This document shows, piece after piece, positions 1 through 64,000 of a stretch of 64,000 nucleotides of DNA; positions within the stretch are counted from its first letter, which is position 1, and every line of letters starts with the position of its first letter. The DNA lies in NCBI GenBank assembly GCA_046593725.1, contig JBKJQY010000088.1, positions 8,623 through 72,622 on the forward strand, read 5' to 3'. Source of the DNA: Candidatus Limnocylindrales bacterium (GTDB lineage: Bacteria; Chloroflexota; Limnocylindria; Limnocylindrales; CSP1-4). The notes beneath the pieces are model-generated. The model saw nothing but the letters and a program-made list of their open reading frames with translations. It was not told where the DNA came from and made no database searches. A program made the position numbers and the translations under genes.

Positions 1-857
1 AGCTCATCGGCGCGACCACGGTCAATGGCAACACCGCGCTCACGAACTGCACCGAGAACTCGCTCCGCGTGTTCGACCACATCGGGCTGACCGGTGTCCC
101 GGTCCACGAGGGCATGGCCGAACCGATGGTTCGCCCGAACGCGCACCAGATCAATCCGGCGTGGCAGATCCACGGCGACTTCCTGGACCTGCCGCCGTCG
201 CGGTCGACGAAGGGCGAGCGTCATGCGGTGGACTGGCTCATCGATACCTACATGGCGTCCGATGGCGACATCACGCTCGTGCCCGTTGGGCCGCTAACCA
301 ACGTTGCGACCGCGATGCGCAAGGAACCGCGGATCATCGAGCGGATCCCGGAGCTGGTGATCATGGGTGGTGCCCACGACCACGGCAACGCGACCGCATC
401 GGCCGAATTCAACATCTTCCTGGACCCGGAAGCTGCCTGGATCGTCGTCAACTGCGGCCGGCCGATCCGGATGCTGCCGCTGGACGCGACGCACGAGGCG
501 CTCGTGTCGCTCGAGGATTGCGCCCGGCTGCGAGCGCTTGGCACACCGGCCGGCGAGGCGACCGCGACCTTCATCGAGAAGCGGATCGCCGGTTATGACG
601 CGACCCAGCCGATGCATCGCCTGGGCGCCGCGCCGGTCCACGACGCGCTGGCTGTGTGCGCCGTGATCGACCCGACCGTCATCACGACGCACTTCATCCC
701 GGTCGACATCGAGACCGGCGGCGAACTGTCGCAGGGTCGGACCGTGGCGGACTTCCGCGGTCGGAGCAAACGGCCACCGAACGTCCACTTCGCGATGGAC
801 GCGGACGAACCCAAGTTCGTCGCGATGCTGCTCGAGATCCTCGGCCGGACGCTCTAG
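1..857 (+). CDS. Inosine/uridine-preferring nucleoside hydrolase family protein (5' end outside window)
   Basis: Frame 3 is open from base 3 (LIGATTVNGNTALTNCTENSLRVFDHI...). Continues LVPVGPLTNVATAMRKEPRIIERIPELVIMGGA, NIFLDPEAA, HDALAV, typical of IUNH ribohydrolases. Listed ORF 69..857 is only the first in-window Met. Confidence 0.85.
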   Translation, partial: LIGATTVNGNTALTNCTENSLRVFDHIGLTGVPVHEGMAEPMVRPNAHQINPAWQIHGDFLDLPPSRSTKGERHAVDWLIDTYMASDGDITLVPVGPLTNVATAMRKEPRIIERIPELVIMGGAHDHGNATASAEFNIFLDPEAAWIVVNCGRPIRMLPLDATHEALVSLEDCARLRALGTPAGEATATFIEKRIAGYDATQPMHRLGAAPVHDALAVCAVIDPTVITTHFIPVDIETGGELSQGRTVADFRGRSKRPPNVHFAMDADEPKFVAMLLEILGRTL

Positions 858-894
858 CGGGCCGTCGCCGCTGCGATCGGTGGCCGGGTCAGTC

Positions 895-1671
895 CTAGTT
901 GGCCGTCTTGAACATGAGGCCGTTCGCGCCGGCATCCAGCGTGAGGCTGTCCGCATCGATCGAGTAGGGGACCGTGCCCGTCAGGACTGCCGTCATCGCG
1001 CCTTCGACAGCAGCGCCGGGACCCTCGCACGCCATCTTGGTCAGGACCAACGGCCCGAACGTGAGGGCGTCTGCCGCCACCGTGACCGGGCCGCCGCCCT
1101 TGTTGCAGCCGGCGTTCAGCTCCAGGTTGCCATCGACGATCCGGATGGACGCCGTCACGCCCTGCGGGACGGACGACACCGAGTCGCCGGTGACGATCCC
1201 GTCCAGCACCCAGAGCGTGCCCTCGATCGGTTGATCGGGTGTTGCAACCTCCTTCTCGAGGAGGGTCAGCGTGGTGACTTTGCCGTCGTCTAGCGTGAGC
1301 GTGTTGCCGTCCTGCGTGACCTTGACGCCGGCGATGAACGTGGCGAACCACTGATCCTGTTGCATCCGCGGCTCCTGGCAGGCCATCTCCGTCATGAACA
1401 TCCCGGCGGTCGTGAGGCGGTCGCCGGTCAGGGTGTAGGAGCCGCCCATCGAGTTGCAGCCCGCGCTCGCCTGCAGGTTGCCGTCCTTGAAGGTGAGGCT
1501 GATGCGCGTCCCCGGGACCAGGGTCACGCCCTGAACACCGGTCGACAGGTATGTGTGGCCGTCAAGGCCGGGAGCGGATGTGCTGGGCGGGCCGCTTGGT
1601 GTTGCGCCCGATGAGCAGGCCCCGAGGATGGTGGCTACGGTGATCGTCAGGAGCAGCGATCGTGGTGTCAT
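895..1671 (-). CDS. Lipoprotein with two META (HslJ-like) domains
   Basis: N-terminal signal plus lipobox (TILGAC-SS). Two repeated segments with GCN..GGSY / AGCNKGGGP and 'TLTLDDG / SLTLDAG' patterns typical of META/DUF306 domains. Confidence 0.7.
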   Translation of the reverse strand: MTPRSLLLTITVATILGACSSGATPSGPPSTSAPGLDGHTYLSTGVQGVTLVPGTRISLTFKDGNLQASAGCNSMGGSYTLTGDRLTTAGMFMTEMACQEPRMQQDQWFATFIAGVKVTQDGNTLTLDDGKVTTLTLLEKEVATPDQPIEGTLWVLDGIVTGDSVSSVPQGVTASIRIVDGNLELNAGCNKGGGPVTVAADALTFGPLVLTKMACEGPGAAVEGAMTAVLTGTVPYSIDADSLTLDAGANGLMFKTAN

Positions 1672-1990
1672 GGCCCCGAGACGACGGGGTGGGCGGCGTG
1701 GTTCCGTGCCGCGTGCCGGGGTCTCCTCGCCAGGGTCCGTCGCTTCCGGGGCGACGAACCCGGGCTTCAGCGGTCGGATCTAGCCCAGCGCATGCCGTGA
1801 CCGCCTCACTCGTCGCCCCCACGCGACGGCCCGGGGCCTGGGACGCCTCGGGGAGCGCATCGGTCAGCCTGGACCCGTGATTCGTCGCCCCCGGGGCAAC
1901 GACCCCGATCCGACACAGACACTTGCGAATCGCAAGCCTGCCGGCTATGGTGGTTGTACACGCAACGACACACAGGAGCACGCACACGAC

Positions 1991-2374
1991 ATGAACGACC
2001 AGATCAGCGCCGCCCTCGCGACGGGCCACACGATCGACATCACGACGACCGGCCGCAAGACCGGCGAACCCCGGCGTATCGAGATCGTCTTCCACAACAT
2101 CGACGGGCGCCTGATCATCACGGGCATGCCACGCGCGGGCAACACCCGTGCGTGGATCCACAACCTGGAGGCCGATCCGAACCTGACCTTCCATCTGAAG
2201 GGCGCGGTCAAGGCGGACCTGGCTGCGACGGCGCGGATCGTCACGGGTGAGGCGGAGCGGCGGTCCATCGCCGACTGGGTGTCTGCCAATGCCTGGCATG
2301 GTCAGGATGCGGCGCTGATGGCGGCCCACTCCCCGATCATCGAGATCACGATCCTGGATCTGGTCACGGCCTAG
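1991..2374 (+). CDS. Nitroreductase-family deazaflavin (F420)-dependent oxidoreductase-like protein (DUF385 type)
   Basis: ITTTGRKTGEPRRIEIVFHNIDGRLIITG...AWIHNLEADPNLTF matches the GRK(S/T)G..R...P.W..N core of this family. ATG 1991 follows AGGAG; the longer ORF from 1877 is Arg/Pro-rich junk. Confidence 0.7.
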   Translation: MNDQISAALATGHTIDITTTGRKTGEPRRIEIVFHNIDGRLIITGMPRAGNTRAWIHNLEADPNLTFHLKGAVKADLAATARIVTGEAERRSIADWVSANAWHGQDAALMAAHSPIIEITILDLVTA

Positions 2375-2398
2375 ACTCCACCGTGTGGAGATCCGGGC

Positions 2399-2656
2399 GT
2401 GAGCGATGGACCACGCGTGATCGAACTGCGCGTCGAGCTGGCTTCGGACGATGAATTCGATGCGCTCGAACGCGCGCTGCTCAAGGCTCGTGCCACGGAG
2501 CTCAGCGAGGTCCGTCGCCGCGACGTCCGACTCACCGCTGGCTACGGCGATGCTGCCAACCGCGACATGATGGACGACGAGGCTCGTCGTGCCCAGCAAC
2601 GGCACGATGTCCTCACTGCTCTTCTCAAAGCGCTCCGGGCCGCACGAGGAGGCTGA
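2399..2656 (+). CDS. Hypothetical small acidic/helical protein
   Basis: 85-aa ORF with GTG start after GGAG and normal-looking composition (E/D/L/R rich). No motif recognised. Confidence 0.4.
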   Translation: MSDGPRVIELRVELASDDEFDALERALLKARATELSEVRRRDVRLTAGYGDAANRDMMDDEARRAQQRHDVLTALLKALRAARGG

Positions 2657-2843
2657 CCGGTCAGACGGTCCACATGGCCGTGATCCAGGTGACCACGACA
2701 GTCGCCAGCGCAGGGACGCTCGGGCGCGGCCCTGACGCCGGGGTGGCGTCATTCCGTGCGGGAATCACGAACCGGCGAGGGCCCTTGCGAGCCCTCGCCG
2801 GTTCGAGGTTGGTGGTCCGGATCGTTGACCCGGGTGGTGTCCG

Positions 2844-3530
2844 TCAGGCAGGCGAGCCCGTGGGCTGCAGTGCCGGGACCTTGACCTTGACGGTCTCGGC
2901 TCGCGTCGCCCATACCAGGCCGAGGCCGGTGATGACGAACAGGAGGCCCAGGCCGGCGAGGATCGCAGCCATGCCCAATCCGAGCTGGAGGGCAGAGGCG
3001 GTCACGCTGCCGACGCCGAGCTCGGCGATGAGCGCGTGGGCCGTACCGGTCCAGATCTGTCCGCGGGCCGCACCCTCGATCGGGTTCGCCCGGTTGAAGC
3101 CGGTCCAGTAGCGACCGTCGTTCTTGAACTCGTAGGTGCCGGCGGCGATGGTCTGGCCGTTGAAGTCGGTCGGCTCGGTGAGGACGACCGTGGTCTTGGC
3201 GTTGAGGGTGTGGTAGGCGATCGTCGCCATCTGGTACATGTACTCGCCCGACGTGTTGACCAGCGGGTCGTTCGGATTCAATTCACTCTTGTCGACGCTG
3301 TAGCCCCAGTCGTTGACGAGGAGCGACATGATCGCGGTGGCTTCTTCGGGGTTTGCGCCACCCAACACACCCTGGTCGTCGTACGCGAGGGTGACGTTCT
3401 GCGCGGCGCTGAACGCCTGGAGGGCCTGGGAGCCCTGGTTGACCCGATACAGCGCGTAGCCGCCGCCCGCGATGAACGCGAAGCCGAAGACTGCGAGCAC
3501 GAGACCTAGCTTCTTCAATCGTCCGTTCAT
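2844..3530 (-). CDS. Membrane-anchored hypothetical protein (N- and C-terminal TM helices)
   Basis: Internal Met MNGRLKKLGLVLAVFGFAFIAGGGYAL preceded by GGAAGGAAGAGGG. C-terminal hydrophobic segment LGLGMAAILAGLGLLFVITGLGLVWA. The upstream part of ORF 2844..3728 looks non-coding. Confidence 0.6.
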   Translation of the reverse strand: MNGRLKKLGLVLAVFGFAFIAGGGYALYRVNQGSQALQAFSAAQNVTLAYDDQGVLGGANPEEATAIMSLLVNDWGYSVDKSELNPNDPLVNTSGEYMYQMATIAYHTLNAKTTVVLTEPTDFNGQTIAAGTYEFKNDGRYWTGFNRANPIEGAARGQIWTGTAHALIAELGVGSVTASALQLGLGMAAILAGLGLLFVITGLGLVWATRAETVKVKVPALQPTGSPA

Positions 3531-3726
3531 GACCCTCTTCCTTCCCTGCGTTGCCTTGTGGTTGGTGCCTGATGTCAGCGTCGCGGAAGGGAACGGGTCG
3601 TGGCAGGGGCCATGACGACCCATCTGGGGCCTGATGGCCCCCTCCTTGGGGGGCCAAATGACCCGGGCTGGGCAATGCTCGGCCCGCGGGGCTCGATCCA
3701 ACAACCAAAGCGTGTACCGTCCGTTC

Positions 3727-4791
3727 ATGACCGAAAACGTCCTGGATCAGGCGGGCGAGGCGGCGCTCTACCACCGGCTGCGATGGTTCTGGCACCCGGT
3801 CCTGTGGGCCGACGAGCTGGCGGATCGGCCGGTCGCGGCGCGGCTCCTCGATGAGCCGATCGTGCTCGTCAGGCTCGATGGCGCCGTGCGTGCCTTTCGG
3901 GACCTGTGCGTGCATCGCGGCACGGCGCTCTCGCTGGGCTGGGTGGAGGACGACCATCTCGTCTGCGCCTACCACGGCTGGACGTACGACCCTGACGGGC
4001 TCTGCACCCGGATCCCGGCCAGCCATGGCGACAACATCCCGCGGCGCGCCCGGATCACGCCGTTCGCCGCCGCGGAACACGCTGGGCTCATCTGGGTCTG
4101 CCTCGGCGACGAGGGCAGGACCAGCGACGACGAGGCAACCGAGCCGGCGATGCCGCTGCCCGAGTTCCCGGAGTGGAGCGACGACACCTATCGGAAGATC
4201 AAGATCCCGCAGTACGACTGGCACAGCAGCGCGGCGCGACGGGTCGAGAACTTCGTCGATTTCAGCCACTTCGCCTGGGTTCACGAGGGCATCCTTGGCG
4301 ACCGGTCCCGGCCCGAGATTCCGGACCATGACGTCTACCGCACCGAAACGACGCTGTGGTTCCGCCTCGGGATCGAGGAGCCGACCAACGATCTCAAGGG
4401 CGACGCCGAGGCGGGCGAACGGGTTCAGCGCGAGCCGTCGCAGTACACGATCGCGATGCCGTTCACAGTCCGCCTCGACCAGCCGCTCGCGGACGACCGT
4501 CACTTCGTCCTGTTCGTCGCGTCGTGCCCGCTCTCCGCGAAGGAGACGCGCAACTTCACCTGGAACGCGCGCAACTACGACCCGGACCCGGACCGCGACC
4601 AGTCGTTCATCGACTTCCAGCAGGTGATCCTGGAGCAGGACCGCGTCGTCGTGGAGTCGCAGCGCCCCGAGGAGCTACCGATCGACCTGTCCGACGAGCT
4701 CCACATCAAGGGCGTGGACCGCGTCTCGATCGACTACCGCCGCTGGCTCGGCGAGATCGCGCTGGGCGAGGACGGACCTCGCGGCTCCTGA
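3727..4791 (+). CDS. Rieske [2Fe-2S] non-heme iron oxygenase (PaO/vanillate-demethylase-like alpha subunit)
   Basis: Rieske motif CVHRGTALSLGWVEDDHLVCAYHGWTYD (CxH..CxxH) and mononuclear-iron region ENFVDFSHFAWVHEG. Start taken at MTENVLDQ. Confidence 0.85.
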   Translation: MTENVLDQAGEAALYHRLRWFWHPVLWADELADRPVAARLLDEPIVLVRLDGAVRAFRDLCVHRGTALSLGWVEDDHLVCAYHGWTYDPDGLCTRIPASHGDNIPRRARITPFAAAEHAGLIWVCLGDEGRTSDDEATEPAMPLPEFPEWSDDTYRKIKIPQYDWHSSAARRVENFVDFSHFAWVHEGILGDRSRPEIPDHDVYRTETTLWFRLGIEEPTNDLKGDAEAGERVQREPSQYTIAMPFTVRLDQPLADDRHFVLFVASCPLSAKETRNFTWNARNYDPDPDRDQSFIDFQQVILEQDRVVVESQRPEELPIDLSDELHIKGVDRVSIDYRRWLGEIALGEDGPRGS

Positions 4792-4792
4792 G

Positions 4793-5446
4793 TCAGTCCT
4801 TCCCGAGCAGCAGGCGGTCGATCGTATCGCCATACCAGGACTCGAATCGCTCGGGGGTCCAACGTCGGTCGACGACAAGGGCACGATACGTGTCTGGACT
4901 GCCGAGAGCGTACAGGCTGTCCACGGCGCCCTCGAAGTCGAGGCCCTCGCGCAGGCCATGATTGCCCACGACGATCTGCAGCAGCTCGCGCTGTCCGGCC
5001 AGGCGCTGCGCGTCCCCCATGTCGCGGAGCACTGCGATCTCGGGATCCGCGGCCGCGGCGCCTCGGACGATCTCGTCGACTTCGTGGCGTCGCTCCAGGA
5101 TCGCCCGGCCGGCCGCCGCCAGCAACCGTGCCCGTCGGTGCGGGTCTGGTTCCGCCCGAAGGGCTTGAACCCATGCCTGCTGGAGGACGGGTGGCGCGTC
5201 GACGTCACCCGAGATCATGATGTCGATTAGGCCCGCGAGGATGGCGCGCTTCGTACCGAAGGTCGAGTAGATCGTCTCGGGAGACAGGTCGGCGAGCTCG
5301 GCGATCGATGTGATCGATGTGGCGACGTAGCCCCGATCCCCGAACAGGACCCGGGCGGATTCGAGCACGCGTCCGCGGGTCATTACAGCACGCGCTCGCC
5401 GCCGTGCAAAGTCGGGCGCCGGGGATCGGTTGACGGGTCCACTCAT
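4793..5446 (-). CDS. TetR/AcrR family transcriptional regulator
   Basis: N-terminal HTH TRGRVLESARVLFGDRGYVATSITSIAELADLSPETIYSTFGTKRAIL. Start at MSGPVNRS (cat 5444-5446). Divergent from 5513 ORF. Confidence 0.85.
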   Translation of the reverse strand: MSGPVNRSPAPDFARRRARAVMTRGRVLESARVLFGDRGYVATSITSIAELADLSPETIYSTFGTKRAILAGLIDIMISGDVDAPPVLQQAWVQALRAEPDPHRRARLLAAAGRAILERRHEVDEIVRGAAAADPEIAVLRDMGDAQRLAGQRELLQIVVGNHGLREGLDFEGAVDSLYALGSPDTYRALVVDRRWTPERFESWYGDTIDRLLLGKD

Positions 5447-5461
5447 GTGGGCATAGTATCG

Positions 5462-5483
5462 CTGCATTGATGCAGTGTCACTG
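5462..5483. promoter_or_regulatory. Candidate TetR operator: two adjacent palindromes in the divergent intergenic region
   Basis: CTGCAT-TG-ATGCAG (5462-5475) overlapping CAGTG-T-CACTG (5473-5483). Lies between the TetR start (5446) and the 5513 ORF, in a locally AT-richer stretch. Confidence 0.4.
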
Positions 5484-5512
5484 TATCTACTGTGATTGCG
5501 AGGAGGAGACCC

Positions 5513-5803
5513 GTGCCAGTCGTCCAGCTCGAGCACCCCGTCAACGACTACGAGTCCTGGAAGCGGGCCTTCGATAGCGATCCCGTCCATCGTGAGGCGT
5601 CCGGCGTCCGGAGCTACCAGATCTACCGGACGGTCGACGACCCGAACTACGTCGTGGTGGACTTGCTGTTCGACGGTCAAGCTGAGGCAGAAGCGTTCCA
5701 GTCGGCACTCGAGTCGATGTGGCGCTCGCCGCAGGCCATGGCGGCTCTTGCCGGTACACCACGAGTCCGAATCGTCGATCTCGCGGAGAGCAAGCGTTTT
5801 TGA
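5513..5803 (+). CDS. Small dimeric alpha/beta-barrel (ABM/cyclase-like) protein
   Basis: GTG 5513 follows AGGAGGAG. VPVVQLEHPVNDYESWKRAFDSDPVHREASGVRSYQIYRTVDDPNYVVVDLLFDG resembles small stress/antibiotic-monooxygenase-like barrels. Family assignment is tentative. Confidence 0.55.
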   Translation: MPVVQLEHPVNDYESWKRAFDSDPVHREASGVRSYQIYRTVDDPNYVVVDLLFDGQAEAEAFQSALESMWRSPQAMAALAGTPRVRIVDLAESKRF

Positions 5804-5862
5804 ACCAGGTCCTGCGGGGGGGCACATACGCGTGACGAGTGACTGACCCCTAGGATGGGTCC

Positions 5863-7128
5863 TTGCTCCTGACCATCACGCTTACTCGGCCCCCTGCAAC
5901 CGACCTCGGCTTCCTGCTCCACAAGAATCCAGGTCGTATCCACACACGTCCGCTGTCACGATCCGTGAAGAGAACGCCGCCGCAGCGATCGAGGTCATGA
6001 GCCGTTTCGCGGTCGATCCGCGCCGGCTGATCTACCTGCCGCCGACGATGTCGCCATCGAAGACGAGCGGAGAGCCGGGCTTGTTGGAGCACCCCGCCGA
6101 CGCCTTCGCCTACTTCCGGACGAATACCGCGCGTCGTGATCGAAGAGAAGCACATGGGCTCCAGGGCGGTGCTGGTCGTGTGCCGGGACGCGGACGTTGC
6201 CAGGGAGCGATTTGGTGTGACCGACGGCAGCGCGGGGACGAGCTTCACGCGCACAGGGCGTCGGTTTTTCGAAGTGGGCATCGAGACGGCGGTCCTGGCC
6301 CGCGTCCGTTCGGCGATGGATGCTGCGGGAACGTGGGATGACCTCGCCACCGACTGGATCCTGATCGACGCCGAACTCATGCCTTGGTCCGCCAAGGCAC
6401 ACGAGCTGATCCGGACCCAATACGCCCCGACCGGTGTCGCCGCGCGGACGGCACTGGCAGCGGTCATCCAGACCTTGGACGCGACTGCGGAGCGCGACGT
6501 CGATACGAGCGCGCTGGCCGATCGAATGCGCACGCGGCAGGGCCTCGTTGATCGCTACGTCAAGGCCTACTCGCGCTACAGCTGGCCTGTCGACTCGATC
6601 GACGATCTTCGACTCGCGCCCTTTCATCTCCTCGCCTCCGAGGGTCGGACGCACACCGATCGCGACCACGTCTGGCACATGGAAACGTTCGCCGCGATCT
6701 GCCGCCACGACGATGGACTCCTGCTTGCTACGCCATACCGGGTCATCGACTTGATGGATACGGCCGATGCTGCTGCCGGGGTGGCATGGTGGGAGGACCT
6801 GACGTCTCATGGCGGGGAGGGGATGGTCGTCAAGCCGCTGGACTTCATCCCAGCGCGTGGGCAGAAGCGCCCGGTCCAACCCGCAGTCAAGTGCCGTGGA
6901 CCGGAGTATCTTCGGATCATCTACGGCCCCGAGTACACGTTGCCGGAGCATCTGGAGCGGTTGCGGCAGCGCGGTCTCGCAGGGAAACGCAGCCTTGCGC
7001 ACCGCGAGTTCGCCCTCGGCGTCGAGGGCCTCGAACGGTTCACTCGCCACGAGCCACTTAGGCGGATCCACGAGTGCGTATTCGGATTGCTCGCGCTCGA
7101 AAGCGAGCCGGTGGACCCCCGTCTCTAG
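5863..7128 (+). pseudogene. Remnant of a Hen1/Pnkp RNA-repair cassette: Hen1 N-terminal ~25 codons joined to a frameshifted Pnkp C-terminal ligase domain
   Basis: 5863-5937 reads (M/L)LLTITLTRPPATDLGFLLHKNPGR, a bacterial Hen1 N-terminus. From ~5945, frame 3 reads TIREENAAAAIEVMSRFAVDPRRLIYLPPTMSP...LLEHPADAFAYFR. After ~6121, frame 1 reads IPRVVIEEKHMGSRAVLVVCRD... through to 7128 (Pnkp ligase-domain-like). Kinase and phosphatase domains and the Hen1 body are absent. Confidence 0.7.
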
Positions 7129-7134
7129 GGGGCG

Positions 7135-7228
7135 AATACCCCATAGGGGTATTGACAAGAGGATTGACAAATGGGGGTTCTTAGGCGCAAGATGCCGTCA
7201 CTAGGGCTTGTCAAGACTTGACAGGCCC
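7135..7228. promoter_or_regulatory. Palindrome/direct-repeat cluster upstream of dnaG
   Basis: 19-bp palindrome AATACCCC-ATA-GGGGTATT (7135-7153). Direct repeats ATTGACAA at 7151-7158 and 7163-7170. 25-bp near-perfect palindrome GGGCtTGTCAAG-A-CTTGACAgGCCC (7204-7228). Confidence 0.5.
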
Positions 7229-7285
7229 ACAAGCATGTTCGGGACCCGGTCGGATCGGCGGAGGTTCGAGCGGATCACCTGGAGG

Positions 7286-9229
7286 GTGAGCTTGGCGGTC
7301 GGCGTCGCAGCCGAAGTGAAGAGCAAGTTGAGTGTCGTGGACGTGGTCGGCGAGACCGTGGCGCTCAAGAAGGCGGGCACCGTCCTCAAGGGCCTGTGCC
7401 CGTTCCACGGCGAGAAGACAGCCTCGTTCGTCGTCACCCCGAACCGCGAGACATGGCATTGCTTTGGTTGTGGACTGGGAGGCGACATCTTCAGCTTCGT
7501 GATGCAGCGCGACTCCGCCACGTTCCCCGAGGCCCTTCGCACCCTGGCTTCCAAGGCCGGCGTGGAGATCGACGAGCGAACCAAGCGCGAGGACGCGCAC
7601 AAGGCTCGACTGCGTACGGTCATGGACAGCGCGATCGCGTTCTATCACGCCGTGCTCACGGGTTCGAAGCAGGGCGAAGCCGCTCTTGCCTACCTCCACG
7701 GCCGAGGGTTCACCGACGACACGATCAACACCTTTCAGCTTGGCTGGGCGCCCGGTGGCTGGGACACGATGACCCGCCAGCTCGCCGCCAAGCGCGACAT
7801 CCGCGCCGAGGAACTGGTCGAGGTGGGCCTCGCTTCGCCTCGCCAGAACCGCTCGGGCGTCTATGACAAGTTCCGGGCACGTGTCCTCTTCCCGATCCGC
7901 GACCAGAACGGCAGCGCGGTGGGCATGGGCGGCCGTCTGCTCGAAGGCGAGGGGCCCAAGTACCTCAATACCCCGGCGACGCCGTTGTTCGACAAGAGCC
8001 GGACGCTCTACCTCATCGACAAGGCCAAGTCGTCGATCCGCAAGTCCGGCCAGGCGGTCATCGTCGAGGGCTACACGGACGCGCTTATGGCCCACCAGGC
8101 CGGCTTCGACAATGTCGTCGCCTCGCTGGGGACCGCGCTGACGCCCGGTCAGGTCGCCCTCTTGACCCGTTACGCCACACGGATCGCGCTCGCCTACGAC
8201 GTCGATGCGGCCGGCGAGAAGGCGGGCACCGTGGGCGTGACCGCGATCGCCGGGCTGATCGGTCAGCTGCAGCACGGCGACTCGGGGGTGAAGCTGGAAG
8301 ACGTGCGCGTCGTGGGCCTGCCGGACGGCAAGGATCCCGACGATGTCGTCCGCGAGACGCCCGATGTCTGGGCGGCGTCGGTCGCCAGGGCCAAGCCACT
8401 GGTCGAGTACCTCATCGGCTATCACGCGGCGCGGTTCGACCTCAAGACCGCGGCCGGCCGGATCGGATTCGTGGAGGCCGTGATGCCATCGATCCGCGAC
8501 ATCGCCGATCCGCTGCGCCAGGCGGAGGCGTTGGGCGAGGTCCGCCAGGTCTCAGGGGTCGAGGAACGCACGTTGCGCCAGGTCCTGGAGCGGCCCGCCC
8601 GCAACCCGCTGACCGCCGGACAGCGAGGTTCTGGGAGTGGGGGAGCGGCCACCGACGCGCAGAGCCGGATCAGCGCGGAGGCCATCCTGTCCTCGCCCGA
8701 CGCGCTGCCGATCAACGACATCCTGCGAGCGGTCACTCCGGTCGAGAGTGAACTCCTGCGCCTGCTGCTACTGGTCCCGGACCAGCAACTTCGGGTGACC
8801 GAGGAGCTGGGGCCGGACCAGTTGCCCAGCACGGTCGCGCGCGAACTGTTCCGGGCGATCGTGTTCCAGCGCGAGTCCGACGATCAGGGGGTCCACCCGC
8901 CGTTCGATGGCGCGGCGCTGCTGCTGGCGGTCGACGAGGAAACGGCAGCGCTCGCTCGAGCGTTATATGCCAAGCCGGGCCCCGATCCACGCTCGCTCGA
9001 TGCGGGCGATCTTCACTACCAGGTCACCCGGCTGCTCCTCGAGCTCGAGGATGACCAGTTGCGCGAACGCAGCGACTACAACGAGGCCGCCCAGGGCGAG
9101 GCGGAACGAGCGGGCGATCGAGACGCGATCGACCGATTGATGAACGAACGACGCCTGATCAACGAAGCACGGCGGTCACTGGACCGACGGCGCGAAGAGA
9201 CCCGACTGCTCGCCAGTCCCCGGAGGTAA
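7286..9229 (+). CDS. dnaG: DNA primase DnaG
   Basis: Zinc-ribbon [42 protein letters not shown] region [16 protein letters not shown] ... DGKDPDD. Start uncertain: GTG 7286 preferred, ATG 7235 possible. TTG 7208 lies inside a palindrome. Confidence 0.93.
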
Positions 9230-9233
9230 GTCC

Positions 9234-10964
<1,731 letters not shown>

Positions 10965-10985
10965 TCCGGGGGCCGGGTCGGGGCG

Positions 10986-11015
10986 GAGATCGGCCGAGAT
11001 CGGCCGAGATCGGTC
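10986..11015. repeat. 10-bp tandem repeat x3 (GAGATCGGCC)
   Basis: GAGATCGGCC GAGATCGGCC GAGATCGGTC, directly downstream of the rpoD stop. Confidence 0.8.
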
Positions 11016-11021
11016 CGAAAC

Positions 11022-11239
11022 TTGCATCTCGCGCAATTCAGACTGCGGATGGTTGCACCAGATGCAAGCAACGTCGGAATGACGCCCGCGGCTGCGGCTG
11101 GATTGCGTCCTGCGCAATCCCAGGTCACGCTGGGCGTCGGATCGACCGCGGCTCGCTCATTCCTTGCGTCGGATGCAATCCACTGGCAGGAATCGGGCGG
11201 CTGACCAAGCCGGCCCGACCATGGTTGCATCTGGTGCAA
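11022..11239. repeat. Five dispersed 15-bp palindromic units TTGCR-N5-YGCAA between convergent genes
   Basis: Units at 11022-11036 (TTGCATCTCGCGCAA), 11053-11067 (TTGCACCAGATGCAA), 11103-11117 (TTGCGTCCTGCGCAA, extends to 8-bp arms GGATTGCG/CGCAATCC at 11100-11120), 11164-11178 (TTGCGTCGGATGCAA), 11225-11239 (TTGCATCTGGTGCAA). Confidence 0.75.
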
Positions 11240-11260
11240 GTCGCGGACCCGAGCGAGGCT

Positions 11261-11941
11261 TCAAAGGATCAACACCGAGCCACCACCTGGGTCCACTCCC
11301 GCGCGGAGTAGCTCGAGCGCGCGCGGTCCTGGCACGGGGAATCGCGCGAGAAGGGTCTCCCGATGCGCCCGCATGAGGTCTCGGTTGTGGCGCGAGTCCA
11401 GAAGTAGCAGCGCCAGGTGCGTGATATCCCCATCGCGTGCCTTCAAGGCGAGCCTGCGCTCGAGCGCCTGCAGGTCTCGTGGTCGGGTCTCGGCTTCGAC
11501 ACCCAGCCGCCAACCGGCGCCGGCTACGAGGACATCCCACGCTCGGCGGTCTCGCGGACCCGGGAACGGGACCTCCGTGCCAACGCGCAGCGACGGGTGC
11601 AGGTGCGCTCGGAATCGATCGATCAGCGCGGCGTGCGCGGCGTCGCGAAGAGGTTCGCCTGCCGGATAGACACGAACGGAGAGCTCGCACCCGATGGCGG
11701 CCGCGATCGTCGAGGCCAGTTCGATCGAGACGTCCTTCGTCAGCCCACGCTCGATCCGGCTGTACTGTGCCGGCGAGATGCCGATCGCCTTGGCGACGTC
11801 GCGACCGCCCAGTCCACGATCGAGCCGACTGGCACGAAGATCGTGAAGGACGCTCGCGGTGAGATCGCGGCCTCGCGTCGCACCCGCATCAACTCGCCGC
11901 TCACGCGTTCCCATAGGGGAACCATGCCCACCGGCCCTCAC
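11261..11941 (-). CDS. XRE-family helix-turn-helix protein with uncharacterised C-terminal domain (possible PD-(D/E)xK-like)
   Basis: HTH LRASRLDRGLGGRDVAKAIGISPAQYSRIERGLTKDVSIELASTIAAAIG. C-terminal ...RRAWDVLVAGAGWRLGVEAETRPRD... Start GTG 11941 or ATG 11914. Confidence 0.75.
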   Translation of the reverse strand: MRAGGHGSPMGTRERRVDAGATRGRDLTASVLHDLRASRLDRGLGGRDVAKAIGISPAQYSRIERGLTKDVSIELASTIAAAIGCELSVRVYPAGEPLRDAAHAALIDRFRAHLHPSLRVGTEVPFPGPRDRRAWDVLVAGAGWRLGVEAETRPRDLQALERRLALKARDGDITHLALLLLDSRHNRDLMRAHRETLLARFPVPGPRALELLRAGVDPGGGSVLIL

Positions 11942-11962
11942 CCGCGACTTATCCCGGGGCGT

Positions 11963-12817
11963 CTAGGTGTTTGGCACCTCGCCCGGCTCCGGACCGGTCG
12001 CGACCGGATATCCCGCCGTGCTCCAGTCGCTCCACGAGCCTGGATAGAGGATCGGGTCCGGCAGGCCGGCGATGCGCATCGCCAGCGCGTTGTGGCACGC
12101 GGACACACCACTTCCGCACGAGTTGACGACCTCGGCCCCGTCGACCCCGGCGCCCAGGGCTTCGAACCGCGCCCGCAGCTCCCCGGCCGCAAGGAAGGCT
12201 CCGCCCGGAGCCACCAGATTGCCGTCCGTCGGAGCGTTCAAGGCTGTCGGGATGTGGCCAGCGACCGGGTCGATCGGTTCAGTCTCGCCGCGGTAACGCG
12301 GTCCGCCGCGCGCATCCAGCAGCACGACCTCTCCCAGCCGCGCGCGCAACCTATCTCGATCCACGACCTTTGTCCAGGCCGGCTCCAACGCCAGTGACGC
12401 CGCAGGGCGACGTCGGCCAACGCCCGCCTCCACCGCCAATCCTGCCCCGACCCACGCTGGGAACCCGCCGTCCAGCACCGACACCGCCAGATGCCCCAGG
12501 TCATCCAGCATCCACCAGAGCCGAGCCGCCACCCAGCCCCCAACATCGTCATACACGACGACCGCATCCTCCGAGCCGATCCCGAGTGCCCCGAGACGGG
12601 CCGCGAAGGTCGCCGGGGAGGGGAGTGGGTGCCGCCCGGGGCCGTCCGCGACCATCAGGTCCGAGTCCATATCCACGAAGGTCGCACCGGGGATGTGCCC
12701 AGCCTCGAACGCCGCGCGTCCCTCTCCGGGTCGTCCCAGATACCAGCGAACATCCACGACGCGCACGCTCGGATCGGCCAGCCGCGCGGCCAGCTCTCCC
12801 ACGGAGATGAGGCTCAT
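11963..12817 (-). CDS. Tandem-rhodanese sulfurtransferase (thiosulfate/3-mercaptopyruvate sulfurtransferase-like)
   Basis: VRVVDVRWYLGRPGEGRAAFEAGHIPGATFVDMD and catalytic loop NSCGSGVSACH. Start at MSLISVGELA (cat 12815-12817). Confidence 0.85.
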   Translation of the reverse strand: MSLISVGELAARLADPSVRVVDVRWYLGRPGEGRAAFEAGHIPGATFVDMDSDLMVADGPGRHPLPSPATFAARLGALGIGSEDAVVVYDDVGGWVAARLWWMLDDLGHLAVSVLDGGFPAWVGAGLAVEAGVGRRRPAASLALEPAWTKVVDRDRLRARLGEVVLLDARGGPRYRGETEPIDPVAGHIPTALNAPTDGNLVAPGGAFLAAGELRARFEALGAGVDGAEVVNSCGSGVSACHNALAMRIAGLPDPILYPGSWSDWSTAGYPVATGPEPGEVPNT

Positions 12818-12920
12818 CGGGGGAGTATCGCAGGCGTCCCCCGTCGACGACCTCGTGCTATCCTTCGCGCGGTGCCGGACCCCGGCCCATGACGTTCGAG
12901 GCCGCGGCCCCACGTCCCGT

Positions 12921-12995
12921 TCCGGCGTAGCTCAGTGGTAGAGCGGGCGACTGTTAATCGCTTGGTCGTAAGTTCGAATCTTACCGCCGGAGCCA
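12921..12995 (+). tRNA. tRNA-Asn (anticodon GTT), CCA encoded
   Basis: Acceptor TCCGGCG/CGCCGGA, D-arm GTAGCTCAGTGGTAGAGC, anticodon loop CTGTTAA, T-arm GGTCGTAAGTTCGAATCTTACC, 3' GCCA. Confidence 0.93.
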
Positions 12996-13121
12996 CTCCC
13001 TCCAGGACTCCCCGTCTCGCGGACGCACCAGAATCCGTTCTGCGCGACCCGTTTTGCGCTGACACCCCGGACGAACGGCGTATCCTGCCCCAGGACGTTT
13101 GGTGTTGGAGGTTGGGGCCCG

Positions 13122-15152
13122 ATGACCCTCATGCAGCGGCTAGAGCGAGTGCAGCGAGCGGCGGAAGCGACTGCCGCGACCGCCGCGGGCACGGTCGCGC
13201 CTGCGAGCGTTCCGGACGCCAGCGTCGTGCCGGCCCCCGCCGTGCCCCCGACGACCGAAGCGAGCGCCCCTTCGTATGGCACCGACCTCGCCCTCGATGC
13301 CCCGCGACAGGATCCCGCCGGCGCGCCCACGATCGAGACCGCCGCGCCGGCCGGGATGACCGCCGCCACGGACGACGCGACCTCGATGGCCGTGCCCGTC
13401 ATGGATCCGGCCATCCCCAAGGTCCCACGGGCCGGCCTCGGCGGCCTTCGCGCGCCGACGGCCCCGGCTCGGGAGAAACTCATCCACGAAGTTCGGGTGC
13501 GCCTCCAGAAGGAAGTCGTCGGGGCCTTCAAGGTGCTGCTGGAGGCGAAGGACGGGGACGTCCGCAAGACCATCGAACCGATGGTCGATCAAGTCGTGGA
13601 GAAGGGTGGGTTCGCCGTCACCCGCGAGGAGCGAACCCGCCTCGTCGATGAGATGGTCCACGACGTCACGGGTTTCGGGCCGCTGGAGCCGCTGCTCGCG
13701 GACCCGAGCATCACCGAGATCATGGTCAACGGTCCCGACCACATCTACATCGAGCGTGGCGGGAAGATCCATCGGGTCGACTCGGTCTTCCTGAACAACG
13801 AGCACGTACAGCGGGTCATCGACCGGATCATCGCTCCGCTCGGCCGGCGCATCGACGAGTCGAGCCCGCGAGTGGACGCCCGCCTGCCGGACGGTTCCCG
13901 GGTCAACGCGATCATCGAACCGCTGTCACTGATCGGCCCCGTCATCACGGTCCGCAAGTTCTCACAGACGCCGTACACGGTCGACGACCTCGTTCGCTTC
14001 GGGACGGCTACGCCCGACATGTTCGAGTTCCTGCACGCGTGCATCGAGGCCCGACTCAACCTCTTCGTGTCCGGCGGCACCGGCTCCGGCAAGACCACGA
14101 CCCTCAACGTCCTCTCGTCGTTCATCGGCAACGACGAGCGCATCGTCACGATCGAGGATGCCGCCGAGCTGCAGCTCCACCAGGACCACGTCATCACCCT
14201 CGAGGCGCGGCCGGCCAACCTGGAAGGGGAGGGCGAGATCACGATCCGGAACCTCCTCAGGAACGCGATGCACATGCGACCCGACCGGATCATCGTCGGC
14301 GAGTGCCGCGCCGGGGAGTCGCTCGACATGCTCCAGGCGATGACGACCGGCCACGACGGTTCGCTCTCGACCGGCCACGCGAATACGCCGAAGGACATGC
14401 TGCGGCGGCTCGAGACGATGATCCTCATGACCGGCTACAAGATGCCGCTGCGGGCGATCCGCGAACAGATCGCCACGGCCGTTGATGTCATCGTCCACAC
14501 CGCGCGGCTCAAGGACGGCCAACGCAAGATCGTCAATATCACCGAGGTCTATGGGATCGAAGAGGACCAGATCCTCACCCAGGACATCTTCGCGTTCGTC
14601 CAGACGGGCTACCGCGACGGCAAGATCGTGGGGTCGCTTCAGCCGACGGGCGCCAGGCCCACGTTCATGCGCCAATTCCAGCGCGCCGGCATCGACCTGC
14701 CGCCCGGCGAGTACGGCATCCCGCCCGAAGACCCGGACAGGCCGATCAAGCCGCTGAAGAGCCGGTTCGGGGCACGTCAGTCCTCGAAGGTCGAGTACTC
14801 GGCCGTGCCGACCGGTGATGGCCGAACCGTCGTCGCGGGCGGGATGGTCTACATCTCATCCATCGGGCCGGTGGATCCGGAGACGGGCGAGGTCGCCCTC
14901 GGGTCGATCAAGGAGCAGACGCGTCGGTGCATGGCCAATCTCAAGGAGCGACTCGAGGGTGCCGGCAGTGCGCTCGACCGGGTGGTCTGGGCGAACTGGT
15001 CCCTGCAGGACGCGAGCGAATTCGACGAATTCAACGACGAGTGGAACCGCTGGTTCCCGGCCGATCCACCGCTCGGTCAGCTCACGTTGATGCCCCCGCT
15101 CCAACGCCGGGCAGGCTTCGGTGTCACCCTCGGGGTCATCGCCACGGTCTGA
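13122..15152 (+). CDS. CpaF/TadA-family type II/IV secretion ATPase fused to a C-terminal RidA (YjgF/L-PSP) domain; Ala/Pro-rich N-terminal extension
   Basis: CpaF core: GFGPLEPLLADPSITEIMVNGPDHIYIERGG, Walker A SGGTGSGKTTTLN, IVTIEDAAELQL, RPDRIIVGECRGAE-like (ECRAGESLDMLQAMTTGHDGSLSTGHAN). After ~residue 545: GGMVYISSIGPVDPETGEVALGSIKEQTRRCMANLKERLEGAGSALDRVVWANWSLQD...GFGVTLGVIA, a RidA pattern. Single uninterrupted 676-aa frame. Confidence 0.8.
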   Translation: MTLMQRLERVQRAAEATAATAAGTVAPASVPDASVVPAPAVPPTTEASAPSYGTDLALDAPRQDPAGAPTIETAAPAGMTAATDDATSMAVPVMDPAIPKVPRAGLGGLRAPTAPAREKLIHEVRVRLQKEVVGAFKVLLEAKDGDVRKTIEPMVDQVVEKGGFAVTREERTRLVDEMVHDVTGFGPLEPLLADPSITEIMVNGPDHIYIERGGKIHRVDSVFLNNEHVQRVIDRIIAPLGRRIDESSPRVDARLPDGSRVNAIIEPLSLIGPVITVRKFSQTPYTVDDLVRFGTATPDMFEFLHACIEARLNLFVSGGTGSGKTTTLNVLSSFIGNDERIVTIEDAAELQLHQDHVITLEARPANLEGEGEITIRNLLRNAMHMRPDRIIVGECRAGESLDMLQAMTTGHDGSLSTGHANTPKDMLRRLETMILMTGYKMPLRAIREQIATAVDVIVHTARLKDGQRKIVNITEVYGIEEDQILTQDIFAFVQTGYRDGKIVGSLQPTGARPTFMRQFQRAGIDLPPGEYGIPPEDPDRPIKPLKSRFGARQSSKVEYSAVPTGDGRTVVAGGMVYISSIGPVDPETGEVALGSIKEQTRRCMANLKERLEGAGSALDRVVWANWSLQDASEFDEFNDEWNRWFPADPPLGQLTLMPPLQRRAGFGVTLGVIATV

Positions 15153-15164
15153 CCCGGCCCTGCG

Positions 15165-15635
15165 TCAGGTCGTGGGCTGCGGCTCCGTGGCCGGCATCGA
15201 TCGCGGCATCGCGCCCGTGCGCCCGGCCAGGTCGATGACCTTCCCGACCTCCTTGTCCAACCGCCTCTTGTACGCCCCAGGCAGGCCTATCAGGCGGGTC
15301 GGGACCGCCAGCGGTCCGGAGATCTCGAGCGCGTGGCGGACGCGCGAGCCGCTGGGCGTCGGCTCCACGACGTAGGTCTGGATGACCGTCATGAATGGCG
15401 GCTTGACCTCGAGCACGAGGGCCCGGCCGGCGACGAGCTCGCGGATCCGGCAGTGATAGACACGCCCATAGTCGGCCCTGACGTCGACGACGGCGCCTTC
15501 GATGAACGGGCTGTCGGTCCGAGCCCACTGGGCGGCGTGACCCCAGGCACTCCAGGTCGACGGGTCCTCGTAGAGGCGGAACACGTCTGCGGGTGCGACG
15601 GGCGCTTCGCGGACGGTCTCGATGGTCCAGGTCAT
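15165..15635 (-). CDS. SRPBCC (polyketide cyclase/dehydrase-like) family protein
   Basis: MTWTIETVREAPVAPADVFRLYEDPSTWSAWGH...; GGGAGG RBS upstream of ATG (cat 15633-15635). Directly downstream of a PadR gene. Confidence 0.65.
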   Translation of the reverse strand: MTWTIETVREAPVAPADVFRLYEDPSTWSAWGHAAQWARTDSPFIEGAVVDVRADYGRVYHCRIRELVAGRALVLEVKPPFMTVIQTYVVEPTPSGSRVRHALEISGPLAVPTRLIGLPGAYKRRLDKEVGKVIDLAGRTGAMPRSMPATEPQPTT

Positions 15636-15646
15636 GGCGGTCCTCC

Positions 15647-15985
15647 CTAGCTGTCGCCCTGGAGGCGTCGCAGCCCGATCCGGGCGAAGCCTTGCAGGCC
15701 TTCGAGTTGCGCCTTGAGCGTGGTCGCGCCGAGACCGGTCAGCTTGTATGGCCGCCGCCGGTCTTCCGGCGGCAATGATTCGATGAGGCCGCGGGTCTCG
15801 AGCCGGGCAAGCGCGGCATAGAGGGTGCCGGGCCCGACGCGAGTCCCGCCGATGGCCTCGAGGTCTTCCATGATCGCGTAGCCGTGCTTCGGTCGGTCGC
15901 TGAGCGACACGAGGATGAGCAGTGACGGTTCCGCGAACCGTCCCAGGTCCCCGAGCCCGCCGGAGTCGCGTGTGTCCTTGGTCAT
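15647..15985 (-). CDS. PadR family transcriptional regulator
   Basis: LLILVSLSDRPKHGYAIMEDLEAIGGTRVGPGTLYAALARLETRGLIE...YKLTGLG, a winged-helix PadR signature. Confidence 0.88.
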   Translation of the reverse strand: MTKDTRDSGGLGDLGRFAEPSLLILVSLSDRPKHGYAIMEDLEAIGGTRVGPGTLYAALARLETRGLIESLPPEDRRRPYKLTGLGATTLKAQLEGLQGFARIGLRRLQGDS

Positions 15986-16009
15986 GCGCTTCGCTACCTC
16001 GTATCGATG

Positions 16010-16723
16010 TCAGGCGGGACTGATGAGCAGCGGCTGAGCATGGTTCGTGAACACTGCCCCGGCGAGCAGCAGGCCTGCCACGCCGACGATCGAGAACATC
16101 GCGAGTCCGAGGTCTGTCTCGATGCCGCCACTGGTGCCGGCGGCGACCCCGATCGCGCCGATGAAGAAGGCCAGGGCGATCCAGCCCGGCAGGACGCCGT
16201 TCCGGGAACCGCGAGCCGCCGCCAGCGTGGCCATGATCGGGAACGCGAAGAACGCGGCCGCGAAGATCGGCCACGGCATCAATGCCGCGACGCCCAGGAT
16301 CAGGCTGATGGCGACGACGACGAAGCCCGTGGTTCGGCTCTGAGCGGAGTCCACTCGCGTGCCGAGCAAGCCGAGCGGGACGCCCATGAGGACGGTGGCC
16401 GCAGCAAACGTGAGGAAGGCCAGGTCGGCCTCCCGGTAGCCATCGGCACGCAGCGGCAGGATGAACATGCTCGCCACACCGACGAGCCAGACGGCGCCGC
16501 CGAGCGCGGCGACGGCGCCAAGCAATCTGCGGTCCATGGGGATCTCCTGTTCCGGCGCGACATCGTGGCCCGGTACCTGTGGGTGCAGGCGGGCATCGAC
16601 GGCGCCGCGGATGAGGTCGAATCGGTCAAGGAGGGTCGCGGGCTGGTCCTCGAGCAAGGCAGCGAGTTCGTCGCCGTACCGCTCACGCCAGGCCCGGGGG
16701 TAGAGACGAACCAGGGCGTTCAT
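16010..16723 (-). CDS. PadR-associated polytopic membrane protein
   Basis: MNALVRLYPRAWRERYGDELAALLEDQP... followed by about six hydrophobic helices. ATGA overlap with the upstream PadR stop (16720-16723). Confidence 0.6.
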   Translation of the reverse strand: MNALVRLYPRAWRERYGDELAALLEDQPATLLDRFDLIRGAVDARLHPQVPGHDVAPEQEIPMDRRLLGAVAALGGAVWLVGVASMFILPLRADGYREADLAFLTFAAATVLMGVPLGLLGTRVDSAQSRTTGFVVVAISLILGVAALMPWPIFAAAFFAFPIMATLAAARGSRNGVLPGWIALAFFIGAIGVAAGTSGGIETDLGLAMFSIVGVAGLLLAGAVFTNHAQPLLISPA

Positions 16724-17061
16724 CGTGGAGCTCCTGCCCCGGCGCTCATCGCCGTGGCCGGAGCCGATGAGGCCCGTCGGACGGCTTCGAGCTGGGCGGC
16801 GAGGGACTCGGCCCCGAGTGCCGTGAGCCGGTAGGTGCGCGGGACCGGCGTACCTGCTATGACCTCGATGAGGGCGTGTCGCTCGAGCCGGGCGATGGTC
16901 CCGAAGAGTGTCCCGGGCCCGACGGTGACCCCGCAACGAGCATCGATCTCGCGCTGCATCGCATGAGGCGCCCGCGGTCCGTTGGCAAGGACGTTGAGGA
17001 TCTGCTGGGCCGGCCGTGAAAACCGGCCCAGGTGATCAAATGACGACCCCATCTGCGTCAC
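16720..17061 (-). CDS. PadR family transcriptional regulator (second copy)
   Basis: QILNVLANGPRAPHAMQREIDARCGVTVGPGTLFGTIARLERHALIE...YRLTALG. Confidence 0.8.
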   Translation of the reverse strand: MTQMGSSFDHLGRFSRPAQQILNVLANGPRAPHAMQREIDARCGVTVGPGTLFGTIARLERHALIEVIAGTPVPRTYRLTALGAESLAAQLEAVRRASSAPATAMSAGAGAPR

Positions 17062-17062
17062 A

Positions 17063-17560
17063 TCACTCGAGGTCGGCGCAGGCGATCTTGTTCGGCGCGG
17101 CGGTCGGACGATGGATCACGACGGAAACAGCGCTCGGTCCGGCGGACCAGTCGTTGCTGGCGTAGCCGTTGCCGATGCCGGCCGCGTTGGTCGTGAAGCC
17201 CGGCCAGATCTCGTTCTCGTCGTTCACGGCGGTGCCGTCGTGCTGATAGTGCCCGTCTGCCTGGCCGTTGGTGCAGGACTGCTTGTGGACGTGGGCCGCG
17301 TACGTCGTGTTCGGGGCGAGGCCCTCGACGTGGATGGACACGATCGTGCGGCCGGCCGCGGTCCGGATCATCGTGGCGTGCCCGGTGATGTCCATGGCCG
17401 GCGCCGCTGCGCCTGCCGCGAACTCGGTGAAGGATCCGCGGGTCACGACGGCCCCGCCGGCGGCTGCGGGCAGGACGACGGCCAGCCCGACGAGCAGTCC
17501 GAGCGAAGCGATGACCCCGCGTGCCGCATGGCGTCCGCGGCGACGATCTCGATCGGCCAT
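17063..17560 (-). CDS. Secreted Cu/Zn superoxide dismutase-like family protein (Tat-type signal)
   Basis: MADRDRRRGRHAARGVIASLGLLVGLAVVLPAAAG signal. GHATMIRTAAGRTIVSIHVEGL...AHVHKQSC...DGHYQHDG...AVSVVIH... resembles the SodC-like beta-sandwich. GGAGGA RBS. Confidence 0.6.
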   Translation of the reverse strand: MADRDRRRGRHAARGVIASLGLLVGLAVVLPAAAGGAVVTRGSFTEFAAGAAAPAMDITGHATMIRTAAGRTIVSIHVEGLAPNTTYAAHVHKQSCTNGQADGHYQHDGTAVNDENEIWPGFTTNAAGIGNGYASNDWSAGPSAVSVVIHRPTAAPNKIACADLE

Positions 17561-17707
17561 GGTCCAGGTCCTCCAGTGCGTCGTACAGCGCAAACCGCTA
17601 TAGCGTGACACGATATATAGACCCTCACGATCCCGCTGTCAAGTCGCAGTCGTGCCGCCTGGCTCGGCTCTCAGCGGCGGATGTCGCGACGACGCAACCC
17701 GGTTCGG

Positions 17708-18304
17708 TCAGTTCGCGACGTCGGTCAGGTGGCAGGCCTCGTTCCACGTCTCGACGACGCGGTTCTCACGGTCCCATCCGAGCACCGAGAGAGTGCCGGT
17801 CGAGAGGCTGAACAGGCGACCGAACGACGCCTCGAGATCCAGCCAACGCGCCGCAAGGATCCGCAGCAGGTGACCGTGCGAGAACAGGAGGACGTCGCCG
17901 GGGGCCTCGCGGACGCGAGCCAGGACGCGATCGGCGCGGATCGCCACGTCGTCGATGCTCTCGCCGGCGGGCCATGGACCCGTCCAGATCGTCCATTCCG
18001 GCAGGTCCGCCCTGATCTCCAGCGTGGTCAGCCCCTCCAGGGCGCCATAGTCCCACTCGGCAAGATCCGGCTCGACCCTGGCGACATCGCCGAAGCCCGC
18101 CAGGTCCGCGGTGAGGCTCGCTCGACCCAGCGGGCTCGTCACGACCAGCGCGAACGGCCCGACGGCCGCGAGGCGCGACCCGAGCGCCAGCGCCTGGCCG
18201 CGGCCCTCGTCCGTGAGCGGGATGTCGGTCCGCCCGGTATGACGGCCGAGCGCGGCCCACTCCGTCTGGCCATGCCGGACAAGCCAGAGTCGCTGGGTAG
18301 TCAC
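17708..18304 (-). CDS. Histidine phosphatase (phosphoglycerate mutase) family protein
   Basis: LWLVRHGQTEWAALGRHTGRTDIPLTDEGRGQA (RHG catalytic motif) and later SHGHLLR. Confidence 0.88.
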   Translation of the reverse strand: MTTQRLWLVRHGQTEWAALGRHTGRTDIPLTDEGRGQALALGSRLAAVGPFALVVTSPLGRASLTADLAGFGDVARVEPDLAEWDYGALEGLTTLEIRADLPEWTIWTGPWPAGESIDDVAIRADRVLARVREAPGDVLLFSHGHLLRILAARWLDLEASFGRLFSLSTGTLSVLGWDRENRVVETWNEACHLTDVAN

Positions 18305-18858
18305 GCCGACGTCAGCTCGACATCGGGCCTCGCGGTATCGACCGGGTCGGCCTCGAAGAAGGCTCGCGGGACCCAGCGGAACAGCCAGGCCAGGATGATC
18401 GTGGGCACGGTCGCGATCTTCGTGTCGTAGCGATACACCTGATCGTTGTAGAGCTCACGACGGTCGGCGATGATCCTCTCGATCCGTTCGATCTCGCCCT
18501 GGAGCTCGAGCACATTGGTCCCTGACTTGAAGTCCGGATAGCGCTCGACAACGGCGAATAGCGAGCGGACCGCGCCCGACGTCCGATCCGTTGTCGCCGC
18601 CTGGGATGGGATCGGGTCGGTCGGGGTGTAGGCGGCGCGTGCCTCGGTCACCTCGGTGAGCACTGTCCCCTTGAAGGTCATCAGGCCCCTGACGGCCGCG
18701 ACGAGGTTCGGCAGCATGTCGTGGCGCTGCTTGGTGCTGGTATCGGCGATGCGGTCCGCGGTCCGGTAGCCGATCAGCCCGCGACGCAACGTGGCGACGC
18801 CGATGACCGCCGTGCCGCCCGACAGCGCCGCGATCCGGGGGATGACGACGAGGTCCAA
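18301..18858 (-). CDS. lemA: LemA family protein
   Basis: LPNLVAAVRGL..., VERYPDFKSGTNVLELQGEIERIERIIADRRELYNDQVYRYDTKIATVPTIILAWLF. 4-bp overlap with the downstream phosphatase gene. Confidence 0.8.
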   Translation of the reverse strand: MDLVVIPRIAALSGGTAVIGVATLRRGLIGYRTADRIADTSTKQRHDMLPNLVAAVRGLMTFKGTVLTEVTEARAAYTPTDPIPSQAATTDRTSGAVRSLFAVVERYPDFKSGTNVLELQGEIERIERIIADRRELYNDQVYRYDTKIATVPTIILAWLFRWVPRAFFEADPVDTARPDVELTSA

Positions 18859-18868
18859 ACGGTCAGCC

Positions 18869-19408
18869 CTACCGTCGGCCTGGCGTGATCGAGACGACCA
18901 CCAGGATCAGCCCGATCCCGACCAGGATGAGCGGCCACCACGACCCGAGGTCGATGGCCGGCACGAACTGGCGGAACAGGAAGAACGCGCCGATGAGGAT
19001 GAGGATCAGGCCACCGATCAGCGGCCCGCGGTCCTCACCACGGGCGGCCCGCCGCCGTCGTCGTCGCTCGCGACGCATCACTCCGGCTCCGGTCTCGGGG
19101 GCGGGAGCGGCCGTGGCGGCGAACGCCGCGGTCCGTGCGTCGGGGTCCCCCGGGTCCATCGGTGGGATCGGCGACCCGGTCGGTCCGGTCGGCTCGAGAC
19201 CGGGATCCTCCGGGACGACGATCGCCATCACGATGTAGGCGATCAAGGCGAGGCCGCCAGTCAAGACGATGAGCAGCGCCCAGACGACGCGGATGATGGC
19301 TGGATCGGCGTCAAGGCGTTCGGCGACCCCTCCCGCGACGCCCGTGAGCATCCGGTCGCCGACCGATCGGTAGAGCCGGTCATCCATCGCATCCATCCTC
19401 CGGATCAA
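18869..19408 (-). CDS. pspC: PspC domain-containing membrane protein
   Basis: LYRSVGDRMLTGVAGGVAERLDADPAIIRVVWALLIVLTGGLALIAYIVMAIVVPE. Start ambiguous among three Mets (19408/19396/19387). Confidence 0.85.
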   Translation of the reverse strand: MIRRMDAMDDRLYRSVGDRMLTGVAGGVAERLDADPAIIRVVWALLIVLTGGLALIAYIVMAIVVPEDPGLEPTGPTGSPIPPMDPGDPDARTAAFAATAAPAPETGAGVMRRERRRRRRAARGEDRGPLIGGLILILIGAFFLFRQFVPAIDLGSWWPLILVGIGLILVVVSITPGRR

Positions 19409-20372
19409 GCCTGAACGAGGCGGCGTTGCCAGACGTCCGGAGATCGATCCTCATGGCCGCGCCATCGTAGCCGGAACTCGTCCACGTGGAGCCGTTCTGG
19501 ACAAGGCCGTGGTCCGCGTAGTCGAAGCTCGCGGCGACGCTGTCGGTCGTCTGGAGGCGGAGGCCGGCGCCCTCGGGGACACACAGATTCACGGACCCCG
19601 CGTTCGCCTCGATGGCGCCGGTCAGGCTCAACGCGGGCAACGTGATCCCGACCGCCCCGGCGTTCAACTCGACCTGCAGGTCGCCCATCTGGCGCACGGA
19701 CCCGAGGTCCACCGAGGTCGAGCCGCCGTTGAGGCGAAGCCAGGTCGGCCCCAGGGTGGCACCGGCGAGGTCGAACGACGTGGCGCCGCCGTTGAGCTCG
19801 ACGTCCAGGTCCAGCCGAGGATCCGTCGGAAGGCTGATGGCGATCGTGGAGCGTGCCGAGAAGATGCCGAGTGGCCCGCCGCCATCGGTCGAGCGGATCG
19901 TCAGGCTGTCCGGGCCTGCCTTCACCTCGGGTCCGTCACCGTCCCAATCCCGGCCCGTCATGCCCCATGTCGTACCGGGCGCCATCGAGACGTCCAGGTC
20001 GCCACAGTTCGCCGCGACCTGGACGGTCGCGGCCGTCGCGGCGAGGGACCCGGTCCGGTCCGCGAAGGCACGGCCGTGGGCCGGGTCCCCGCAGGCGCCT
20101 GCAGACAGGTTCCCGGCGCCACCCAGGCCCGCGCTCAGCAAGCCGCCGACCATGAGCCCGAACGTGGCCGCGACGATCAGGGCGCCGACGAAGGCGAAGC
20201 GCGATCGACCGAGCAACAGCCCGACGCCCAGGCCGATCAGGATCATCGGCCACAGGGTCCACAGGTCGCTGACCTGGGACTCGGTCAGGACGCCCGCCCG
20301 GACCGCCAGGGGGATGGCGCCGGCGAGGATCAGGAAGACGCCCCAGCCGAAGGCGCCTCGTCGGATGTGCAT
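19380..20372 (-). CDS. Membrane protein with LiaF/LiaG-like (toastrack, beta-helical) C-terminal domain
   Basis: N-terminal TM helices (GWGVFLILAGAIPLAV, WPMILIGLGVGLLLG, FVGALIVAATFGLMVGGLL). C-terminal repeated 'LDVELNGGATSFDL / LRLNGGSTSVDL / LQVELNAGAVGITL / IEANAGSVNL' strands. Adjacent to pspC. Confidence 0.6.
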   Translation of the reverse strand: MHIRRGAFGWGVFLILAGAIPLAVRAGVLTESQVSDLWTLWPMILIGLGVGLLLGRSRFAFVGALIVAATFGLMVGGLLSAGLGGAGNLSAGACGDPAHGRAFADRTGSLAATAATVQVAANCGDLDVSMAPGTTWGMTGRDWDGDGPEVKAGPDSLTIRSTDGGGPLGIFSARSTIAISLPTDPRLDLDVELNGGATSFDLAGATLGPTWLRLNGGSTSVDLGSVRQMGDLQVELNAGAVGITLPALSLTGAIEANAGSVNLCVPEGAGLRLQTTDSVAASFDYADHGLVQNGSTWTSSGYDGAAMRIDLRTSGNAASFRLDPEDGCDG

Positions 20373-20446
20373 GGGCCAACGGTACCTCGCGCTCGTGGGC
20401 GTGTGCTAGCCTCGGGTCCTGGTCGTGGGCAGCGGGGAGGGGTTCG

Positions 20447-20986
20447 ATGCACCTGAGCGAGTGGATGACAGCAGCGCCGCACAAGAACGCCTCGACGCCG
20501 AAGGTGATGAACGTCATCGACCCGATGGTGACGATGCTCGGAACCGATCCCGACCCGGCCTGTTGGGTGGCCTGGGGTGACGACCCTGGCGTGCGCTACA
20601 CGATCTTCGCAGCCACCGCTGCCGGGCTGGTCCAGGTCAACGTGCGCGTGAACGTGCCGGGCGAAGGGCCAAGGGCGAGCGGCAAGCTCATTCGCTGGAA
20701 CCGGGTCCAGCTGGGGGACCTTGCGGTCGAGATGCAGGGCGGTCACCGGATCCTGAGCGTGCCACTGGAAGGCCAGATCCTGCGCGGGACGGACGAAACG
20801 GCGGATCTCGTTGCAGCATTCGTGCTGGACGCATTGGCGGCCATCGATGGCCGGCCCCGCTCGGTCCACGCCCCGAATTCGGCGAACGGCAAGCGTGGGC
20901 CGAAGGCCGTGCCCCTCGGGCCGTCCGACATTCCCGAGGCGACCGACGTGCCGCCGCTGGAGGCGCCCAAGGAGTCATCGTCCTGA
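20447..20986 (+). CDS. Hypothetical protein
   Basis: 179-aa ORF with ordinary composition and no recognised motif. An internal Met (MNVIDPM) is an alternative start. Confidence 0.45.
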   Translation: MHLSEWMTAAPHKNASTPKVMNVIDPMVTMLGTDPDPACWVAWGDDPGVRYTIFAATAAGLVQVNVRVNVPGEGPRASGKLIRWNRVQLGDLAVEMQGGHRILSVPLEGQILRGTDETADLVAAFVLDALAAIDGRPRSVHAPNSANGKRGPKAVPLGPSDIPEATDVPPLEAPKESSS

Positions 20987-21630
20987 ACGCCGCGGTCATC
21001 TTCGACCTGGACGGGGTCCTCGTGGACTCGGAGATCTGGTGGGACGAGATCAGGACCGCCTTCGCAACAACGCATGGTCGCGCGTGGACGTCCGCCGATC
21101 AGGCAGCGGTCATGGGTGCGAACTCACGTGCCTGGGCCCATACCATGCGGGTCCGCCTGGACCTGGGCGTCGAGGAGGGCGATATCGAAGCGGCGATCGT
21201 GGACGCCGTCGTGGCGCGCTATCGCACCGAAGGAGCGCCTGACATCCCGGGTGCGACCGAGGCGGTCCACCGGATCGCCGCAACGCGGCCGGTCGCGGTG
21301 GCGTCGTCGGCGCATCGTGCGGTGATCGATGCCGCCCTGACCGCCACCGGCCTCACGGACGTCTTCAAGGTCGTGGTTTCCTCGGACGAGGTCCTCTACG
21401 GAAAGCCCGCGCCGGACGTCTATCTCGAGACGGCGAGGCGGCTGGGTGTCCGACCGACGGCCTGCATCGTCGTGGAGGACTCGTACAACGGGGTTCGGGC
21501 GGGCAAGGCAGCCGGCATGACGGTCGTGCTGGTCCCGAACGCCAGCGTCCCGCCGGCCGAGGGGACCCACGAGCTGGCCGACCTGGTCCTCGCTCGACTG
21601 GCCGACCTGGATCCGGACGCCCTTCCATGA
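20983..21630 (+). CDS. HAD-superfamily hydrolase (beta-phosphoglucomutase/phosphatase-like subfamily IA)
   Basis: Motif I AVIFDLDGVLVDSE is encoded at 20992-21033, upstream of the first canonical start (GTG 21022). Later VASSA, GKPAPDVY, VVEDSYNGVRAGKAAGM. Putative CTG start 20983 lies 8 nt after AAGGAG. The canonical-start alternative is 21022..21630. Confidence 0.8.
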   Translation: MNAAVIFDLDGVLVDSEIWWDEIRTAFATTHGRAWTSADQAAVMGANSRAWAHTMRVRLDLGVEEGDIEAAIVDAVVARYRTEGAPDIPGATEAVHRIAATRPVAVASSAHRAVIDAALTATGLTDVFKVVVSSDEVLYGKPAPDVYLETARRLGVRPTACIVVEDSYNGVRAGKAAGMTVVLVPNASVPPAEGTHELADLVLARLADLDPDALP

Positions 21631-22391
21631 CGGACCGCGTGCGGATGGCCCGGATGACGGTGCGCTACTGGCTCACCAGGACGGTGGCCGCGGCGTTCGT
21701 GCGAGCGTACCTGCGCGTCCGTCTCGTGGGCGGCGAGCGGCTGACCGGGCAGCCGGCCATCTACTGCTTCAGCCACCTGAGCTGGACGGACCCGTTCCTC
21801 CTGCTGGCGACACTTCCGGGGCGGCCGCGCCTGTCGTTCTTCGGTCCGAAAGAGGAGGACATGTCGGCCGGGGGCCGCAATCGCCTGATGACCTGGACCG
21901 GGACGGCCATCCCGTACAAACCGGCCAAGACAGACCTGCGCGACGCGACCCGTCGGGTGGAGCGCGTGCTGGCAGCGGGCGGGGTCCTCGCGATCGCCGG
22001 CGAGGGTCGGATCCACGCCTTGGAGCGAGACCTCCTGCCGTTGAGCGAGGGTCCCGCGTATTTCGCCCTGCGCGCTGGGGTCCCGATCGTTCCGATCGCG
22101 ATCCACGGCTCCAGCTGGCTCCGCTTCGGGGGTCGTGTGACGGTCACGGTGGGGGAGGCGATCCCGGTCGCCGGTCGCGCCAACCGCGAGGCGGTGGACG
22201 GACTCACGGAGCAAGCCTGGACGGCCCTGTACGCGATGGTGTCGGACGCACCCGAGGTGCCTCAGCCAGGACGGTTCGGGGGGTGGCTGACCGAGGTCTT
22301 CAACGACTGGCCGGAGGGGTCGCGCGAGGCGGCACTGGCGGCGGAGATCGCAGCTCCTCCGCTCTGGCATACTCGCGACGACCATCCCTGA
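21627..22391 (+). CDS. 1-acyl-sn-glycerol-3-phosphate acyltransferase family (PlsC-like)
   Basis: HX4D motif in CFSHLSWTDPFLL, plus IAGEGRI and PIVPIAIHG. ATGA overlap with the HAD gene. Confidence 0.82.
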   Translation: MTDRVRMARMTVRYWLTRTVAAAFVRAYLRVRLVGGERLTGQPAIYCFSHLSWTDPFLLLATLPGRPRLSFFGPKEEDMSAGGRNRLMTWTGTAIPYKPAKTDLRDATRRVERVLAAGGVLAIAGEGRIHALERDLLPLSEGPAYFALRAGVPIVPIAIHGSSWLRFGGRVTVTVGEAIPVAGRANREAVDGLTEQAWTALYAMVSDAPEVPQPGRFGGWLTEVFNDWPEGSREAALAAEIAAPPLWHTRDDHP

Positions 22392-22404
22392 GGCAGGAGG
22401 AAGC

Positions 22405-22770
22405 GTGGGATCGACCGGGCTGTCGAGCGACCCGAAGGAATACCGGACTCGACTCGACGAGCAGAGCGACGAGCAGATCGACGCGTGGGCGGCGGAACTC
22501 ATGCGCGACGTGTCCATCCGGCGCGGCGTGCGCAAGGTCGTCCGCGATTTCAAGCACGCGGCCGCGCTCGATGACGCTGGTTTCGAACGGGTGTTCGCAT
22601 CTGGCGGCGGACCGCCGGCCTCGATCGGCCGGGACCGGGCGGGTGACCTGATGGTGCCGGCGATCACGTTGCACGCGCTGGTCCCCGGCATCCACGCCCA
22701 GGTCCGGGACGGTCGACGGCGCCTGGTCGAATACCTCGTCGAAAACTTCGAGGAGATCGTCTACGTCTGA
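22405..22770 (+). CDS. Hypothetical protein
   Basis: 121-aa ORF, GTG start after AGGAGGAAG, normal composition, no motif recognised. Confidence 0.45.
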   Translation: MGSTGLSSDPKEYRTRLDEQSDEQIDAWAAELMRDVSIRRGVRKVVRDFKHAAALDDAGFERVFASGGGPPASIGRDRAGDLMVPAITLHALVPGIHAQVRDGRRRLVEYLVENFEEIVYV

Positions 22771-22846
22771 CGGCCTTGGGCTCGTCCGGCTGACCCATCC
22801 GTTCCCCTCGCTCCTGAACGGCCTGATCGCGGCGGCGGTCGCTCTG

Positions 22847-23608
22847 GTGGCCGGCGGGGGAGTCCTCGTCGCCACGCGCCTTGGCCTCGCCATGGTGGCG
22901 CTCCAGGTCTCGATCGGGACGCTCAACGACATCCTCGACGCTGACCGCGATGCCGGTCGCATCCCACCCAAGCCCATCCCGGCTGGGCTCGTATCGGCGC
23001 GCGTGGCTCGCGCGGTCTGGATCGGGTCGGCGGCGGCGGGCCTGCTGCTGGTGGTCCCATCGGGAGCGGCGACGCTGGCGGTGGCCGTCGTGGGGCTGGC
23101 GATCGGTTACGGCTACGACCGGTTCGCGAAGGGGACCGCGTGGTCGTGGCTGCCGTTCGCGCTGGGCATCCCGCTGATCCCCGTGTACGGCTGGATCGGG
23201 ACCGGCCAACCCCTGCCGGAGCCCTTCGCGGTCCTCCTCCCATGCGCCGTTCTGGCCGGGGCGGCCCTGGCCATCGCCAACGCCAGCGCGGACGTGGAGC
23301 GCGACTGCGAGAGCGGCGTCGCTTCCGTGGCCGTGCGCCTGGGCCTTGAGCGGGCCTGGTTGGTGCATCTGGCACTCATCGGTGTGGCGGTCGCGGTGAT
23401 CGGCGGTTCGCTGGCCCGCTCGGAGGTGGGCCTCGGGCCCGTCGTAGGGGCGATCGTGGGCGTGGCCGTGGTGGGTGTCGGCGCCGCCCAGGGTGCGACG
23501 ATCGCCGGGCGCCATCCGACCCCGACGCAGCGCGAGCGGGCGTGGGAGGCGGAGGCCGTGGGGATGGGCATCCTGGCCACGGCCTGGCTGGTGGGTCTCG
23601 CGGGCTGA
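22847..23608 (+). CDS. UbiA-family prenyltransferase (N-terminus probably extends upstream of the first canonical start)
   Basis: NDILDADRDAG (NDxxDxxxD) motif and multiple TM helices. Frame 2 upstream of 22847 encodes LGLVRLTHPFPSLLNGLIAAAVAL, which looks like the conserved first helix. Confidence 0.8.
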   Translation: MAGGGVLVATRLGLAMVALQVSIGTLNDILDADRDAGRIPPKPIPAGLVSARVARAVWIGSAAAGLLLVVPSGAATLAVAVVGLAIGYGYDRFAKGTAWSWLPFALGIPLIPVYGWIGTGQPLPEPFAVLLPCAVLAGAALAIANASADVERDCESGVASVAVRLGLERAWLVHLALIGVAVAVIGGSLARSEVGLGPVVGAIVGVAVVGVGAAQGATIAGRHPTPTQRERAWEAEAVGMGILATAWLVGLAG

Positions 23609-23624
23609 CCCGGAGTTCCGGGGT

Positions 23625-24626
23625 CTAGTAGGTGGAGTCGTCGCTCCGGACGAGGGCGATCGCATTCTCCAGCCTGAGCTTGGAGATCGTAAGGTACTTG
23701 GCCAGGTTGGCCCGGTCCGTGGCGGGGATGGACTCCCGGATGTCGGTGCTCCGCAAGACGTCGACGAGACCCTCGATCGCGTCGGCCAGGTGCTGCTTGG
23801 CGTTGACGAGGGAGTCGTCGGTGAGGGCCACGGCGTGCCATGGCTCGGCGACCTCCTCGGCGGCGTCAGCTGCCGCCGGTTCCTCGGTGGCGTTGTCGAT
23901 CTCCTCGACCTGGCGTGGGGTCCTCGCCGGCCGACCGTCGATCTTCTCGCGAAGCTTGATGAGGGTCAGCTCGCCGCGCGCGACCTGCTCGGTCAACCGT
24001 CGGCGCTTCTTGGGGTCCTCGACCTTCATCAGCTCGTAGGCATGCGACAGGCTGTCTTTGCGCAAGGACACCAGTTCGCGGATCTCATCGGGTGCGCCGG
24101 CGAGGCGTAGCCGATTCTCGAGGTAGCCCTTGTCCTTGCCCAGTTTCTCGGCGAGCTTCCGGATGCTGTAGCCATGCTCGTGGACCATCCGGTCGTACAT
24201 GGCGGCCTCGTCGAGAGGCGTGAGGTCTTCGCGCTGGAGGTTCTCGATGATGGAGATCTCCAGGGCGGTGTCGTCGTCGATCTCCTCGATGAGGGCGGGG
24301 ATGGACACGAGCCCGGCAAGACGCGACGCGCGCCAGCGCCGCTCGCCGGCGACGATCTGATATCGGTTGGGTCCGATGGGGCGAACGAGGATCGGCTGCA
24401 GGACGCCATGTTCGCGGATCGACGACGCGAGTTCCTCGAGGGCGCTCTCTTCGAACAGGACGCGGGGCTGCTTCGGGTTCGGGTCGATACGGTCGATAGG
24501 CACGATCCGGACACCAACGCTGCGCGTCGGGCTGTCCGGAGTCAGGAGGCTGACGATGGCGGGGGACAGCTCGCTGTCCTCGGACAGCCGCCGTGCGGCG
24601 GCGGCTCGGAAATCGGTCCTAGCCAA
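23625..24626 (-). CDS. parB: Chromosome partitioning protein ParB/Spo0J
   Basis: [37 protein letters not shown]...[18 protein letters not shown]...[16 protein letters not shown]; [24 protein letters not shown]. Confidence 0.93.
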
Positions 24627-25383
24627 GGTTGATCACCTCCTGGGCGAGATCGCGGTACTGCTTCGCGGCATCCGTGCTGCTGGCGTACGACGTGATGGGC
24701 CGGCCGACGAGGGGAGCCTCGCCCAACTTCACGGTGTTGCGGATGATGCTGTGGAAAACGTGATGGTCGCCGACGACGCGTAACTCCTCGAGCATGTCCT
24801 TCGCCAGGTTGGTGCGACCGTCATAGAACGTCGCGAGCAGGCCCAGAACGCGCAGATCCTTGTTCAGCTTCAGGCGGATCGCATTGATCACCTTGACGAG
24901 GTTGTTGAGGCCCTTCAGCGCGTAGTACTGCGTCTGGACGGGGATGATGACGCCAGTCGACGCCACGAGGCTGTTGACCGTCAGCAGGCCGAGGTTGGGC
25001 GGGCAATCGATCAGCACGTAGTCGTAGTCGGCTAGATGGCCGTCCAGCGCCTCGCGCAGGATCTGTTCTCGGCCGAGGGCGGTGAACAGTTCTCCTTCCG
25101 TCGACGCCAGATCGATATGCGCCGGGGCGACGAAGACGCCGTCCGTCTCGGTCGGCAGGATGACCTCCGCCAACGTGGACCGGCCGTCGGCGAGGACGTC
25201 CGCCATCGAGCGTTCGATCGTGTTGAGGTTGATGCCGAGTCCGGCAGTGAGATTCGCCTGCGGGTCCATGTCGACACACAGGACGCGAAGTCCGGTCTCG
25301 GCGAGGGCGCCGGCGAGGTTGATCGCCGTCGTCGTCTTACCGACGCCGCCCTTCTGGTTCGCGATCGAGATCACGTTCGTCAC
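24619..25383 (-). CDS. parA: Chromosome partitioning ATPase ParA/Soj
   Basis: Deviant Walker [38 protein letters not shown]. 8-bp overlap with parB. Confidence 0.95.
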
Positions 25384-25486
25384 AGGCGCATCACCTCAAA
25401 GCTGGTCATCTCATGCCGCCGGGCCGCGACGCGGCAGGAAAGCGTCCGGACATGCTACCCCCTGTCGAGTCGTTTGGCGCACTCGG

Positions 25487-25529
25487 TTATCCACACCATT
25501 CGAGAGTTGTTCACCGAATCTGTGGATAT
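25487..25529. promoter_or_regulatory. Pair of inverted DnaA-box-like 9-mers (plus one weaker box) in the parA/carboxylase divergent region
   Basis: TTATCCACA (25487-25495, perfect consensus), TGTGGATAT (25521-25529, the reverse complement of ATATCCACA), and TTGTTCACC (25507-25515). Locally AT-richer. Confidence 0.4.
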
Positions 25530-25608
25530 CCGTCCGAGCCACGAGGGAGCCGTGTTCGGGACTATCATGACGGTGTCCTTGCGCAAAGACAGGCTTGGAG
25601 CGTCACGA

Positions 25609-27153
25609 GTGCCAACGAACGACGAGCGGATCGAGCGACTCGAGCGGATGCGTGCAGCCTCGCTCCTGGGCGGTGGTGTCGAACGGATCGAGCGACAGCA
25701 CGCCGCTGGCAAGCTGACAGCGCGCGAGCGCCTCGACCTGCTGCTGGACCCGGGGTCCTTCGTCGAACTGGACGGGTTCGTCACCAACCGTCTCGCCACG
25801 AATGGGGGAGGCGTTCTGGGCGATGGTGTCGTCACGGGTCACGGCTTGATCGACGGTCGGCTGGTCTTCGTGTTCAGCCAGGACTTCACCGTGTTCGGTG
25901 GCTCGTTGTCGGAGGCGTACGCGGGCAAGATCTGCAAGGTGATGGATCTGGCGATGAAGGTCGGGGCGCCGATCGTCGGACTGAACGACTCGGGCGGTGC
26001 GCGGATCCAGGAGGGGGTGGTGTCGCTGGGAGGGTATGCGGAGATCTTCCTTCGCAACGTCCTCGCGTCAGGCGTCGTGCCGCAGATTTCGGTCGTCCTG
26101 GGACCATGTGCCGGTGGCGCCGTGTATTCACCGGCGATCACGGACTTCACCGTGATGGTCGAGGGGACGAGCTACATGTTCGTGACCGGGCCGAATGTCG
26201 TGAAGACCGTGACCCACGAAGAGGTTGACGCGGAGTTCCTTGGCGGCGCGACCACGCATACGACACAGAGTGGCGTCGCTCATCTCGCGATGCCCGACGA
26301 AGCCGCCGCGCTGGATGCCACGCGGCGCCTGTTGTCCCACCTGCCCCAGAACAACCTTGGGACCGCGCCGAAGTCCGTGTCGACCGATCCGCGCGATCGG
26401 ATGGACCTCGCATTGGACACGATCGTCCCGGACGACCCGAGGGTGCCCTATGACATGCATGACGTTCTTGGCCACATCGTTGACGACGGCGCGTTCTTCG
26501 AGATCCAGCCCGGATGGGCCGCGAACATCCTGTGCGGGTTCGCGCACCTCGGCGGCGTCAGTGTCGGCATCGTCGGCCAGCAACCGTCGGTCCTTGCCGG
26601 CGCGCTGGATATCGACGCGTCAGTGAAGGCCGCGCGTTTCGTTCGGACGTGCGATGCGTTCAACGTGCCACTCGTGTCATTCGTGGATGTGCCGGGATTC
26701 CTGCCGGGCGTGGCACAGGAACATGGCGGCATCATCCGGCATGGCGCGAAGTTGTTGTTCGCGTACGCCGAAGCCACCGTCCCCAAGTTGACCGTCATCA
26801 CACGCAAGGCCTACGGCGGCGCCTACGACGTGATGAGCAGCAAGCACATCCGTGGCGACATGAACTTCGCATGGCCCACCGCGGAGATCGCGGTCATGGG
26901 TGCCGAGGGCGCCGTAAACATCATCGCGAAGGACGAGATCGCGGCGGCGGCGGATCCTGTCCGGGAGCGCGCACGCCGGGTGGCCGAATACGAGACCGAA
27001 TTCGCGCACCCGTACATCGCGGCCGCGCGAGGGTACGTCGACGATGTCATCAAGCCTTCCGAAACGCGGCCGCGATTGATCGTCGCGCTACAGATGCTGT
27101 CGGACAAGCGCGACACGAATCCACGGAAGAAGCATGGCAACATCCCGCTGTGA
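25609..27153 (+). CDS. pccB: Acyl-CoA (propionyl/methylmalonyl-CoA) carboxyltransferase beta subunit
   Basis: [87 protein letters not shown] 25609 has an upstream GGAG; ATG 25567 is the alternative start. Confidence 0.92.
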
Positions 27154-27156
27154 GGC

Positions 27157-27184
27157 GCGACCGTCTTTGCGCAAAGACGGTCGC
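27157..27184. promoter_or_regulatory. Perfect 28-bp palindrome between carboxyltransferase and biotin carboxylase genes
   Basis: GCGACCGTCTTTGC|GCAAAGACGGTCGC. Lies 4 nt after the pccB stop and 5 nt before ATG 27190. A related copy GTCCTTGCGCAAAGACAG sits at 25575-25592. Confidence 0.7.
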
Positions 27185-27189
27185 CGGGC

Positions 27190-28752
27190 ATGAGTCCAGC
27201 ACCGTTCGCCCGCGTCCTCATCGCCAATCGTGGTGAGATCGCCGTCCGCCTGATCCGGGGTTGCCACGAATTGGGGATGGAGGCGGTCGCGGTGTACAGC
27301 GACGCTGACGCCGATGCGATGCACGTCGCGATGGCCGACATGGCGGTCCGTCTCGGGCCACCGGCGCCAGCGGAGAGCTACCTGCGGATCGATCGGATCA
27401 TCGAGGCGGCCATGACGACCGGCTGCGGTGCGATCCATCCCGGATACGGGTTCCTTGCCGAGCGGGCGGCGTTCGCGAAGGCCGCCGAAGAGGCCGGCAT
27501 CGCCTTCGTCGGACCGTCGTCCGGGGCGATCGATGCGCTCGGGGACAAGTTGCACGCCAGGCGTCTGGCGCGCTCCATCGGGGTCGAGCCGGTGCCCGGA
27601 ACCCTGGAGCCGGCTCCGGTGGATCGCCCTGACGCCGTCGCCCGGATCGTGGAGGAGGCCGAGGAGATCGGCTTCCCCCTCCTGGTCAAGGCAGCAGCGG
27701 GCGGTGGGGGACGGGGGATGCGCCGTGTCACCGCAGCCCGAGACCTGCCTGCCGCGCTGTCGGCGGCCTCGGCGGAAGCGCTGTCGGCCTTCGGCGATGG
27801 GTCCGTCTATCTTGAGCGCGAACTCCGCCCGGCCAGGCACATCGAGGTCCAACTGTTGGGCGATGCCACGGGACGCGTGGTGGCGCTGGGCGAGCGAGAC
27901 TGCTCAGTCCAGCGGCGCCACCAGAAGCTGGTGGAAGAGGCGCCGGCCCCAGGGCTCACGACTGACGAGCGTCGGACCCTCCATGACCAGGCGGTCCGGA
28001 TCGCCACTGCCGCCGGACTCCGGAACGCCGCCACGGCCGAGTTCCTGCGCTCGCCGGACGGGACGTTCCACTTCCTGGAGGTCAACACCCGGCTCCAGGT
28101 GGAGCACGGAGTCACGGAGTTCGTGACCGGCCTGGATATCGTGCACGAGCAGTTCTGGATCGCGGCCGGCCGGCCTCTGTCGGCGGCCGTGCTTGCCGCG
28201 GCCGACCGCGCCGCCACCCCGAACGGGCACGCTGTGGAGATCCGCCTGACCGCGGAGGACCCGTCGCGCGACTTCCTGCCGACACCCGGCAGGCTGCGCC
28301 GGTGGGTCATGCCGGCCGGTCCGGGTGTCCGGGTGGATACCGGCCTCGCCGATGGCGATCGGATCCCAGCCGAGTACGACAACCTCATCGCCAAGATCAT
28401 GGTCCACGCCGCCGACCGCGATGCTGCCCTGGACCGGCTGGCCCGGGCCCTCGACGAGGTCGAGGTGGCGGGCGTCCAGACGACCCTCCCGTTCCACCGG
28501 TGGGTCGCCCGGGACCCTGGGTTCCGGGCAGCGGACCTCTCGACTGACTGGGTGGGGGAGCGTTGGGACGGCCAGTCCGAGCGGGCCAAGGTCGCCGAGC
28601 GAGCCGCCGCACTGGCCGGGCTGGCGGTCCTCAACGGCTCGTACGGCCCCTCGACGCCGACCCTCGCCCCGGGAAAGGCCGTGACCCCAGCGGCCCAGGA
28701 CGGCTGGGCGCAGGCGGCCCGGGAGGCGGCCGTGGACCGCTGGCCACGATGA
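27190..28752 (+). CDS. accC: Biotin carboxylase subunit of acetyl/propionyl-CoA carboxylase (no fused BCCP)
   Basis: RVLIANRGEIAVRLIRGCHELG, HPGYGFLAE, ATP-grasp GFPLLVKAAAGGGGRGMR, EVNTRLQVEHGVTE. Confidence 0.93.
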   Translation: MSPAPFARVLIANRGEIAVRLIRGCHELGMEAVAVYSDADADAMHVAMADMAVRLGPPAPAESYLRIDRIIEAAMTTGCGAIHPGYGFLAERAAFAKAAEEAGIAFVGPSSGAIDALGDKLHARRLARSIGVEPVPGTLEPAPVDRPDAVARIVEEAEEIGFPLLVKAAAGGGGRGMRRVTAARDLPAALSAASAEALSAFGDGSVYLERELRPARHIEVQLLGDATGRVVALGERDCSVQRRHQKLVEEAPAPGLTTDERRTLHDQAVRIATAAGLRNAATAEFLRSPDGTFHFLEVNTRLQVEHGVTEFVTGLDIVHEQFWIAAGRPLSAAVLAAADRAATPNGHAVEIRLTAEDPSRDFLPTPGRLRRWVMPAGPGVRVDTGLADGDRIPAEYDNLIAKIMVHAADRDAALDRLARALDEVEVAGVQTTLPFHRWVARDPGFRAADLSTDWVGERWDGQSERAKVAERAAALAGLAVLNGSYGPSTPTLAPGKAVTPAAQDGWAQAAREAAVDRWPR

Positions 28753-29182
28753 AGCGCGCCCTCGTGACCGATCGGATCAGCGGTGAGGCCGTCGCCGAGG
28801 TCACCGGCGAGACGACGGCCTCGGCTCGAGGCGCGGTCGTTCTGCCGGCCGGTCCGTCGCGGGTGGAGGTCGTCGTGGACGGCTGGCGGTTCGAGTTCGA
28901 GGTCGAGGACGCCGATCGGGCGGCCCTTCGAGCCAGGGCAGCCCGCGGCCGCGGAGCGCTGGCGCAGCACGGCCCCACCGATGTCCGTGCCATCATCCCG
29001 GGGCGCGTCCTCACGGTCGCGGTGGTTCCGGGCGATAGTGTCACGACCGGCCAGCAGCTCCTCACCGTGGAGGCGATGAAGATGCAGAACGAGCTCCGCT
29101 CGCCACGCGATGGCATCGTCCAGCGAGTGAACGTCGGGCCCGGGTCCACCGTGGAGCCCGGCGACGTCCTGGTGGTCCTCGA

Positions 29183-29186
<4 letters not shown>
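28749..29186 (+). CDS. Biotin carboxyl carrier / biotinyl-domain protein
   Basis: C-terminal [21 protein letters not shown] (biotinyl-lysine AMKM motif). ATGA overlap with accC. Confidence 0.85.
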
Positions 29187-30877
<1,691 letters not shown>

Positions 30878-30899
30878 TGAGCTGAGTACGCTGGATGCC

Positions 30900-31364
30900 A
30901 TGACGCCAACCACCCGGGTTCCCCAGCACATCCGCCAGCTCGGCAAGGTCCACCACGTCGCGCTCATCGTGTCCTCGATCGAGCCGGCCCTGACGCTCTG
31001 GCGCGACCTGCTCGGGCTCGAGCTCGAGACGGTAATGGACATCCCGCAGGATCGCGTCCGGATCGCGTTCCTGGGCGTGGGCGAGTCCAAGATCGAGCTG
31101 GTGGAGCCCACGGACGATACGACCGGTGTTGCCCGATTCCTCGCCACCAAGGGCGAGGGCTTCCATCATGTGTGCTTCGAGGTGGACGACCTCTCGGAGA
31201 CGCTCCTCCGCCTTGGGATCGATGGCGTCGAGCTCATCGACAGCGCTCCTCGCCGAGGTGCCGAAGGCCCGGTGGCGTTCCTGCACCCGCGCTCCTGCCG
31301 GGGTGTGCTGGTCGAACTCATCGAGGCGCCCGGCGGTCCGTCGTGGAAGACTCTGGGGTACTAG
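30900..31364 (+). CDS. mce: Methylmalonyl-CoA epimerase (VOC/glyoxalase fold)
   Basis: VHHVALIVSSIEPALTLWRDLLGLE..., IELVEPTDDTTGVARFLATKGEGFHHVCFEVDD, FLHPRSCRGVLVELIE. Confidence 0.88.
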   Translation: MTPTTRVPQHIRQLGKVHHVALIVSSIEPALTLWRDLLGLELETVMDIPQDRVRIAFLGVGESKIELVEPTDDTTGVARFLATKGEGFHHVCFEVDDLSETLLRLGIDGVELIDSAPRRGAEGPVAFLHPRSCRGVLVELIEAPGGPSWKTLGY

Positions 31365-31401
31365 GCCCGCGGGCCCTCAGCCCGCCCAGCCCGCCCAGGC
31401 C

Positions 31402-31519
31402 GCCTGCTCAGAGCCCGAGGAATCGGGCGATGTGGACCCACTCGGCTCGAAACGCCTGCTCAGAGCCTGCATTCGCCTAAAACCGGGCTCTCTCCCGCTC
31501 GAAACACCCGCTCAGAGCC
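31402..31519. repeat. Three copies of a GCTCAGAGCC-anchored repeat with exact 52-bp periodicity
   Basis: GCCTGCTCAGAGCC (31402-31415), GGCTCGAAACGCCTGCTCAGAGCC (31444-31467), CCGCTCGAAACACCCGCTCAGAGCC (31495-31519). Confidence 0.7.
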
Positions 31520-31690
31520 AGCACGCGCGCCGAAGTGACCTCGCTTCGCCCAGGATCTCGGGCTGTGAGCAGGCGCCAGCGTAAAACGCACCCTTAACCC
31601 GACCGGCTTCGTCGTCCTCGGCGTGGATCTGCGTCCAGATGTCCCACAGTCGCTGGTTGGCCGCGGTCGCCCCGTCCGCGGTCGTCGCCA

Positions 31691-32164
31691 CTAGAGCGAC
31701 CAGACGAAGAGCACATCCGGCGCGGCGTCGGCCGATCGGCAGAAGGTCACCACTTGCGACGCCAGGTCGCGGATCCACGGCTTCTCTTCGCGCGGGAGCA
31801 TGCCAAGCTCCTCCTCGACGAGGTCGATCCAACGACCAGCGATCGAGCCCACAGACCCGTCCGCGATGCGCGCGACCGCCGTCACCCACGCTGGATCGAC
31901 ACGTTCCACCGTAAGCCCGGCATCGTCGGTCCCGGGCCCGTCCAGCTCCAGCCGCGCATCCAGGAAGTCCACCGGCTCGTCTTGGCCGGTGACGGTCCGG
32001 ACCGCCTCGCTGAACAGGTCCAACCACGTGGGGTCCAGGCCGCCGCCGAGCGCGAGATGCGCCCGGAACCGGGTCCGGTCGTCCAGTCCGACCATGTCGT
32101 CCGTACCGATCGCCAGCAGGATCTCGCGCGCATCGCCGGCGATGAGGTCCATCAGCCGGCTCAC
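31691..32164 (-). CDS. Hypothetical acidic protein, co-transcribed with a DinB-family gene
   Basis: 157-aa ORF with GTGA start/stop overlap with the upstream DinB gene and normal composition (D/E/L/V rich). The overlapping 233-aa ORF in another frame is Arg/Pro/Gly junk. Confidence 0.55.
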   Translation of the reverse strand: MSRLMDLIAGDAREILLAIGTDDMVGLDDRTRFRAHLALGGGLDPTWLDLFSEAVRTVTGQDEPVDFLDARLELDGPGTDDAGLTVERVDPAWVTAVARIADGSVGSIAGRWIDLVEEELGMLPREEKPWIRDLASQVVTFCRSADAAPDVLFVWSL

Positions 32165-32640
32165 GTGCGGGGCGCCACGAGCTCTTCAGCGTAGTTGATG
32201 AGATCGAGCTCACCCGGGGAGTGCCCTTCGGCGGTCAGGAGGGCGGCGGCCTCGGATCGGTGCTGGGTCGAGTGGTTCACGACATGAACCAGCATCACCC
32301 AGACCGGGACGCCCTCATGGGCATATGCCAGGAGGCCGTCGGTGATAGTCGGCATCCAGGCATCGACGGCGGCCCACTCGGCCTCCCAGCGGGCACGTAG
32401 CTCGTCGATCGAGAGCAGCTGCTCATCCTCGGGGCTGGGCTCTTCGCCGGTGTCGGCGATGGCGTGGCGCCAGCGCTGCGCGGCGCCCAGCTGGTGGACC
32501 AGGATGCCGCCAAGGCCGCGCTCGTCCAGGACGTTCGTGCGCGCCCAGATGGTCAGGTCGAGACCGTCGACGACGGCGAGCACGCGGCGTGTAGCCCAGC
32601 GGTCGTAATCGAAGAGCGTGTGGATCTCGTCGGGGTGCAT
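32161..32640 (-). CDS. DinB-family (four-helix bundle, metal-dependent) protein
   Basis: LFDYDRWATRRVLAVVDGL..., ILVHQLGAAQRW..., VVNHSTQHRSEAAALL, the DinB/YfiT His-triad pattern. Confidence 0.8.
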   Translation of the reverse strand: MHPDEIHTLFDYDRWATRRVLAVVDGLDLTIWARTNVLDERGLGGILVHQLGAAQRWRHAIADTGEEPSPEDEQLLSIDELRARWEAEWAAVDAWMPTITDGLLAYAHEGVPVWVMLVHVVNHSTQHRSEAAALLTAEGHSPGELDLINYAEELVAPRT

Positions 32641-32663
32641 GAGGCCTCCATCGCCGTCGTAGC

Positions 32664-33548
32664 CTAGCCGCGGTAGCCGGCGTCCCGCAGGAGCGCTGGG
32701 AGTTCGGTGGGGGAGCCGGCGACACGGAATCCGGCGGCCTCGAGGGCCTCGACCTTGGACGCGGCCGTGCCGGCCCCGCCTGAGATGATCGCGCCGGCAT
32801 GCCCCATCCGCTTGCCTTCCGGAGCCGTCCGCCCCGCGATGAAGGCGACCTTCGGGATGTCGCGCAGGTGTTCAACGGCCCATGCTGCGGCCGTTTCCTC
32901 GGCGGCGCCGCCGATCTCGCCGATGAGCACGATCGCGTCCGTCTCGTCGTCGCTCGCGAATAGCTGGAGGATGTCCAGGAACGTCGAGCCGATGATCGGG
33001 TCGCCGCCGATGCCCACGCACGTGGACTGGCCGAGACCGGCGTCCGTCATCGCCTGGACCGCCTCGTACGTGAGCGTGCCGGAGCGACTTACCACGCCGA
33101 CGCGGCCTTCAAGATGGATCGGACCCGGGATGATCCCGACCTTGGCCCGTCCCGGCGACGTCGCGCCCGGGCAGTTCGGTCCGATCAGCCGGGCACCAGC
33201 CCGCTTCACGGCCTCGGCGACCGGGATCATGTCGAGGGCCGGGATGCCCTCGGTGATGCAGAAGATCGTCTCGATCCCGGCGCTGGCCGCCTCCAGCACG
33301 GCATCCGGCGCGCCCGCCGCCGGGACGAAGATGCAGGACGTGTTCGCGCCGGTCTCGCGGATGGCGTCGGCGACGGTATCGAAGACGGGCACGGCGCCGT
33401 CCAGCGCCCGCTGCCCGCCCTTGCCCGGGGTGACGCCCGCGACGATGGCCGTCCCGTACTCGGCCATCGCGCGGCTGTGGAACTCACCCTCGCGACCGGT
33501 GATGCCCTGGACGACGAGCCGGGTCTCGCGACCCACGAGGATGCTCAT
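32664..33548 (-). CDS. sucD: Succinate--CoA ligase (ADP-forming) subunit alpha
   Basis: [42 protein letters not shown], phospho-His region [10 protein letters not shown]. Confidence 0.96.
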
Positions 33549-34720
33549 GCGTTGGTGCCTCGGGTGGCGGCGACCGCCTTGGCCGCTGCCTCGTCGAGCG
33601 AGGCTGCCGTCGCGAAATGGGCCTCTTCGAGGAGCGTGGCTGCCTCGGCTGCATTCGTGCCCACGATCCGGACGACCATCGGAACGTCCCGTTCCTGGAC
33701 CGCGCGGGCCTCGATCAGGCCACGCGCGACCTCGTCGCCGCGGGTGATGCCACCGAAGATGTTGACCAGGATCGCGTCCACCTTCGGGTCCGCCAGGATG
33801 ATCCGCATCGCGGTCGCCACCTTGTCCGCCCGCGCGCCGCCACCGATGTCGAGGAAGTTTGCCGGCTCGCCACCGGCCCGCTTGACGAGATCCATCGTGG
33901 TCATCGCGAGCCCCGCGCCGTTTACCATGCAGCCGATCGTGCCATCGAGCTTGATGAAGGTGAGCCCAGCCTCACGTGCCTCGCGGTCCGCCGGGTCCTC
34001 CTCGTCGGGGTCCCGCAATGATTCCAGCTGCGGGTGGCGGGCCAGCGCGGAGTCGTCCAGGGTGACCTTGGCGTCCAGGCAGACGAGCCGCTCCACGACG
34101 GCCCCGTCCGGTCCAGTCTCCTTGACGATCGCGAGCGGGTTGATCTCGACCAGGTCCGCGTCGTACGCGAGCATCGTGCGCACGAGGCCCTTGGCGATCG
34201 CCACCGCAGCCTTGAGATGCCCACCAAGACCCATCGCGAAGGCGAATTCGCGCGCCTGGAAGTCGAGCAGGCCCAGCATCGGGTCCGCGTGGTGACGGAT
34301 GATCGCCTCGGGATGGTCCACGGCGACCTGTTCGATCTCCACGCCGCCCTCTGCCGAGCCCATCAGCAGGATCTGCCTGGCGGCACGGTCCAGGACCGCC
34401 GCCATGTAGTACTCGCGAGCGATGTCGGCGGCTGCTGCGACCAGCACCTTGCGGACGGTGATGCCCTTGATCTCCATGCCGATGATCGCTCTCGCGACCC
34501 GCTCCGCCTCATCCGTACTCGCGGCGAGCTTGACGCCGCCGGCTTTGCCGCGACCACCCACGAGGACCTGTGCCTTGATCACGACCGCTCCGGCACCCGT
34601 GGCCAGGATCCGTTCCGCCGCCGCGCGCGCCTGCGCCGGCGTGTGGGCGACCTCCCAAACCGGGACCGGCAGGCCCTGCGCGAGCAGCAGCGATTTGGCG
34701 TCGGCTTCCTGGATCTTCAC
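33545..34720 (-). CDS. sucC: Succinate--CoA ligase (ADP-forming) subunit beta
   Basis: [58 protein letters not shown]. 4-bp overlap with sucD. Confidence 0.96.
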
Positions 34721-34798
34721 GCGATGGAGGCTCCGGGCTTCGAGGCGGGCCTGGTTCGGGGGAACGTGATGGTACCGCCCCAGACGTCGCCCGGTCGA

Positions 34799-35698
34799 TC
34801 AGGCTCCGGGGCGAAGTCCGTCGATCAGTCCGCCCAGCGTGGCAGCCTCCTCGGCCGTCAAGTCGAGTTGCGGCGCCCGGACCGGTCCAGTCGATAGGCC
34901 CACCTGGCGACAGGCGGCCTTCACAGCGGCCGCGTAATCGGTCGACTCGAGGAAGGCGCAGATCGGCCAGATCTTCGACCACAGGGCCCGGGCCGCCACG
35001 AGGTCCAGTTCCTCGATGAGCAGGCGGTGCAACGCGACGCACTCGGCCGGGATGAACGAGGCGGCACCCCACACGATGCCGCGCACGCCGGCGGCCAACG
35101 CCGCGAATGTCAGCGTGTCGTAGCCGTTGAGCAGGGTGGGCAGGTCGTCCCCTGTCTGGAGGAACGCCGTGGCCGCGATCTGGTCGCCCCCGGTGTCCTT
35201 GAGGGTCGTCACGCCGGCGACCCGCTTGAGCTCGGCGAGGCGGTCGACGGTCAACGCGACGCCGGAAGCCGAGGGGAGGTTGTAGTACATGATCGGGATC
35301 GAGATCGCGTCGGCGACCGCGGCGAAATGCGCCACGACCTCGCGCCACAGGAGCGGCGTGTAGTACGGCGGGACGATCATCACGGCCGTCGCGCCGGTCG
35401 CCTCAGCGTGCGCGCTGAGCGCGACGGTCTCGGCCGTGGACATCGCCCCGGTATGGGGGATCGTCGGGACGCGTCCGTCCGCCGTGCCGATGACCCGCTC
35501 CGTCACGAACCGACGCTCGTCCGCCGTCAAGGTCGTGAACTCGCCGGTACTGCCATTGGGGACCAGGCCGGTCACGCCCGCGACGATGCATCGTTCCACG
35601 AGCGCATCGAGGGCAGCCCCGTCCACGGCCGACCCATCCGGCGTGAACGGCGTAATGAGGGCGGGCATGACGCCCTCGAAGGAGACGGGCTCGGTCAC
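34799..35698 (-). CDS. Dihydrodipicolinate synthase/N-acetylneuraminate lyase family (DapA-like) aldolase
   Basis: MPALITPFTPDGSAVDGAALDALVERCIVAGVTGLVPNGSTGEFTTLT, YYNLP, TLKDTGGD (Schiff-base Lys). GTG 35698 follows GAGAGG; ATG 35668 is the alternative start. Confidence 0.82.
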   Translation of the reverse strand: MTEPVSFEGVMPALITPFTPDGSAVDGAALDALVERCIVAGVTGLVPNGSTGEFTTLTADERRFVTERVIGTADGRVPTIPHTGAMSTAETVALSAHAEATGATAVMIVPPYYTPLLWREVVAHFAAVADAISIPIMYYNLPSASGVALTVDRLAELKRVAGVTTLKDTGGDQIAATAFLQTGDDLPTLLNGYDTLTFAALAAGVRGIVWGAASFIPAECVALHRLLIEELDLVAARALWSKIWPICAFLESTDYAAAVKAACRQVGLSTGPVRAPQLDLTAEEAATLGGLIDGLRPGA

Positions 35699-35843
35699 AC
35701 GAAACCTCTCGACTGCGCTCGGTGTACGGCCAGACAAGCATGACGCACGCGGCGAGCGACCGAATCTGGAACGAAGCGCTGCGCTTGCCTCGCCATACTC
35801 AGTGAGCCCGGCCACATGAGCCGTGCCGCCGCCGAGGCGCGAG

Positions 35844-36401
35844 ATGGAGCTGGAACTCGTGGAGCGAGCGCGACGGGGCGATCATGACGCCTTCGCCTTG
35901 CTGGCAGGCGCCGCGATCTCCCGGCTGGACGCAGCCGCCCGGCTCATCCTGCGCGATCCCGATCAGGCCAAGGACGCCGTCCAGGAGACGCTCGTCCGGA
36001 CCTGGCGGGACCTGCCCACGTTGCGCGATCCCGCTCGCTTCGACGCCTGGCTCCACCGGTTGCTCGTGCACGCCTGTATCGATGAGGCGCGCCGGCTCCG
36101 ACGACACCGCTTCGACGTCGAACTCAGCCCTCTCGACATCCACAGCGTCGCCGACGGCACGTCGACGACCGCCGATCGCGACCAGCTCGAGCGCGGCTTC
36201 AGCCGTCTCGAGCCGGACGCCCGGGCCCTCATCGTCCTGCACCATTACCTCGACCTGCCACTGCCGGAGGTCGCCAACGCGCTCGGGATCCCGCTCGGTA
36301 CGGCGAAATCGCGCCTCCACCGGGCCCTCCAGTCCATGCGAGCGGCGCTCGATGCCGACGCCCGGCTTCAGCACGAAGTCACGGAGGGCCATCTCGCATG
36401 A
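35844..36401 (+). CDS. ECF (group 4) RNA polymerase sigma factor
   Basis: LVERARRGDHDAFALL, AKDAVQETLVRTWRDLPTLRDPARFDAWLHRL, LPEVANALGIPLGTAKSRLHRA. Confidence 0.9.
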   Translation: MELELVERARRGDHDAFALLAGAAISRLDAAARLILRDPDQAKDAVQETLVRTWRDLPTLRDPARFDAWLHRLLVHACIDEARRLRRHRFDVELSPLDIHSVADGTSTTADRDQLERGFSRLEPDARALIVLHHYLDLPLPEVANALGIPLGTAKSRLHRALQSMRAALDADARLQHEVTEGHLA

Positions 36402-37654
36402 GCGCGAACGACGGCTTCGACCGCCTCGTCACAGGCTGGCTCCACGATCATGCCGGGCTGGGAACGCCCGACTACCTCGACGAGACCCTGTCCCTGACGA
36501 CGCATCTCCGACAGCGACCGGCATGGTCGAGCCTTGAAAGGTGGCTTCCCATGCAGACGACGCTTCGTCTAACGCCCGTCCTCAGGATCGCCGTGCTGCT
36601 CGTCCTGATTGCCCTGCTCGCCGTGCTCGGCGTGGCGGTCCTCACCGTGGGCTCGCGAGCCCACACGCTCCCGCCGCCTTTTGGTCCCGCCCGAAACGGG
36701 GCGATCCTGTACGGGGCGACGGACAACGACGTCTACCGCCTCGATCCGGTCAGCGGTGCCGCGACGGCGTTGATCGCGGGATCGACGAGGGACAGCGCCC
36801 CATGGCTCTCGCCCGATGGGACCCAGTTCCTCTTCCTGCGCGACGCGGTACCCGACCCCGCCACGGATGGGAAGACGGCGACCATCATCGTGGCCGCCTC
36901 CGATGGCACGGGTGTCCGGCCGTTGACCGGCAGGCTCGACAGCATCCTGGACGTCGCCTGGTCCCATGACGGAACCCGTGTCGCCGTCTCCGCGTACGTC
37001 GGCGGGACGCCGACCCTCCAGCTGTTCACAGTGGTCGGCCAGAGCCAGCCGCTCGTGATCGACACCGGTGGGATGGCGACGAGCTATCTCGCCTTCCGGC
37101 CCGGCGATCGCGAGGTGACGTTCCTCGGGACAAAGGGTGACGTTAACGGGCTATTTGCGGTCGGCGTCGATGGACACGGGCTGCGGACAATCGTGCCTCG
37201 TGATGTCCAGGACCGCGGGATTCTGTCGCCTGACGGCACGAAGATCGCGTACCTGGTCTGGGATGGCAGCACCGGCACCGTCCACGTCGCCGACGTGGCG
37301 ACCGGCCGCGACACGATCCCAGCGGTCGATCCACCGTCCGGTGGCGGCGTGATCGATGACGTCTTTGGCTGGTCGCCGGATGGCAGCCGGCTGATGTTCG
37401 GCAGGTTTCACGGCAGCACCACGTTCCATCTCGCCGTGGTGCCGTCAAGCGGCGGCCGCGTCGTCGAGGTCGGACCGGGCAGGACCACCACATTGACGGA
37501 CTACGCCCAGTTCAGCCCCGACGGGACGTCCGTCCTCGCGTACTACGGCATCGACAAGTCGACGTGGCTCCTCGATCCGACGGGGACGATCCCCGATCGA
37601 AAGCTCTCGGCGACCATCGCCGCGCGCGCTGCCTGGGAGCGCCTCGCGCCATAG
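36398..37654 (+). CDS. Single-pass membrane protein with TolB-like (PD40/WD40-like) beta-propeller; likely ECF-sigma partner
   Basis: ATGA overlap with the sigma gene. [24 protein letters not shown]. Repeated 'SPDG(T/S)...' blades ([52 protein letters not shown]). Confidence 0.7.
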
Positions 37655-37722
37655 CCCGAGCCTGCCGACGGCCGCCTCGTCCATCCAGGGCGGGGCGGCC
37701 GCCGTCGTTCCGGCTGCCTCGC

Positions 37723-37728
37723 TACAAT
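37723..37728 (+). promoter_or_regulatory. Candidate -10 element (TACAAT) for a leaderless IDH-sdh transcript
   Basis: TACAAT ends 6 nt before ATG 37735 and no Shine-Dalgarno lies between them. No convincing -35. Confidence 0.3.
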
Positions 37729-37734
37729 CGAGCC

Positions 37735-38742
37735 ATGGCCCACACAGTCACCCTGATCCCCGGCGACGGCATCGGTCCGGAGCTGGCGGAAGCCACACGA
37801 CGCGTGCTCGATGCCTCCGGCGTCGAGTTCGAATGGGAGACCGTGGACGCCGGCGAGGCCGTCATCGCCCAGTACGGCACGCCGCTCCCGGACCACGTCC
37901 TGGAGTCCATCAAGCGCAACAAGGTGGCCATCAAGGGCCCCATCACGACCCCGGTGGGCGAGGGTTTCCGCAGCGTCAACGTCATGCTGCGCCAGGTTCT
38001 GGGGCTGTACGCCAACGTGCGCCCGGCGCGCTCGATCAAGGGCCTCGAGACCCGCTACGAGGACGTGGACCTCGTCATCGTCCGCGAGAACACCGAGGAC
38101 CTGTACGCGGGCATCGAGCACCTGGTCGGCCGTGATGCCGCCGAGAGCATCAAGATCATCACCCGCGAGGCGTCCGAGCGGATCGCTCGCTTCGCCTTCG
38201 AGTACGCCGTCGCCAACGGCCGCCACAAGGTCACGGCGGTCCACAAGGCCAACATCATGAAACTGTCGGACGGCCTGTTCCTCGAGAGCTGCCGCACGGT
38301 CGCGGCTGAGTACGACGGCCGAATCGAGTTCGAGGACCGCATCGTCGACAACATGTGCATGCAGCTCGTCCAGAAGCCGGAGCTGTACGACGTGCTGGTC
38401 CTCCCGAACCTGTATGGCGACATCGTCAGCGACCTGTGCGCCGGACTCGTCGGCGGCCTCGGTGTCGCGCCGGGGGCGAACATCGGCCCCGACTCGGCTG
38501 TGTTCGAGCCCGTGCACGGCTCTGCTCCCAAGTACGCCGGCCTGGACAAGGCCAACCCCACGGCGATGATCCTGTCCGGGGCGCTCATGCTCCGACACCT
38601 CGGCTATCCGACCGAGGCGACCCGACTCGAGGACGCCGTCCGCGACGTCATCGCCGAGGGCGTCTCGACGACCTACGACCTGGGTGGGACCGCCGGTACG
38701 GCGGCCTTCGGGGACGCGATCGTCGCCCGACTGCAACGCTGA
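37735..38742 (+). CDS. Isocitrate/isopropylmalate dehydrogenase family, probably NAD-dependent isocitrate dehydrogenase
   Basis: [54 protein letters not shown]. Stop overlaps the sdhC start (TGATG). Confidence 0.85.
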
Positions 38743-39122
38743 TGCTCGTCCGTTACCGCGGCGGCGAAGGGATGCTCGCCTGGGCGTTCCACCGGATCTC
38801 CGGGATCGCCATCTTCGCGTTCCTCGTGCTGCACGTCATCGACATCTTCCTGGTGGGGTTTGCCCCGGGCGTCTACGACACGCTCCTTGGCTTCTACGCC
38901 ACCCCGATCGGGGTCCTCATGGAGTGGTTACTCGGCGCGGCGGTCCTGTACCACGCGCTCAACGGCCTGCGAATCGTGGTCATGGACTTCTGGCCACGGC
39001 TCACCCGCTATCACCGCGGGCTGTGGTATCTCAACTGGATCCTGTTCGCGCTCATCGGTATCCCGGTCACGATCGTCATCGCCGGGCAGTTCTTCCGCGC
39101 TCTCGGCTGGCTCCCGCGATGA
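38742..39122 (+). CDS. sdhC: Succinate dehydrogenase cytochrome b subunit
   Basis: 126-aa three-helix membrane protein (FHRISGIAIFAFLVLHV, AVLYHALNGLRIV), first gene of an sdhCDAB arrangement. Confidence 0.8.
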   Translation: MLVRYRGGEGMLAWAFHRISGIAIFAFLVLHVIDIFLVGFAPGVYDTLLGFYATPIGVLMEWLLGAAVLYHALNGLRIVVMDFWPRLTRYHRGLWYLNWILFALIGIPVTIVIAGQFFRALGWLPR

Positions 39123-39520
39123 GCATCCAGCGGTCGCCTTCCTCTGGTCGGGCGAAGCCCGCCGGCGGCGGTTTCGAGCTTGCCGTCTGGTTCCTCATGC
39201 GGCTGTCCGGGCTCGGGCTGTTCGTCCTCGTCCTCAGCCACTACCTCATCCTGCACGTCCTGTACGACCCGGCCAAGCAGGACGCCTCGTGGATCGCCGA
39301 GTTGCGCTGGAGCAGCGCGTTCTGGCGGGCGTACGACTGGCTGATGCTGACGCTCGTCCTGTTCCACGCATTCATGGGCATGCGTGTCGTCGTTTCGGAT
39401 TACGCGAACGGCCGCGGGCGAACGGTCGTCCTGACCCTGTTGTACCTGTTGGCCGCCGTCCTGTTCGCGATGGGCACGTTCGTCGTGTTCACGTTCGCCA
39501 ACGTCGTCCCGAAAGCCTAG
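39119..39520 (+). CDS. sdhD: Succinate dehydrogenase hydrophobic membrane anchor subunit
   Basis: 133-aa membrane protein ([32 protein letters not shown]). ATGA overlap with sdhC. Confidence 0.75.
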
Positions 39521-39527
39521 GCGTGGG

Positions 39528-41273
39528 ATGCGCATCGATCACGACGCTCTGATCGTGGGAGCCGGCGGCGCGGGCCTGTGGGCCGCCGTCGAGTTGGCCA
39601 AGGCCGGAGTGGACGCCGCGGTGCTGACGAAGCTCTATCCCACTCGCTCCCACACCGGCGCGGCGCAGGGTGGTGTGTGCGCCGCCCTCGGGAACCTCGA
39701 GGAAGACCACTGGGAGTGGCACATGTTCGACACGATCAAGGGTGGCGACTACCTGACCGATCAGGACGCGGCGGAGATCCTGGCAAGGGAAGCCATCGAG
39801 ACCGTCGTCGAGCTCGAGCACATGGGGCTGCCGTTCAACCGCACGCCCGAGGGCAAGATCGACCAGCGGCGGTTCGGTGGTCATACCCGCAACTACGGCG
39901 AGGGCCCCGTTCGTCGGTCGTGCTTCGCGGCCGACCGGACCGGCCACATGATCCTCCAGACCCTGTACCAGCAGGCCATCAAGTACGGCGTCAAGTTCTA
40001 CGACGAGTACCACGTCGTGGACCTGCTCTCGGACGGTGGGGCGCTGGGCTCCGGTGGCCGCGCGGCCGGCGTCGTCGCGTATCGGATCGCGGACGGGGAG
40101 CTGCATACCCTGCGGTCCAAGGCCGTGCTGCTGGCCACCGGCGGCTTCGGGCGGATGTTCCGGATCACGTCCAACGCCTACTCGCTGACCGGTGACGGCG
40201 TGTCGCTGGCCTATCGCCACGGCATCCCGATGCAGGACATGGAGTTCTATCAGTTCCACCCGACCGGGATCGTCGGCCTCGGGATCCTGTTGTCCGAGGC
40301 GGCTCGCGGCGAGGGGGGCTATCTGCTCGACGACGACGGCTTCCGGTTCATGGAGCGCTACGCACCCAAGCTCATGGAGCTGGCGCCCCGTGACATGGTC
40401 AGCCGGGCGATCTACCAGGAGATCCGGGCGGGCCGGGGGATCGGTGGCAAGGACTACGTCTACCTCGACGTGCGTCACCTCGGCCGCAAGGTCATCGAGG
40501 AGAAGCTCCCCGATATCACCGACTTCGCCCGCGTCTACCAGGGCGTCGAACCGATCACCGAGCCCGTCCCGATCCAGCCGACCGCCCACTACGCGATGGG
40601 CGGCATCCCCACCGACCTGGTCACCCGGGTGACGCGCGATGCGGCCGGGACGGTCGTGCCCGGGCTGTACGCCGCCGGCGAGACGGCCTGCGTCAGCGTC
40701 CATGGTGCGAACCGGCTCGGAACGAACTCGCTGGTGGATCTGCTCGTGTTCGGACGTCGCGCCGGGCGCCAGATGGCCGAGGACATCAAGTCCGGCACGT
40801 TTGCCGACCTGCCGGCCGATGCCGAGGAGCCGGTCCGCGGCGAGATCGAGGGGCTGCGGTCGTCGGCCGGTCGCGAAACGCCGGTCCGGATCCGCCGCGA
40901 GCTCGCGGACGTGATGATGGACAACGTGGGCGTCTTTCGCGACGAGGCGTTGCTGACCGAGGCCCGGGTCAAGGTCCGCGAGCTGCGCGCCCGGTACACC
41001 AAGGTCCAGGTGGACGACAAGGGCAAGGTCTTCAACACGGACCTGCTGGAGGCGCGCGAGCTGGGTTATCTGCTGGACTGCGCCGAGACGACCGTGGCGT
41101 CCGCGCTCGCGCGCAAGGAGAGCCGCGGCGCCCACGCCCGCGAGGACTTCCCCGATCGGGACGACGTGACCTTCCTGAGCCATTCCCTCGCGACGAAGGC
41201 AGAGGGTGGGCCGACGCTCACCTACAAGCCGGTGACGATCACCAAGTTCGAACCCAAGCCGCGGGTGTACTGA
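39528..41273 (+). CDS. sdhA: Succinate dehydrogenase flavoprotein subunit
   Basis: [24 protein letters not shown] (FAD-linked His), [30 protein letters not shown]. Confidence 0.97.
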
Positions 41274-41274
41274 G

Positions 41275-41979
41275 ATGCAGGTCGATCTGCGCATCCTTCG
41301 CTTCGATCCGGAGCGCGACGAGAAGGCCCACTGGGAGGCCTATACCGTCGAGGCGGACCCGAAGCTGGACCGCGTCCTGGACCTGCTCAACCGGGTCAAG
41401 TACGAGCAGGACGGGACGCTGACCTACCGACGGTCATGCGCCCATGGCGTATGCGGCTCGGACGCGATGCTGATCAACGGGCGCAATCGGCTCGCCTGCA
41501 AGCTCCGCATCGAACAGTTGGGCAAGCGCCGCATCACCGTCGCCCCGCTGCCTGGCCTGCCGGTCATCAAGGACCTCGTCGTGGATATGGACGGGTTCTT
41601 CGACAAGTTCAAGAGCGTCAAGCCGTATCTCGTGACCGACTCACCGCCGCCCGAACGGGAGCGCATCCAGTCCGCCGAGCAGCACGAGCGCTACCAGGAC
41701 ACGACCAAGTGCATCCTGTGCGCCGCCTGCACTACCTCGTGCCCGTCGTTCTGGGCGCAACCGTCGTATGTGGGCCCGGCCGCGATCGTCAACGCCCACC
41801 GGTTCATCTTCGACTCGCGCGATGAAGGTGCGGAGGAACGCCTGGAGATCCTTGCCGACAAGGATGGCGTCTGGCGCTGCCGGACGATCTTCAACTGCAC
41901 CGACGCCTGCCCGCGCGGGATCAACATCACCCAGGCGATCCTCGAAGTGAGCAGCGCCATCGCGGGTCGGCGGAGCTGA
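41275..41979 (+). CDS. sdhB: Succinate dehydrogenase iron-sulfur subunit
   Basis: YRRSCAHGVCGSDAMLINGRNRLAC, CILCAACTTSCP, CRTIFNCTDACPRGI, the three Fe-S cluster motifs. Confidence 0.96.
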   Translation: MQVDLRILRFDPERDEKAHWEAYTVEADPKLDRVLDLLNRVKYEQDGTLTYRRSCAHGVCGSDAMLINGRNRLACKLRIEQLGKRRITVAPLPGLPVIKDLVVDMDGFFDKFKSVKPYLVTDSPPPERERIQSAEQHERYQDTTKCILCAACTTSCPSFWAQPSYVGPAAIVNAHRFIFDSRDEGAEERLEILADKDGVWRCRTIFNCTDACPRGINITQAILEVSSAIAGRRS

Positions 41980-41987
41980 GCGACACG

Positions 41988-42497
41988 ATGTTTCCCGACC
42001 TGGAGCCGGCTGTCGTGGCCCCACCGTCACGGCGCGGGTTCGTCATCCGGACGGACGGGGCGGCACGTGGGAATCCCGGTCCGGCGTCGCTCGGTGCGGC
42101 CTTGTACGACCTGGAACGGCCGGACGCCCGCGACCATCGGGCCGCCCCGGATGCGTCCATCTCCGATTACCTGGGCATCCAGACCAACAACGTCGCCGAG
42201 TACACGGGCACGGTCCGGGCGCTGGCGCTCGCCCGGGAGCTGGGCGCTCGCGAGGTCCACCTGCTGCTGGACTCGAAGCTCATCGTGGAGCAACTCGCCG
42301 GTCGCTGGCGGGTCAAGGACGCCAAGCTGATCCCGCTCTGGACCGCCTGCCGCCAGACGCTCGCGACCTTCGAGCGGTGGACGGCGACGCACGTGCCTCG
42401 CGCGCAGAACTCGGTGGCGGATGCACTGGCGAACCAAGCCATCGACCGCACACACGCCGGCGGCCCGCCCGAAGTTACCAGGCGCCCCGGCAAGTAG
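41988..42497 (+). CDS. rnhA: Ribonuclease H (type 1) family protein
   Basis: IRTDGAARGNPGPASLGAAL, TNNVAEYTGTVRAL, LLLDSKLIVEQLAGRWRVK, RAQNSVADALAN. Confidence 0.85.
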   Translation: MFPDLEPAVVAPPSRRGFVIRTDGAARGNPGPASLGAALYDLERPDARDHRAAPDASISDYLGIQTNNVAEYTGTVRALALARELGAREVHLLLDSKLIVEQLAGRWRVKDAKLIPLWTACRQTLATFERWTATHVPRAQNSVADALANQAIDRTHAGGPPEVTRRPGK

Positions 42498-42510
42498 GGG
42501 AGCAGGCGGG

Positions 42511-42590
42511 CCCGCGCTCGGCAGCGGGAAGCCTGGCCCGAGCGCGGCAGCGGGGCCGAGCGCGGCAGCGGGAAGCCGGGGCCGAGCGCC
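42511..42590. repeat. Imperfect GC-rich tandem repeat (~26-bp unit, ~3.3 copies)
   Basis: CCCGCGCTCGGCAGCGGGAAGCCTGG / CCCGAGCGCGGCAGCGGGG / CCGAGCGCGGCAGCGGGAAGCCGGGG / CCGAGCGCC. Confidence 0.65.
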
Positions 42591-42869
42591 TTCTGTGCAC
42601 CCTGTGACCATGTCGGCCAACAGACTCCCGCCGAGCGTCATTCTGGTCACCCTGTGTACCTAACGACGATGAAGTGGCGCCTCGCCGTCACTTCGGGGCA
42701 CCGGATGCACCGATCGGCAAAGATCGCCGGCGATCCGGCCGGTCGTTTGCTCAAATGGTCACCACATGCACGCCTCGCAGCGGAAGCGTGCTCCGCGTCG
42801 GACCCAGTCACGGGGGGCGCGGCCCGCCTGTGAGGCGCGAGCCGGCTCCGCAGCCGCGGTAGACTCAGG

Positions 42870-43250
42870 CGGTCAGCAAGGCGGTCGGATGGTCGCGCGT
42901 TCGGCGGGGCGACCCGTTCGAGCGTGAGGAAAGTCCGAGCTCCGCAAGCGCAGGGTAGCGGGTAACGCCCGTCCGCCGTGAGGCGAGGACCAGTGCCACA
43001 GTGACGATGCCGGCCGTCGGCGCAAGCCTTCGGACGGAGTGAAACGCGGCAAACTCTACCCGGAGCAAGGCCAAATAGGAGGGCGCAACCCGGTCTCGGG
43101 CGACCGCGATCGGGGGAGAGGGGCGCTGCCCAGCCCTCGGGTCGGCCGCATGAGCCGTCGGGCGACCGGCGGCCCCAGATGGATGGCCATCCCCGCGGCA
43201 CCGCAAGGTCCGTGGGACAAAACTCGGCTTACAGACCGCCTCGCTGACGA
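42870..43250 (+). ncRNA. rnpB: RNase P RNA, bacterial type A
   Basis: GAGGAAAGTCCGAGCTCC (CR-I), ACTCTACCCGGAGCAAGGCCAAATAGG, GGACAAAACTCGGCTTACAG. P1 pairing GGTCAGCAAGGCGGTC (5') with GACCGCCTCGCTGAC (3'). Ends approximate to +/-5 nt. Confidence 0.95.
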
Positions 43251-43274
43251 CTCCGCCCGGGTCGTTGCGACCCC

Positions 43275-43943
43275 CTAGCCGCGGCCTGTGGTCGTGGCGA
43301 CATCCACTTCGTTTCCCGCCGAGTCGGCCAGCGTCCACCAGGAGGGCGCATGTGTGTCACGAACGAGGTGACCGCCGGCCGCAAGCGCTGCCGCGACACG
43401 GGCCTCCGCCTGATCGGCGGGGACCCAGACGGCGATGTGGATCGCGCCGCCTTCGTCTCCGCGCGGCTCGTCCATCGGCTCGAACCAGAAGCCTGGACCG
43501 AAGCCCATTGGGTCCACGAGGTCTTCGTCCGGGCTGTCGCCGCGTGGCACATAGCCGAGGACGGCTTGCCAGAACGGCATGACCTCGGCCGTGACCGGGG
43601 CACCCGGGATGACGATCATGGTCTGCACGGCCGACGGGTCCGCGGCCACGCCCTGCTCACGCGCGGTGGCAGAGATGGCGCGCGCCAGGTCGACGTCCCG
43701 GTCGCTCATGCCCCAGAAGTCGTCGGTCCGCGTAAGCAGGCGTACGGTCACGCCATCATGGCGCAGGTCGATGGCCACGCCGGGCGCGTCGATCCCATCG
43801 AGGGCGCTGATCGCCTGGGCCAAACGCGCCCCTGCGGCGAACGACCCGGTGCGGAAGTAGGTGGTGGCCCCTTCGCTCAGGACCCACCAGTCAGCGACGC
43901 CCTCGGACTCATGGAACCGTTTCGGCCCGAACCGCTCCGTCAT
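43275..43943 (-). CDS. Pterin-4a-carbinolamine dehydratase-like domain fused to a VOC/glyoxalase-like domain
   Basis: N-terminal WWVLSEGATTYFRTGSFAAGARLAQAISAL...AIDLRHDGVTVRLLT (PCD-like). C-terminal MPFWQAVLGY...GGAIHIAVWVPADQAEARV...GGHLV (VOC-like). Confidence 0.65.
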   Translation of the reverse strand: MTERFGPKRFHESEGVADWWVLSEGATTYFRTGSFAAGARLAQAISALDGIDAPGVAIDLRHDGVTVRLLTRTDDFWGMSDRDVDLARAISATAREQGVAADPSAVQTMIVIPGAPVTAEVMPFWQAVLGYVPRGDSPDEDLVDPMGFGPGFWFEPMDEPRGDEGGAIHIAVWVPADQAEARVAAALAAGGHLVRDTHAPSWWTLADSAGNEVDVATTTGRG

Positions 43944-44083
43944 GCGCCAAACGATACAGGACGGATCGGCGCCTGGCCGACATCAGCGCAAGGCGCCGGC
44001 GAGCGGCGAAGCGAGAGCCTCCTCACGATGGGCGAGTGAGCAAGCGTCGCCGGCAACGCCGCGGTGGCCCCGCCACGAGCCGA

Positions 44084-44326
44084 TCAGTCCTCGTCGGGCC
44101 TGAACGTGTGCGGCGCCGTGCAGGCGTTGCAGACCGGCATGGCCGCGTCGAGGTCGCCCAGCGGGATCGGCACCTTGCGGTCGGGCAAGAGGCACTCGAC
44201 GTCGTACACGCGCTCGCCATCCACCTGGACGTCGATGAGGCGGCGGAACGTGCAGCGCTTGATCCGATGCGGGGCAAGGTGGTACGCGTCGGCGATCGCT
44301 GGGAGCGCGGGCAGCTGGAGCGCCAT
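44084..44326 (-). CDS. Small (80 aa) four-cysteine hypothetical protein
   Basis: MALQLPALPAIADAYHLAPHRIKRCTF...VECLL...PVCNACTAPHTFRPDED. Ordinary composition, unlike the rest of ORF 44084..44770. Divergent from the LysM gene. Confidence 0.45.
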   Translation of the reverse strand: MALQLPALPAIADAYHLAPHRIKRCTFRRLIDVQVDGERVYDVECLLPDRKVPIPLGDLDAAMPVCNACTAPHTFRPDED

Positions 44327-44473
44327 GTGGTTGTTCGAACCTCGTTCCGCGTGGGCCTTCGGAAGATCCGACCGGCTCTGGAGCGGGAGGCTAGCACCGC
44401 CCGACTTCCCACGGCAAGGCGCGAAAGGTACTAGACTCCGCGCCGTTCGAGGCAACCCGACGACGGAGGACCG

Positions 44474-45469
44474 ATGGCAGACGATCCGATAGGCCGCCCC
44501 AAGCCGACGGCTCGACGCCGCCGGCAGTCGCGTTCGACGAGTCCGACGAGCGCGCCCGGGACGCCTGAGACGATCGAGCCAACACCCGCCGAACTCGACG
44601 ATTCGGCCGCCGAGCCGCTCGCCATCGAGACCATCGGCGCCGTCGAACAAGTCGACAGCGGGACCCTTGCGTCCGAACCCGAGGCGGCCCTGGTCACGGC
44701 CTGGCCGATGCTGGATGGGACCTCGCCCAACGAGTGGGTCTGCCCGTTCCTGCGGTCCGCCGACGAGCATGAACGCCTTGACCTGCCGATCGAGGGGCCC
44801 GACACCACCAACCGCTGCGCCGCCCTTGTGGACGTCGTGCCGCAGTCACTCCGACAACAGGAACTCGTCTGCCTGACGACGTCGCACGTCAATTGCCCTC
44901 GCTACCTGCGCGGGGCCGTGGTCGCGGTCGATCCAGCCGCGGGCCGCGCCCAGTCGACCCTGACGATGACCCCGGCGATGCTGGGCGCGTTGGCCCTGTT
45001 GGCGGCTGCCTTCACGGCCTCGGTGGTGTTCACGTTGGCTCGCGGAGGCCTCGACCTCCCCGCGGCGGCCGGGCAGGGCTCGGCACGTCCGTCCTCCAGT
45101 GTGGTGGCCGTCGTCCCATCCGTTGCGCCGAGCGCCGGCGCGTCCCTGTCTCCGAGCGTCGAACCGAGCGCGAGCACCGAGCCGAGCCTGAGCCCGACTC
45201 AGCCGCCCACGCCCAGCGCGACCCCGACTGTCGAACCCAGCGCGACCAGCTCCGCCGCACCCGTGCCAAGCTCCGACCGATATGCCTTGCTGACCGCTTG
45301 CCCCGACAAGCCCGACTGCTGGCTGTATCGGATCCGATCCGGCGACAACCTGTTCAGCATCGCCAAGTACTTCGGCGTCCCCATCGCGACGGTCAAGGCC
45401 CTCAACCCGTGGACCGCGTCAGGGCTCAAGGTCGGCCGCGACTTGATCCTGCCGCCGCCCACCCGGTAA
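44474..45469 (+). CDS. LysM domain-containing membrane protein with Ser/Pro-rich linker
   Basis: C-terminal LysM YRIRSGDNLFSIAKYFGVPIATVKALNPWTASGLKVGRDLILP. TM MLGALALLAAAFTASVVFTLA. Repeats of PS(V/A)EPSAS. Cys-containing N-terminal region. Confidence 0.85.
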   Translation: MADDPIGRPKPTARRRRQSRSTSPTSAPGTPETIEPTPAELDDSAAEPLAIETIGAVEQVDSGTLASEPEAALVTAWPMLDGTSPNEWVCPFLRSADEHERLDLPIEGPDTTNRCAALVDVVPQSLRQQELVCLTTSHVNCPRYLRGAVVAVDPAAGRAQSTLTMTPAMLGALALLAAAFTASVVFTLARGGLDLPAAAGQGSARPSSSVVAVVPSVAPSAGASLSPSVEPSASTEPSLSPTQPPTPSATPTVEPSATSSAAPVPSSDRYALLTACPDKPDCWLYRIRSGDNLFSIAKYFGVPIATVKALNPWTASGLKVGRDLILPPPTR

Positions 45470-45900
45470 GGGCCCGGGTCGGCCAAGGCACGGCTCGTCC
45501 CGACAGGTGTTGCTCCCAGCAGGACAAAACAGCGGTTCGGGACCGCTTCCGCGGGGGTTCCCGGCATGCGCGCCCGTTGGCTGAGGGCGAACGAGGGACG
45601 GATACCCGCCGGTGCGCGCCGTGCGCGCCCGTCACGAGCCGTGAATGGCCCTAGATCAGCGGTTCGTCGCGCCAGCAGCAACGGCGGACGTACGCGCAGT
45701 CCCGGGCAGAACCAGCAGCCGTTCGTGGACAGGTGTAACGAGGCGGGACTCGTCGTCGTGGTGACCCATGCATCTATCGCTCCGGTCCTGGAGGGACCGC
45801 GATCGCGTCGAACGTGCATGGCCACCGGCAGGATCCGACATCGAACGTCTACATCGTCAAGGTTCGCGAGGAACTCGTGCAGATCACGGTCCTCACAGGA

Positions 45901-45949
45901 CCGCGACCCAGGGCCCGCACCCGCGACCCAGGGCCCGCACCCGCGACCC
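45901..45949. repeat. 20-bp tandem repeat x2.4 (CCGCGACCCAGGGCCCGCAC)
   Basis: Identical copies at 45901-45920 and 45921-45940, then a partial copy at 45941-45949. Confidence 0.85.
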
Positions 45950-45985
45950 CGTACGCCCGTCGTTGTGTGGTGGGCCATTTGCGCA

Positions 45986-46014
45986 TTGACTTGTGGGCAT
46001 CTGCCCGGCAGAAT
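45986..46014 (+). promoter_or_regulatory. Candidate sigma-70-type promoter of the dcw cluster (Pmra)
   Basis: TTGACT (45986-45991), 17-nt spacer, CAGAAT (46009-46014). Lies ~125 nt upstream of the mraZ GTG. Confidence 0.5.
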
Positions 46015-46019
46015 GCACC

Positions 46020-46049
46020 GAAGTGGCGCGAAGTGGCGCAAAGTGGGGA
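46020..46049 (+). promoter_or_regulatory. Putative MraZ operator: three 10-bp direct repeats
   Basis: GAAGTGGCGC GAAGTGGCGC AAAGTGGGGA, immediately downstream of the predicted -10. GTGG core at 10-bp phasing, as described for MraZ boxes. Confidence 0.6.
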
Positions 46050-46138
46050 ACTCGGATCCGCCCAGGACATAGAGAGACCGCCCCCCACGGTCCGCCCGCC
46101 CAGGGACGCCGCACAGCACAGACAGGGGTAGCCCGCAG

Positions 46139-46567
46139 GTGTTCACCGGCGAGTACCGGCACTCGGTGGACGGCAAGGGACGGTTGGCCGTCCCGGCCCG
46201 ATTCCGCACCCAACTGCAGTCGGGGGCGGTCGTCTCGCGCTGGCTGGACAAGTGCCTCGCGATCCACACCCAGGCCGGCTGGGCGTCGCTGAGCGACAAG
46301 GTCGCCGCGCTGCCCATCACGGATCCCACCTCACGAAGGTTCCAGCGGTTCGTGTTCGCGGGCGCCGTCGAAGCGGAGCTCGACGGCCAGGGCCGCCTCC
46401 TGCTGCCCGCCTACCTGCGTGAAACGCTCCGCCTTGCGAACGAGGCCGTCGTCGTCGGGTCGCGCGATCACGCCGAGATCTGGGCCCCCGCCGATTGGGA
46501 TGAGTACAGCCGGGCCCTCGACGACCCGCAGGCGCTCGCCGATGCCTTCGAGGGGCTGGGCATCTAG
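46139..46567 (+). CDS. mraZ: Transcriptional regulator MraZ
   Basis: MFTGEYRHSVDGKGRLAVPARFR ... second half-domain ELDGQGRLLLPAYLR (duplicated DxxxR SpoVT/AbrB-like motifs). Confidence 0.95.
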   Translation: MFTGEYRHSVDGKGRLAVPARFRTQLQSGAVVSRWLDKCLAIHTQAGWASLSDKVAALPITDPTSRRFQRFVFAGAVEAELDGQGRLLLPAYLRETLRLANEAVVVGSRDHAEIWAPADWDEYSRALDDPQALADAFEGLGI

Positions 46568-46630
46568 CGCCACCACCACATGCGCTTCCAGGGTCCGCTC
46601 GGGATCCGTTCGTTCAGGGATGGAGGAGAG

Positions 46631-47578
46631 ATGAAGGCAGAGCACTTGCCGGTGCTGGCGGAGGAGGTCTTGTTGATGCTCGCGCCTGCCCCGGGCAGCC
46701 TTCAGATCGATGCCACCCTGGGCGGCGGTGGGCACACCGAGCGGATCCTGGAGGCGACCCACCCTGATGGCCGCCTCCTCGGTCTCGATGCCGATGGGGC
46801 GGCTATCGCCAGAGTCCGCGACCGACTCGGCCCGCGCTACGGCGATCGACTCGTCCTGCGCCGGGCCAACTTCCGCGACCTGGCGACCGTGGCGCCCGAC
46901 GCCGGCTTCGGCCAGGCCGACGGCTGCCTGTTCGACCTGGGCCTGTCCAGCTTCCAGCTGGCCGACACGGATCGCGGCTTCGGCTTCCGGGCCGGCGGCC
47001 CGCTCGACATGCGCTTCGACGCCTCACGCGGGGTCCCCGCGGCCGAACTCCTGGCGACTCTGGATGCCGGCGAACTAACGACCCTGTTCCGGCGCTATGG
47101 GGAGGAACCCAAGGCCTCCCGAATCGCCCGCGCGATCGTCGATGCGCGTCGGGTGGCCCCGATCGCGACCGCCGAGGAGCTGGCCGCCCTCATCGAACGC
47201 GCGCTCCCGCCCAACCCGCGCCTGCCCCGTCGGACCCATCCGGCGACGCGGGTCTTCCAGGCGTTGCGGATCGCGGTCAACGAGGAGCTTGAAGCCCTGC
47301 AGGCCGGCCTGGCAGCCGCCCTGGACCTGCTCCGCCCCGGTGGCCGCCTGGTGGTCCTCAGCTACCACTCCCTCGAGGACCGGATCGTGAAGCGCCTCTT
47401 CCAGGCCGAACGACGCGGTTGCGTCTGTCCGCCCGAGGTGCCCATCTGCGTGTGCGGTCGCAACCCGCGACTCCGCCTCGTCACTCGTCCGTCGCTGACC
47501 CCGTCGGTGGCGGAGATCGATGCCAATCCCAGGGCCCGCAGTGCCCGCCTTCGGGCCGCCGAGCGATTGGCCGCCTGA
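46631..47578 (+). CDS. rsmH: 16S rRNA (cytosine1402-N4)-methyltransferase RsmH
   Basis: HLPVLAEEVL, DATLGGGGHTE, DLGLSSFQLADTDRGFGF, LVVLSYHSLEDRIVK, ANPRARSARLR. ATG 46631 follows GGATGGAGGAGAG. Confidence 0.95.
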   Translation: MKAEHLPVLAEEVLLMLAPAPGSLQIDATLGGGGHTERILEATHPDGRLLGLDADGAAIARVRDRLGPRYGDRLVLRRANFRDLATVAPDAGFGQADGCLFDLGLSSFQLADTDRGFGFRAGGPLDMRFDASRGVPAAELLATLDAGELTTLFRRYGEEPKASRIARAIVDARRVAPIATAEELAALIERALPPNPRLPRRTHPATRVFQALRIAVNEELEALQAGLAAALDLLRPGGRLVVLSYHSLEDRIVKRLFQAERRGCVCPPEVPICVCGRNPRLRLVTRPSLTPSVAEIDANPRARSARLRAAERLAA

Positions 47579-47607
47579 TCACGCCCGGAACGGAAGGAGG
47601 AGCCCCC

Positions 47608-47805
47608 ATGAGCAAGCGCCATCAGTCCAGTCGTCGCAGGACGTACGGTCGCCGCCAGCACGAGGTTCGCGAGCGGACCGATCGTCAGCACCAGCAGGAA
47701 GGCTTCGACCTGGAGTTGACCGATTGGGGGCCTGCTGCGCCCGCCGACCCGTTCGCCTTCCTCGATCCGCGCAGTCCGCGTCTCCGCTTCTCGGCGGGCG
47801 ACTGA
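47608..47805 (+). CDS. Small (65 aa) Arg-rich hydrophilic hypothetical protein between rsmH and ftsL
   Basis: ATG 47608 is 7 nt after GGAAGGAGGAG. MSKRHQSSRRRTYGRRQHEVRERTDRQHQQEGFDLELTDWGPAAPADPFAFLDPRSPRLRFSAGD. Third-position GC high, as in neighbouring genes. Stop 2 nt before the ftsL ATG. Confidence 0.5.
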   Translation: MSKRHQSSRRRTYGRRQHEVRERTDRQHQQEGFDLELTDWGPAAPADPFAFLDPRSPRLRFSAGD

Positions 47806-47807
47806 CC

Positions 47808-48188
47808 ATGGCCGTATACCAGGGCGCTCGCCCCCGGCTGATCGCCCTGCCCGGCCGACCGCGCATCGCGGAAGGTCCGACACTGGGACGGCGGCGTGCC
47901 CGGACGGCCGTGCGCGCGGGCCGTCGCAGTCGTCGCCTGGGGACGGTCCTGACCGGGGTCGTGGTGACGTTCCTGCTCTCCTTCTTCTGGCTGTCGCAGG
48001 ACGTGCGCGTGTCCGCGACCGGCTATGACATCGGCCGCCTCGAGGTGGCTCGCACGCGGACGGATGCCCGGATCCAGGACCTGCTCTCCGACCTGAACCG
48101 ACTGGGGCGCGAGCCCGCTATCCGGAAGCAGGGGATCGACAGCGGCCTCGGCCAGCTCTCGGAGCCCATCGTCCTGCCGGCCCGCTGA
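47808..48188 (+). CDS. ftsL: Cell division protein FtsL-like (bitopic, coiled coil)
   Basis: Basic N-terminus, TM LGTVLTGVVVTFLLSFFWL, then a helical segment VSATGYDIGRLEVARTRTDARIQDLLSDLNRL. In the canonical position before the class B PBP. Confidence 0.65.
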   Translation: MAVYQGARPRLIALPGRPRIAEGPTLGRRRARTAVRAGRRSRRLGTVLTGVVVTFLLSFFWLSQDVRVSATGYDIGRLEVARTRTDARIQDLLSDLNRLGREPAIRKQGIDSGLGQLSEPIVLPAR

Positions 48189-48197
48189 TCGATCGAG

Positions 48198-50015
48198 ATG
48201 CTGGGTCGTACCGATTCCCGTCGTCGCCTGTTGGCGCTGCTGCTGATCTTCGCGGTGGCGTCGCTGGCGCTCGTCGCGCGGCTGGCCTCGTGGCAGGTCG
48301 CGCAGCGCGACTGGCTCGTGGACCAGGCCTCCTCCCAGACGTCCATCACGGTCAAGGAACACACGCGACGCGGCGAGATCTACGACCGGACTGGCACGGT
48401 CCTGCTGGCCACCTCGGTGCCGCGAGATCGCCTGGTGGCGGCGCCCAAGTCCCTGGACCGCGTGGAGCGCCGCCAGACGGCCGATGAGCTGATTCGGATC
48501 CTGGAGCTGGACGAGGCGAAAGCAGCCACCCTCCGCGAGCGGATGGCCACCGACAAGCCGTATGTGATCCTCGCCCGCAGCATCGAGCCGGCCACGGCCG
48601 ACCGGATCCGGACCGCGAGCCGGAGTGGTTCCATCCTGGGGATCAGCCTGGAAGCCGAACCGGTCCGAGTCTATCCACAGGCCGGCGGCGGCCCGGACTC
48701 CACGCTGGCTGCCCAGTTGCTCGGGTTCGTCAACCGTGAAGGCGATGGCCAATACGGCGTCGAGCAGCAGTACCAGGAGATCCTTGCCGGGTCGCCACGA
48801 GTCACCGTCTCGGATCGCGGTGCGAGCGGGCAGGCCGTGCCCGGCACCGCGCAGGTGCAGTGGACCGGCGCGGCCGGCGAGGACCTGCGTCTCACGATCG
48901 ACGCCGGCCTCCAGTTCGCCGTCGAACAGGAGTTGCTCGCCGCCTGGATCGCCGACAAGGCCAAGAGTGTCTCCGCGGTCGTCATGGACCCGTATACGGG
49001 CGAGATCTATGCCGAAGCGACCTACCCGTCCTACGACGCCAACGACTACGGGGCGATCGCCGCAAAGGACCCGGACCGGTTCATCGACCCGATCGTGTCG
49101 AGCGTCTACGAGCCGGGGTCCGTGTTCAAGATGATGACCGCCACGGCGGCCCTGGAGCACAAGACAGTCAAGATCAGCACGAAGATCAAGGACGTCGGTA
49201 CGCTCAAGCTCGACGGCGGCCGCTCCCACGTTGACGACGCGGACCACAAGGCCAAGGGCTGGATGACATTCGAGGACGGCATCGCGTTCTCCAGGAACGT
49301 AGTCGCGGCCAAGGTCGCGCTCGGGCTAGCCGACACGACCGAGGCGTCGTCGGCCATCCTCCATGAGACGTGGCTGCGGCTCGGCTACGGCGCACCCACC
49401 GGGATCGACCTGGCAGGTGAGGTGCCTGGCATCGTCAACGATCCGGCGATCCAGCCGTGGCAGGAGATCGACCTCGCCAACGGGTCGTTCGGTCAAGGCG
49501 TGGCCGTCACGCCCATCCAGCTCGCAGCGTCGTACGCGACGTTGATGAACGGCGGCACGAGAGTGCAGCCCCACGTCGTGAAGGCGGTGGGCGATCGCGA
49601 GATCGTCGCCGCACCCGGCGTCCGCGTCGTCAGCACGGTCATCTCCAGGCAGCTCGTGGGCTTGATGACTCACGTCATCGCGACCGTCCCCTTCTACCAC
49701 GACCGGACGATCGTGCCGGGCTTCCAGGTGGGCGGCAAGACCGGCACCGCTCAGATCTGGGACGCCAAGAAGCATCGCTGGAAGGTCGACCTTTTCAACT
49801 ACACGTTCGTCGGGTTCATCGCCCGCCAGGTCGATCGGCCGGACCTTGTGATCGCGATCCGCATCGAAGAGGGGACACCGACGGTCCGCAAGGTCGGTCA
49901 GCTGGAGATGCCGGTGATGTCCTTCGAGCTCTTCCGGCGGATCGCCACCGATGCGATAGAGACACCCGACCTGCTGCGCGATCGGCCGATGATCGAACGC
50001 GTCGCGGACCGGTGA
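48198..50015 (+). CDS. ftsI: Class B penicillin-binding protein (FtsI/PBP2-type transpeptidase)
   Basis: N-terminal TM, PBP dimerisation region, active-site SVFK (PGSVFKMMTA), SRN (AFSRNVV), KTGTA (GGKTGTAQI). Confidence 0.93.
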   Translation: MLGRTDSRRRLLALLLIFAVASLALVARLASWQVAQRDWLVDQASSQTSITVKEHTRRGEIYDRTGTVLLATSVPRDRLVAAPKSLDRVERRQTADELIRILELDEAKAATLRERMATDKPYVILARSIEPATADRIRTASRSGSILGISLEAEPVRVYPQAGGGPDSTLAAQLLGFVNREGDGQYGVEQQYQEILAGSPRVTVSDRGASGQAVPGTAQVQWTGAAGEDLRLTIDAGLQFAVEQELLAAWIADKAKSVSAVVMDPYTGEIYAEATYPSYDANDYGAIAAKDPDRFIDPIVSSVYEPGSVFKMMTATAALEHKTVKISTKIKDVGTLKLDGGRSHVDDADHKAKGWMTFEDGIAFSRNVVAAKVALGLADTTEASSAILHETWLRLGYGAPTGIDLAGEVPGIVNDPAIQPWQEIDLANGSFGQGVAVTPIQLAASYATLMNGGTRVQPHVVKAVGDREIVAAPGVRVVSTVISRQLVGLMTHVIATVPFYHDRTIVPGFQVGGKTGTAQIWDAKKHRWKVDLFNYTFVGFIARQVDRPDLVIAIRIEEGTPTVRKVGQLEMPVMSFELFRRIATDAIETPDLLRDRPMIERVADR

Positions 50016-50095
50016 CTGCCGCATATGCCAGACTGCCACCCGTGACCGACGCCCACCCGTCGCCCCCGGGTGCGCAGGCACTCGCGGACCCCGCC

Positions 50096-51469
50096 ATGAC
50101 GACGGACGACCTGCTCGGCCTGACCGGCGGCCGGCTCCTCGCCAGGTCCGCCCGACCCATCCGCCACGCCGCGGTCGACTCGCGCCTGGTCCAGCCCGGC
50201 TGGCTGTTCGTGGCCCTGCCGGGGGAGCGGACCGACGGCCACGCCCACGTCGCGGACGCCATCGAGCGGGGCGCCGCTGCGATCCTCGTGACTCGTCCGA
50301 TGCCGCTCCCGCCCGCCGATGTCACGCTCATCCGGGTCGTCGACGGACTGACCGCACTCGCGGCTGTGGCCGGCGGCTGGCGCCGCCGGTTCGATCCCAT
50401 CGTCGTGGGCGTGACCGGGAGCATCGCCAAGACGTCAACCAAGGAGGCGGTCGCCGCCGTCCTCGCCCGGCGGTTCACCACGCTGCGCTCCGAGGGCAAC
50501 CGGAATAACGAGGTCGGCCTGCCGCTCACGGTCCTCGACCTCGGTCCGGAACATGAGGCGGTCGTCCTGGAGATGGGCATGTACGCAGGCGGCGAGATCG
50601 CGGACCTGGCCCGCGTCGCGCGACCGTCCATCGGCGTAGTGACCGCGGTCCAGGCCGTGCATCTGTCGCGCATCGGGTCACTCGATGCCATCGAGCGGGC
50701 GAAGGGCGAACTACTGGAGGCCCTGCCGCCGGACGGTACGGCGATCCTCAATGCGGACGACCCGATCGTCCGCCGCATGGGCGCTCGGACGGCCGCGCGG
50801 GTCCTGACCTATGGTTTCGCCGCCGAGGCGGACGTCTCGGCGGCAGCGATGATCTCGGCCGGGACTGCCGGGATGACCTTCACCCTCCAGACGCCGCGCG
50901 GCACGGCGGACGTGACGATCCCGGCGCTCGGTCGCCTGAGCGTTCATAACGCGCTGGCCGGAACGGCAGTCGGCCTGGCGGCCGGGATGACCGTGCCGGA
51001 GATCGTCGCCGGTCTGCGCGATGGCTGGTCCGCACCGCACCGCGTCCAGCTGGTTCGGACCGGTGGCCTGACCCTGCTCGACGACACCTACAACGCCTCG
51101 CCGGGATCCGTCGCGGCCGCCCTGGACGTCCTGGCCGGCCTGCCGGGCCGCCGGATCGCGGTGCTTGGCGAGATGCTCGAACTCGGTGATGACCACGAGG
51201 ACGGTCATCGGGCGGTCGGCCTGGCGGCCGCGGCCGTCGTCGACCGGCTGGTGGTCATCGGGGATGGCGCCAGCGACATCGCCGACGGTGCGCGGGACGC
51301 CGGGCTCGACCCGACCCGGATCGCCTCCATGCCGGATGCCGAAGCCGCGCTCGACCATCTTCGGTCGCGCCTGCGTGACGGCGACGTCGTCCTGGTCAAG
51401 GCGTCCCGCGGCATCGCTCTCGAGCACCTCGTCGACGCGCTCCGCGCCGAGTTCGGACCGCCCACGTGA
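50096..51469 (+). CDS. murF: UDP-N-acetylmuramoyl-tripeptide--D-alanyl-D-alanine ligase MurF
   Basis: VDSRLVQPGWLFVALPGERTDGHAHV, GVTGSIAKTSTKE, DDTYNASPGS, GEMLELG. Alternative GTG 50012 overlaps the ftsI stop. Confidence 0.92.
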   Translation: MTTDDLLGLTGGRLLARSARPIRHAAVDSRLVQPGWLFVALPGERTDGHAHVADAIERGAAAILVTRPMPLPPADVTLIRVVDGLTALAAVAGGWRRRFDPIVVGVTGSIAKTSTKEAVAAVLARRFTTLRSEGNRNNEVGLPLTVLDLGPEHEAVVLEMGMYAGGEIADLARVARPSIGVVTAVQAVHLSRIGSLDAIERAKGELLEALPPDGTAILNADDPIVRRMGARTAARVLTYGFAAEADVSAAAMISAGTAGMTFTLQTPRGTADVTIPALGRLSVHNALAGTAVGLAAGMTVPEIVAGLRDGWSAPHRVQLVRTGGLTLLDDTYNASPGSVAAALDVLAGLPGRRIAVLGEMLELGDDHEDGHRAVGLAAAAVVDRLVVIGDGASDIADGARDAGLDPTRIASMPDAEAALDHLRSRLRDGDVVLVKASRGIALEHLVDALRAEFGPPT

Positions 51470-52443
51470 CCGTCGAGCTCATCCAGGGCCTCCTCCTGGC
51501 GTTCGCCATCGTCGTCATCCTCATGACGCCGTACATTCGGCTGCTAAGCGTGCTTGGCTTCCGCAAACGGATCCGGGTGGAAGGCCCGCAGAGCCACTAC
51601 GTCAAGGAGGGCACGCCGACCATGGGCGGCCTGCTCGTCGTGCTGGTGGTGCTGGGCATCTACCTGTTCCTGTACAAGCCGGACGCGGCGACCTTCGCGC
51701 CCCTGGTGACGCTGGCCAGCGTCGGTCTGCTCGGCGCCTTCGACGATTACCTCAACGCCAAGACGGGAGAAGGGATCAGCGCCCGCCAGAAGATGATCTG
51801 GCTGAGTGTCGTCGCGATCGTCGCCGCTTACCAGATCCAGTCCACGTACGCGATCACGGCGATCGCCGTCCCGTTCGTCGGCGCGGTCGCGATCGACCCG
51901 GTCGTGTACATCTTCTTCGCCGCGTTCGCGATCATCGCCGCCGCGAACGGGGTCAACATCACGGACGGACTTGATGGCCTGTCGGGTGGGACGGTCGCCA
52001 TCGCCTTCGTCGCCTACATGCTCATCGCGCTGCTGAACGTCCCGAACCAGGAGAACCTGGGCATCCTGTGCGCGATCATCATCGGCGCGCTGCTCGGGTT
52101 CCTGTGGTTCAACGTCCACCCGGCCCAGATCTTCATCGGCGACTCCGGGGCGCTGGCGCTGGGCGCCTGTCTTGCGGTGACCGCGCTCATCACCGGCCAG
52201 ATCCTGGTCCTGCCACTCATCGGGATCATCTTCGTGATCGAGACGCTGTCCGTGATCATCCAGCGGGTCTACTTCAAGGCCACCGGTGGCAAGCGGTTCT
52301 TCCGGATGACGCCGATCCACCACCACTTCGAGCTGGCGGGCTGGGACGAGGAGAAGATCACGATCCGGTTCTGGATCGTCGGGATCCTTGCGGCGCTGCT
52401 GGGTGTCACGCTCTTCCTGGCATCACTGGATCGGTTGCAGTGA
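51466..52443 (+). CDS. mraY: Phospho-N-acetylmuramoyl-pentapeptide transferase MraY
   Basis: KEGTPTMGG, DDYLN, NGVNITDGLDGLS, GDSGALALG, PIHHHFEL. Confidence 0.97.
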   Translation: MTVELIQGLLLAFAIVVILMTPYIRLLSVLGFRKRIRVEGPQSHYVKEGTPTMGGLLVVLVVLGIYLFLYKPDAATFAPLVTLASVGLLGAFDDYLNAKTGEGISARQKMIWLSVVAIVAAYQIQSTYAITAIAVPFVGAVAIDPVVYIFFAAFAIIAAANGVNITDGLDGLSGGTVAIAFVAYMLIALLNVPNQENLGILCAIIIGALLGFLWFNVHPAQIFIGDSGALALGACLAVTALITGQILVLPLIGIIFVIETLSVIIQRVYFKATGGKRFFRMTPIHHHFELAGWDEEKITIRFWIVGILAALLGVTLFLASLDRLQ

Positions 52444-54011
52444 CGATCGTGACGAACGTCCTGCCGATCGATCCGGACACGCTGACCATGGACGCCGTTC
52501 GGGCGGGCGCGCTGCAGGGCCACCCGGTGACCGTGTTGGGGTTCGCGCGGAGCGGGATCGCGCTTGCCCGGTTCCTCGCGGGGGCCGGAGCGTCGGTCAC
52601 CGTCTACGATGGCCGACCCTTCGCCGAGCTGAGCGAGACCTATCAGGCGTTCCTCGACGCCGACCTGGCGATCGAACTGCTGTGCGGCCCCGACGTGGAT
52701 CCGCTCGCCGCCTGGCAGGGGGCCTCGCTGGTGACGACCTCGCCGTCGATCAATCCGGACTACCCGACGACCGAACCACGGCTCCGGGCGGCCCTCCAGC
52801 GGCTCGTCGAGTCCCGGGCGAGCGGCATGCCCTGGGTGCCGGCGCTGGTCTCTGAACCGGACCTGTTCCTGCGCCTGTGCATCGCGCCGACGATCGGCGT
52901 CACGGGGACCAAGGGCAAGACCACGACATCCGCACTGACCGCCGCGATCCTGGGGGCGGATCCGTCACACCCGGTGATGCTCGGCGGGAACATCGGCATC
53001 CCACTCGTGGAGCGGCTGCCCGAGCTCACCTCGGCGCATCGCGTCGTCTACGAGCTGTCCGAGCTCCAGCTGCCGACGCTGTCGCGGGGCACCACCGTAG
53101 CGGTCTACACGAACGTCACGTCCGATCACCTTGACCGCCATGGGTCCCTCGAGGGCTATCGCCGGGCCAAGCGCCGACTGGCCGAGCTGGTCGACCCGGA
53201 TGGAGCCCTGGTGCTGAATGCCGAGGATCCGGTCGTCGCCTCCTATGGGGACCTCGCGCCGGGCGCACCCGTCCTCTACGGCCGCGATCGACCGGGACCC
53301 GGCGGGGTCGGCGTCCAGGACGGTTGGATCGTGGCGGCGGGCGTCCCGCGCCTGGCGGTCGTCGGCGGTGGGGTCGCAGCGACCGGACCGGGCGGCAGGA
53401 TCATGCCCGTGGGCGAGCTGGCCATCCCGGGTGCGCACAACGTCTCGAATGCGCTGGCCGCCGTCGCCGTTGCACTGCTGTTCGGCGTAGCACCTGATGC
53501 CATCCGCGAGGCGGCAGGCGGGTTCGTCGGCGTCGAACATCGCCTCGAGTCCGTCGCGCTCATCGACGGCGTCCGGTTCGTCAACGATTCGCAGGGGACG
53601 CAGCCTGACGCGGTGATGGCCGCCCTGCGCGCCTTCACGCGACCGATCGTCCTGATCGCGGGCGGGCGCGACAAAGGGGTGGACCTATCCGAACTCGCGG
53701 CCGTGGTCGCGGAATGTGCTGCGGCGGCCGTCCTGATCGGGGAGAGCGGCCCACACCTGCAGGCCCTGTTCCGCGACGCCGGACTTGCCCGCACCGAGCG
53801 CGCCGAGACCATGGCGGACGCCGTGACGCTCGCGGACCGACTCGCTCATGAAGCTCTCGTGAATACCGAGTCAGGTATGGGTCCAGCGACGGTCCTGTTG
53901 AGTCCGGCGGCTGCCAGCTTCGACATGTTCGTGGACTACGCCGCGCGCGGCCAGGCCTTCAAGAAGGCCGTCGCGGCCGTTGCCGAGCGCGTCAGGGGGA
54001 CCGAACGATGA
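52440..54011 (+). CDS. murD: UDP-N-acetylmuramoylalanine--D-glutamate ligase MurD
   Basis: VTVLGFARSGIALARFL, GVTGTKGKTTT, NVTSDHLDRHGS, VNDSQGTQPDA. GTGA overlap with mraY; ATG 52488 is the alternative start. Confidence 0.92.
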   Translation: MTIVTNVLPIDPDTLTMDAVRAGALQGHPVTVLGFARSGIALARFLAGAGASVTVYDGRPFAELSETYQAFLDADLAIELLCGPDVDPLAAWQGASLVTTSPSINPDYPTTEPRLRAALQRLVESRASGMPWVPALVSEPDLFLRLCIAPTIGVTGTKGKTTTSALTAAILGADPSHPVMLGGNIGIPLVERLPELTSAHRVVYELSELQLPTLSRGTTVAVYTNVTSDHLDRHGSLEGYRRAKRRLAELVDPDGALVLNAEDPVVASYGDLAPGAPVLYGRDRPGPGGVGVQDGWIVAAGVPRLAVVGGGVAATGPGGRIMPVGELAIPGAHNVSNALAAVAVALLFGVAPDAIREAAGGFVGVEHRLESVALIDGVRFVNDSQGTQPDAVMAALRAFTRPIVLIAGGRDKGVDLSELAAVVAECAAAAVLIGESGPHLQALFRDAGLARTERAETMADAVTLADRLAHEALVNTESGMGPATVLLSPAAASFDMFVDYAARGQAFKKAVAAVAERVRGTER

Positions 54012-55321
54012 ACCTGTCACCACCCATCCCACGCCGGGGTCGCCCCCAGGAGGCCGAGCACCCGACCACGCGTCCGGTCGGACCGGCCAATCGGACGCCC
54101 GTCCGCAGCCGGAGCGGTGCGGTCCGGCGCGAGCGCCACGAAGCGGACTACGTGATCCTCGTCGTGGTGGTGGCGCTATCGGCCATCGGCATCCTGATGG
54201 TCTACTCGTCGTCAGCGCTCAAGGGCTATCTGGCCGAGGACGATACGTTCGCGACCGTCGGTCCGCAGATCCAGTGGGCCGTCCTTGGCATCGTGGCCAT
54301 GCTGGCGATGATGCGGGTGGATTACCGCTATCTCCGCCTGGCCTCGGTCCCGATGTACGTCGTGGCGCTGGTCGCCCTCGCGCTCCTGTTCATCCCGTCC
54401 CTGAGCATCGAGGTCGGCGGGTCCGCCCGCTGGCTGAAGCTGGGCTCGTTACCTGCCGTCCACCCCGCCGAGTTCGCGAAGCTCGCACTCATCGTCTACA
54501 TGGCCCACTGGTTGGCCAAGCGTGGGACCCGGATCGGCGGGCTCCGGTCGGGCACGGTCCCGTTCCTGATCATCCTGGGCCCGATCGCGGGCCTCGTCTT
54601 CCTGGAGCCGGACCTTGGCACGACCGGGGTCATCACGCTGACCGCGTTCACGATGTTCTTCATCGCCGGCGCCAACATGCTGCATCTGGGCATCCTGCTG
54701 ACGACGGCCTTCGCCGGCGTGGCCGTGTTCATGAAGGGCTATCAGATGGATCGGGTCCGGGTCTGGCTGGACCCGTGGTCGGACCAGCTCGGCGCCGGGT
54801 TCCACACGGTGCAGGGCCTGCTGGCCCTCGGCGTCGGCGGCCTGTTCGGGACCGGGCTCGGGGAGAGCCGCGTCTTCGTCCCCAACGCCTTCAACGACTT
54901 CATCTTCGCCGAGATCGGCCAGGAGTTCGGGTTCGTCGGTGCGGTCGTCGTCATCGGCCTGTTCGTCGTGCTGGCCTACTCGGGCGTCCGTATCGCCCTG
55001 GCGGCGCCGGACACGTTCGGGGCGCTGCTCGCGGCCGGGATCACGGCCTGGCTGTGCATCCAGGCGCTCATCAACATCGGCGTCGTCGTGACACTCTTCC
55101 CGATCACCGGGATCACCCTGCCATTCATCAGCGCGGGCGGGTCATCGCTCATCATCAGTTTTGCGGCGGTCGGGATCCTCCTCTCGATCTCGCGCGAGAC
55201 CGTGCAGAAGGGAACGTGGAATACCGATGCGGATCCTGATCGCGGGCGGCGGGACGGGCGGACACATCTACCCGGCTCTCGCCGTGGCAAGGTCGCTTCG
55301 CGCCCGTCCGGACGCGCCTGA
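54008..55321 (+). CDS. ftsW: Peptidoglycan glycosyltransferase FtsW (SEDS family)
   Basis: Ten-TM SEDS pattern: WLKLGSLPAVHPAEFAKLALIVYMA, PDLGT, GLGESR...PNAFNDFIFAEIGQEFGF, LPFISAGGSSL. The 3' end overlaps murG by ~95 nt. Confidence 0.9.
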   Translation: MNLSPPIPRRGRPQEAEHPTTRPVGPANRTPVRSRSGAVRRERHEADYVILVVVVALSAIGILMVYSSSALKGYLAEDDTFATVGPQIQWAVLGIVAMLAMMRVDYRYLRLASVPMYVVALVALALLFIPSLSIEVGGSARWLKLGSLPAVHPAEFAKLALIVYMAHWLAKRGTRIGGLRSGTVPFLIILGPIAGLVFLEPDLGTTGVITLTAFTMFFIAGANMLHLGILLTTAFAGVAVFMKGYQMDRVRVWLDPWSDQLGAGFHTVQGLLALGVGGLFGTGLGESRVFVPNAFNDFIFAEIGQEFGFVGAVVVIGLFVVLAYSGVRIALAAPDTFGALLAAGITAWLCIQALINIGVVVTLFPITGITLPFISAGGSSLIISFAAVGILLSISRETVQKGTWNTDADPDRGRRDGRTHLPGSRRGKVASRPSGRA

Positions 55322-56387
55322 GCTGGGCTGGCTCGGCGGTCACCGCGGCCTCGAAGCCGAGCTGGTGCCACCGACCGGTATCCCGTTCCGGCGCCTCGCG
55401 CTGCGCTCGCTTCGGACGACCGAGCTGGATGTCCATGCCGTGACGGACCCACTGCGCCTGGGCGCATCCGTGCCGCAGGCCGCGTCCATCCTGGCCGCCC
55501 AGCGACCGGCCGCCATCTTCACGACCGGCGGTTATATGGCGGTCCCGGTCCTGATGGCGGCCGCCCCGCTCGGTATCCCGGTCGTCATGTGGGACGGCAA
55601 CGTCATCCCGGGGCGAGCCGTGCGCGCGACGGCTCGACTGGCAGCCGCGCTTGCGGTCTCCTTCGAGGCGACCTGCGTCGCACTCACGTCAGCGGCGTCG
55701 GGTCGGCCCTGCTACGTGACCGGCACGCCGATCCGCGACACCCGCGAGGTGGATCGCGAAGCCGCCCGGCGTCGTCTGGACATCCCGCCCTCCGAGCGGG
55801 TCATGCTCGTCTTCGGCGGGTCGCAGGCCGTCCGCCGTTTCAACGGCGCCGTCTCCGAGGCACTGGGGCGGCTCGTCGAGCGCGTGACGGTCGTGCACGT
55901 CGCGGGCGAGGAAGGCTACGCCGGGGCGCTGGTCGAGCGCCAGGCATTGCCTGAGGCGCTTCGCTCCCGCTACCGGCCGTATCCGTTCCTGCGTGACGAG
56001 ATGTTGGCCGCGCTGGCCGCCGCGGACCTGGTGGTCGGCCGGGCCGGATCGTCCACCCTGGCCGAGGTGACCGCCCTGGGTCTGCCGATGATCGTCGTGC
56101 CGTACCCCCACGCCGGTGGCCACCAGCGGGCCAACGCCCGGATCCTCGTGGATGCAGGGGCCGCCCGCCTGGTGGACGACGCCGACTTCGATGCGACCGC
56201 GCTGCTCGAGGCGGCCAAGGTCCTGGAGGACCCGGCTCGCCACCTGGCCATGTCGGCGGCGGCGCGATCGCTGGGTCGACCGGGCGCCGCCGAGGCCGTG
56301 ACCGACATCGTTTTGGCAGCGGCCCGCCGTGAGCCACTGCCGGATCCGGCCGTCATCGAGCGCCGTTCCAGCGGCCGCGCGGCATGA
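55227..56387 (+). CDS. murG: UDP-N-acetylglucosamine--N-acetylmuramyl-(pentapeptide) pyrophosphoryl-undecaprenol GlcNAc transferase MurG
   Basis: MRILIAGGGTGGHIYPALAVA, GGYMAVP, VFGGSQAV, GRAGSSTLAEV...P.P....HQRANA. Confidence 0.95.
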   Translation: MRILIAGGGTGGHIYPALAVARSLRARPDAPELGWLGGHRGLEAELVPPTGIPFRRLALRSLRTTELDVHAVTDPLRLGASVPQAASILAAQRPAAIFTTGGYMAVPVLMAAAPLGIPVVMWDGNVIPGRAVRATARLAAALAVSFEATCVALTSAASGRPCYVTGTPIRDTREVDREAARRRLDIPPSERVMLVFGGSQAVRRFNGAVSEALGRLVERVTVVHVAGEEGYAGALVERQALPEALRSRYRPYPFLRDEMLAALAAADLVVGRAGSSTLAEVTALGLPMIVVPYPHAGGHQRANARILVDAGAARLVDDADFDATALLEAAKVLEDPARHLAMSAAARSLGRPGAAEAVTDIVLAAARREPLPDPAVIERRSSGRAA

Positions 56388-57334
56388 CCGCGCCCTTCGA
56401 CGCGATCGCCGTCGGGACCGAGATCCAGCGTCGGATCGGGGTGAAGACGTCCCGCGACGAACCGCTCGCGCGGTTCACGACGATGCGCGTGGGCGGGCCG
56501 GCCGACCTGTTCGCCGCGGTCCATAACGCCTTCGAGCTCAAGGCGATCGTCCGGTTCGCCCGGAACCGCGGGCTGCCACACCTCGTGCTGGGTCGGGGGA
56601 GCGACGTCGTCATCTCGGACGCAGGGGTGCGCGGCCTGGTCATCCAGGATCGCGCCGAGGGCTCGAAGGTCGTCGGCCAGACGTATGTCGCGGATGCCGG
56701 CGTCGCGATGGCCCGTGCCGCCACCGAGACCCAGAAGGCCGGGCTGTCCGGCCTGGAGTTCGGCCTCGCCATCCCTGGTTCCGTCGGCGGTGCTGTCTGG
56801 GCGAACGCGGGCGCGGACGGATCGGAGATGGCGGCCGTGCTGAGGACTGTCCGGGTCCTGCTTTTAGATGGCACGGAGACCGAACTTCCGGTCGCCGACC
56901 TGGCGCTGGCGTATCGCGACAGCCGGTTCAAGCATGGGGGCCTTGATGGACCGGCTGAGTTGGTCGTCGAAGCCACGTTCGCGCTGGAACCGGCCGATGT
57001 GGATACGATCAAGGCACGCTTGGACGACATCCGCCACTGGCGTCAGGCCAACCAGCCGCTGGGTCTGCCGTCGGCCGGCAGCGTGTTCCGCAACCCAGCG
57101 GGCGACTCGGCTGGCCGACTGATCGACGCGGCGGGCCTCAAGGGAACGCGTATCGGGGGCGCCGTCGTCTCCGAGAAGCACGCCAACTTCATCGTGAACG
57201 ACCAGAAGGGGAGCGCGACGGACGTTCGACGGCTCGTGGAGCGAGTCCACGCCGAGATCCTCGCCGCTCATGGGGTGGACCTCCAGCTGGAGATCGAGTT
57301 CCTCGGCGACTGGACGACCTGGGAGGCGGCATGA
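56384..57334 (+). CDS. murB: UDP-N-acetylenolpyruvoylglucosamine reductase MurB
   Basis: PLARFTTMRVGGPADLF, LGRGSDVV, GLEFGLAIPGSVGGAVWANAGA, AGSVFRNP, SEKHANFIVN. Confidence 0.95.
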   Translation: MTAPFDAIAVGTEIQRRIGVKTSRDEPLARFTTMRVGGPADLFAAVHNAFELKAIVRFARNRGLPHLVLGRGSDVVISDAGVRGLVIQDRAEGSKVVGQTYVADAGVAMARAATETQKAGLSGLEFGLAIPGSVGGAVWANAGADGSEMAAVLRTVRVLLLDGTETELPVADLALAYRDSRFKHGGLDGPAELVVEATFALEPADVDTIKARLDDIRHWRQANQPLGLPSAGSVFRNPAGDSAGRLIDAAGLKGTRIGGAVVSEKHANFIVNDQKGSATDVRRLVERVHAEILAAHGVDLQLEIEFLGDWTTWEAA

Positions 57335-58455
57335 CCAGCGTCGCCGGCCCACCTGTCGTGGTGCTGCTGGGCGGCCCATCAGCCGAGCACGACGTGTCGA
57401 TCGTATCCGGCACGGCCATCGCCGACGCCCTTGGCGGCATGGGCCTCGAGGTCAACCAGGTGGTCATCACCCTTGACGGCGCCTGGTGGTGGCTGCCCGC
57501 CGATCATCGCCGCGATGGGCGGCCGGCCGCCACGTATGACGACCCCGCTGCACTTGGCGCCTCCGGCCCGATCTCGGCCGGCGCCGCCATCGATCGGCTA
57601 GCGGCCATGGCACCCGCCCCGGTCGTCGTCATCGCGCTGCACGGCCCGTGGGGAGAGGATGGGACCGTCCAGGCGCTCCTCGAGTCCGCGGACCTGGCCT
57701 ACACCGGGTCCGGCGTCGCTGCGTCGGCGCTGGGCATGGACAAGGCGTTGTTCAAGCGGATGTGCCGGGGCCTGGGCCTGCCGATCATCGAGTGGCGCGA
57801 GATCCGAGCCGAGCGCTGGGCGTCGGACGCGCCTGGTGTCCGCTCGGAGCTGACGGCATTCGCTGCGGGCGCGGCGGATCCCCGCTTGATGGTCAAGCCG
57901 TCGCGACTCGGCAGCTCGGTCGGGATGACCCTGGTCCATGACGTGGGGGAGTTGACCCCGGCGCTGGATCTCGCCTTCCGCTACGACACGGTGGCGCTCG
58001 TCGAGCTGTACCTGCCGGGTGCGCGCGACCTCGAGATCTCGGTCATCGGCAACGACCCGGCCCATCTCGAGCTGTACGGGCCGGGCGAGATCGTGTCCGG
58101 CCACGAGTTCTACGACTACGCCGCGAAGTACACGGCCGGCCTGTCCGAGACCTCGATCCATGCGAACGTCACGCCGGCACAACGGGCAGCGATGCTCAAG
58201 ATCGCCCGAGACGCCTATCGCGGGATCGGTGCGGAGGGCTTTGCCCGGATCGACTTCCTTGTGTCCGGCGAGGCGATCTACCTGTCTGAGATCAACACGA
58301 TCCCGGGCTTCACACCGATCAGCCTGTTCCCGACCCTGCCGGCCGAAGGCGGACACACGTTCGCCGACGTCTGCGTCCGCATCGTCGAGCTGGCTCTCGA
58401 GCGACATGCCGCCCGCGTCCGCCGGCGGCTCCGCCCGGCCGACCTGCCCCGATGA
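57331..58455 (+). CDS. ddl: D-alanine--D-alanine ligase
   Basis: VVLLGGPSAEHDVSIVSG, HGPWGEDGTVQALLE, MDKALFK, VKPSRLGSSVG, EINTIPGFT. Confidence 0.95.
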   Translation: MTSVAGPPVVVLLGGPSAEHDVSIVSGTAIADALGGMGLEVNQVVITLDGAWWWLPADHRRDGRPAATYDDPAALGASGPISAGAAIDRLAAMAPAPVVVIALHGPWGEDGTVQALLESADLAYTGSGVAASALGMDKALFKRMCRGLGLPIIEWREIRAERWASDAPGVRSELTAFAAGAADPRLMVKPSRLGSSVGMTLVHDVGELTPALDLAFRYDTVALVELYLPGARDLEISVIGNDPAHLELYGPGEIVSGHEFYDYAAKYTAGLSETSIHANVTPAQRAAMLKIARDAYRGIGAEGFARIDFLVSGEAIYLSEINTIPGFTPISLFPTLPAEGGHTFADVCVRIVELALERHAARVRRRLRPADLPR

Positions 58456-59300
58456 GCGGTCGCCCAGCGGCCCGCCGCAGCTCGGTGCCGACCCGACGGT
58501 CACGTTCCGTCCGTCGTGCATCGGCTGGGTTGTCACGGGCGCGGGCTGGAGCCGCGCTCGCGGTGCTGCTGGCCGCGGGGGCGATCTATGGCGTGTGCTC
58601 CTCGTCGGCCTTCGATCTGACCACGGTCGACCTGACCGGGAGGACCTTCGCGGACCAGGGCGACATCCAGGCCGTCATCGACGGCGTCGAGGGCCACAAC
58701 CTGTTCACGCTCCAGACCGGGCCGCTTGAAGCCGCGTTGCGCGACTTGCCGACCATCCAGTCCGCCAGCGTCACGGTCAAGTTGCCGAACACCCTGGCGA
58801 TCGCGATCAAGGAGCGCGCCGCGGTCATGGTCTGGAAGGTCGGCGCGCGGCGTTACCTGGCTGGATCGGACGGGGAGCTGTTTGCCCGCGCCACGGACGC
58901 CGTTCCTGAAGCCGGCGCAGGGTTGCCCATCGTGGAAGACCGGCGGGCGTCGTCGGCGGGGCTGTACGTCGGGGCGCACCTCGACACGGTGGACCTGGAC
59001 GCAGCGACGCGGTTGGCGTCGCTCGTGCCGGCCGACGTGGGCAGTGGCGCCGAGCACCTGGTGGTGTGGGTGACCGACGAGAACGGCTTCATCGTGCGTG
59101 CCCGTCCTGCCAGCTGGACGGCCGTCTTCGGCTACTACACCGCGAGTCTCCGGACACCGGAGCTGATCCCCGGACAGGTCCGGCTCCTGCGCAGCCTGCT
59201 CTACGGCCGCGAGTCGCAGGTCGAGCGGGTCATCCTCGCGTCCGACACGGATGGGACGTACATCGCGGTCCCCACACCCGAGCCGAGCGCGTCGCCATGA
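58452..59300 (+). CDS. ftsQ: Cell division protein FtsQ/DivIB (POTRA domain)
   Basis: Basic N-terminus, TM AALAVLLAAGAIYGV, POTRA-like VDLTGRTFADQGDIQAVI...NLFTLQTGPLEAALRDLPTIQSASVTVKLPNTLAIAIKER. Confidence 0.85.
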   Translation: MSGRPAARRSSVPTRRSRSVRRASAGLSRARAGAALAVLLAAGAIYGVCSSSAFDLTTVDLTGRTFADQGDIQAVIDGVEGHNLFTLQTGPLEAALRDLPTIQSASVTVKLPNTLAIAIKERAAVMVWKVGARRYLAGSDGELFARATDAVPEAGAGLPIVEDRRASSAGLYVGAHLDTVDLDAATRLASLVPADVGSGAEHLVVWVTDENGFIVRARPASWTAVFGYYTASLRTPELIPGQVRLLRSLLYGRESQVERVILASDTDGTYIAVPTPEPSASP

Positions 59301-59418
59301 TCGTCGCTGTGGCCCGCGGGACGCGATCCTCCAGTCGCCGGATTGCGCGTCGGGTTGCCGCACCTGCGCGCGGTCGGGTAGCCTTGCCAAAACCTGTTGG
59401 AGCGAGGGTGACGTCGGC

Positions 59419-59742
59419 GTGCTGCTTCCCCTGCTCGGGCTCCTTGTCGGGGTCCTGGCGGGCCTTGTCCTCGATGTCAATGTCAGCTTCGAGCTCAGTC
59501 GCTACTCGGCGGTCGCCATCCTGGCGGCGCTGGACTCCGTCCTCGGGGCGGTCCGTGCCGAGTTGGACGGGGTCTACGACAATCGCATCTTCATCAGCGG
59601 GTTCCTGGTCAATGCCATCACGGCGGTCCTGCTCACCTTCATCGGGGATCGTCTCGGACTGGATCTGTACCTCGTAGCGCTGATCACATTCGGCCTTCGG
59701 ATCTTCAACAACGTGGCGCTCATCCGGCGTCACTTCCTCTAG
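59419..59742 (+). CDS. sbp: Small basic protein Sbp (DUF1290 family)
   Basis: (V)LLPLLGLLVGVLAGL..., YSAVAILAALDSVLGAVRAELDGVYDNRIFISGFLVNAI...LGLDLYLVALITFGLRIFNNVALIRR closely parallels B. subtilis Sbp (YlxX), which sits between divIB and ftsA. Confidence 0.8.
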   Translation: MLLPLLGLLVGVLAGLVLDVNVSFELSRYSAVAILAALDSVLGAVRAELDGVYDNRIFISGFLVNAITAVLLTFIGDRLGLDLYLVALITFGLRIFNNVALIRRHFL

Positions 59743-59772
59743 GACACGACACGGAACGGAGCAAGACAGCCG

Positions 59773-61005
59773 GTGGAACGAGAAGCGGTCCTCGTCGGCA
59801 TCGACGTCGGCACGAGCAAGGTCTGCGCCCTGATGGGCGAGGTCAGCCGCGACGGGCGCCTGACGATCATGGGCCACGGCACGGTCCCGGCCTCAGGCCT
59901 CAAGAAGGGCGTCGTCATCAACATCGACCAGACGGTCCGCTCCATCGCGGACGCGGTCGAGCGCGCCGAGCGCCTGTCCGGCTGGAAGATCGACCGGGCC
60001 TTCGTCGGGGTCGGCGGTCAGCATGTCGAAAGCCTGAACTCCACCGGCCAGGTGGCGGTGACCGCCCACCATCGCGAGGTGACCCGTGAGGACATCAACC
60101 GGGCCATCGATGTCGCGCGGGCGGTGTCCATCCCATCCAACCGCGAGGTCCTGCATGTCGAACGGCGCGGGTTCACTGTGGATGGGCAGGGGGGTGTCAA
60201 GGATCCGCTCGGGATGAGCGCTCTGCGTCTCGAGGTGGAGACGCACATCGTCACGGCGTCCGCAACGGCGGTCCAGAACCTCTCGAAGTGCGTCGGGGCT
60301 GCGGGCGTTAAGATCGACGAGCTGGTGGCCCACTCGCTGGCCGCCGCCGAGGCCGTCCTGTCCGACACGGAGAAGGAGCTTGGCGTCGCGGTCGCGGACA
60401 TCGGCGCCGGTACGATCGACCTCGCCTTGTTCCAGGATGGGTCACCGTTCCACACCCGGGTCTTGCCGGTCGGTGGCAGCAATGTCACAAACGACGTGGC
60501 GATCGGACTCAAGACCAGCATCCAGGTCGCCGAGGAACTGAAGGTCAACCACGGGACCTGCGACCTGCGCCAGGTGGCCGACGACGAGGAGATCGTCGTA
60601 TCCGTCCTGGGCGACGATGCCGGGCGGACCGTCAGCCGTCTGGAGGTCTGCCAGATCATCGAGGCGCGCATGCGCGAGACCTTCGAGCTGATCCGCAACG
60701 AGATGCACGCCGCGGGCGTCGGGATGCTGCCGGCGGGGATCGTGCTGACCGGTGGAGCGTCGCAGCTGGCGGGTGCCGCCGAACTCGGCCGGGCCGTGCT
60801 GGAGATGCCGGTCCGCGTCGCGGCGCCCGTCGGGATCGCTGGACTCGTCGACACGCTCCTGAACCCGAGCTACTCCACGGCCGTGGGACTGCTCCAGTGG
60901 GGCGCCATCAGCCTGACGTCGGGCGAGCCGCACCGCTACGAGTCCGCCCCCGCGATGGGCGGCCTGGGCCGATTGCGCGACGCGCTGCGGAGCATCTTCC
61001 CGTAG
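59773..61005 (+). CDS. ftsA: Cell division protein FtsA
   Basis: VGIDVGTSKVCALMG, actin-fold DIGAGTIDLALF, GGSNVTNDVAIGL, VLTGGASQLAG. Confidence 0.95.
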   Translation: MEREAVLVGIDVGTSKVCALMGEVSRDGRLTIMGHGTVPASGLKKGVVINIDQTVRSIADAVERAERLSGWKIDRAFVGVGGQHVESLNSTGQVAVTAHHREVTREDINRAIDVARAVSIPSNREVLHVERRGFTVDGQGGVKDPLGMSALRLEVETHIVTASATAVQNLSKCVGAAGVKIDELVAHSLAAAEAVLSDTEKELGVAVADIGAGTIDLALFQDGSPFHTRVLPVGGSNVTNDVAIGLKTSIQVAEELKVNHGTCDLRQVADDEEIVVSVLGDDAGRTVSRLEVCQIIEARMRETFELIRNEMHAAGVGMLPAGIVLTGGASQLAGAAELGRAVLEMPVRVAAPVGIAGLVDTLLNPSYSTAVGLLQWGAISLTSGEPHRYESAPAMGGLGRLRDALRSIFP

Positions 61006-61452
61006 GTCGTGACTGCGCAACGGGGCGCCGGGCGCACAAATGCGCACTGCCTCGGGGCGCCGGGCGCCAAATGTCACCCCAGGAGAGCGTTAGACGTCGG
61101 CAAGCACCCGTTCAGGAACCGCTCGCCGGCCGTCCAAGCGTGGCCCGAGCCCGACCCGGCGGATCCATACCCGACAACGTCCCCGGACCCCGCCTAACGC
61201 TACCCCCGCTTTCGTATGACGCAGACTCGCCGCCGGAGGCCGCCGGACGCCGCCCGGCTCGCCGCTCCCCCCGGTGCGCCGCGGCACCACCGGTTCGGAC
61301 GGCCCTCGCGTCTGCCCCATACCCGTCCGGACGCCCCGGCGCTATACTCGCCCGAACCGAGCGGGCCAGCGTGCGCACCCCATCACGTGGGTCCGTTCCC
61401 AATCGACCGAGACAGGTTCCACATGACCCCAGGGTCACCGGAGGAGAGGCCG

Positions 61453-62685
61453 ATGCCGCTGCGTTCCGATTCCGAGAACTTCGCGCTGATCCGCGTCATC
61501 GGAGTGGGTGGTGGCGGCAGTAATGCCGTCAACCGGATGATCCGGGCGGAGATGATGGGCGTCGAGTTCATCGCCTGCAACACGGATTCGCAGGCCCTCC
61601 TCCAGGCGGACGCGCCGCACAAGATCCGCATCGGCGACAAGGTCACCCGCGGACTGGGTGCAGGCGGCGACTCGGGCATCGGGCAGCGCTCGGCGGAAGA
61701 GGACTCGGAGAAGATCGCCCAGGCACTTGAAGGCTCGGACATGGTCTTCATCACGGCCGGTCTCGGTGGTGGCACCGGGTCGGGGGCCGCTCCGGTCGTC
61801 GCGCAGATCGCCAAGGAAGGCGGCGCCCTCACGATCGCGGTCGTGACCAAGCCGTTCGCGTTCGAAGGCAACAAGCGCAAGCTGATCGCGGAGAAGGCGG
61901 CCGAGGAGCTCAAGGCCCAGGTCGACACGCTGATCACGATCCCCAACGACCGCCTCAAGGACGTCGTCCAGAAGAACACCAGCATCATCGATGCCTTCCG
62001 TGTCGTGGACGATGTGCTTCGCCAGGGCGTCCAGGGCATCAGCGACATCATCACGATGCCGGGTCTCATCAACCTGGACTTCGCCGACGTCCGCGCGATC
62101 ATGAAGGACGCCGGCTCGGCGCTCATGGGCATCGGCCGGGCGAGCGGCGAGAACCGCGCCGTGGAGGCCGCCCGTCAGGCGATCGCCAGCCCGCTGCTCG
62201 AAGTCGATATCGCCGGCGCGCAAGGCATCCTGTTCAACATCACCGGCTCGTCCAACCTGAGCCTGTACGAGGTGACCGAGGCCGCCGAGGAGATCCGCGC
62301 GGCTGCGGATCCGGAGGCCAACATCATCTTCGGGACGAGCTTCAACGAGCGGCTCGGCGACGAGGTGATGATCACCGTCATCGCGACCGGCTTCGACGGT
62401 GGCCGCAAGCGCCAGTCGAGCAATCGCGAGGCGACCGGCGTCATGGACTCCGCCGGCTCGTTGCGAGCGCCGCGCGAGCGCGACTTCCTCGATGAGCTCC
62501 AGCGCCAGCGCGACGAGTCCGCCGACGGCCCGTCCTACGGAACGTCCACGCGCGGCGACGATGAGATCGCAGCGCTCGTGAGTGCGCCGACGAGGTCGGT
62601 CGGGGAGCCGGCACCGGCAAAGCGTGCGGCGACGACGTACGACGCGGACGACCTGGAGATCCCCAGCTTCCTCCGCCGCAAGTAG
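61453..62685 (+). CDS. ftsZ: Cell division GTPase FtsZ
   Basis: [17 protein letters not shown], tubulin signature [21 protein letters not shown]-terminal peptide [15 protein letters not shown] 61453 follows GGAGGAGAGG; the upstream part of ORF 61216.. is Pro/Arg junk. Confidence 0.97.
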
Positions 62686-62715
62686 CCGTCCGGTGGCGAT
62701 CCCACCGGTCCGCAC

Positions 62716-63438
62716 GTGATGGATCCGCTCGACGTCGCCTCGTTCGACGCCTCCCGCGCGCGCGTCGTTGCCGACATCGCCGAGGCGTGTGCGCGCATCG
62801 GTCGCGACCCGGCCGAGGTCACCCTGGTTGCGGTCTCCAAGACCGTCACCGCTGAACGGCTCAGGGCTGCCGTCGCCGCCGGCCTCACGACCCTGGGTGA
62901 GAACCGGGTCCAGGAGGCCGTCGACAAGGTCCCGCTCCTGCCCGGCGTCACGTGGCACCTCGTCGGGCCGCTCCAGTCGAACAAGGCCAGGCGCGCTATC
63001 GAACTGTTCGATGTCATCCAGTCGGTGGACTCGGTGGGGCTGGCCCAGCACCTGGATCGCCTCGTCGGCGAGGTCCGGCCGGGTGCTCGGCTGACGGTCC
63101 TGCTCCAGGTGAACGTCGACGACGACCCGGCCAAGGCCGGCTTCGATGTCCGGGAGTTGCCGGCGGCCCTCGAAGCACTCGCGGAGTGCCCCGACCTGGA
63201 CGTCCGCGGCCTGATGACGATCGGGCGGCTCGTCGGGACGCCGGAGGAGGCTCGCGCCACGTTCCGGGGCCTGCGCGAAGTCTCGGAACGCCTGCGCGCT
63301 GACGGCCACGCGCTCGGTCCGGACCTGTCGATGGGCATGAGCGACGACTATCCCGTCGCCGTCGAGGAAGGCGCCACCATCGTCCGCGTGGGCCGTGCCC
63401 TGTTCGGCGAACGCCGGCCGATCGTGTCGGGGGGCTGA
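62716..63438 (+). CDS. yggS: YggS-family pyridoxal-phosphate homeostasis protein
   Basis: LVAVSKTV (PLP Lys), GENRVQE, WHLVGPLQSNK, MGMSDDYPVAVEEGATIVRVG. Confidence 0.92.
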   Translation: MMDPLDVASFDASRARVVADIAEACARIGRDPAEVTLVAVSKTVTAERLRAAVAAGLTTLGENRVQEAVDKVPLLPGVTWHLVGPLQSNKARRAIELFDVIQSVDSVGLAQHLDRLVGEVRPGARLTVLLQVNVDDDPAKAGFDVRELPAALEALAECPDLDVRGLMTIGRLVGTPEEARATFRGLREVSERLRADGHALGPDLSMGMSDDYPVAVEEGATIVRVGRALFGERRPIVSGG

Positions 63439-63652
63439 ATGGCTGAGGTCCGGTTCGCGGTCCGGGTGACGCCGCGTGCAAACCGGGACGGTATCGACGA
63501 GGTCGTGGATGGCGGCCTGCGCCCGGGACCTGGGCGTGTCCCTGAGCGCCGTCCGGCTGGTCAGCGGCGACTCCTCGCGGCACAAGGTCATCGCCGTCGA
63601 GGGCGCCAGGTCGGAGTCGATCGTTGCCCACTGGCCCGGGCTGCGGGTATGA
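63439..63652 (+). pseudogene. DUF167/YggU-family gene disrupted by an internal deletion and frameshift
   Basis: Frame 1: MAEVRFAVRVTPRANRDGIDEVVDGGLR (typical YggU N-terminus). From 63521, frame 2: ARDLGVSLSAVRLVSGDSSRHKVIAVEGARSESIVAHWPGLRV* (typical C-terminus). The central APP..G.AN segment is missing. The frame-1 ORF runs on into tRNA-Val. Confidence 0.6.
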
Positions 63653-63694
63653 TCAGCGCCGCATCCGATGCCCCACTGCGGCGTCGCGATCCTG

Positions 63695-63771
<77 letters not shown>

Positions 63772-63862
63772 CACCCACCACCTCGCCGGTCACGACCCTG
63801 TCACATCCCACCCGTATGGTTGGCATGGGTGCCGATGCGCCCGGATGCAAGGAGCGAGACCC

Positions 63863-64000
63863 ATGGACGAGACACCGACCGCGGCGAAGGCCGCCCGGAC
63901 CGATGACGAGTGGCGCGCGGCATTGACCCCGGAGCAGTACCGGGTGCTGCGCAAGAAGGGGACCGAGCGAGCCTTCACCGGCGCCCTCTGGGATGAGCAT
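63863..64000 (+). CDS. msrB: Peptide-methionine (R)-S-oxide reductase MsrB (3' end outside window)
   Basis: ATG after [39 protein letters not shown] is the conserved MsrB N-terminal region. Confidence 0.85.

Follow-up and report, generated by a model that had tools for sequence, protein, structure and literature searches.

How the single ATPase CpaF powers both extension and retraction of the Tad pilus is an active question. On its extension face, CpaF contacts the platform (CpaG/CpaH, which correspond to TadB/TadC) through the Asp of Loop 8 and the EGxG motif of the Central Loop, and its N-terminal segment NTD0 was defined in the same work (PMC11300603). The newest proposal, made in a preprint from AlphaFold3 models, point mutants and an mCherry fusion, is that the hexamer is physically inverted between extension and retraction, with R387 and the beta13-beta14 turn singled out by the model (bioRxiv 10.64898/2026.02.24.707734). 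Retraction is blocked by a C-terminal mCherry fusion to CpaF in Caulobacter (Whitfield et al., bioRxiv 10.64898/2026.02.24.707734), and PilB and PilT of type IVa pili dock on opposite faces (bioRxiv 10.64898/2026.02.24.707734). The Rid proteins are homotrimers; Tyr17 and Glu120 are proposed substrate-site residues of RidA, and Arg105 is essential, its replacement by Ala leaving almost no activity in the plant and Salmonella proteins (PMC4433059).

Here we describe a gene that joins these two kinds of protein in one frame, in a 64-kb stretch of Limnocylindrales DNA (the window). It is a natural and strongly selected C-terminal fusion to CpaF that occurs across a whole lineage of uncultured Chloroflexota, with an unfused sister in the same class, and it may serve as a natural test of CpaF motor reversal. 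We give a probability of about 45% to the reading that the protein is a motor of the Tad type with a RidA-derived, probably trimeric module that caps or gates its C-terminal face. A full-text literature search found no paper describing a CpaF-RidA architecture, and the sequence-only reading of this DNA likewise knew of no described secretion-ATPase/RidA protein. The sole paper found for "Limnocylindr*" together with "Tad" uses TAD for sequencing depth.

Architecture and conservation of the fused gene

The gene is one open reading frame of 676 amino acids with an ATG start and its stop codon at 15150-15152, in exact agreement with the single uninterrupted frame claimed from the sequence alone. 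Its GC3 of 0.89 is typical for real genes (window GC 68.7%). Pfam models searched against residues 1-676 gave two matches above cut-off: T2SSE at residues 183-459 (E = 4.8e-61; 206.9 bits, cut-off 24.9) and Ribonuc_L-PSP (PF01042) at residues 569-648 (E = 2.3e-14; 53.9 bits, cut-off 27.3). The features of the locus are as follows.

12921-12995: tRNA-Asn, the neighbour 5' of the fused gene
13059..13086, + strand: sigma-70-like promoter match CTGACA-16-TATCCT, between tRNA-Asn and the start codon
13122..15152, + strand: whole gene, CpaF-type ATPase plus RidA-like domain (ORF, Pfam, homologues)
13122..13187, + strand: conserved N-terminal helix, residues 1-22 (homologue alignment; helix 3-22 in the model)
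13188..13463, + strand: variable, Ala/Pro-rich disordered tail, residues 23-114, equivalent to CpaF NTD0 (alignment, pN/pS, pLDDT)
13464..13991, + strand: CpaF N-terminal domains, three-helix N1D plus N2D, residues 115-290 (alignment to 9e24/8rkl)
13842-13868, + strand: Loop 8, GRRIDESSP, residues 241-249, inside the CpaF N-terminal domains
13992..14696, + strand: ATPase C-terminal domain, residues 291-525, closing with the C-terminal motif ...RAGIDLP
14073-14099, + strand: Walker A, GGTGSGKTT, within the ATPase C-terminal domain
within 13992..14696, + strand: Asp box IEDAAEL, Central Loop LEGEGE, Walker B DRIIVGECRAGE and His box
14697..14816, + strand: Pro-rich linker, residues 526-565, with a conserved K-S-R-F/W-G motif
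14817..15149, + strand: RidA-fold domain, residues 566-676, lacking the catalytic Arg (Pfam, model, alignments)

The ATG at 13122 is supported as the start because the N-terminus MSLLQRMERAQ is conserved across the fused homologues. The promoter match is a consensus match only (1 site, against 0.1 expected in shuffles), and a search for an upstream riboswitch or other RNA returned the tRNA alone. An Ala/Pro-rich N-terminal tail of ~130 residues had been proposed; the variable tail was recovered at residues 23-114, whereas the first 22 residues form a conserved helix and do not belong to it. Over residues 26-100 the tail shows 14-19% identity with 38-46% gaps in the homologue alignment, its pN/pS is 0.82, and its pLDDT is <50 in the full-length AlphaFold2 model. 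That model was built with 50 close homologues and is poor in the ATPase part (pLDDT 55.9), so that its RidA part alone is usable; a model of the C-terminal part alone (18 sequences) reached a pLDDT of 42.5. The linker begins at the point where the unfused CpaF of Tad loci ends (...LPPNIFGSPF) and has invariant residues at G532, I533, P534, D537, P541, K546, R548, G550 and A551.

The fusion is natural and conserved in the sampled Limnocylindria-type Chloroflexota genomes. An assembly or annotation artefact, in which a missed stop or a frameshift joined separate cpaF and ridA genes, had been left as an option by the sequence-only reading; nothing was found in its favour. A few database entries are broken copies (P0110, P0159, P0191) or contig-edge fragments resembling stand-alone RidA (P0122, P0124). 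A search for homologues with the same fusion found both domains in >110 of the best 120 protein clusters; the frame is uninterrupted across the junction in 82/82 fetched loci with the gene, from different assemblies and sequencing technologies; the linker has invariant residues; and purifying selection acts on the linker and on the RidA-like module (dN 0.19, dS 0.70 in the latter). The apparent stand-alone matches begin 13-47 nt from contig ends, and where their DNA was available (L085) it reads open up to the end of the contig. Since the architecture is conserved across assemblies, the artefact is refuted, and we regard its probability as negligible. Candidate stand-alone or split RidA-like genes (P0122, P0124 and others) were rejected as contig-edge starts or frameshift-garbled copies.

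The Limnocylindria that carry the fused gene, in which it is widely conserved, turn up in many metagenomes from soil and freshwater. Near-complete long-read MAGs with the fused gene include CAWEMV010000002.1 (3.13 Mb), CAWGCS010000001.1 (2.69 Mb) and ENA ERZ25039600 contig_5603 (3.12 Mb). Judged by sequence identity, it evolves about as slowly as the gene for LeuRS: the core identity of the fused ATPase is 0.77, LeuRS reaches 0.79 when the same pairs of genomes are compared, and the ATPase core is more conserved than six other shared neighbours in 498/507 genome pairs.

Motor identity, closest relatives and genomic surroundings

The ATPase part is predicted to be a catalytically competent, hexameric motor of the CpaF/TadA type. 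Residues 60/151-525 align with structures of Caulobacter CpaF at E~1e-116 (5.6e-117 for 9e24, residues 60-524), and all catalytic boxes are present, which bears out the complete CpaF-like core claimed earlier. The top Foldseek matches are likewise CpaF structures, with 46% identity in the alignment to Caulobacter CpaF. Across 118 homologues the Walker A, Asp box, Walker B and His box stretches are 97-100% conserved, a few non-catalytic columns excepted, and the catalytic residues K324, E345 and E394 are each present in 70/70 fused genes. The match to TIGR03819 ("TadA family conjugal transfer-associated ATPase") is at 328.4 bits, below the cut-off of 373.15.

The platform contacts are also retained, with Loop 8 D245 (Caulobacter D208) in 70/70 fused genes and the Central Loop EGxG nearly invariant (E368 in 69/70, G369 in 68/70, G371 in 70/70). 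The residues singled out by the inversion model differ. At K424, the equivalent of Caulobacter R387, the fused clade has Lys (34), Arg (12), Pro (9) or Ala (4), whereas the CpaFs of Tad loci have Arg in 120/120; from these alignments, this putative retraction-face position is unconstrained in the fused clade. The beta13-beta14 turn reads EDDE in the fused clade, where Caulobacter and the CpaFs of the Tad-locus clade have EGDV.

MAGs labelled Limnocylindria were found to have canonical Tad loci that encode a separate, unfused CpaF (e.g. MGH2445261.1, HET8777362.1; L087-L092). This unfused CpaF is the closest relative of the fused ATPase (overall identity 62-64%, core identity 74%, as against 57% to the outgroup), and the two form reciprocally monophyletic sister clades, which by sequence places the descent of the fused ATPase in the Tad-pilus CpaF of the Limnocylindria lineage. 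Both proteins have the N-terminal helix (MSLLKRIERA... in the unfused form) and the C-terminal motif up to ...GI.LPP. The unfused protein is 454-488 aa long, ends in ...FGSPF, lacks the PF01042 domain, and has R387, G444 and V446 as in Caulobacter in 118-120/120 sequences. Its gene lies between a CpaE/TadZ-like gene and TadB/TadC, adjoining Flp, RcpC, TadE and TadG.

The fused gene sits alone among housekeeping genes. In the window its neighbours are, as described earlier, the tRNA-Asn and, on the minus strand, a rhodanese followed by SRPBCC and PadR genes. The claim that no pilus partners lie within ~10 kb holds both in the window, where no tad genes were found by Pfam on 41 ORFs (the fusion included) or by tblastn with two Tad protein sets, and in the 83 loci of fusion homologues, where no TadB/TadC, CpaE/TadZ or Flp pilin was found within +-10 kb. 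Over all 84 sequences (83 loci plus the window), no Tad platform, pilin or peptidase gene was found near the fused gene; the loci amount to 1.42 Mb. ORF clustering over the 83 loci gave no conserved operon partner, the commonest neighbour families occurring in <=20 loci. By Pfam, common neighbour families are a PD40 beta-propeller, Zn-ADH, DUF6194, a TPR protein and YgjP; others, identified by sequence or by Pfam labels of related loci, are LeuRS, a DNA ligase, a HisKA_3 kinase and PspC. Core-genome contexts of the gene include dnaG-rpoD, LeuRS, enolase and pyrimidine synthesis. Horizontal transfer beside the tRNA-Asn was considered and set aside: the GC content is like that of the surroundings, no integrase is present among the scanned window ORFs, and the neighbours vary between genomes.

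These surroundings bear on two other readings. The first, already offered as one option by the sequence-only reading, is that the motor no longer belongs to a Tad system and powers some other, housekeeping-like process, in which the RidA-like domain binds a substrate, a ligand or a partner. The gene is an orphan in every locus examined, with no neighbour family in more than 20 of the 83 loci; it combines LeuRS-like conservation with core-genome contexts; and NCBI names the protein "ATPase, T2SS/T4P/T4SS family", without CpaF. No contig or assembly is shared between the match lists for the fused gene and for the Tad locus, and neither NCBI accession proximity nor a Tad-locus CpaF on a 2.24-Mb contig (ERZ25039576 contig_34056) gave a link to the fused gene, so that no genome was linked to both, although this is not evidence of absence. 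On the other side, the Tad-locus CpaF is the sister of the fused protein and shares its N-terminal helix, and the Loop 8 and Central Loop contacts have been kept across 70 species, which would be difficult to account for if the protein had no partner of the T2SSF type. We know of no CpaF-like ATPase that works without a polytopic platform partner. A repurposed motor is an option that we consider rather unlikely; if the protein does act independently of pili, a major soil lineage would have conserved an orphan motor of the secretion type.

The second reading is that, in the lineages that carry it, the fused gene is the orthologue of the Tad-locus CpaF and not a paralogue, has moved out of the locus, and supplies the sole motor for a Tad pilus whose genes lie elsewhere. 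The 74% core identity between the sister clades is close to the lowest identity within the fused clade (73%), the platform contacts are retained, and the named carriers bear different taxon labels, named fused proteins being mostly "Limnocylindrales" at NCBI and named Tad-locus proteins "Limnocylindria" or "Chloroflexota". However, "Limnocylindria" is also the label of some MAGs with a fused gene (L041, L068, L071), and all six distinct Limnocylindria-type Tad loci examined hold their own CpaF, no ATPase-less Tad locus having been seen. A Tad ATPase hardly ever has its gene outside the Tad locus. A sole motor is in our judgement unlikely.

A RidA fold that lacks catalytic residues

The C-terminal region had been read as a RidA enamine/imine deaminase. 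The family and the fold stand: besides the PF01042 match, the domain model has a pLDDT of 80-93 and superposes on RidA structures with a TM-score of 0.78-0.90 (rmsd 1.4-1.6 A), the chorismate-mutase-like fold of the Rid family (YjgF/YER057c/UK114), and the closest relatives of the domain are RidA-subfamily proteins. The activity is not supported. The position of Arg105 (E. coli/Salmonella numbering) is Gly652 in 70/70 fused genes, that of Gly31 is S580, and that of Tyr17 is Gly or a gap, the alignment of this N-terminal strand being less certain. The position of Glu120 is Ser/Thr, and Glu120 is also missing from the nearest stand-alone relatives. An extra loop, PPLQRRAGFG with R663, has been inserted. 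The nearest stand-alone RidAs (38-44% identity) have the NEEW.(K/R)WFP signature in common with the fused domain and retain PPARQG (Arg105) and YSQ (Tyr17); the fused type of module was never seen stand-alone.

Because the catalytic Arg is missing, we do not read the RidA part as a working enamine/imine deaminase; by its sequence, it has lost the residues needed for imine/enamine deamination and is not a canonical deaminase. A bifunctional protein, in which an active RidA-type enamine/imine deaminase disposes of toxic reactive intermediates and is linked to the ATPase by no more than a tether, would account for the above-cut-off Pfam match, the fold and the RidA-subfamily relatives. It is very unlikely, given the replaced residues, the near-complete loss of RidA activity on changing Arg105 to Ala (PMC4433059), and a TIGR00004 score of 48.9 bits against a cut-off of 106.25. 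By sequence the domain derives from the RidA subfamily, although in its missing Arg it may resemble Rid4-7.

A relation to the PD-T4-2 anti-phage system was considered and rejected: the match to the PADLOC profile PD-T4-2_B covers 79 residues only (570-648, aligned with positions 188-266 of the 294-position profile; E = 2.3e-9), the neighbours are housekeeping genes and there is no conserved partner, which leaves a domain-level resemblance. The fused gene may offer a clean example of a RidA fold without catalytic residues that was recruited as a structural or regulatory module.

Proposed role of the appendage and comparison with known systems

In the reading that we favour, a Tad-type motor capped or gated at its C-terminal face, the fused protein would still use its N-terminal face to dock on a T2SSF-type platform, and it would hydrolyse ATP like CpaF. 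Because Rid proteins are homotrimers, the six RidA-like domains of a hexamer would assemble into two trimers beside the C-terminal face, an arrangement that would fit CpaF, itself a dimer of trimers with C2 symmetry. It is with the C-terminal face that CpaF is proposed to engage the platform when the pilus retracts, and the mCherry fusion at this end blocks retraction; the appendage would therefore bias the motor towards the extension orientation or lock it there. Alternatively, the appendage may gate inversion through the long linker and a remodelled, conserved cleft that could bind a ligand or peptide; conserved residues of this cleft are R663, W623, W626, W641 and W644. The outcome would be a second, specialised Tad motor, or a one-way motor, in this lineage. 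Several points speak against it: no Tad gene lies near the fused gene in the 84 sequences searched, no genome was linked to both the fused gene and a Tad locus, the NCBI labels of the two groups differ, the flexible 40-residue linker may keep the appendage clear of the C-terminal face, and the inversion model is itself a preprint.

A more specific form of this proposal is possible but, on balance, doubtful. Here the RidA-derived domain would be a natural orientation lock or gate, in which two trimers on the retraction face of CpaF prevent inverted docking or control it in a ligand-dependent manner; together with the unfused CpaF of the Tad locus, the fused protein would form a two-motor Tad system analogous to PilB/PilT, with a dead metabolic enzyme recruited as a steric, oligomeric cap. 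Since the fused and unfused sisters differ at R387 and in the beta13-beta14 turn, the pair provides a comparative and transplantable test of the inversion model.

Compared with Caulobacter CpaF (PDB 8RKL, 8RJF, 9E24-9E29), the fused protein has the same order of a disordered NTD0, a three-helix N1D, N2D and CTD, and the catalytic boxes and the Loop 8 and Central Loop contacts are common to both. It differs in being ~150 residues longer at the C-terminus (linker plus RidA fold), in lacking a conserved R387, in its altered beta13-beta14 turn, and in being encoded away from any tad locus. Compared with the RidA subfamily, the differences are the Gly at Arg105, the replaced Tyr17 and Gly31, and the extra loop. 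Like the "3x-RidA" covalent trimers (PMC4433059), it links a RidA fold covalently to other modules.

The closest parallel to the appendage is the Caulobacter CpaF-mCherry protein, in which a folded domain is likewise carried on the C-terminus of CpaF, next to the proposed retraction face. The mCherry fusion is artificial, whereas the fused gene is natural, conserved and under selection, and its appendage combines what is predicted to be an obligate-trimer fold with a 40-residue linker. With respect to PilB and PilT of type IVa pili, the lineage would have two paralogous motors if the fused gene coexists with a Tad-locus CpaF. The genes pilT and pilU are usually encoded away from the assembly genes, as the fused gene is from Tad genes. 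By the logic of the preprint, the appendage would hinder the retraction face of the fused motor, and the orphan paralogue would therefore be extension-biased and not a retraction motor.

A CpaF-type ATPase and a RidA-like domain in one conserved frame

The fused gene at 13122..15152 (+) is one ORF of 676 aa with an ATG start and a GC3 of 0.89, a typical coding value for the 68.7% GC window. Pfam searches matched T2SSE at residues 183-459 (E=4.8e-61) and Ribonuc_L-PSP (PF01042) at residues 569-648 (E=2.3e-14; 53.9 bits, cut-off 27.3 bits), which bears out the single-frame ATPase and RidA-type fusion proposed in the sequence-only reading. The top NCBIfam matches were TadA/FlaI/VirB11-type ATPases and, for the tail, TIGR00004 ‘Rid family’, each under its curated cut-off. 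Among solved structures, Caulobacter CpaF (9E24, 8RKL) matched residues 60/151-525 (E~1e-116) and many RidA/YjgF structures matched the final 149 residues (~1e-13). The protein was divided as follows:

Residues 1-22: conserved helix
Residues 23-114: variable Ala/Pro tail, equivalent to CpaF NTD0
Residues 115-290: N1D and N2D
Residues 291-525: ATPase CTD, with conserved Walker A, Asp box, Walker B and His box
Residues 526-565: Pro-rich linker with a conserved K-S-R-F/W-G motif
Residues 566-676: RidA fold (predicted model, pLDDT 80-93; Foldseek against RidA structures, TM 0.78-0.90, rmsd 1.4-1.6 A)

Homologues with the same fusion were collected by a search covering 5.8 billion proteins, and PF00437 and PF01042 occurred together in >110 of the best 120 clusters (70-93% identity; protein length 556-809 aa). 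These sequences sit in public databases under generic names, being called, where named, ‘pilus assembly protein CpaF’ by JGI and ‘ATPase, T2SS/T4P/T4SS family [Candidatus Limnocylindrales bacterium]’ by NCBI. A scan of GTDB (one genome per species) gave 230 matching stretches; the junction was spanned in all of the best 80, which came from Chloroflexota/Limnocylindria MAGs except for four with other labels. These four contigs, L007 (DASPHN010000010.1), L050 (DATLVO010000230.1), L075 (JAVHVL010000146.1) and L056 (CAZVPS010000035.1), come from MAGs named Saccharimonadales, Verrucomicrobiia, Pseudonocardiales and Anaerolineaceae, respectively, carry the fused gene at 64-79% identity and are most likely mis-binned Limnocylindria contigs.

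The ATPase and RidA-like parts share one open frame in 82/82 fetched gene-carrying loci, and the alignment has no gaps across the linker and RidA-like module. Values of dN and dS were 0.19 and 0.70 for the RidA-like module, 0.09 and 0.54 for the ATPase CTD, and 0.78 and 1.16 for the disordered tail; purifying selection acts on the linker and RidA-like module. The assembly artefact that had been offered as an alternative is refuted by the open frames, this selection and the recurrence of the fusion across clusters. Apparent stand-alone versions of the RidA-like part in databases begin at contig edges or are frameshift-garbled copies; for L085, a contig with DNA available, the frame stays open up to the contig edge. 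Assembly or sequencing errors are the probable source of frameshift garble seen inside the fused-gene copies P0110, P0159, P0133, P0191 and P0126 and at L014:9043-10168; this garble accounts for the missing PF01042 match in P0110 and for fragments that resemble separate genes. Two partial fused proteins at NCBI, HEV8281464.1 and HEV8282537.1, have accession numbers only ~1,070 apart and may come from one assembly, in which case they would be either pieces of a single gene on two contigs or two gene copies.

When compared across identical genome pairs, the tail-less fused protein was as conserved as LeuRS (0.77 versus 0.79), and in 498/507 pairs its conservation exceeded that of six other shared neighbours. 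The gene behaves as a vertically inherited core gene.

Loss of catalytic residues in the RidA-like module

In the HMMER alignment, the catalytic Arg of ‘..PPAR’ in ST0811 (1X25) falls on Gly652, which is Gly in 70/70 fused genes; Gly31 is replaced by Ser in most, and Tyr17 aligns with Gly or a gap. Replacement of this Arg by Ala nearly abolishes imine hydrolysis (Niehaus et al. 2015, PMC4433059). The nearest stand-alone relatives (38-44% identity) share the signature NEEW.(K/R)WFP..PPARQG and retain both Arg and Tyr, so the loss belongs to the fused clade alone. The earlier description of this region as a RidA deaminase holds for the fold and the PF01042 match; an active RidA enzyme is contradicted by the missing Arg, and the residue pattern sets the module apart from canonical deaminases. 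A loop gained in the fused clade, PPLQRRAGFG, has R663 conserved in 68/70, and several invariant Trp and Phe residues are kept in the RidA-like module; we infer that these residues probably line a remodelled, still functional cleft. Residues 570-648 also partly match the PADLOC model PD-T4-2_B (E=2.3e-9; profile positions 188-266 of 294), so this anti-phage protein appears to contain a RidA-like region; the match covers only part of the model, and there was no sign that the window gene belongs to a PD-T4-2 system.

Genomic context and relation to Tad loci

The 64-kb window is core chromosome:

12921-12995: tRNA-Asn
Neighbours of the fused gene: rhodanese, SRPBCC protein, PadR
7208-10964: dnaG and rpoD, upstream of the fused gene
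23625-25383: parA-parB, ~9-10 kb downstream of the fused gene
46-63 kb: dcw cell-division cluster
Elsewhere in the window: TCA-cycle and related central-metabolism genes

The tRNA-Asn, rhodanese, SRPBCC and PadR genes lie beside the fused gene as first described, and the absence of pilus partners was confirmed and extended: no tad gene was found within the 64-kb window or within +-10 kb of the fused gene in 83 other loci, as judged by Pfam labels, ORF clustering and tblastn over 1.42 Mb with two Tad protein sets, one distant and one lineage-matched. ORF clustering gave no constant neighbour, each family occurring in <=20/83 loci.

Several neighbours were observed individually. In the window, the region 2-5 kb downstream (17063-20372, minus strand) holds an envelope-stress module that is PspC / LiaI-LiaF-like, along with a LemA protein and a histidine phosphatase; in another locus (L002:16310-19192) a similar module, 4-7 kb downstream, includes a HisKA_3 sensor kinase and a response regulator. 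PspC-like neighbours occur in 11/83 loci and HisKA_3-like in 16/83, probably as residual synteny. A ParA/MinD-like ATPase gene lies directly downstream on the opposite strand in two loci (L029:10832-11773 and L074:10736-11668, minus strand); its product shares 28-30% identity with the ATPase portion of Tad-locus CpaE/TadZ. A 140-aa phage-integrase-family ORF lies directly downstream at L086:12103-12525, where the fused protein (P0123) is the most divergent full-length member; none was found among the window ORFs scanned.

T2SSF proteins labelled ‘Candidatus Limnocylindria bacterium’ were retrieved with a TadC-like query, and their contigs carry canonical Tad loci comprising:

Flp pilin, RcpC/CpaB and REC-ParA CpaE/TadZ
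CpaF, 454-488 aa, without PF01042
TadB, TadC, a two-component system, TadE and TadG

The fused ATPase has its closest relative in this unfused CpaF (62-64% identity overall; in the core 74%, versus 57% to an outgroup). The unfused CpaF shares the N-terminal helix of the fused protein (MSLLKRIERA in the unfused form) and terminates at ...LPPNIFGSPF, where the fused protein’s linker starts, and the two groups are reciprocally monophyletic sisters in a neighbour-joining tree. Relatedness, shared helix and sister position together indicate that the fused gene derives from the lineage’s own Tad motor. That it serves as sole motor for Tad loci without their own ATPase is disfavoured by the six Tad loci examined, none of which lacked one. 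No contig or assembly was common to the fused-gene and Tad-locus lists. Most named fused proteins are labelled ‘Limnocylindrales’ by NCBI and named Tad-locus proteins ‘Limnocylindria’ or ‘Chloroflexota’; three fused loci (L041, L068, L071) carry the label ‘Limnocylindria’.

A possible bearing on motor reversal, and covalent parallels

Caulobacter CpaF contacts the CpaG/CpaH platform through Loop 8 (D208) and the Central Loop (E331-G334) (Hohl et al. 2024, PMC11300603). It has been proposed that the CpaF N-terminal face on the platform drives extension and the C-terminal face retraction; R387A is reported to impair retraction, mCherry on the C-terminus to abolish observable retraction, and C-face motifs to be degenerate in ‘single-orientation’ CpaFs (Whitfield et al. 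2026, preprint 10.64898/2026.02.24.707734). Fused proteins keep the platform contacts of the extension face (D245 70/70, E368 69/70, G369 68/70, G371 70/70). Their R387 position is unconstrained (K34/R12/P9/A4), and all 120 of 120 Tad-locus CpaFs have Arg there; at the beta13-beta14 turn the fused clade has EDDE, as against EGDV in both Caulobacter and the Tad-locus clade.

A motor repurposed away from pili would fit the orphan state, universal among the loci examined, and the housekeeping-like conservation, but not the invariant platform contacts. We infer instead a platform-docked motor whose C-face is capped or gated by RidA-like trimers. The fused protein would still dock via its N-face on a T2SSF-type platform; Rid proteins are trimers (Niehaus et al. 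2015, PMC4433059), and the six RidA-like domains of a hexamer would form two trimers, matching the C2 dimer-of-trimers symmetry of CpaF. Such trimers may cap or gate the C-terminal face, and the motor would then be biased to extension, or its inversion regulated. Against this reading, the fused clade’s C-terminal motif is itself not degenerate, the linker is long and flexible, and the inversion model is still only a preprint (10.64898/2026.02.24.707734).

As judged from its sequence, the gene encodes a CpaF motor that has recruited a RidA fold, now catalytically dead. Literature searches found no published description of this architecture, nor did the parts of the Rid-family survey consulted (PMC4433059). 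Its particular interest lies in its bearing on a current, testable model of Tad motor reversal.

Proteins of ~400 aa with three tandem RidA domains (P0130, P0145, P0148, P0153 and others) rank just under the fused family among the module’s relatives, and match the covalent trimers that Niehaus et al. 2015 called ‘3x-RidA’. Among CpaF proteins, P0056 (L084:631-3390) has two CpaF modules followed by a separate T2SSE gene. P0003 (L083:10001-13471; 1,156 aa) consists of three CpaF ATPase modules in tandem (52-53% identity of each to the window protein) and lies in a complete Tad locus with an A24 peptidase, two T2SSF genes, TadE and TadG; P0012 is likewise tandem. Two P0003-type chains would make a hexamer, a covalent counterpart to CpaF with a trimer-forming appendage.
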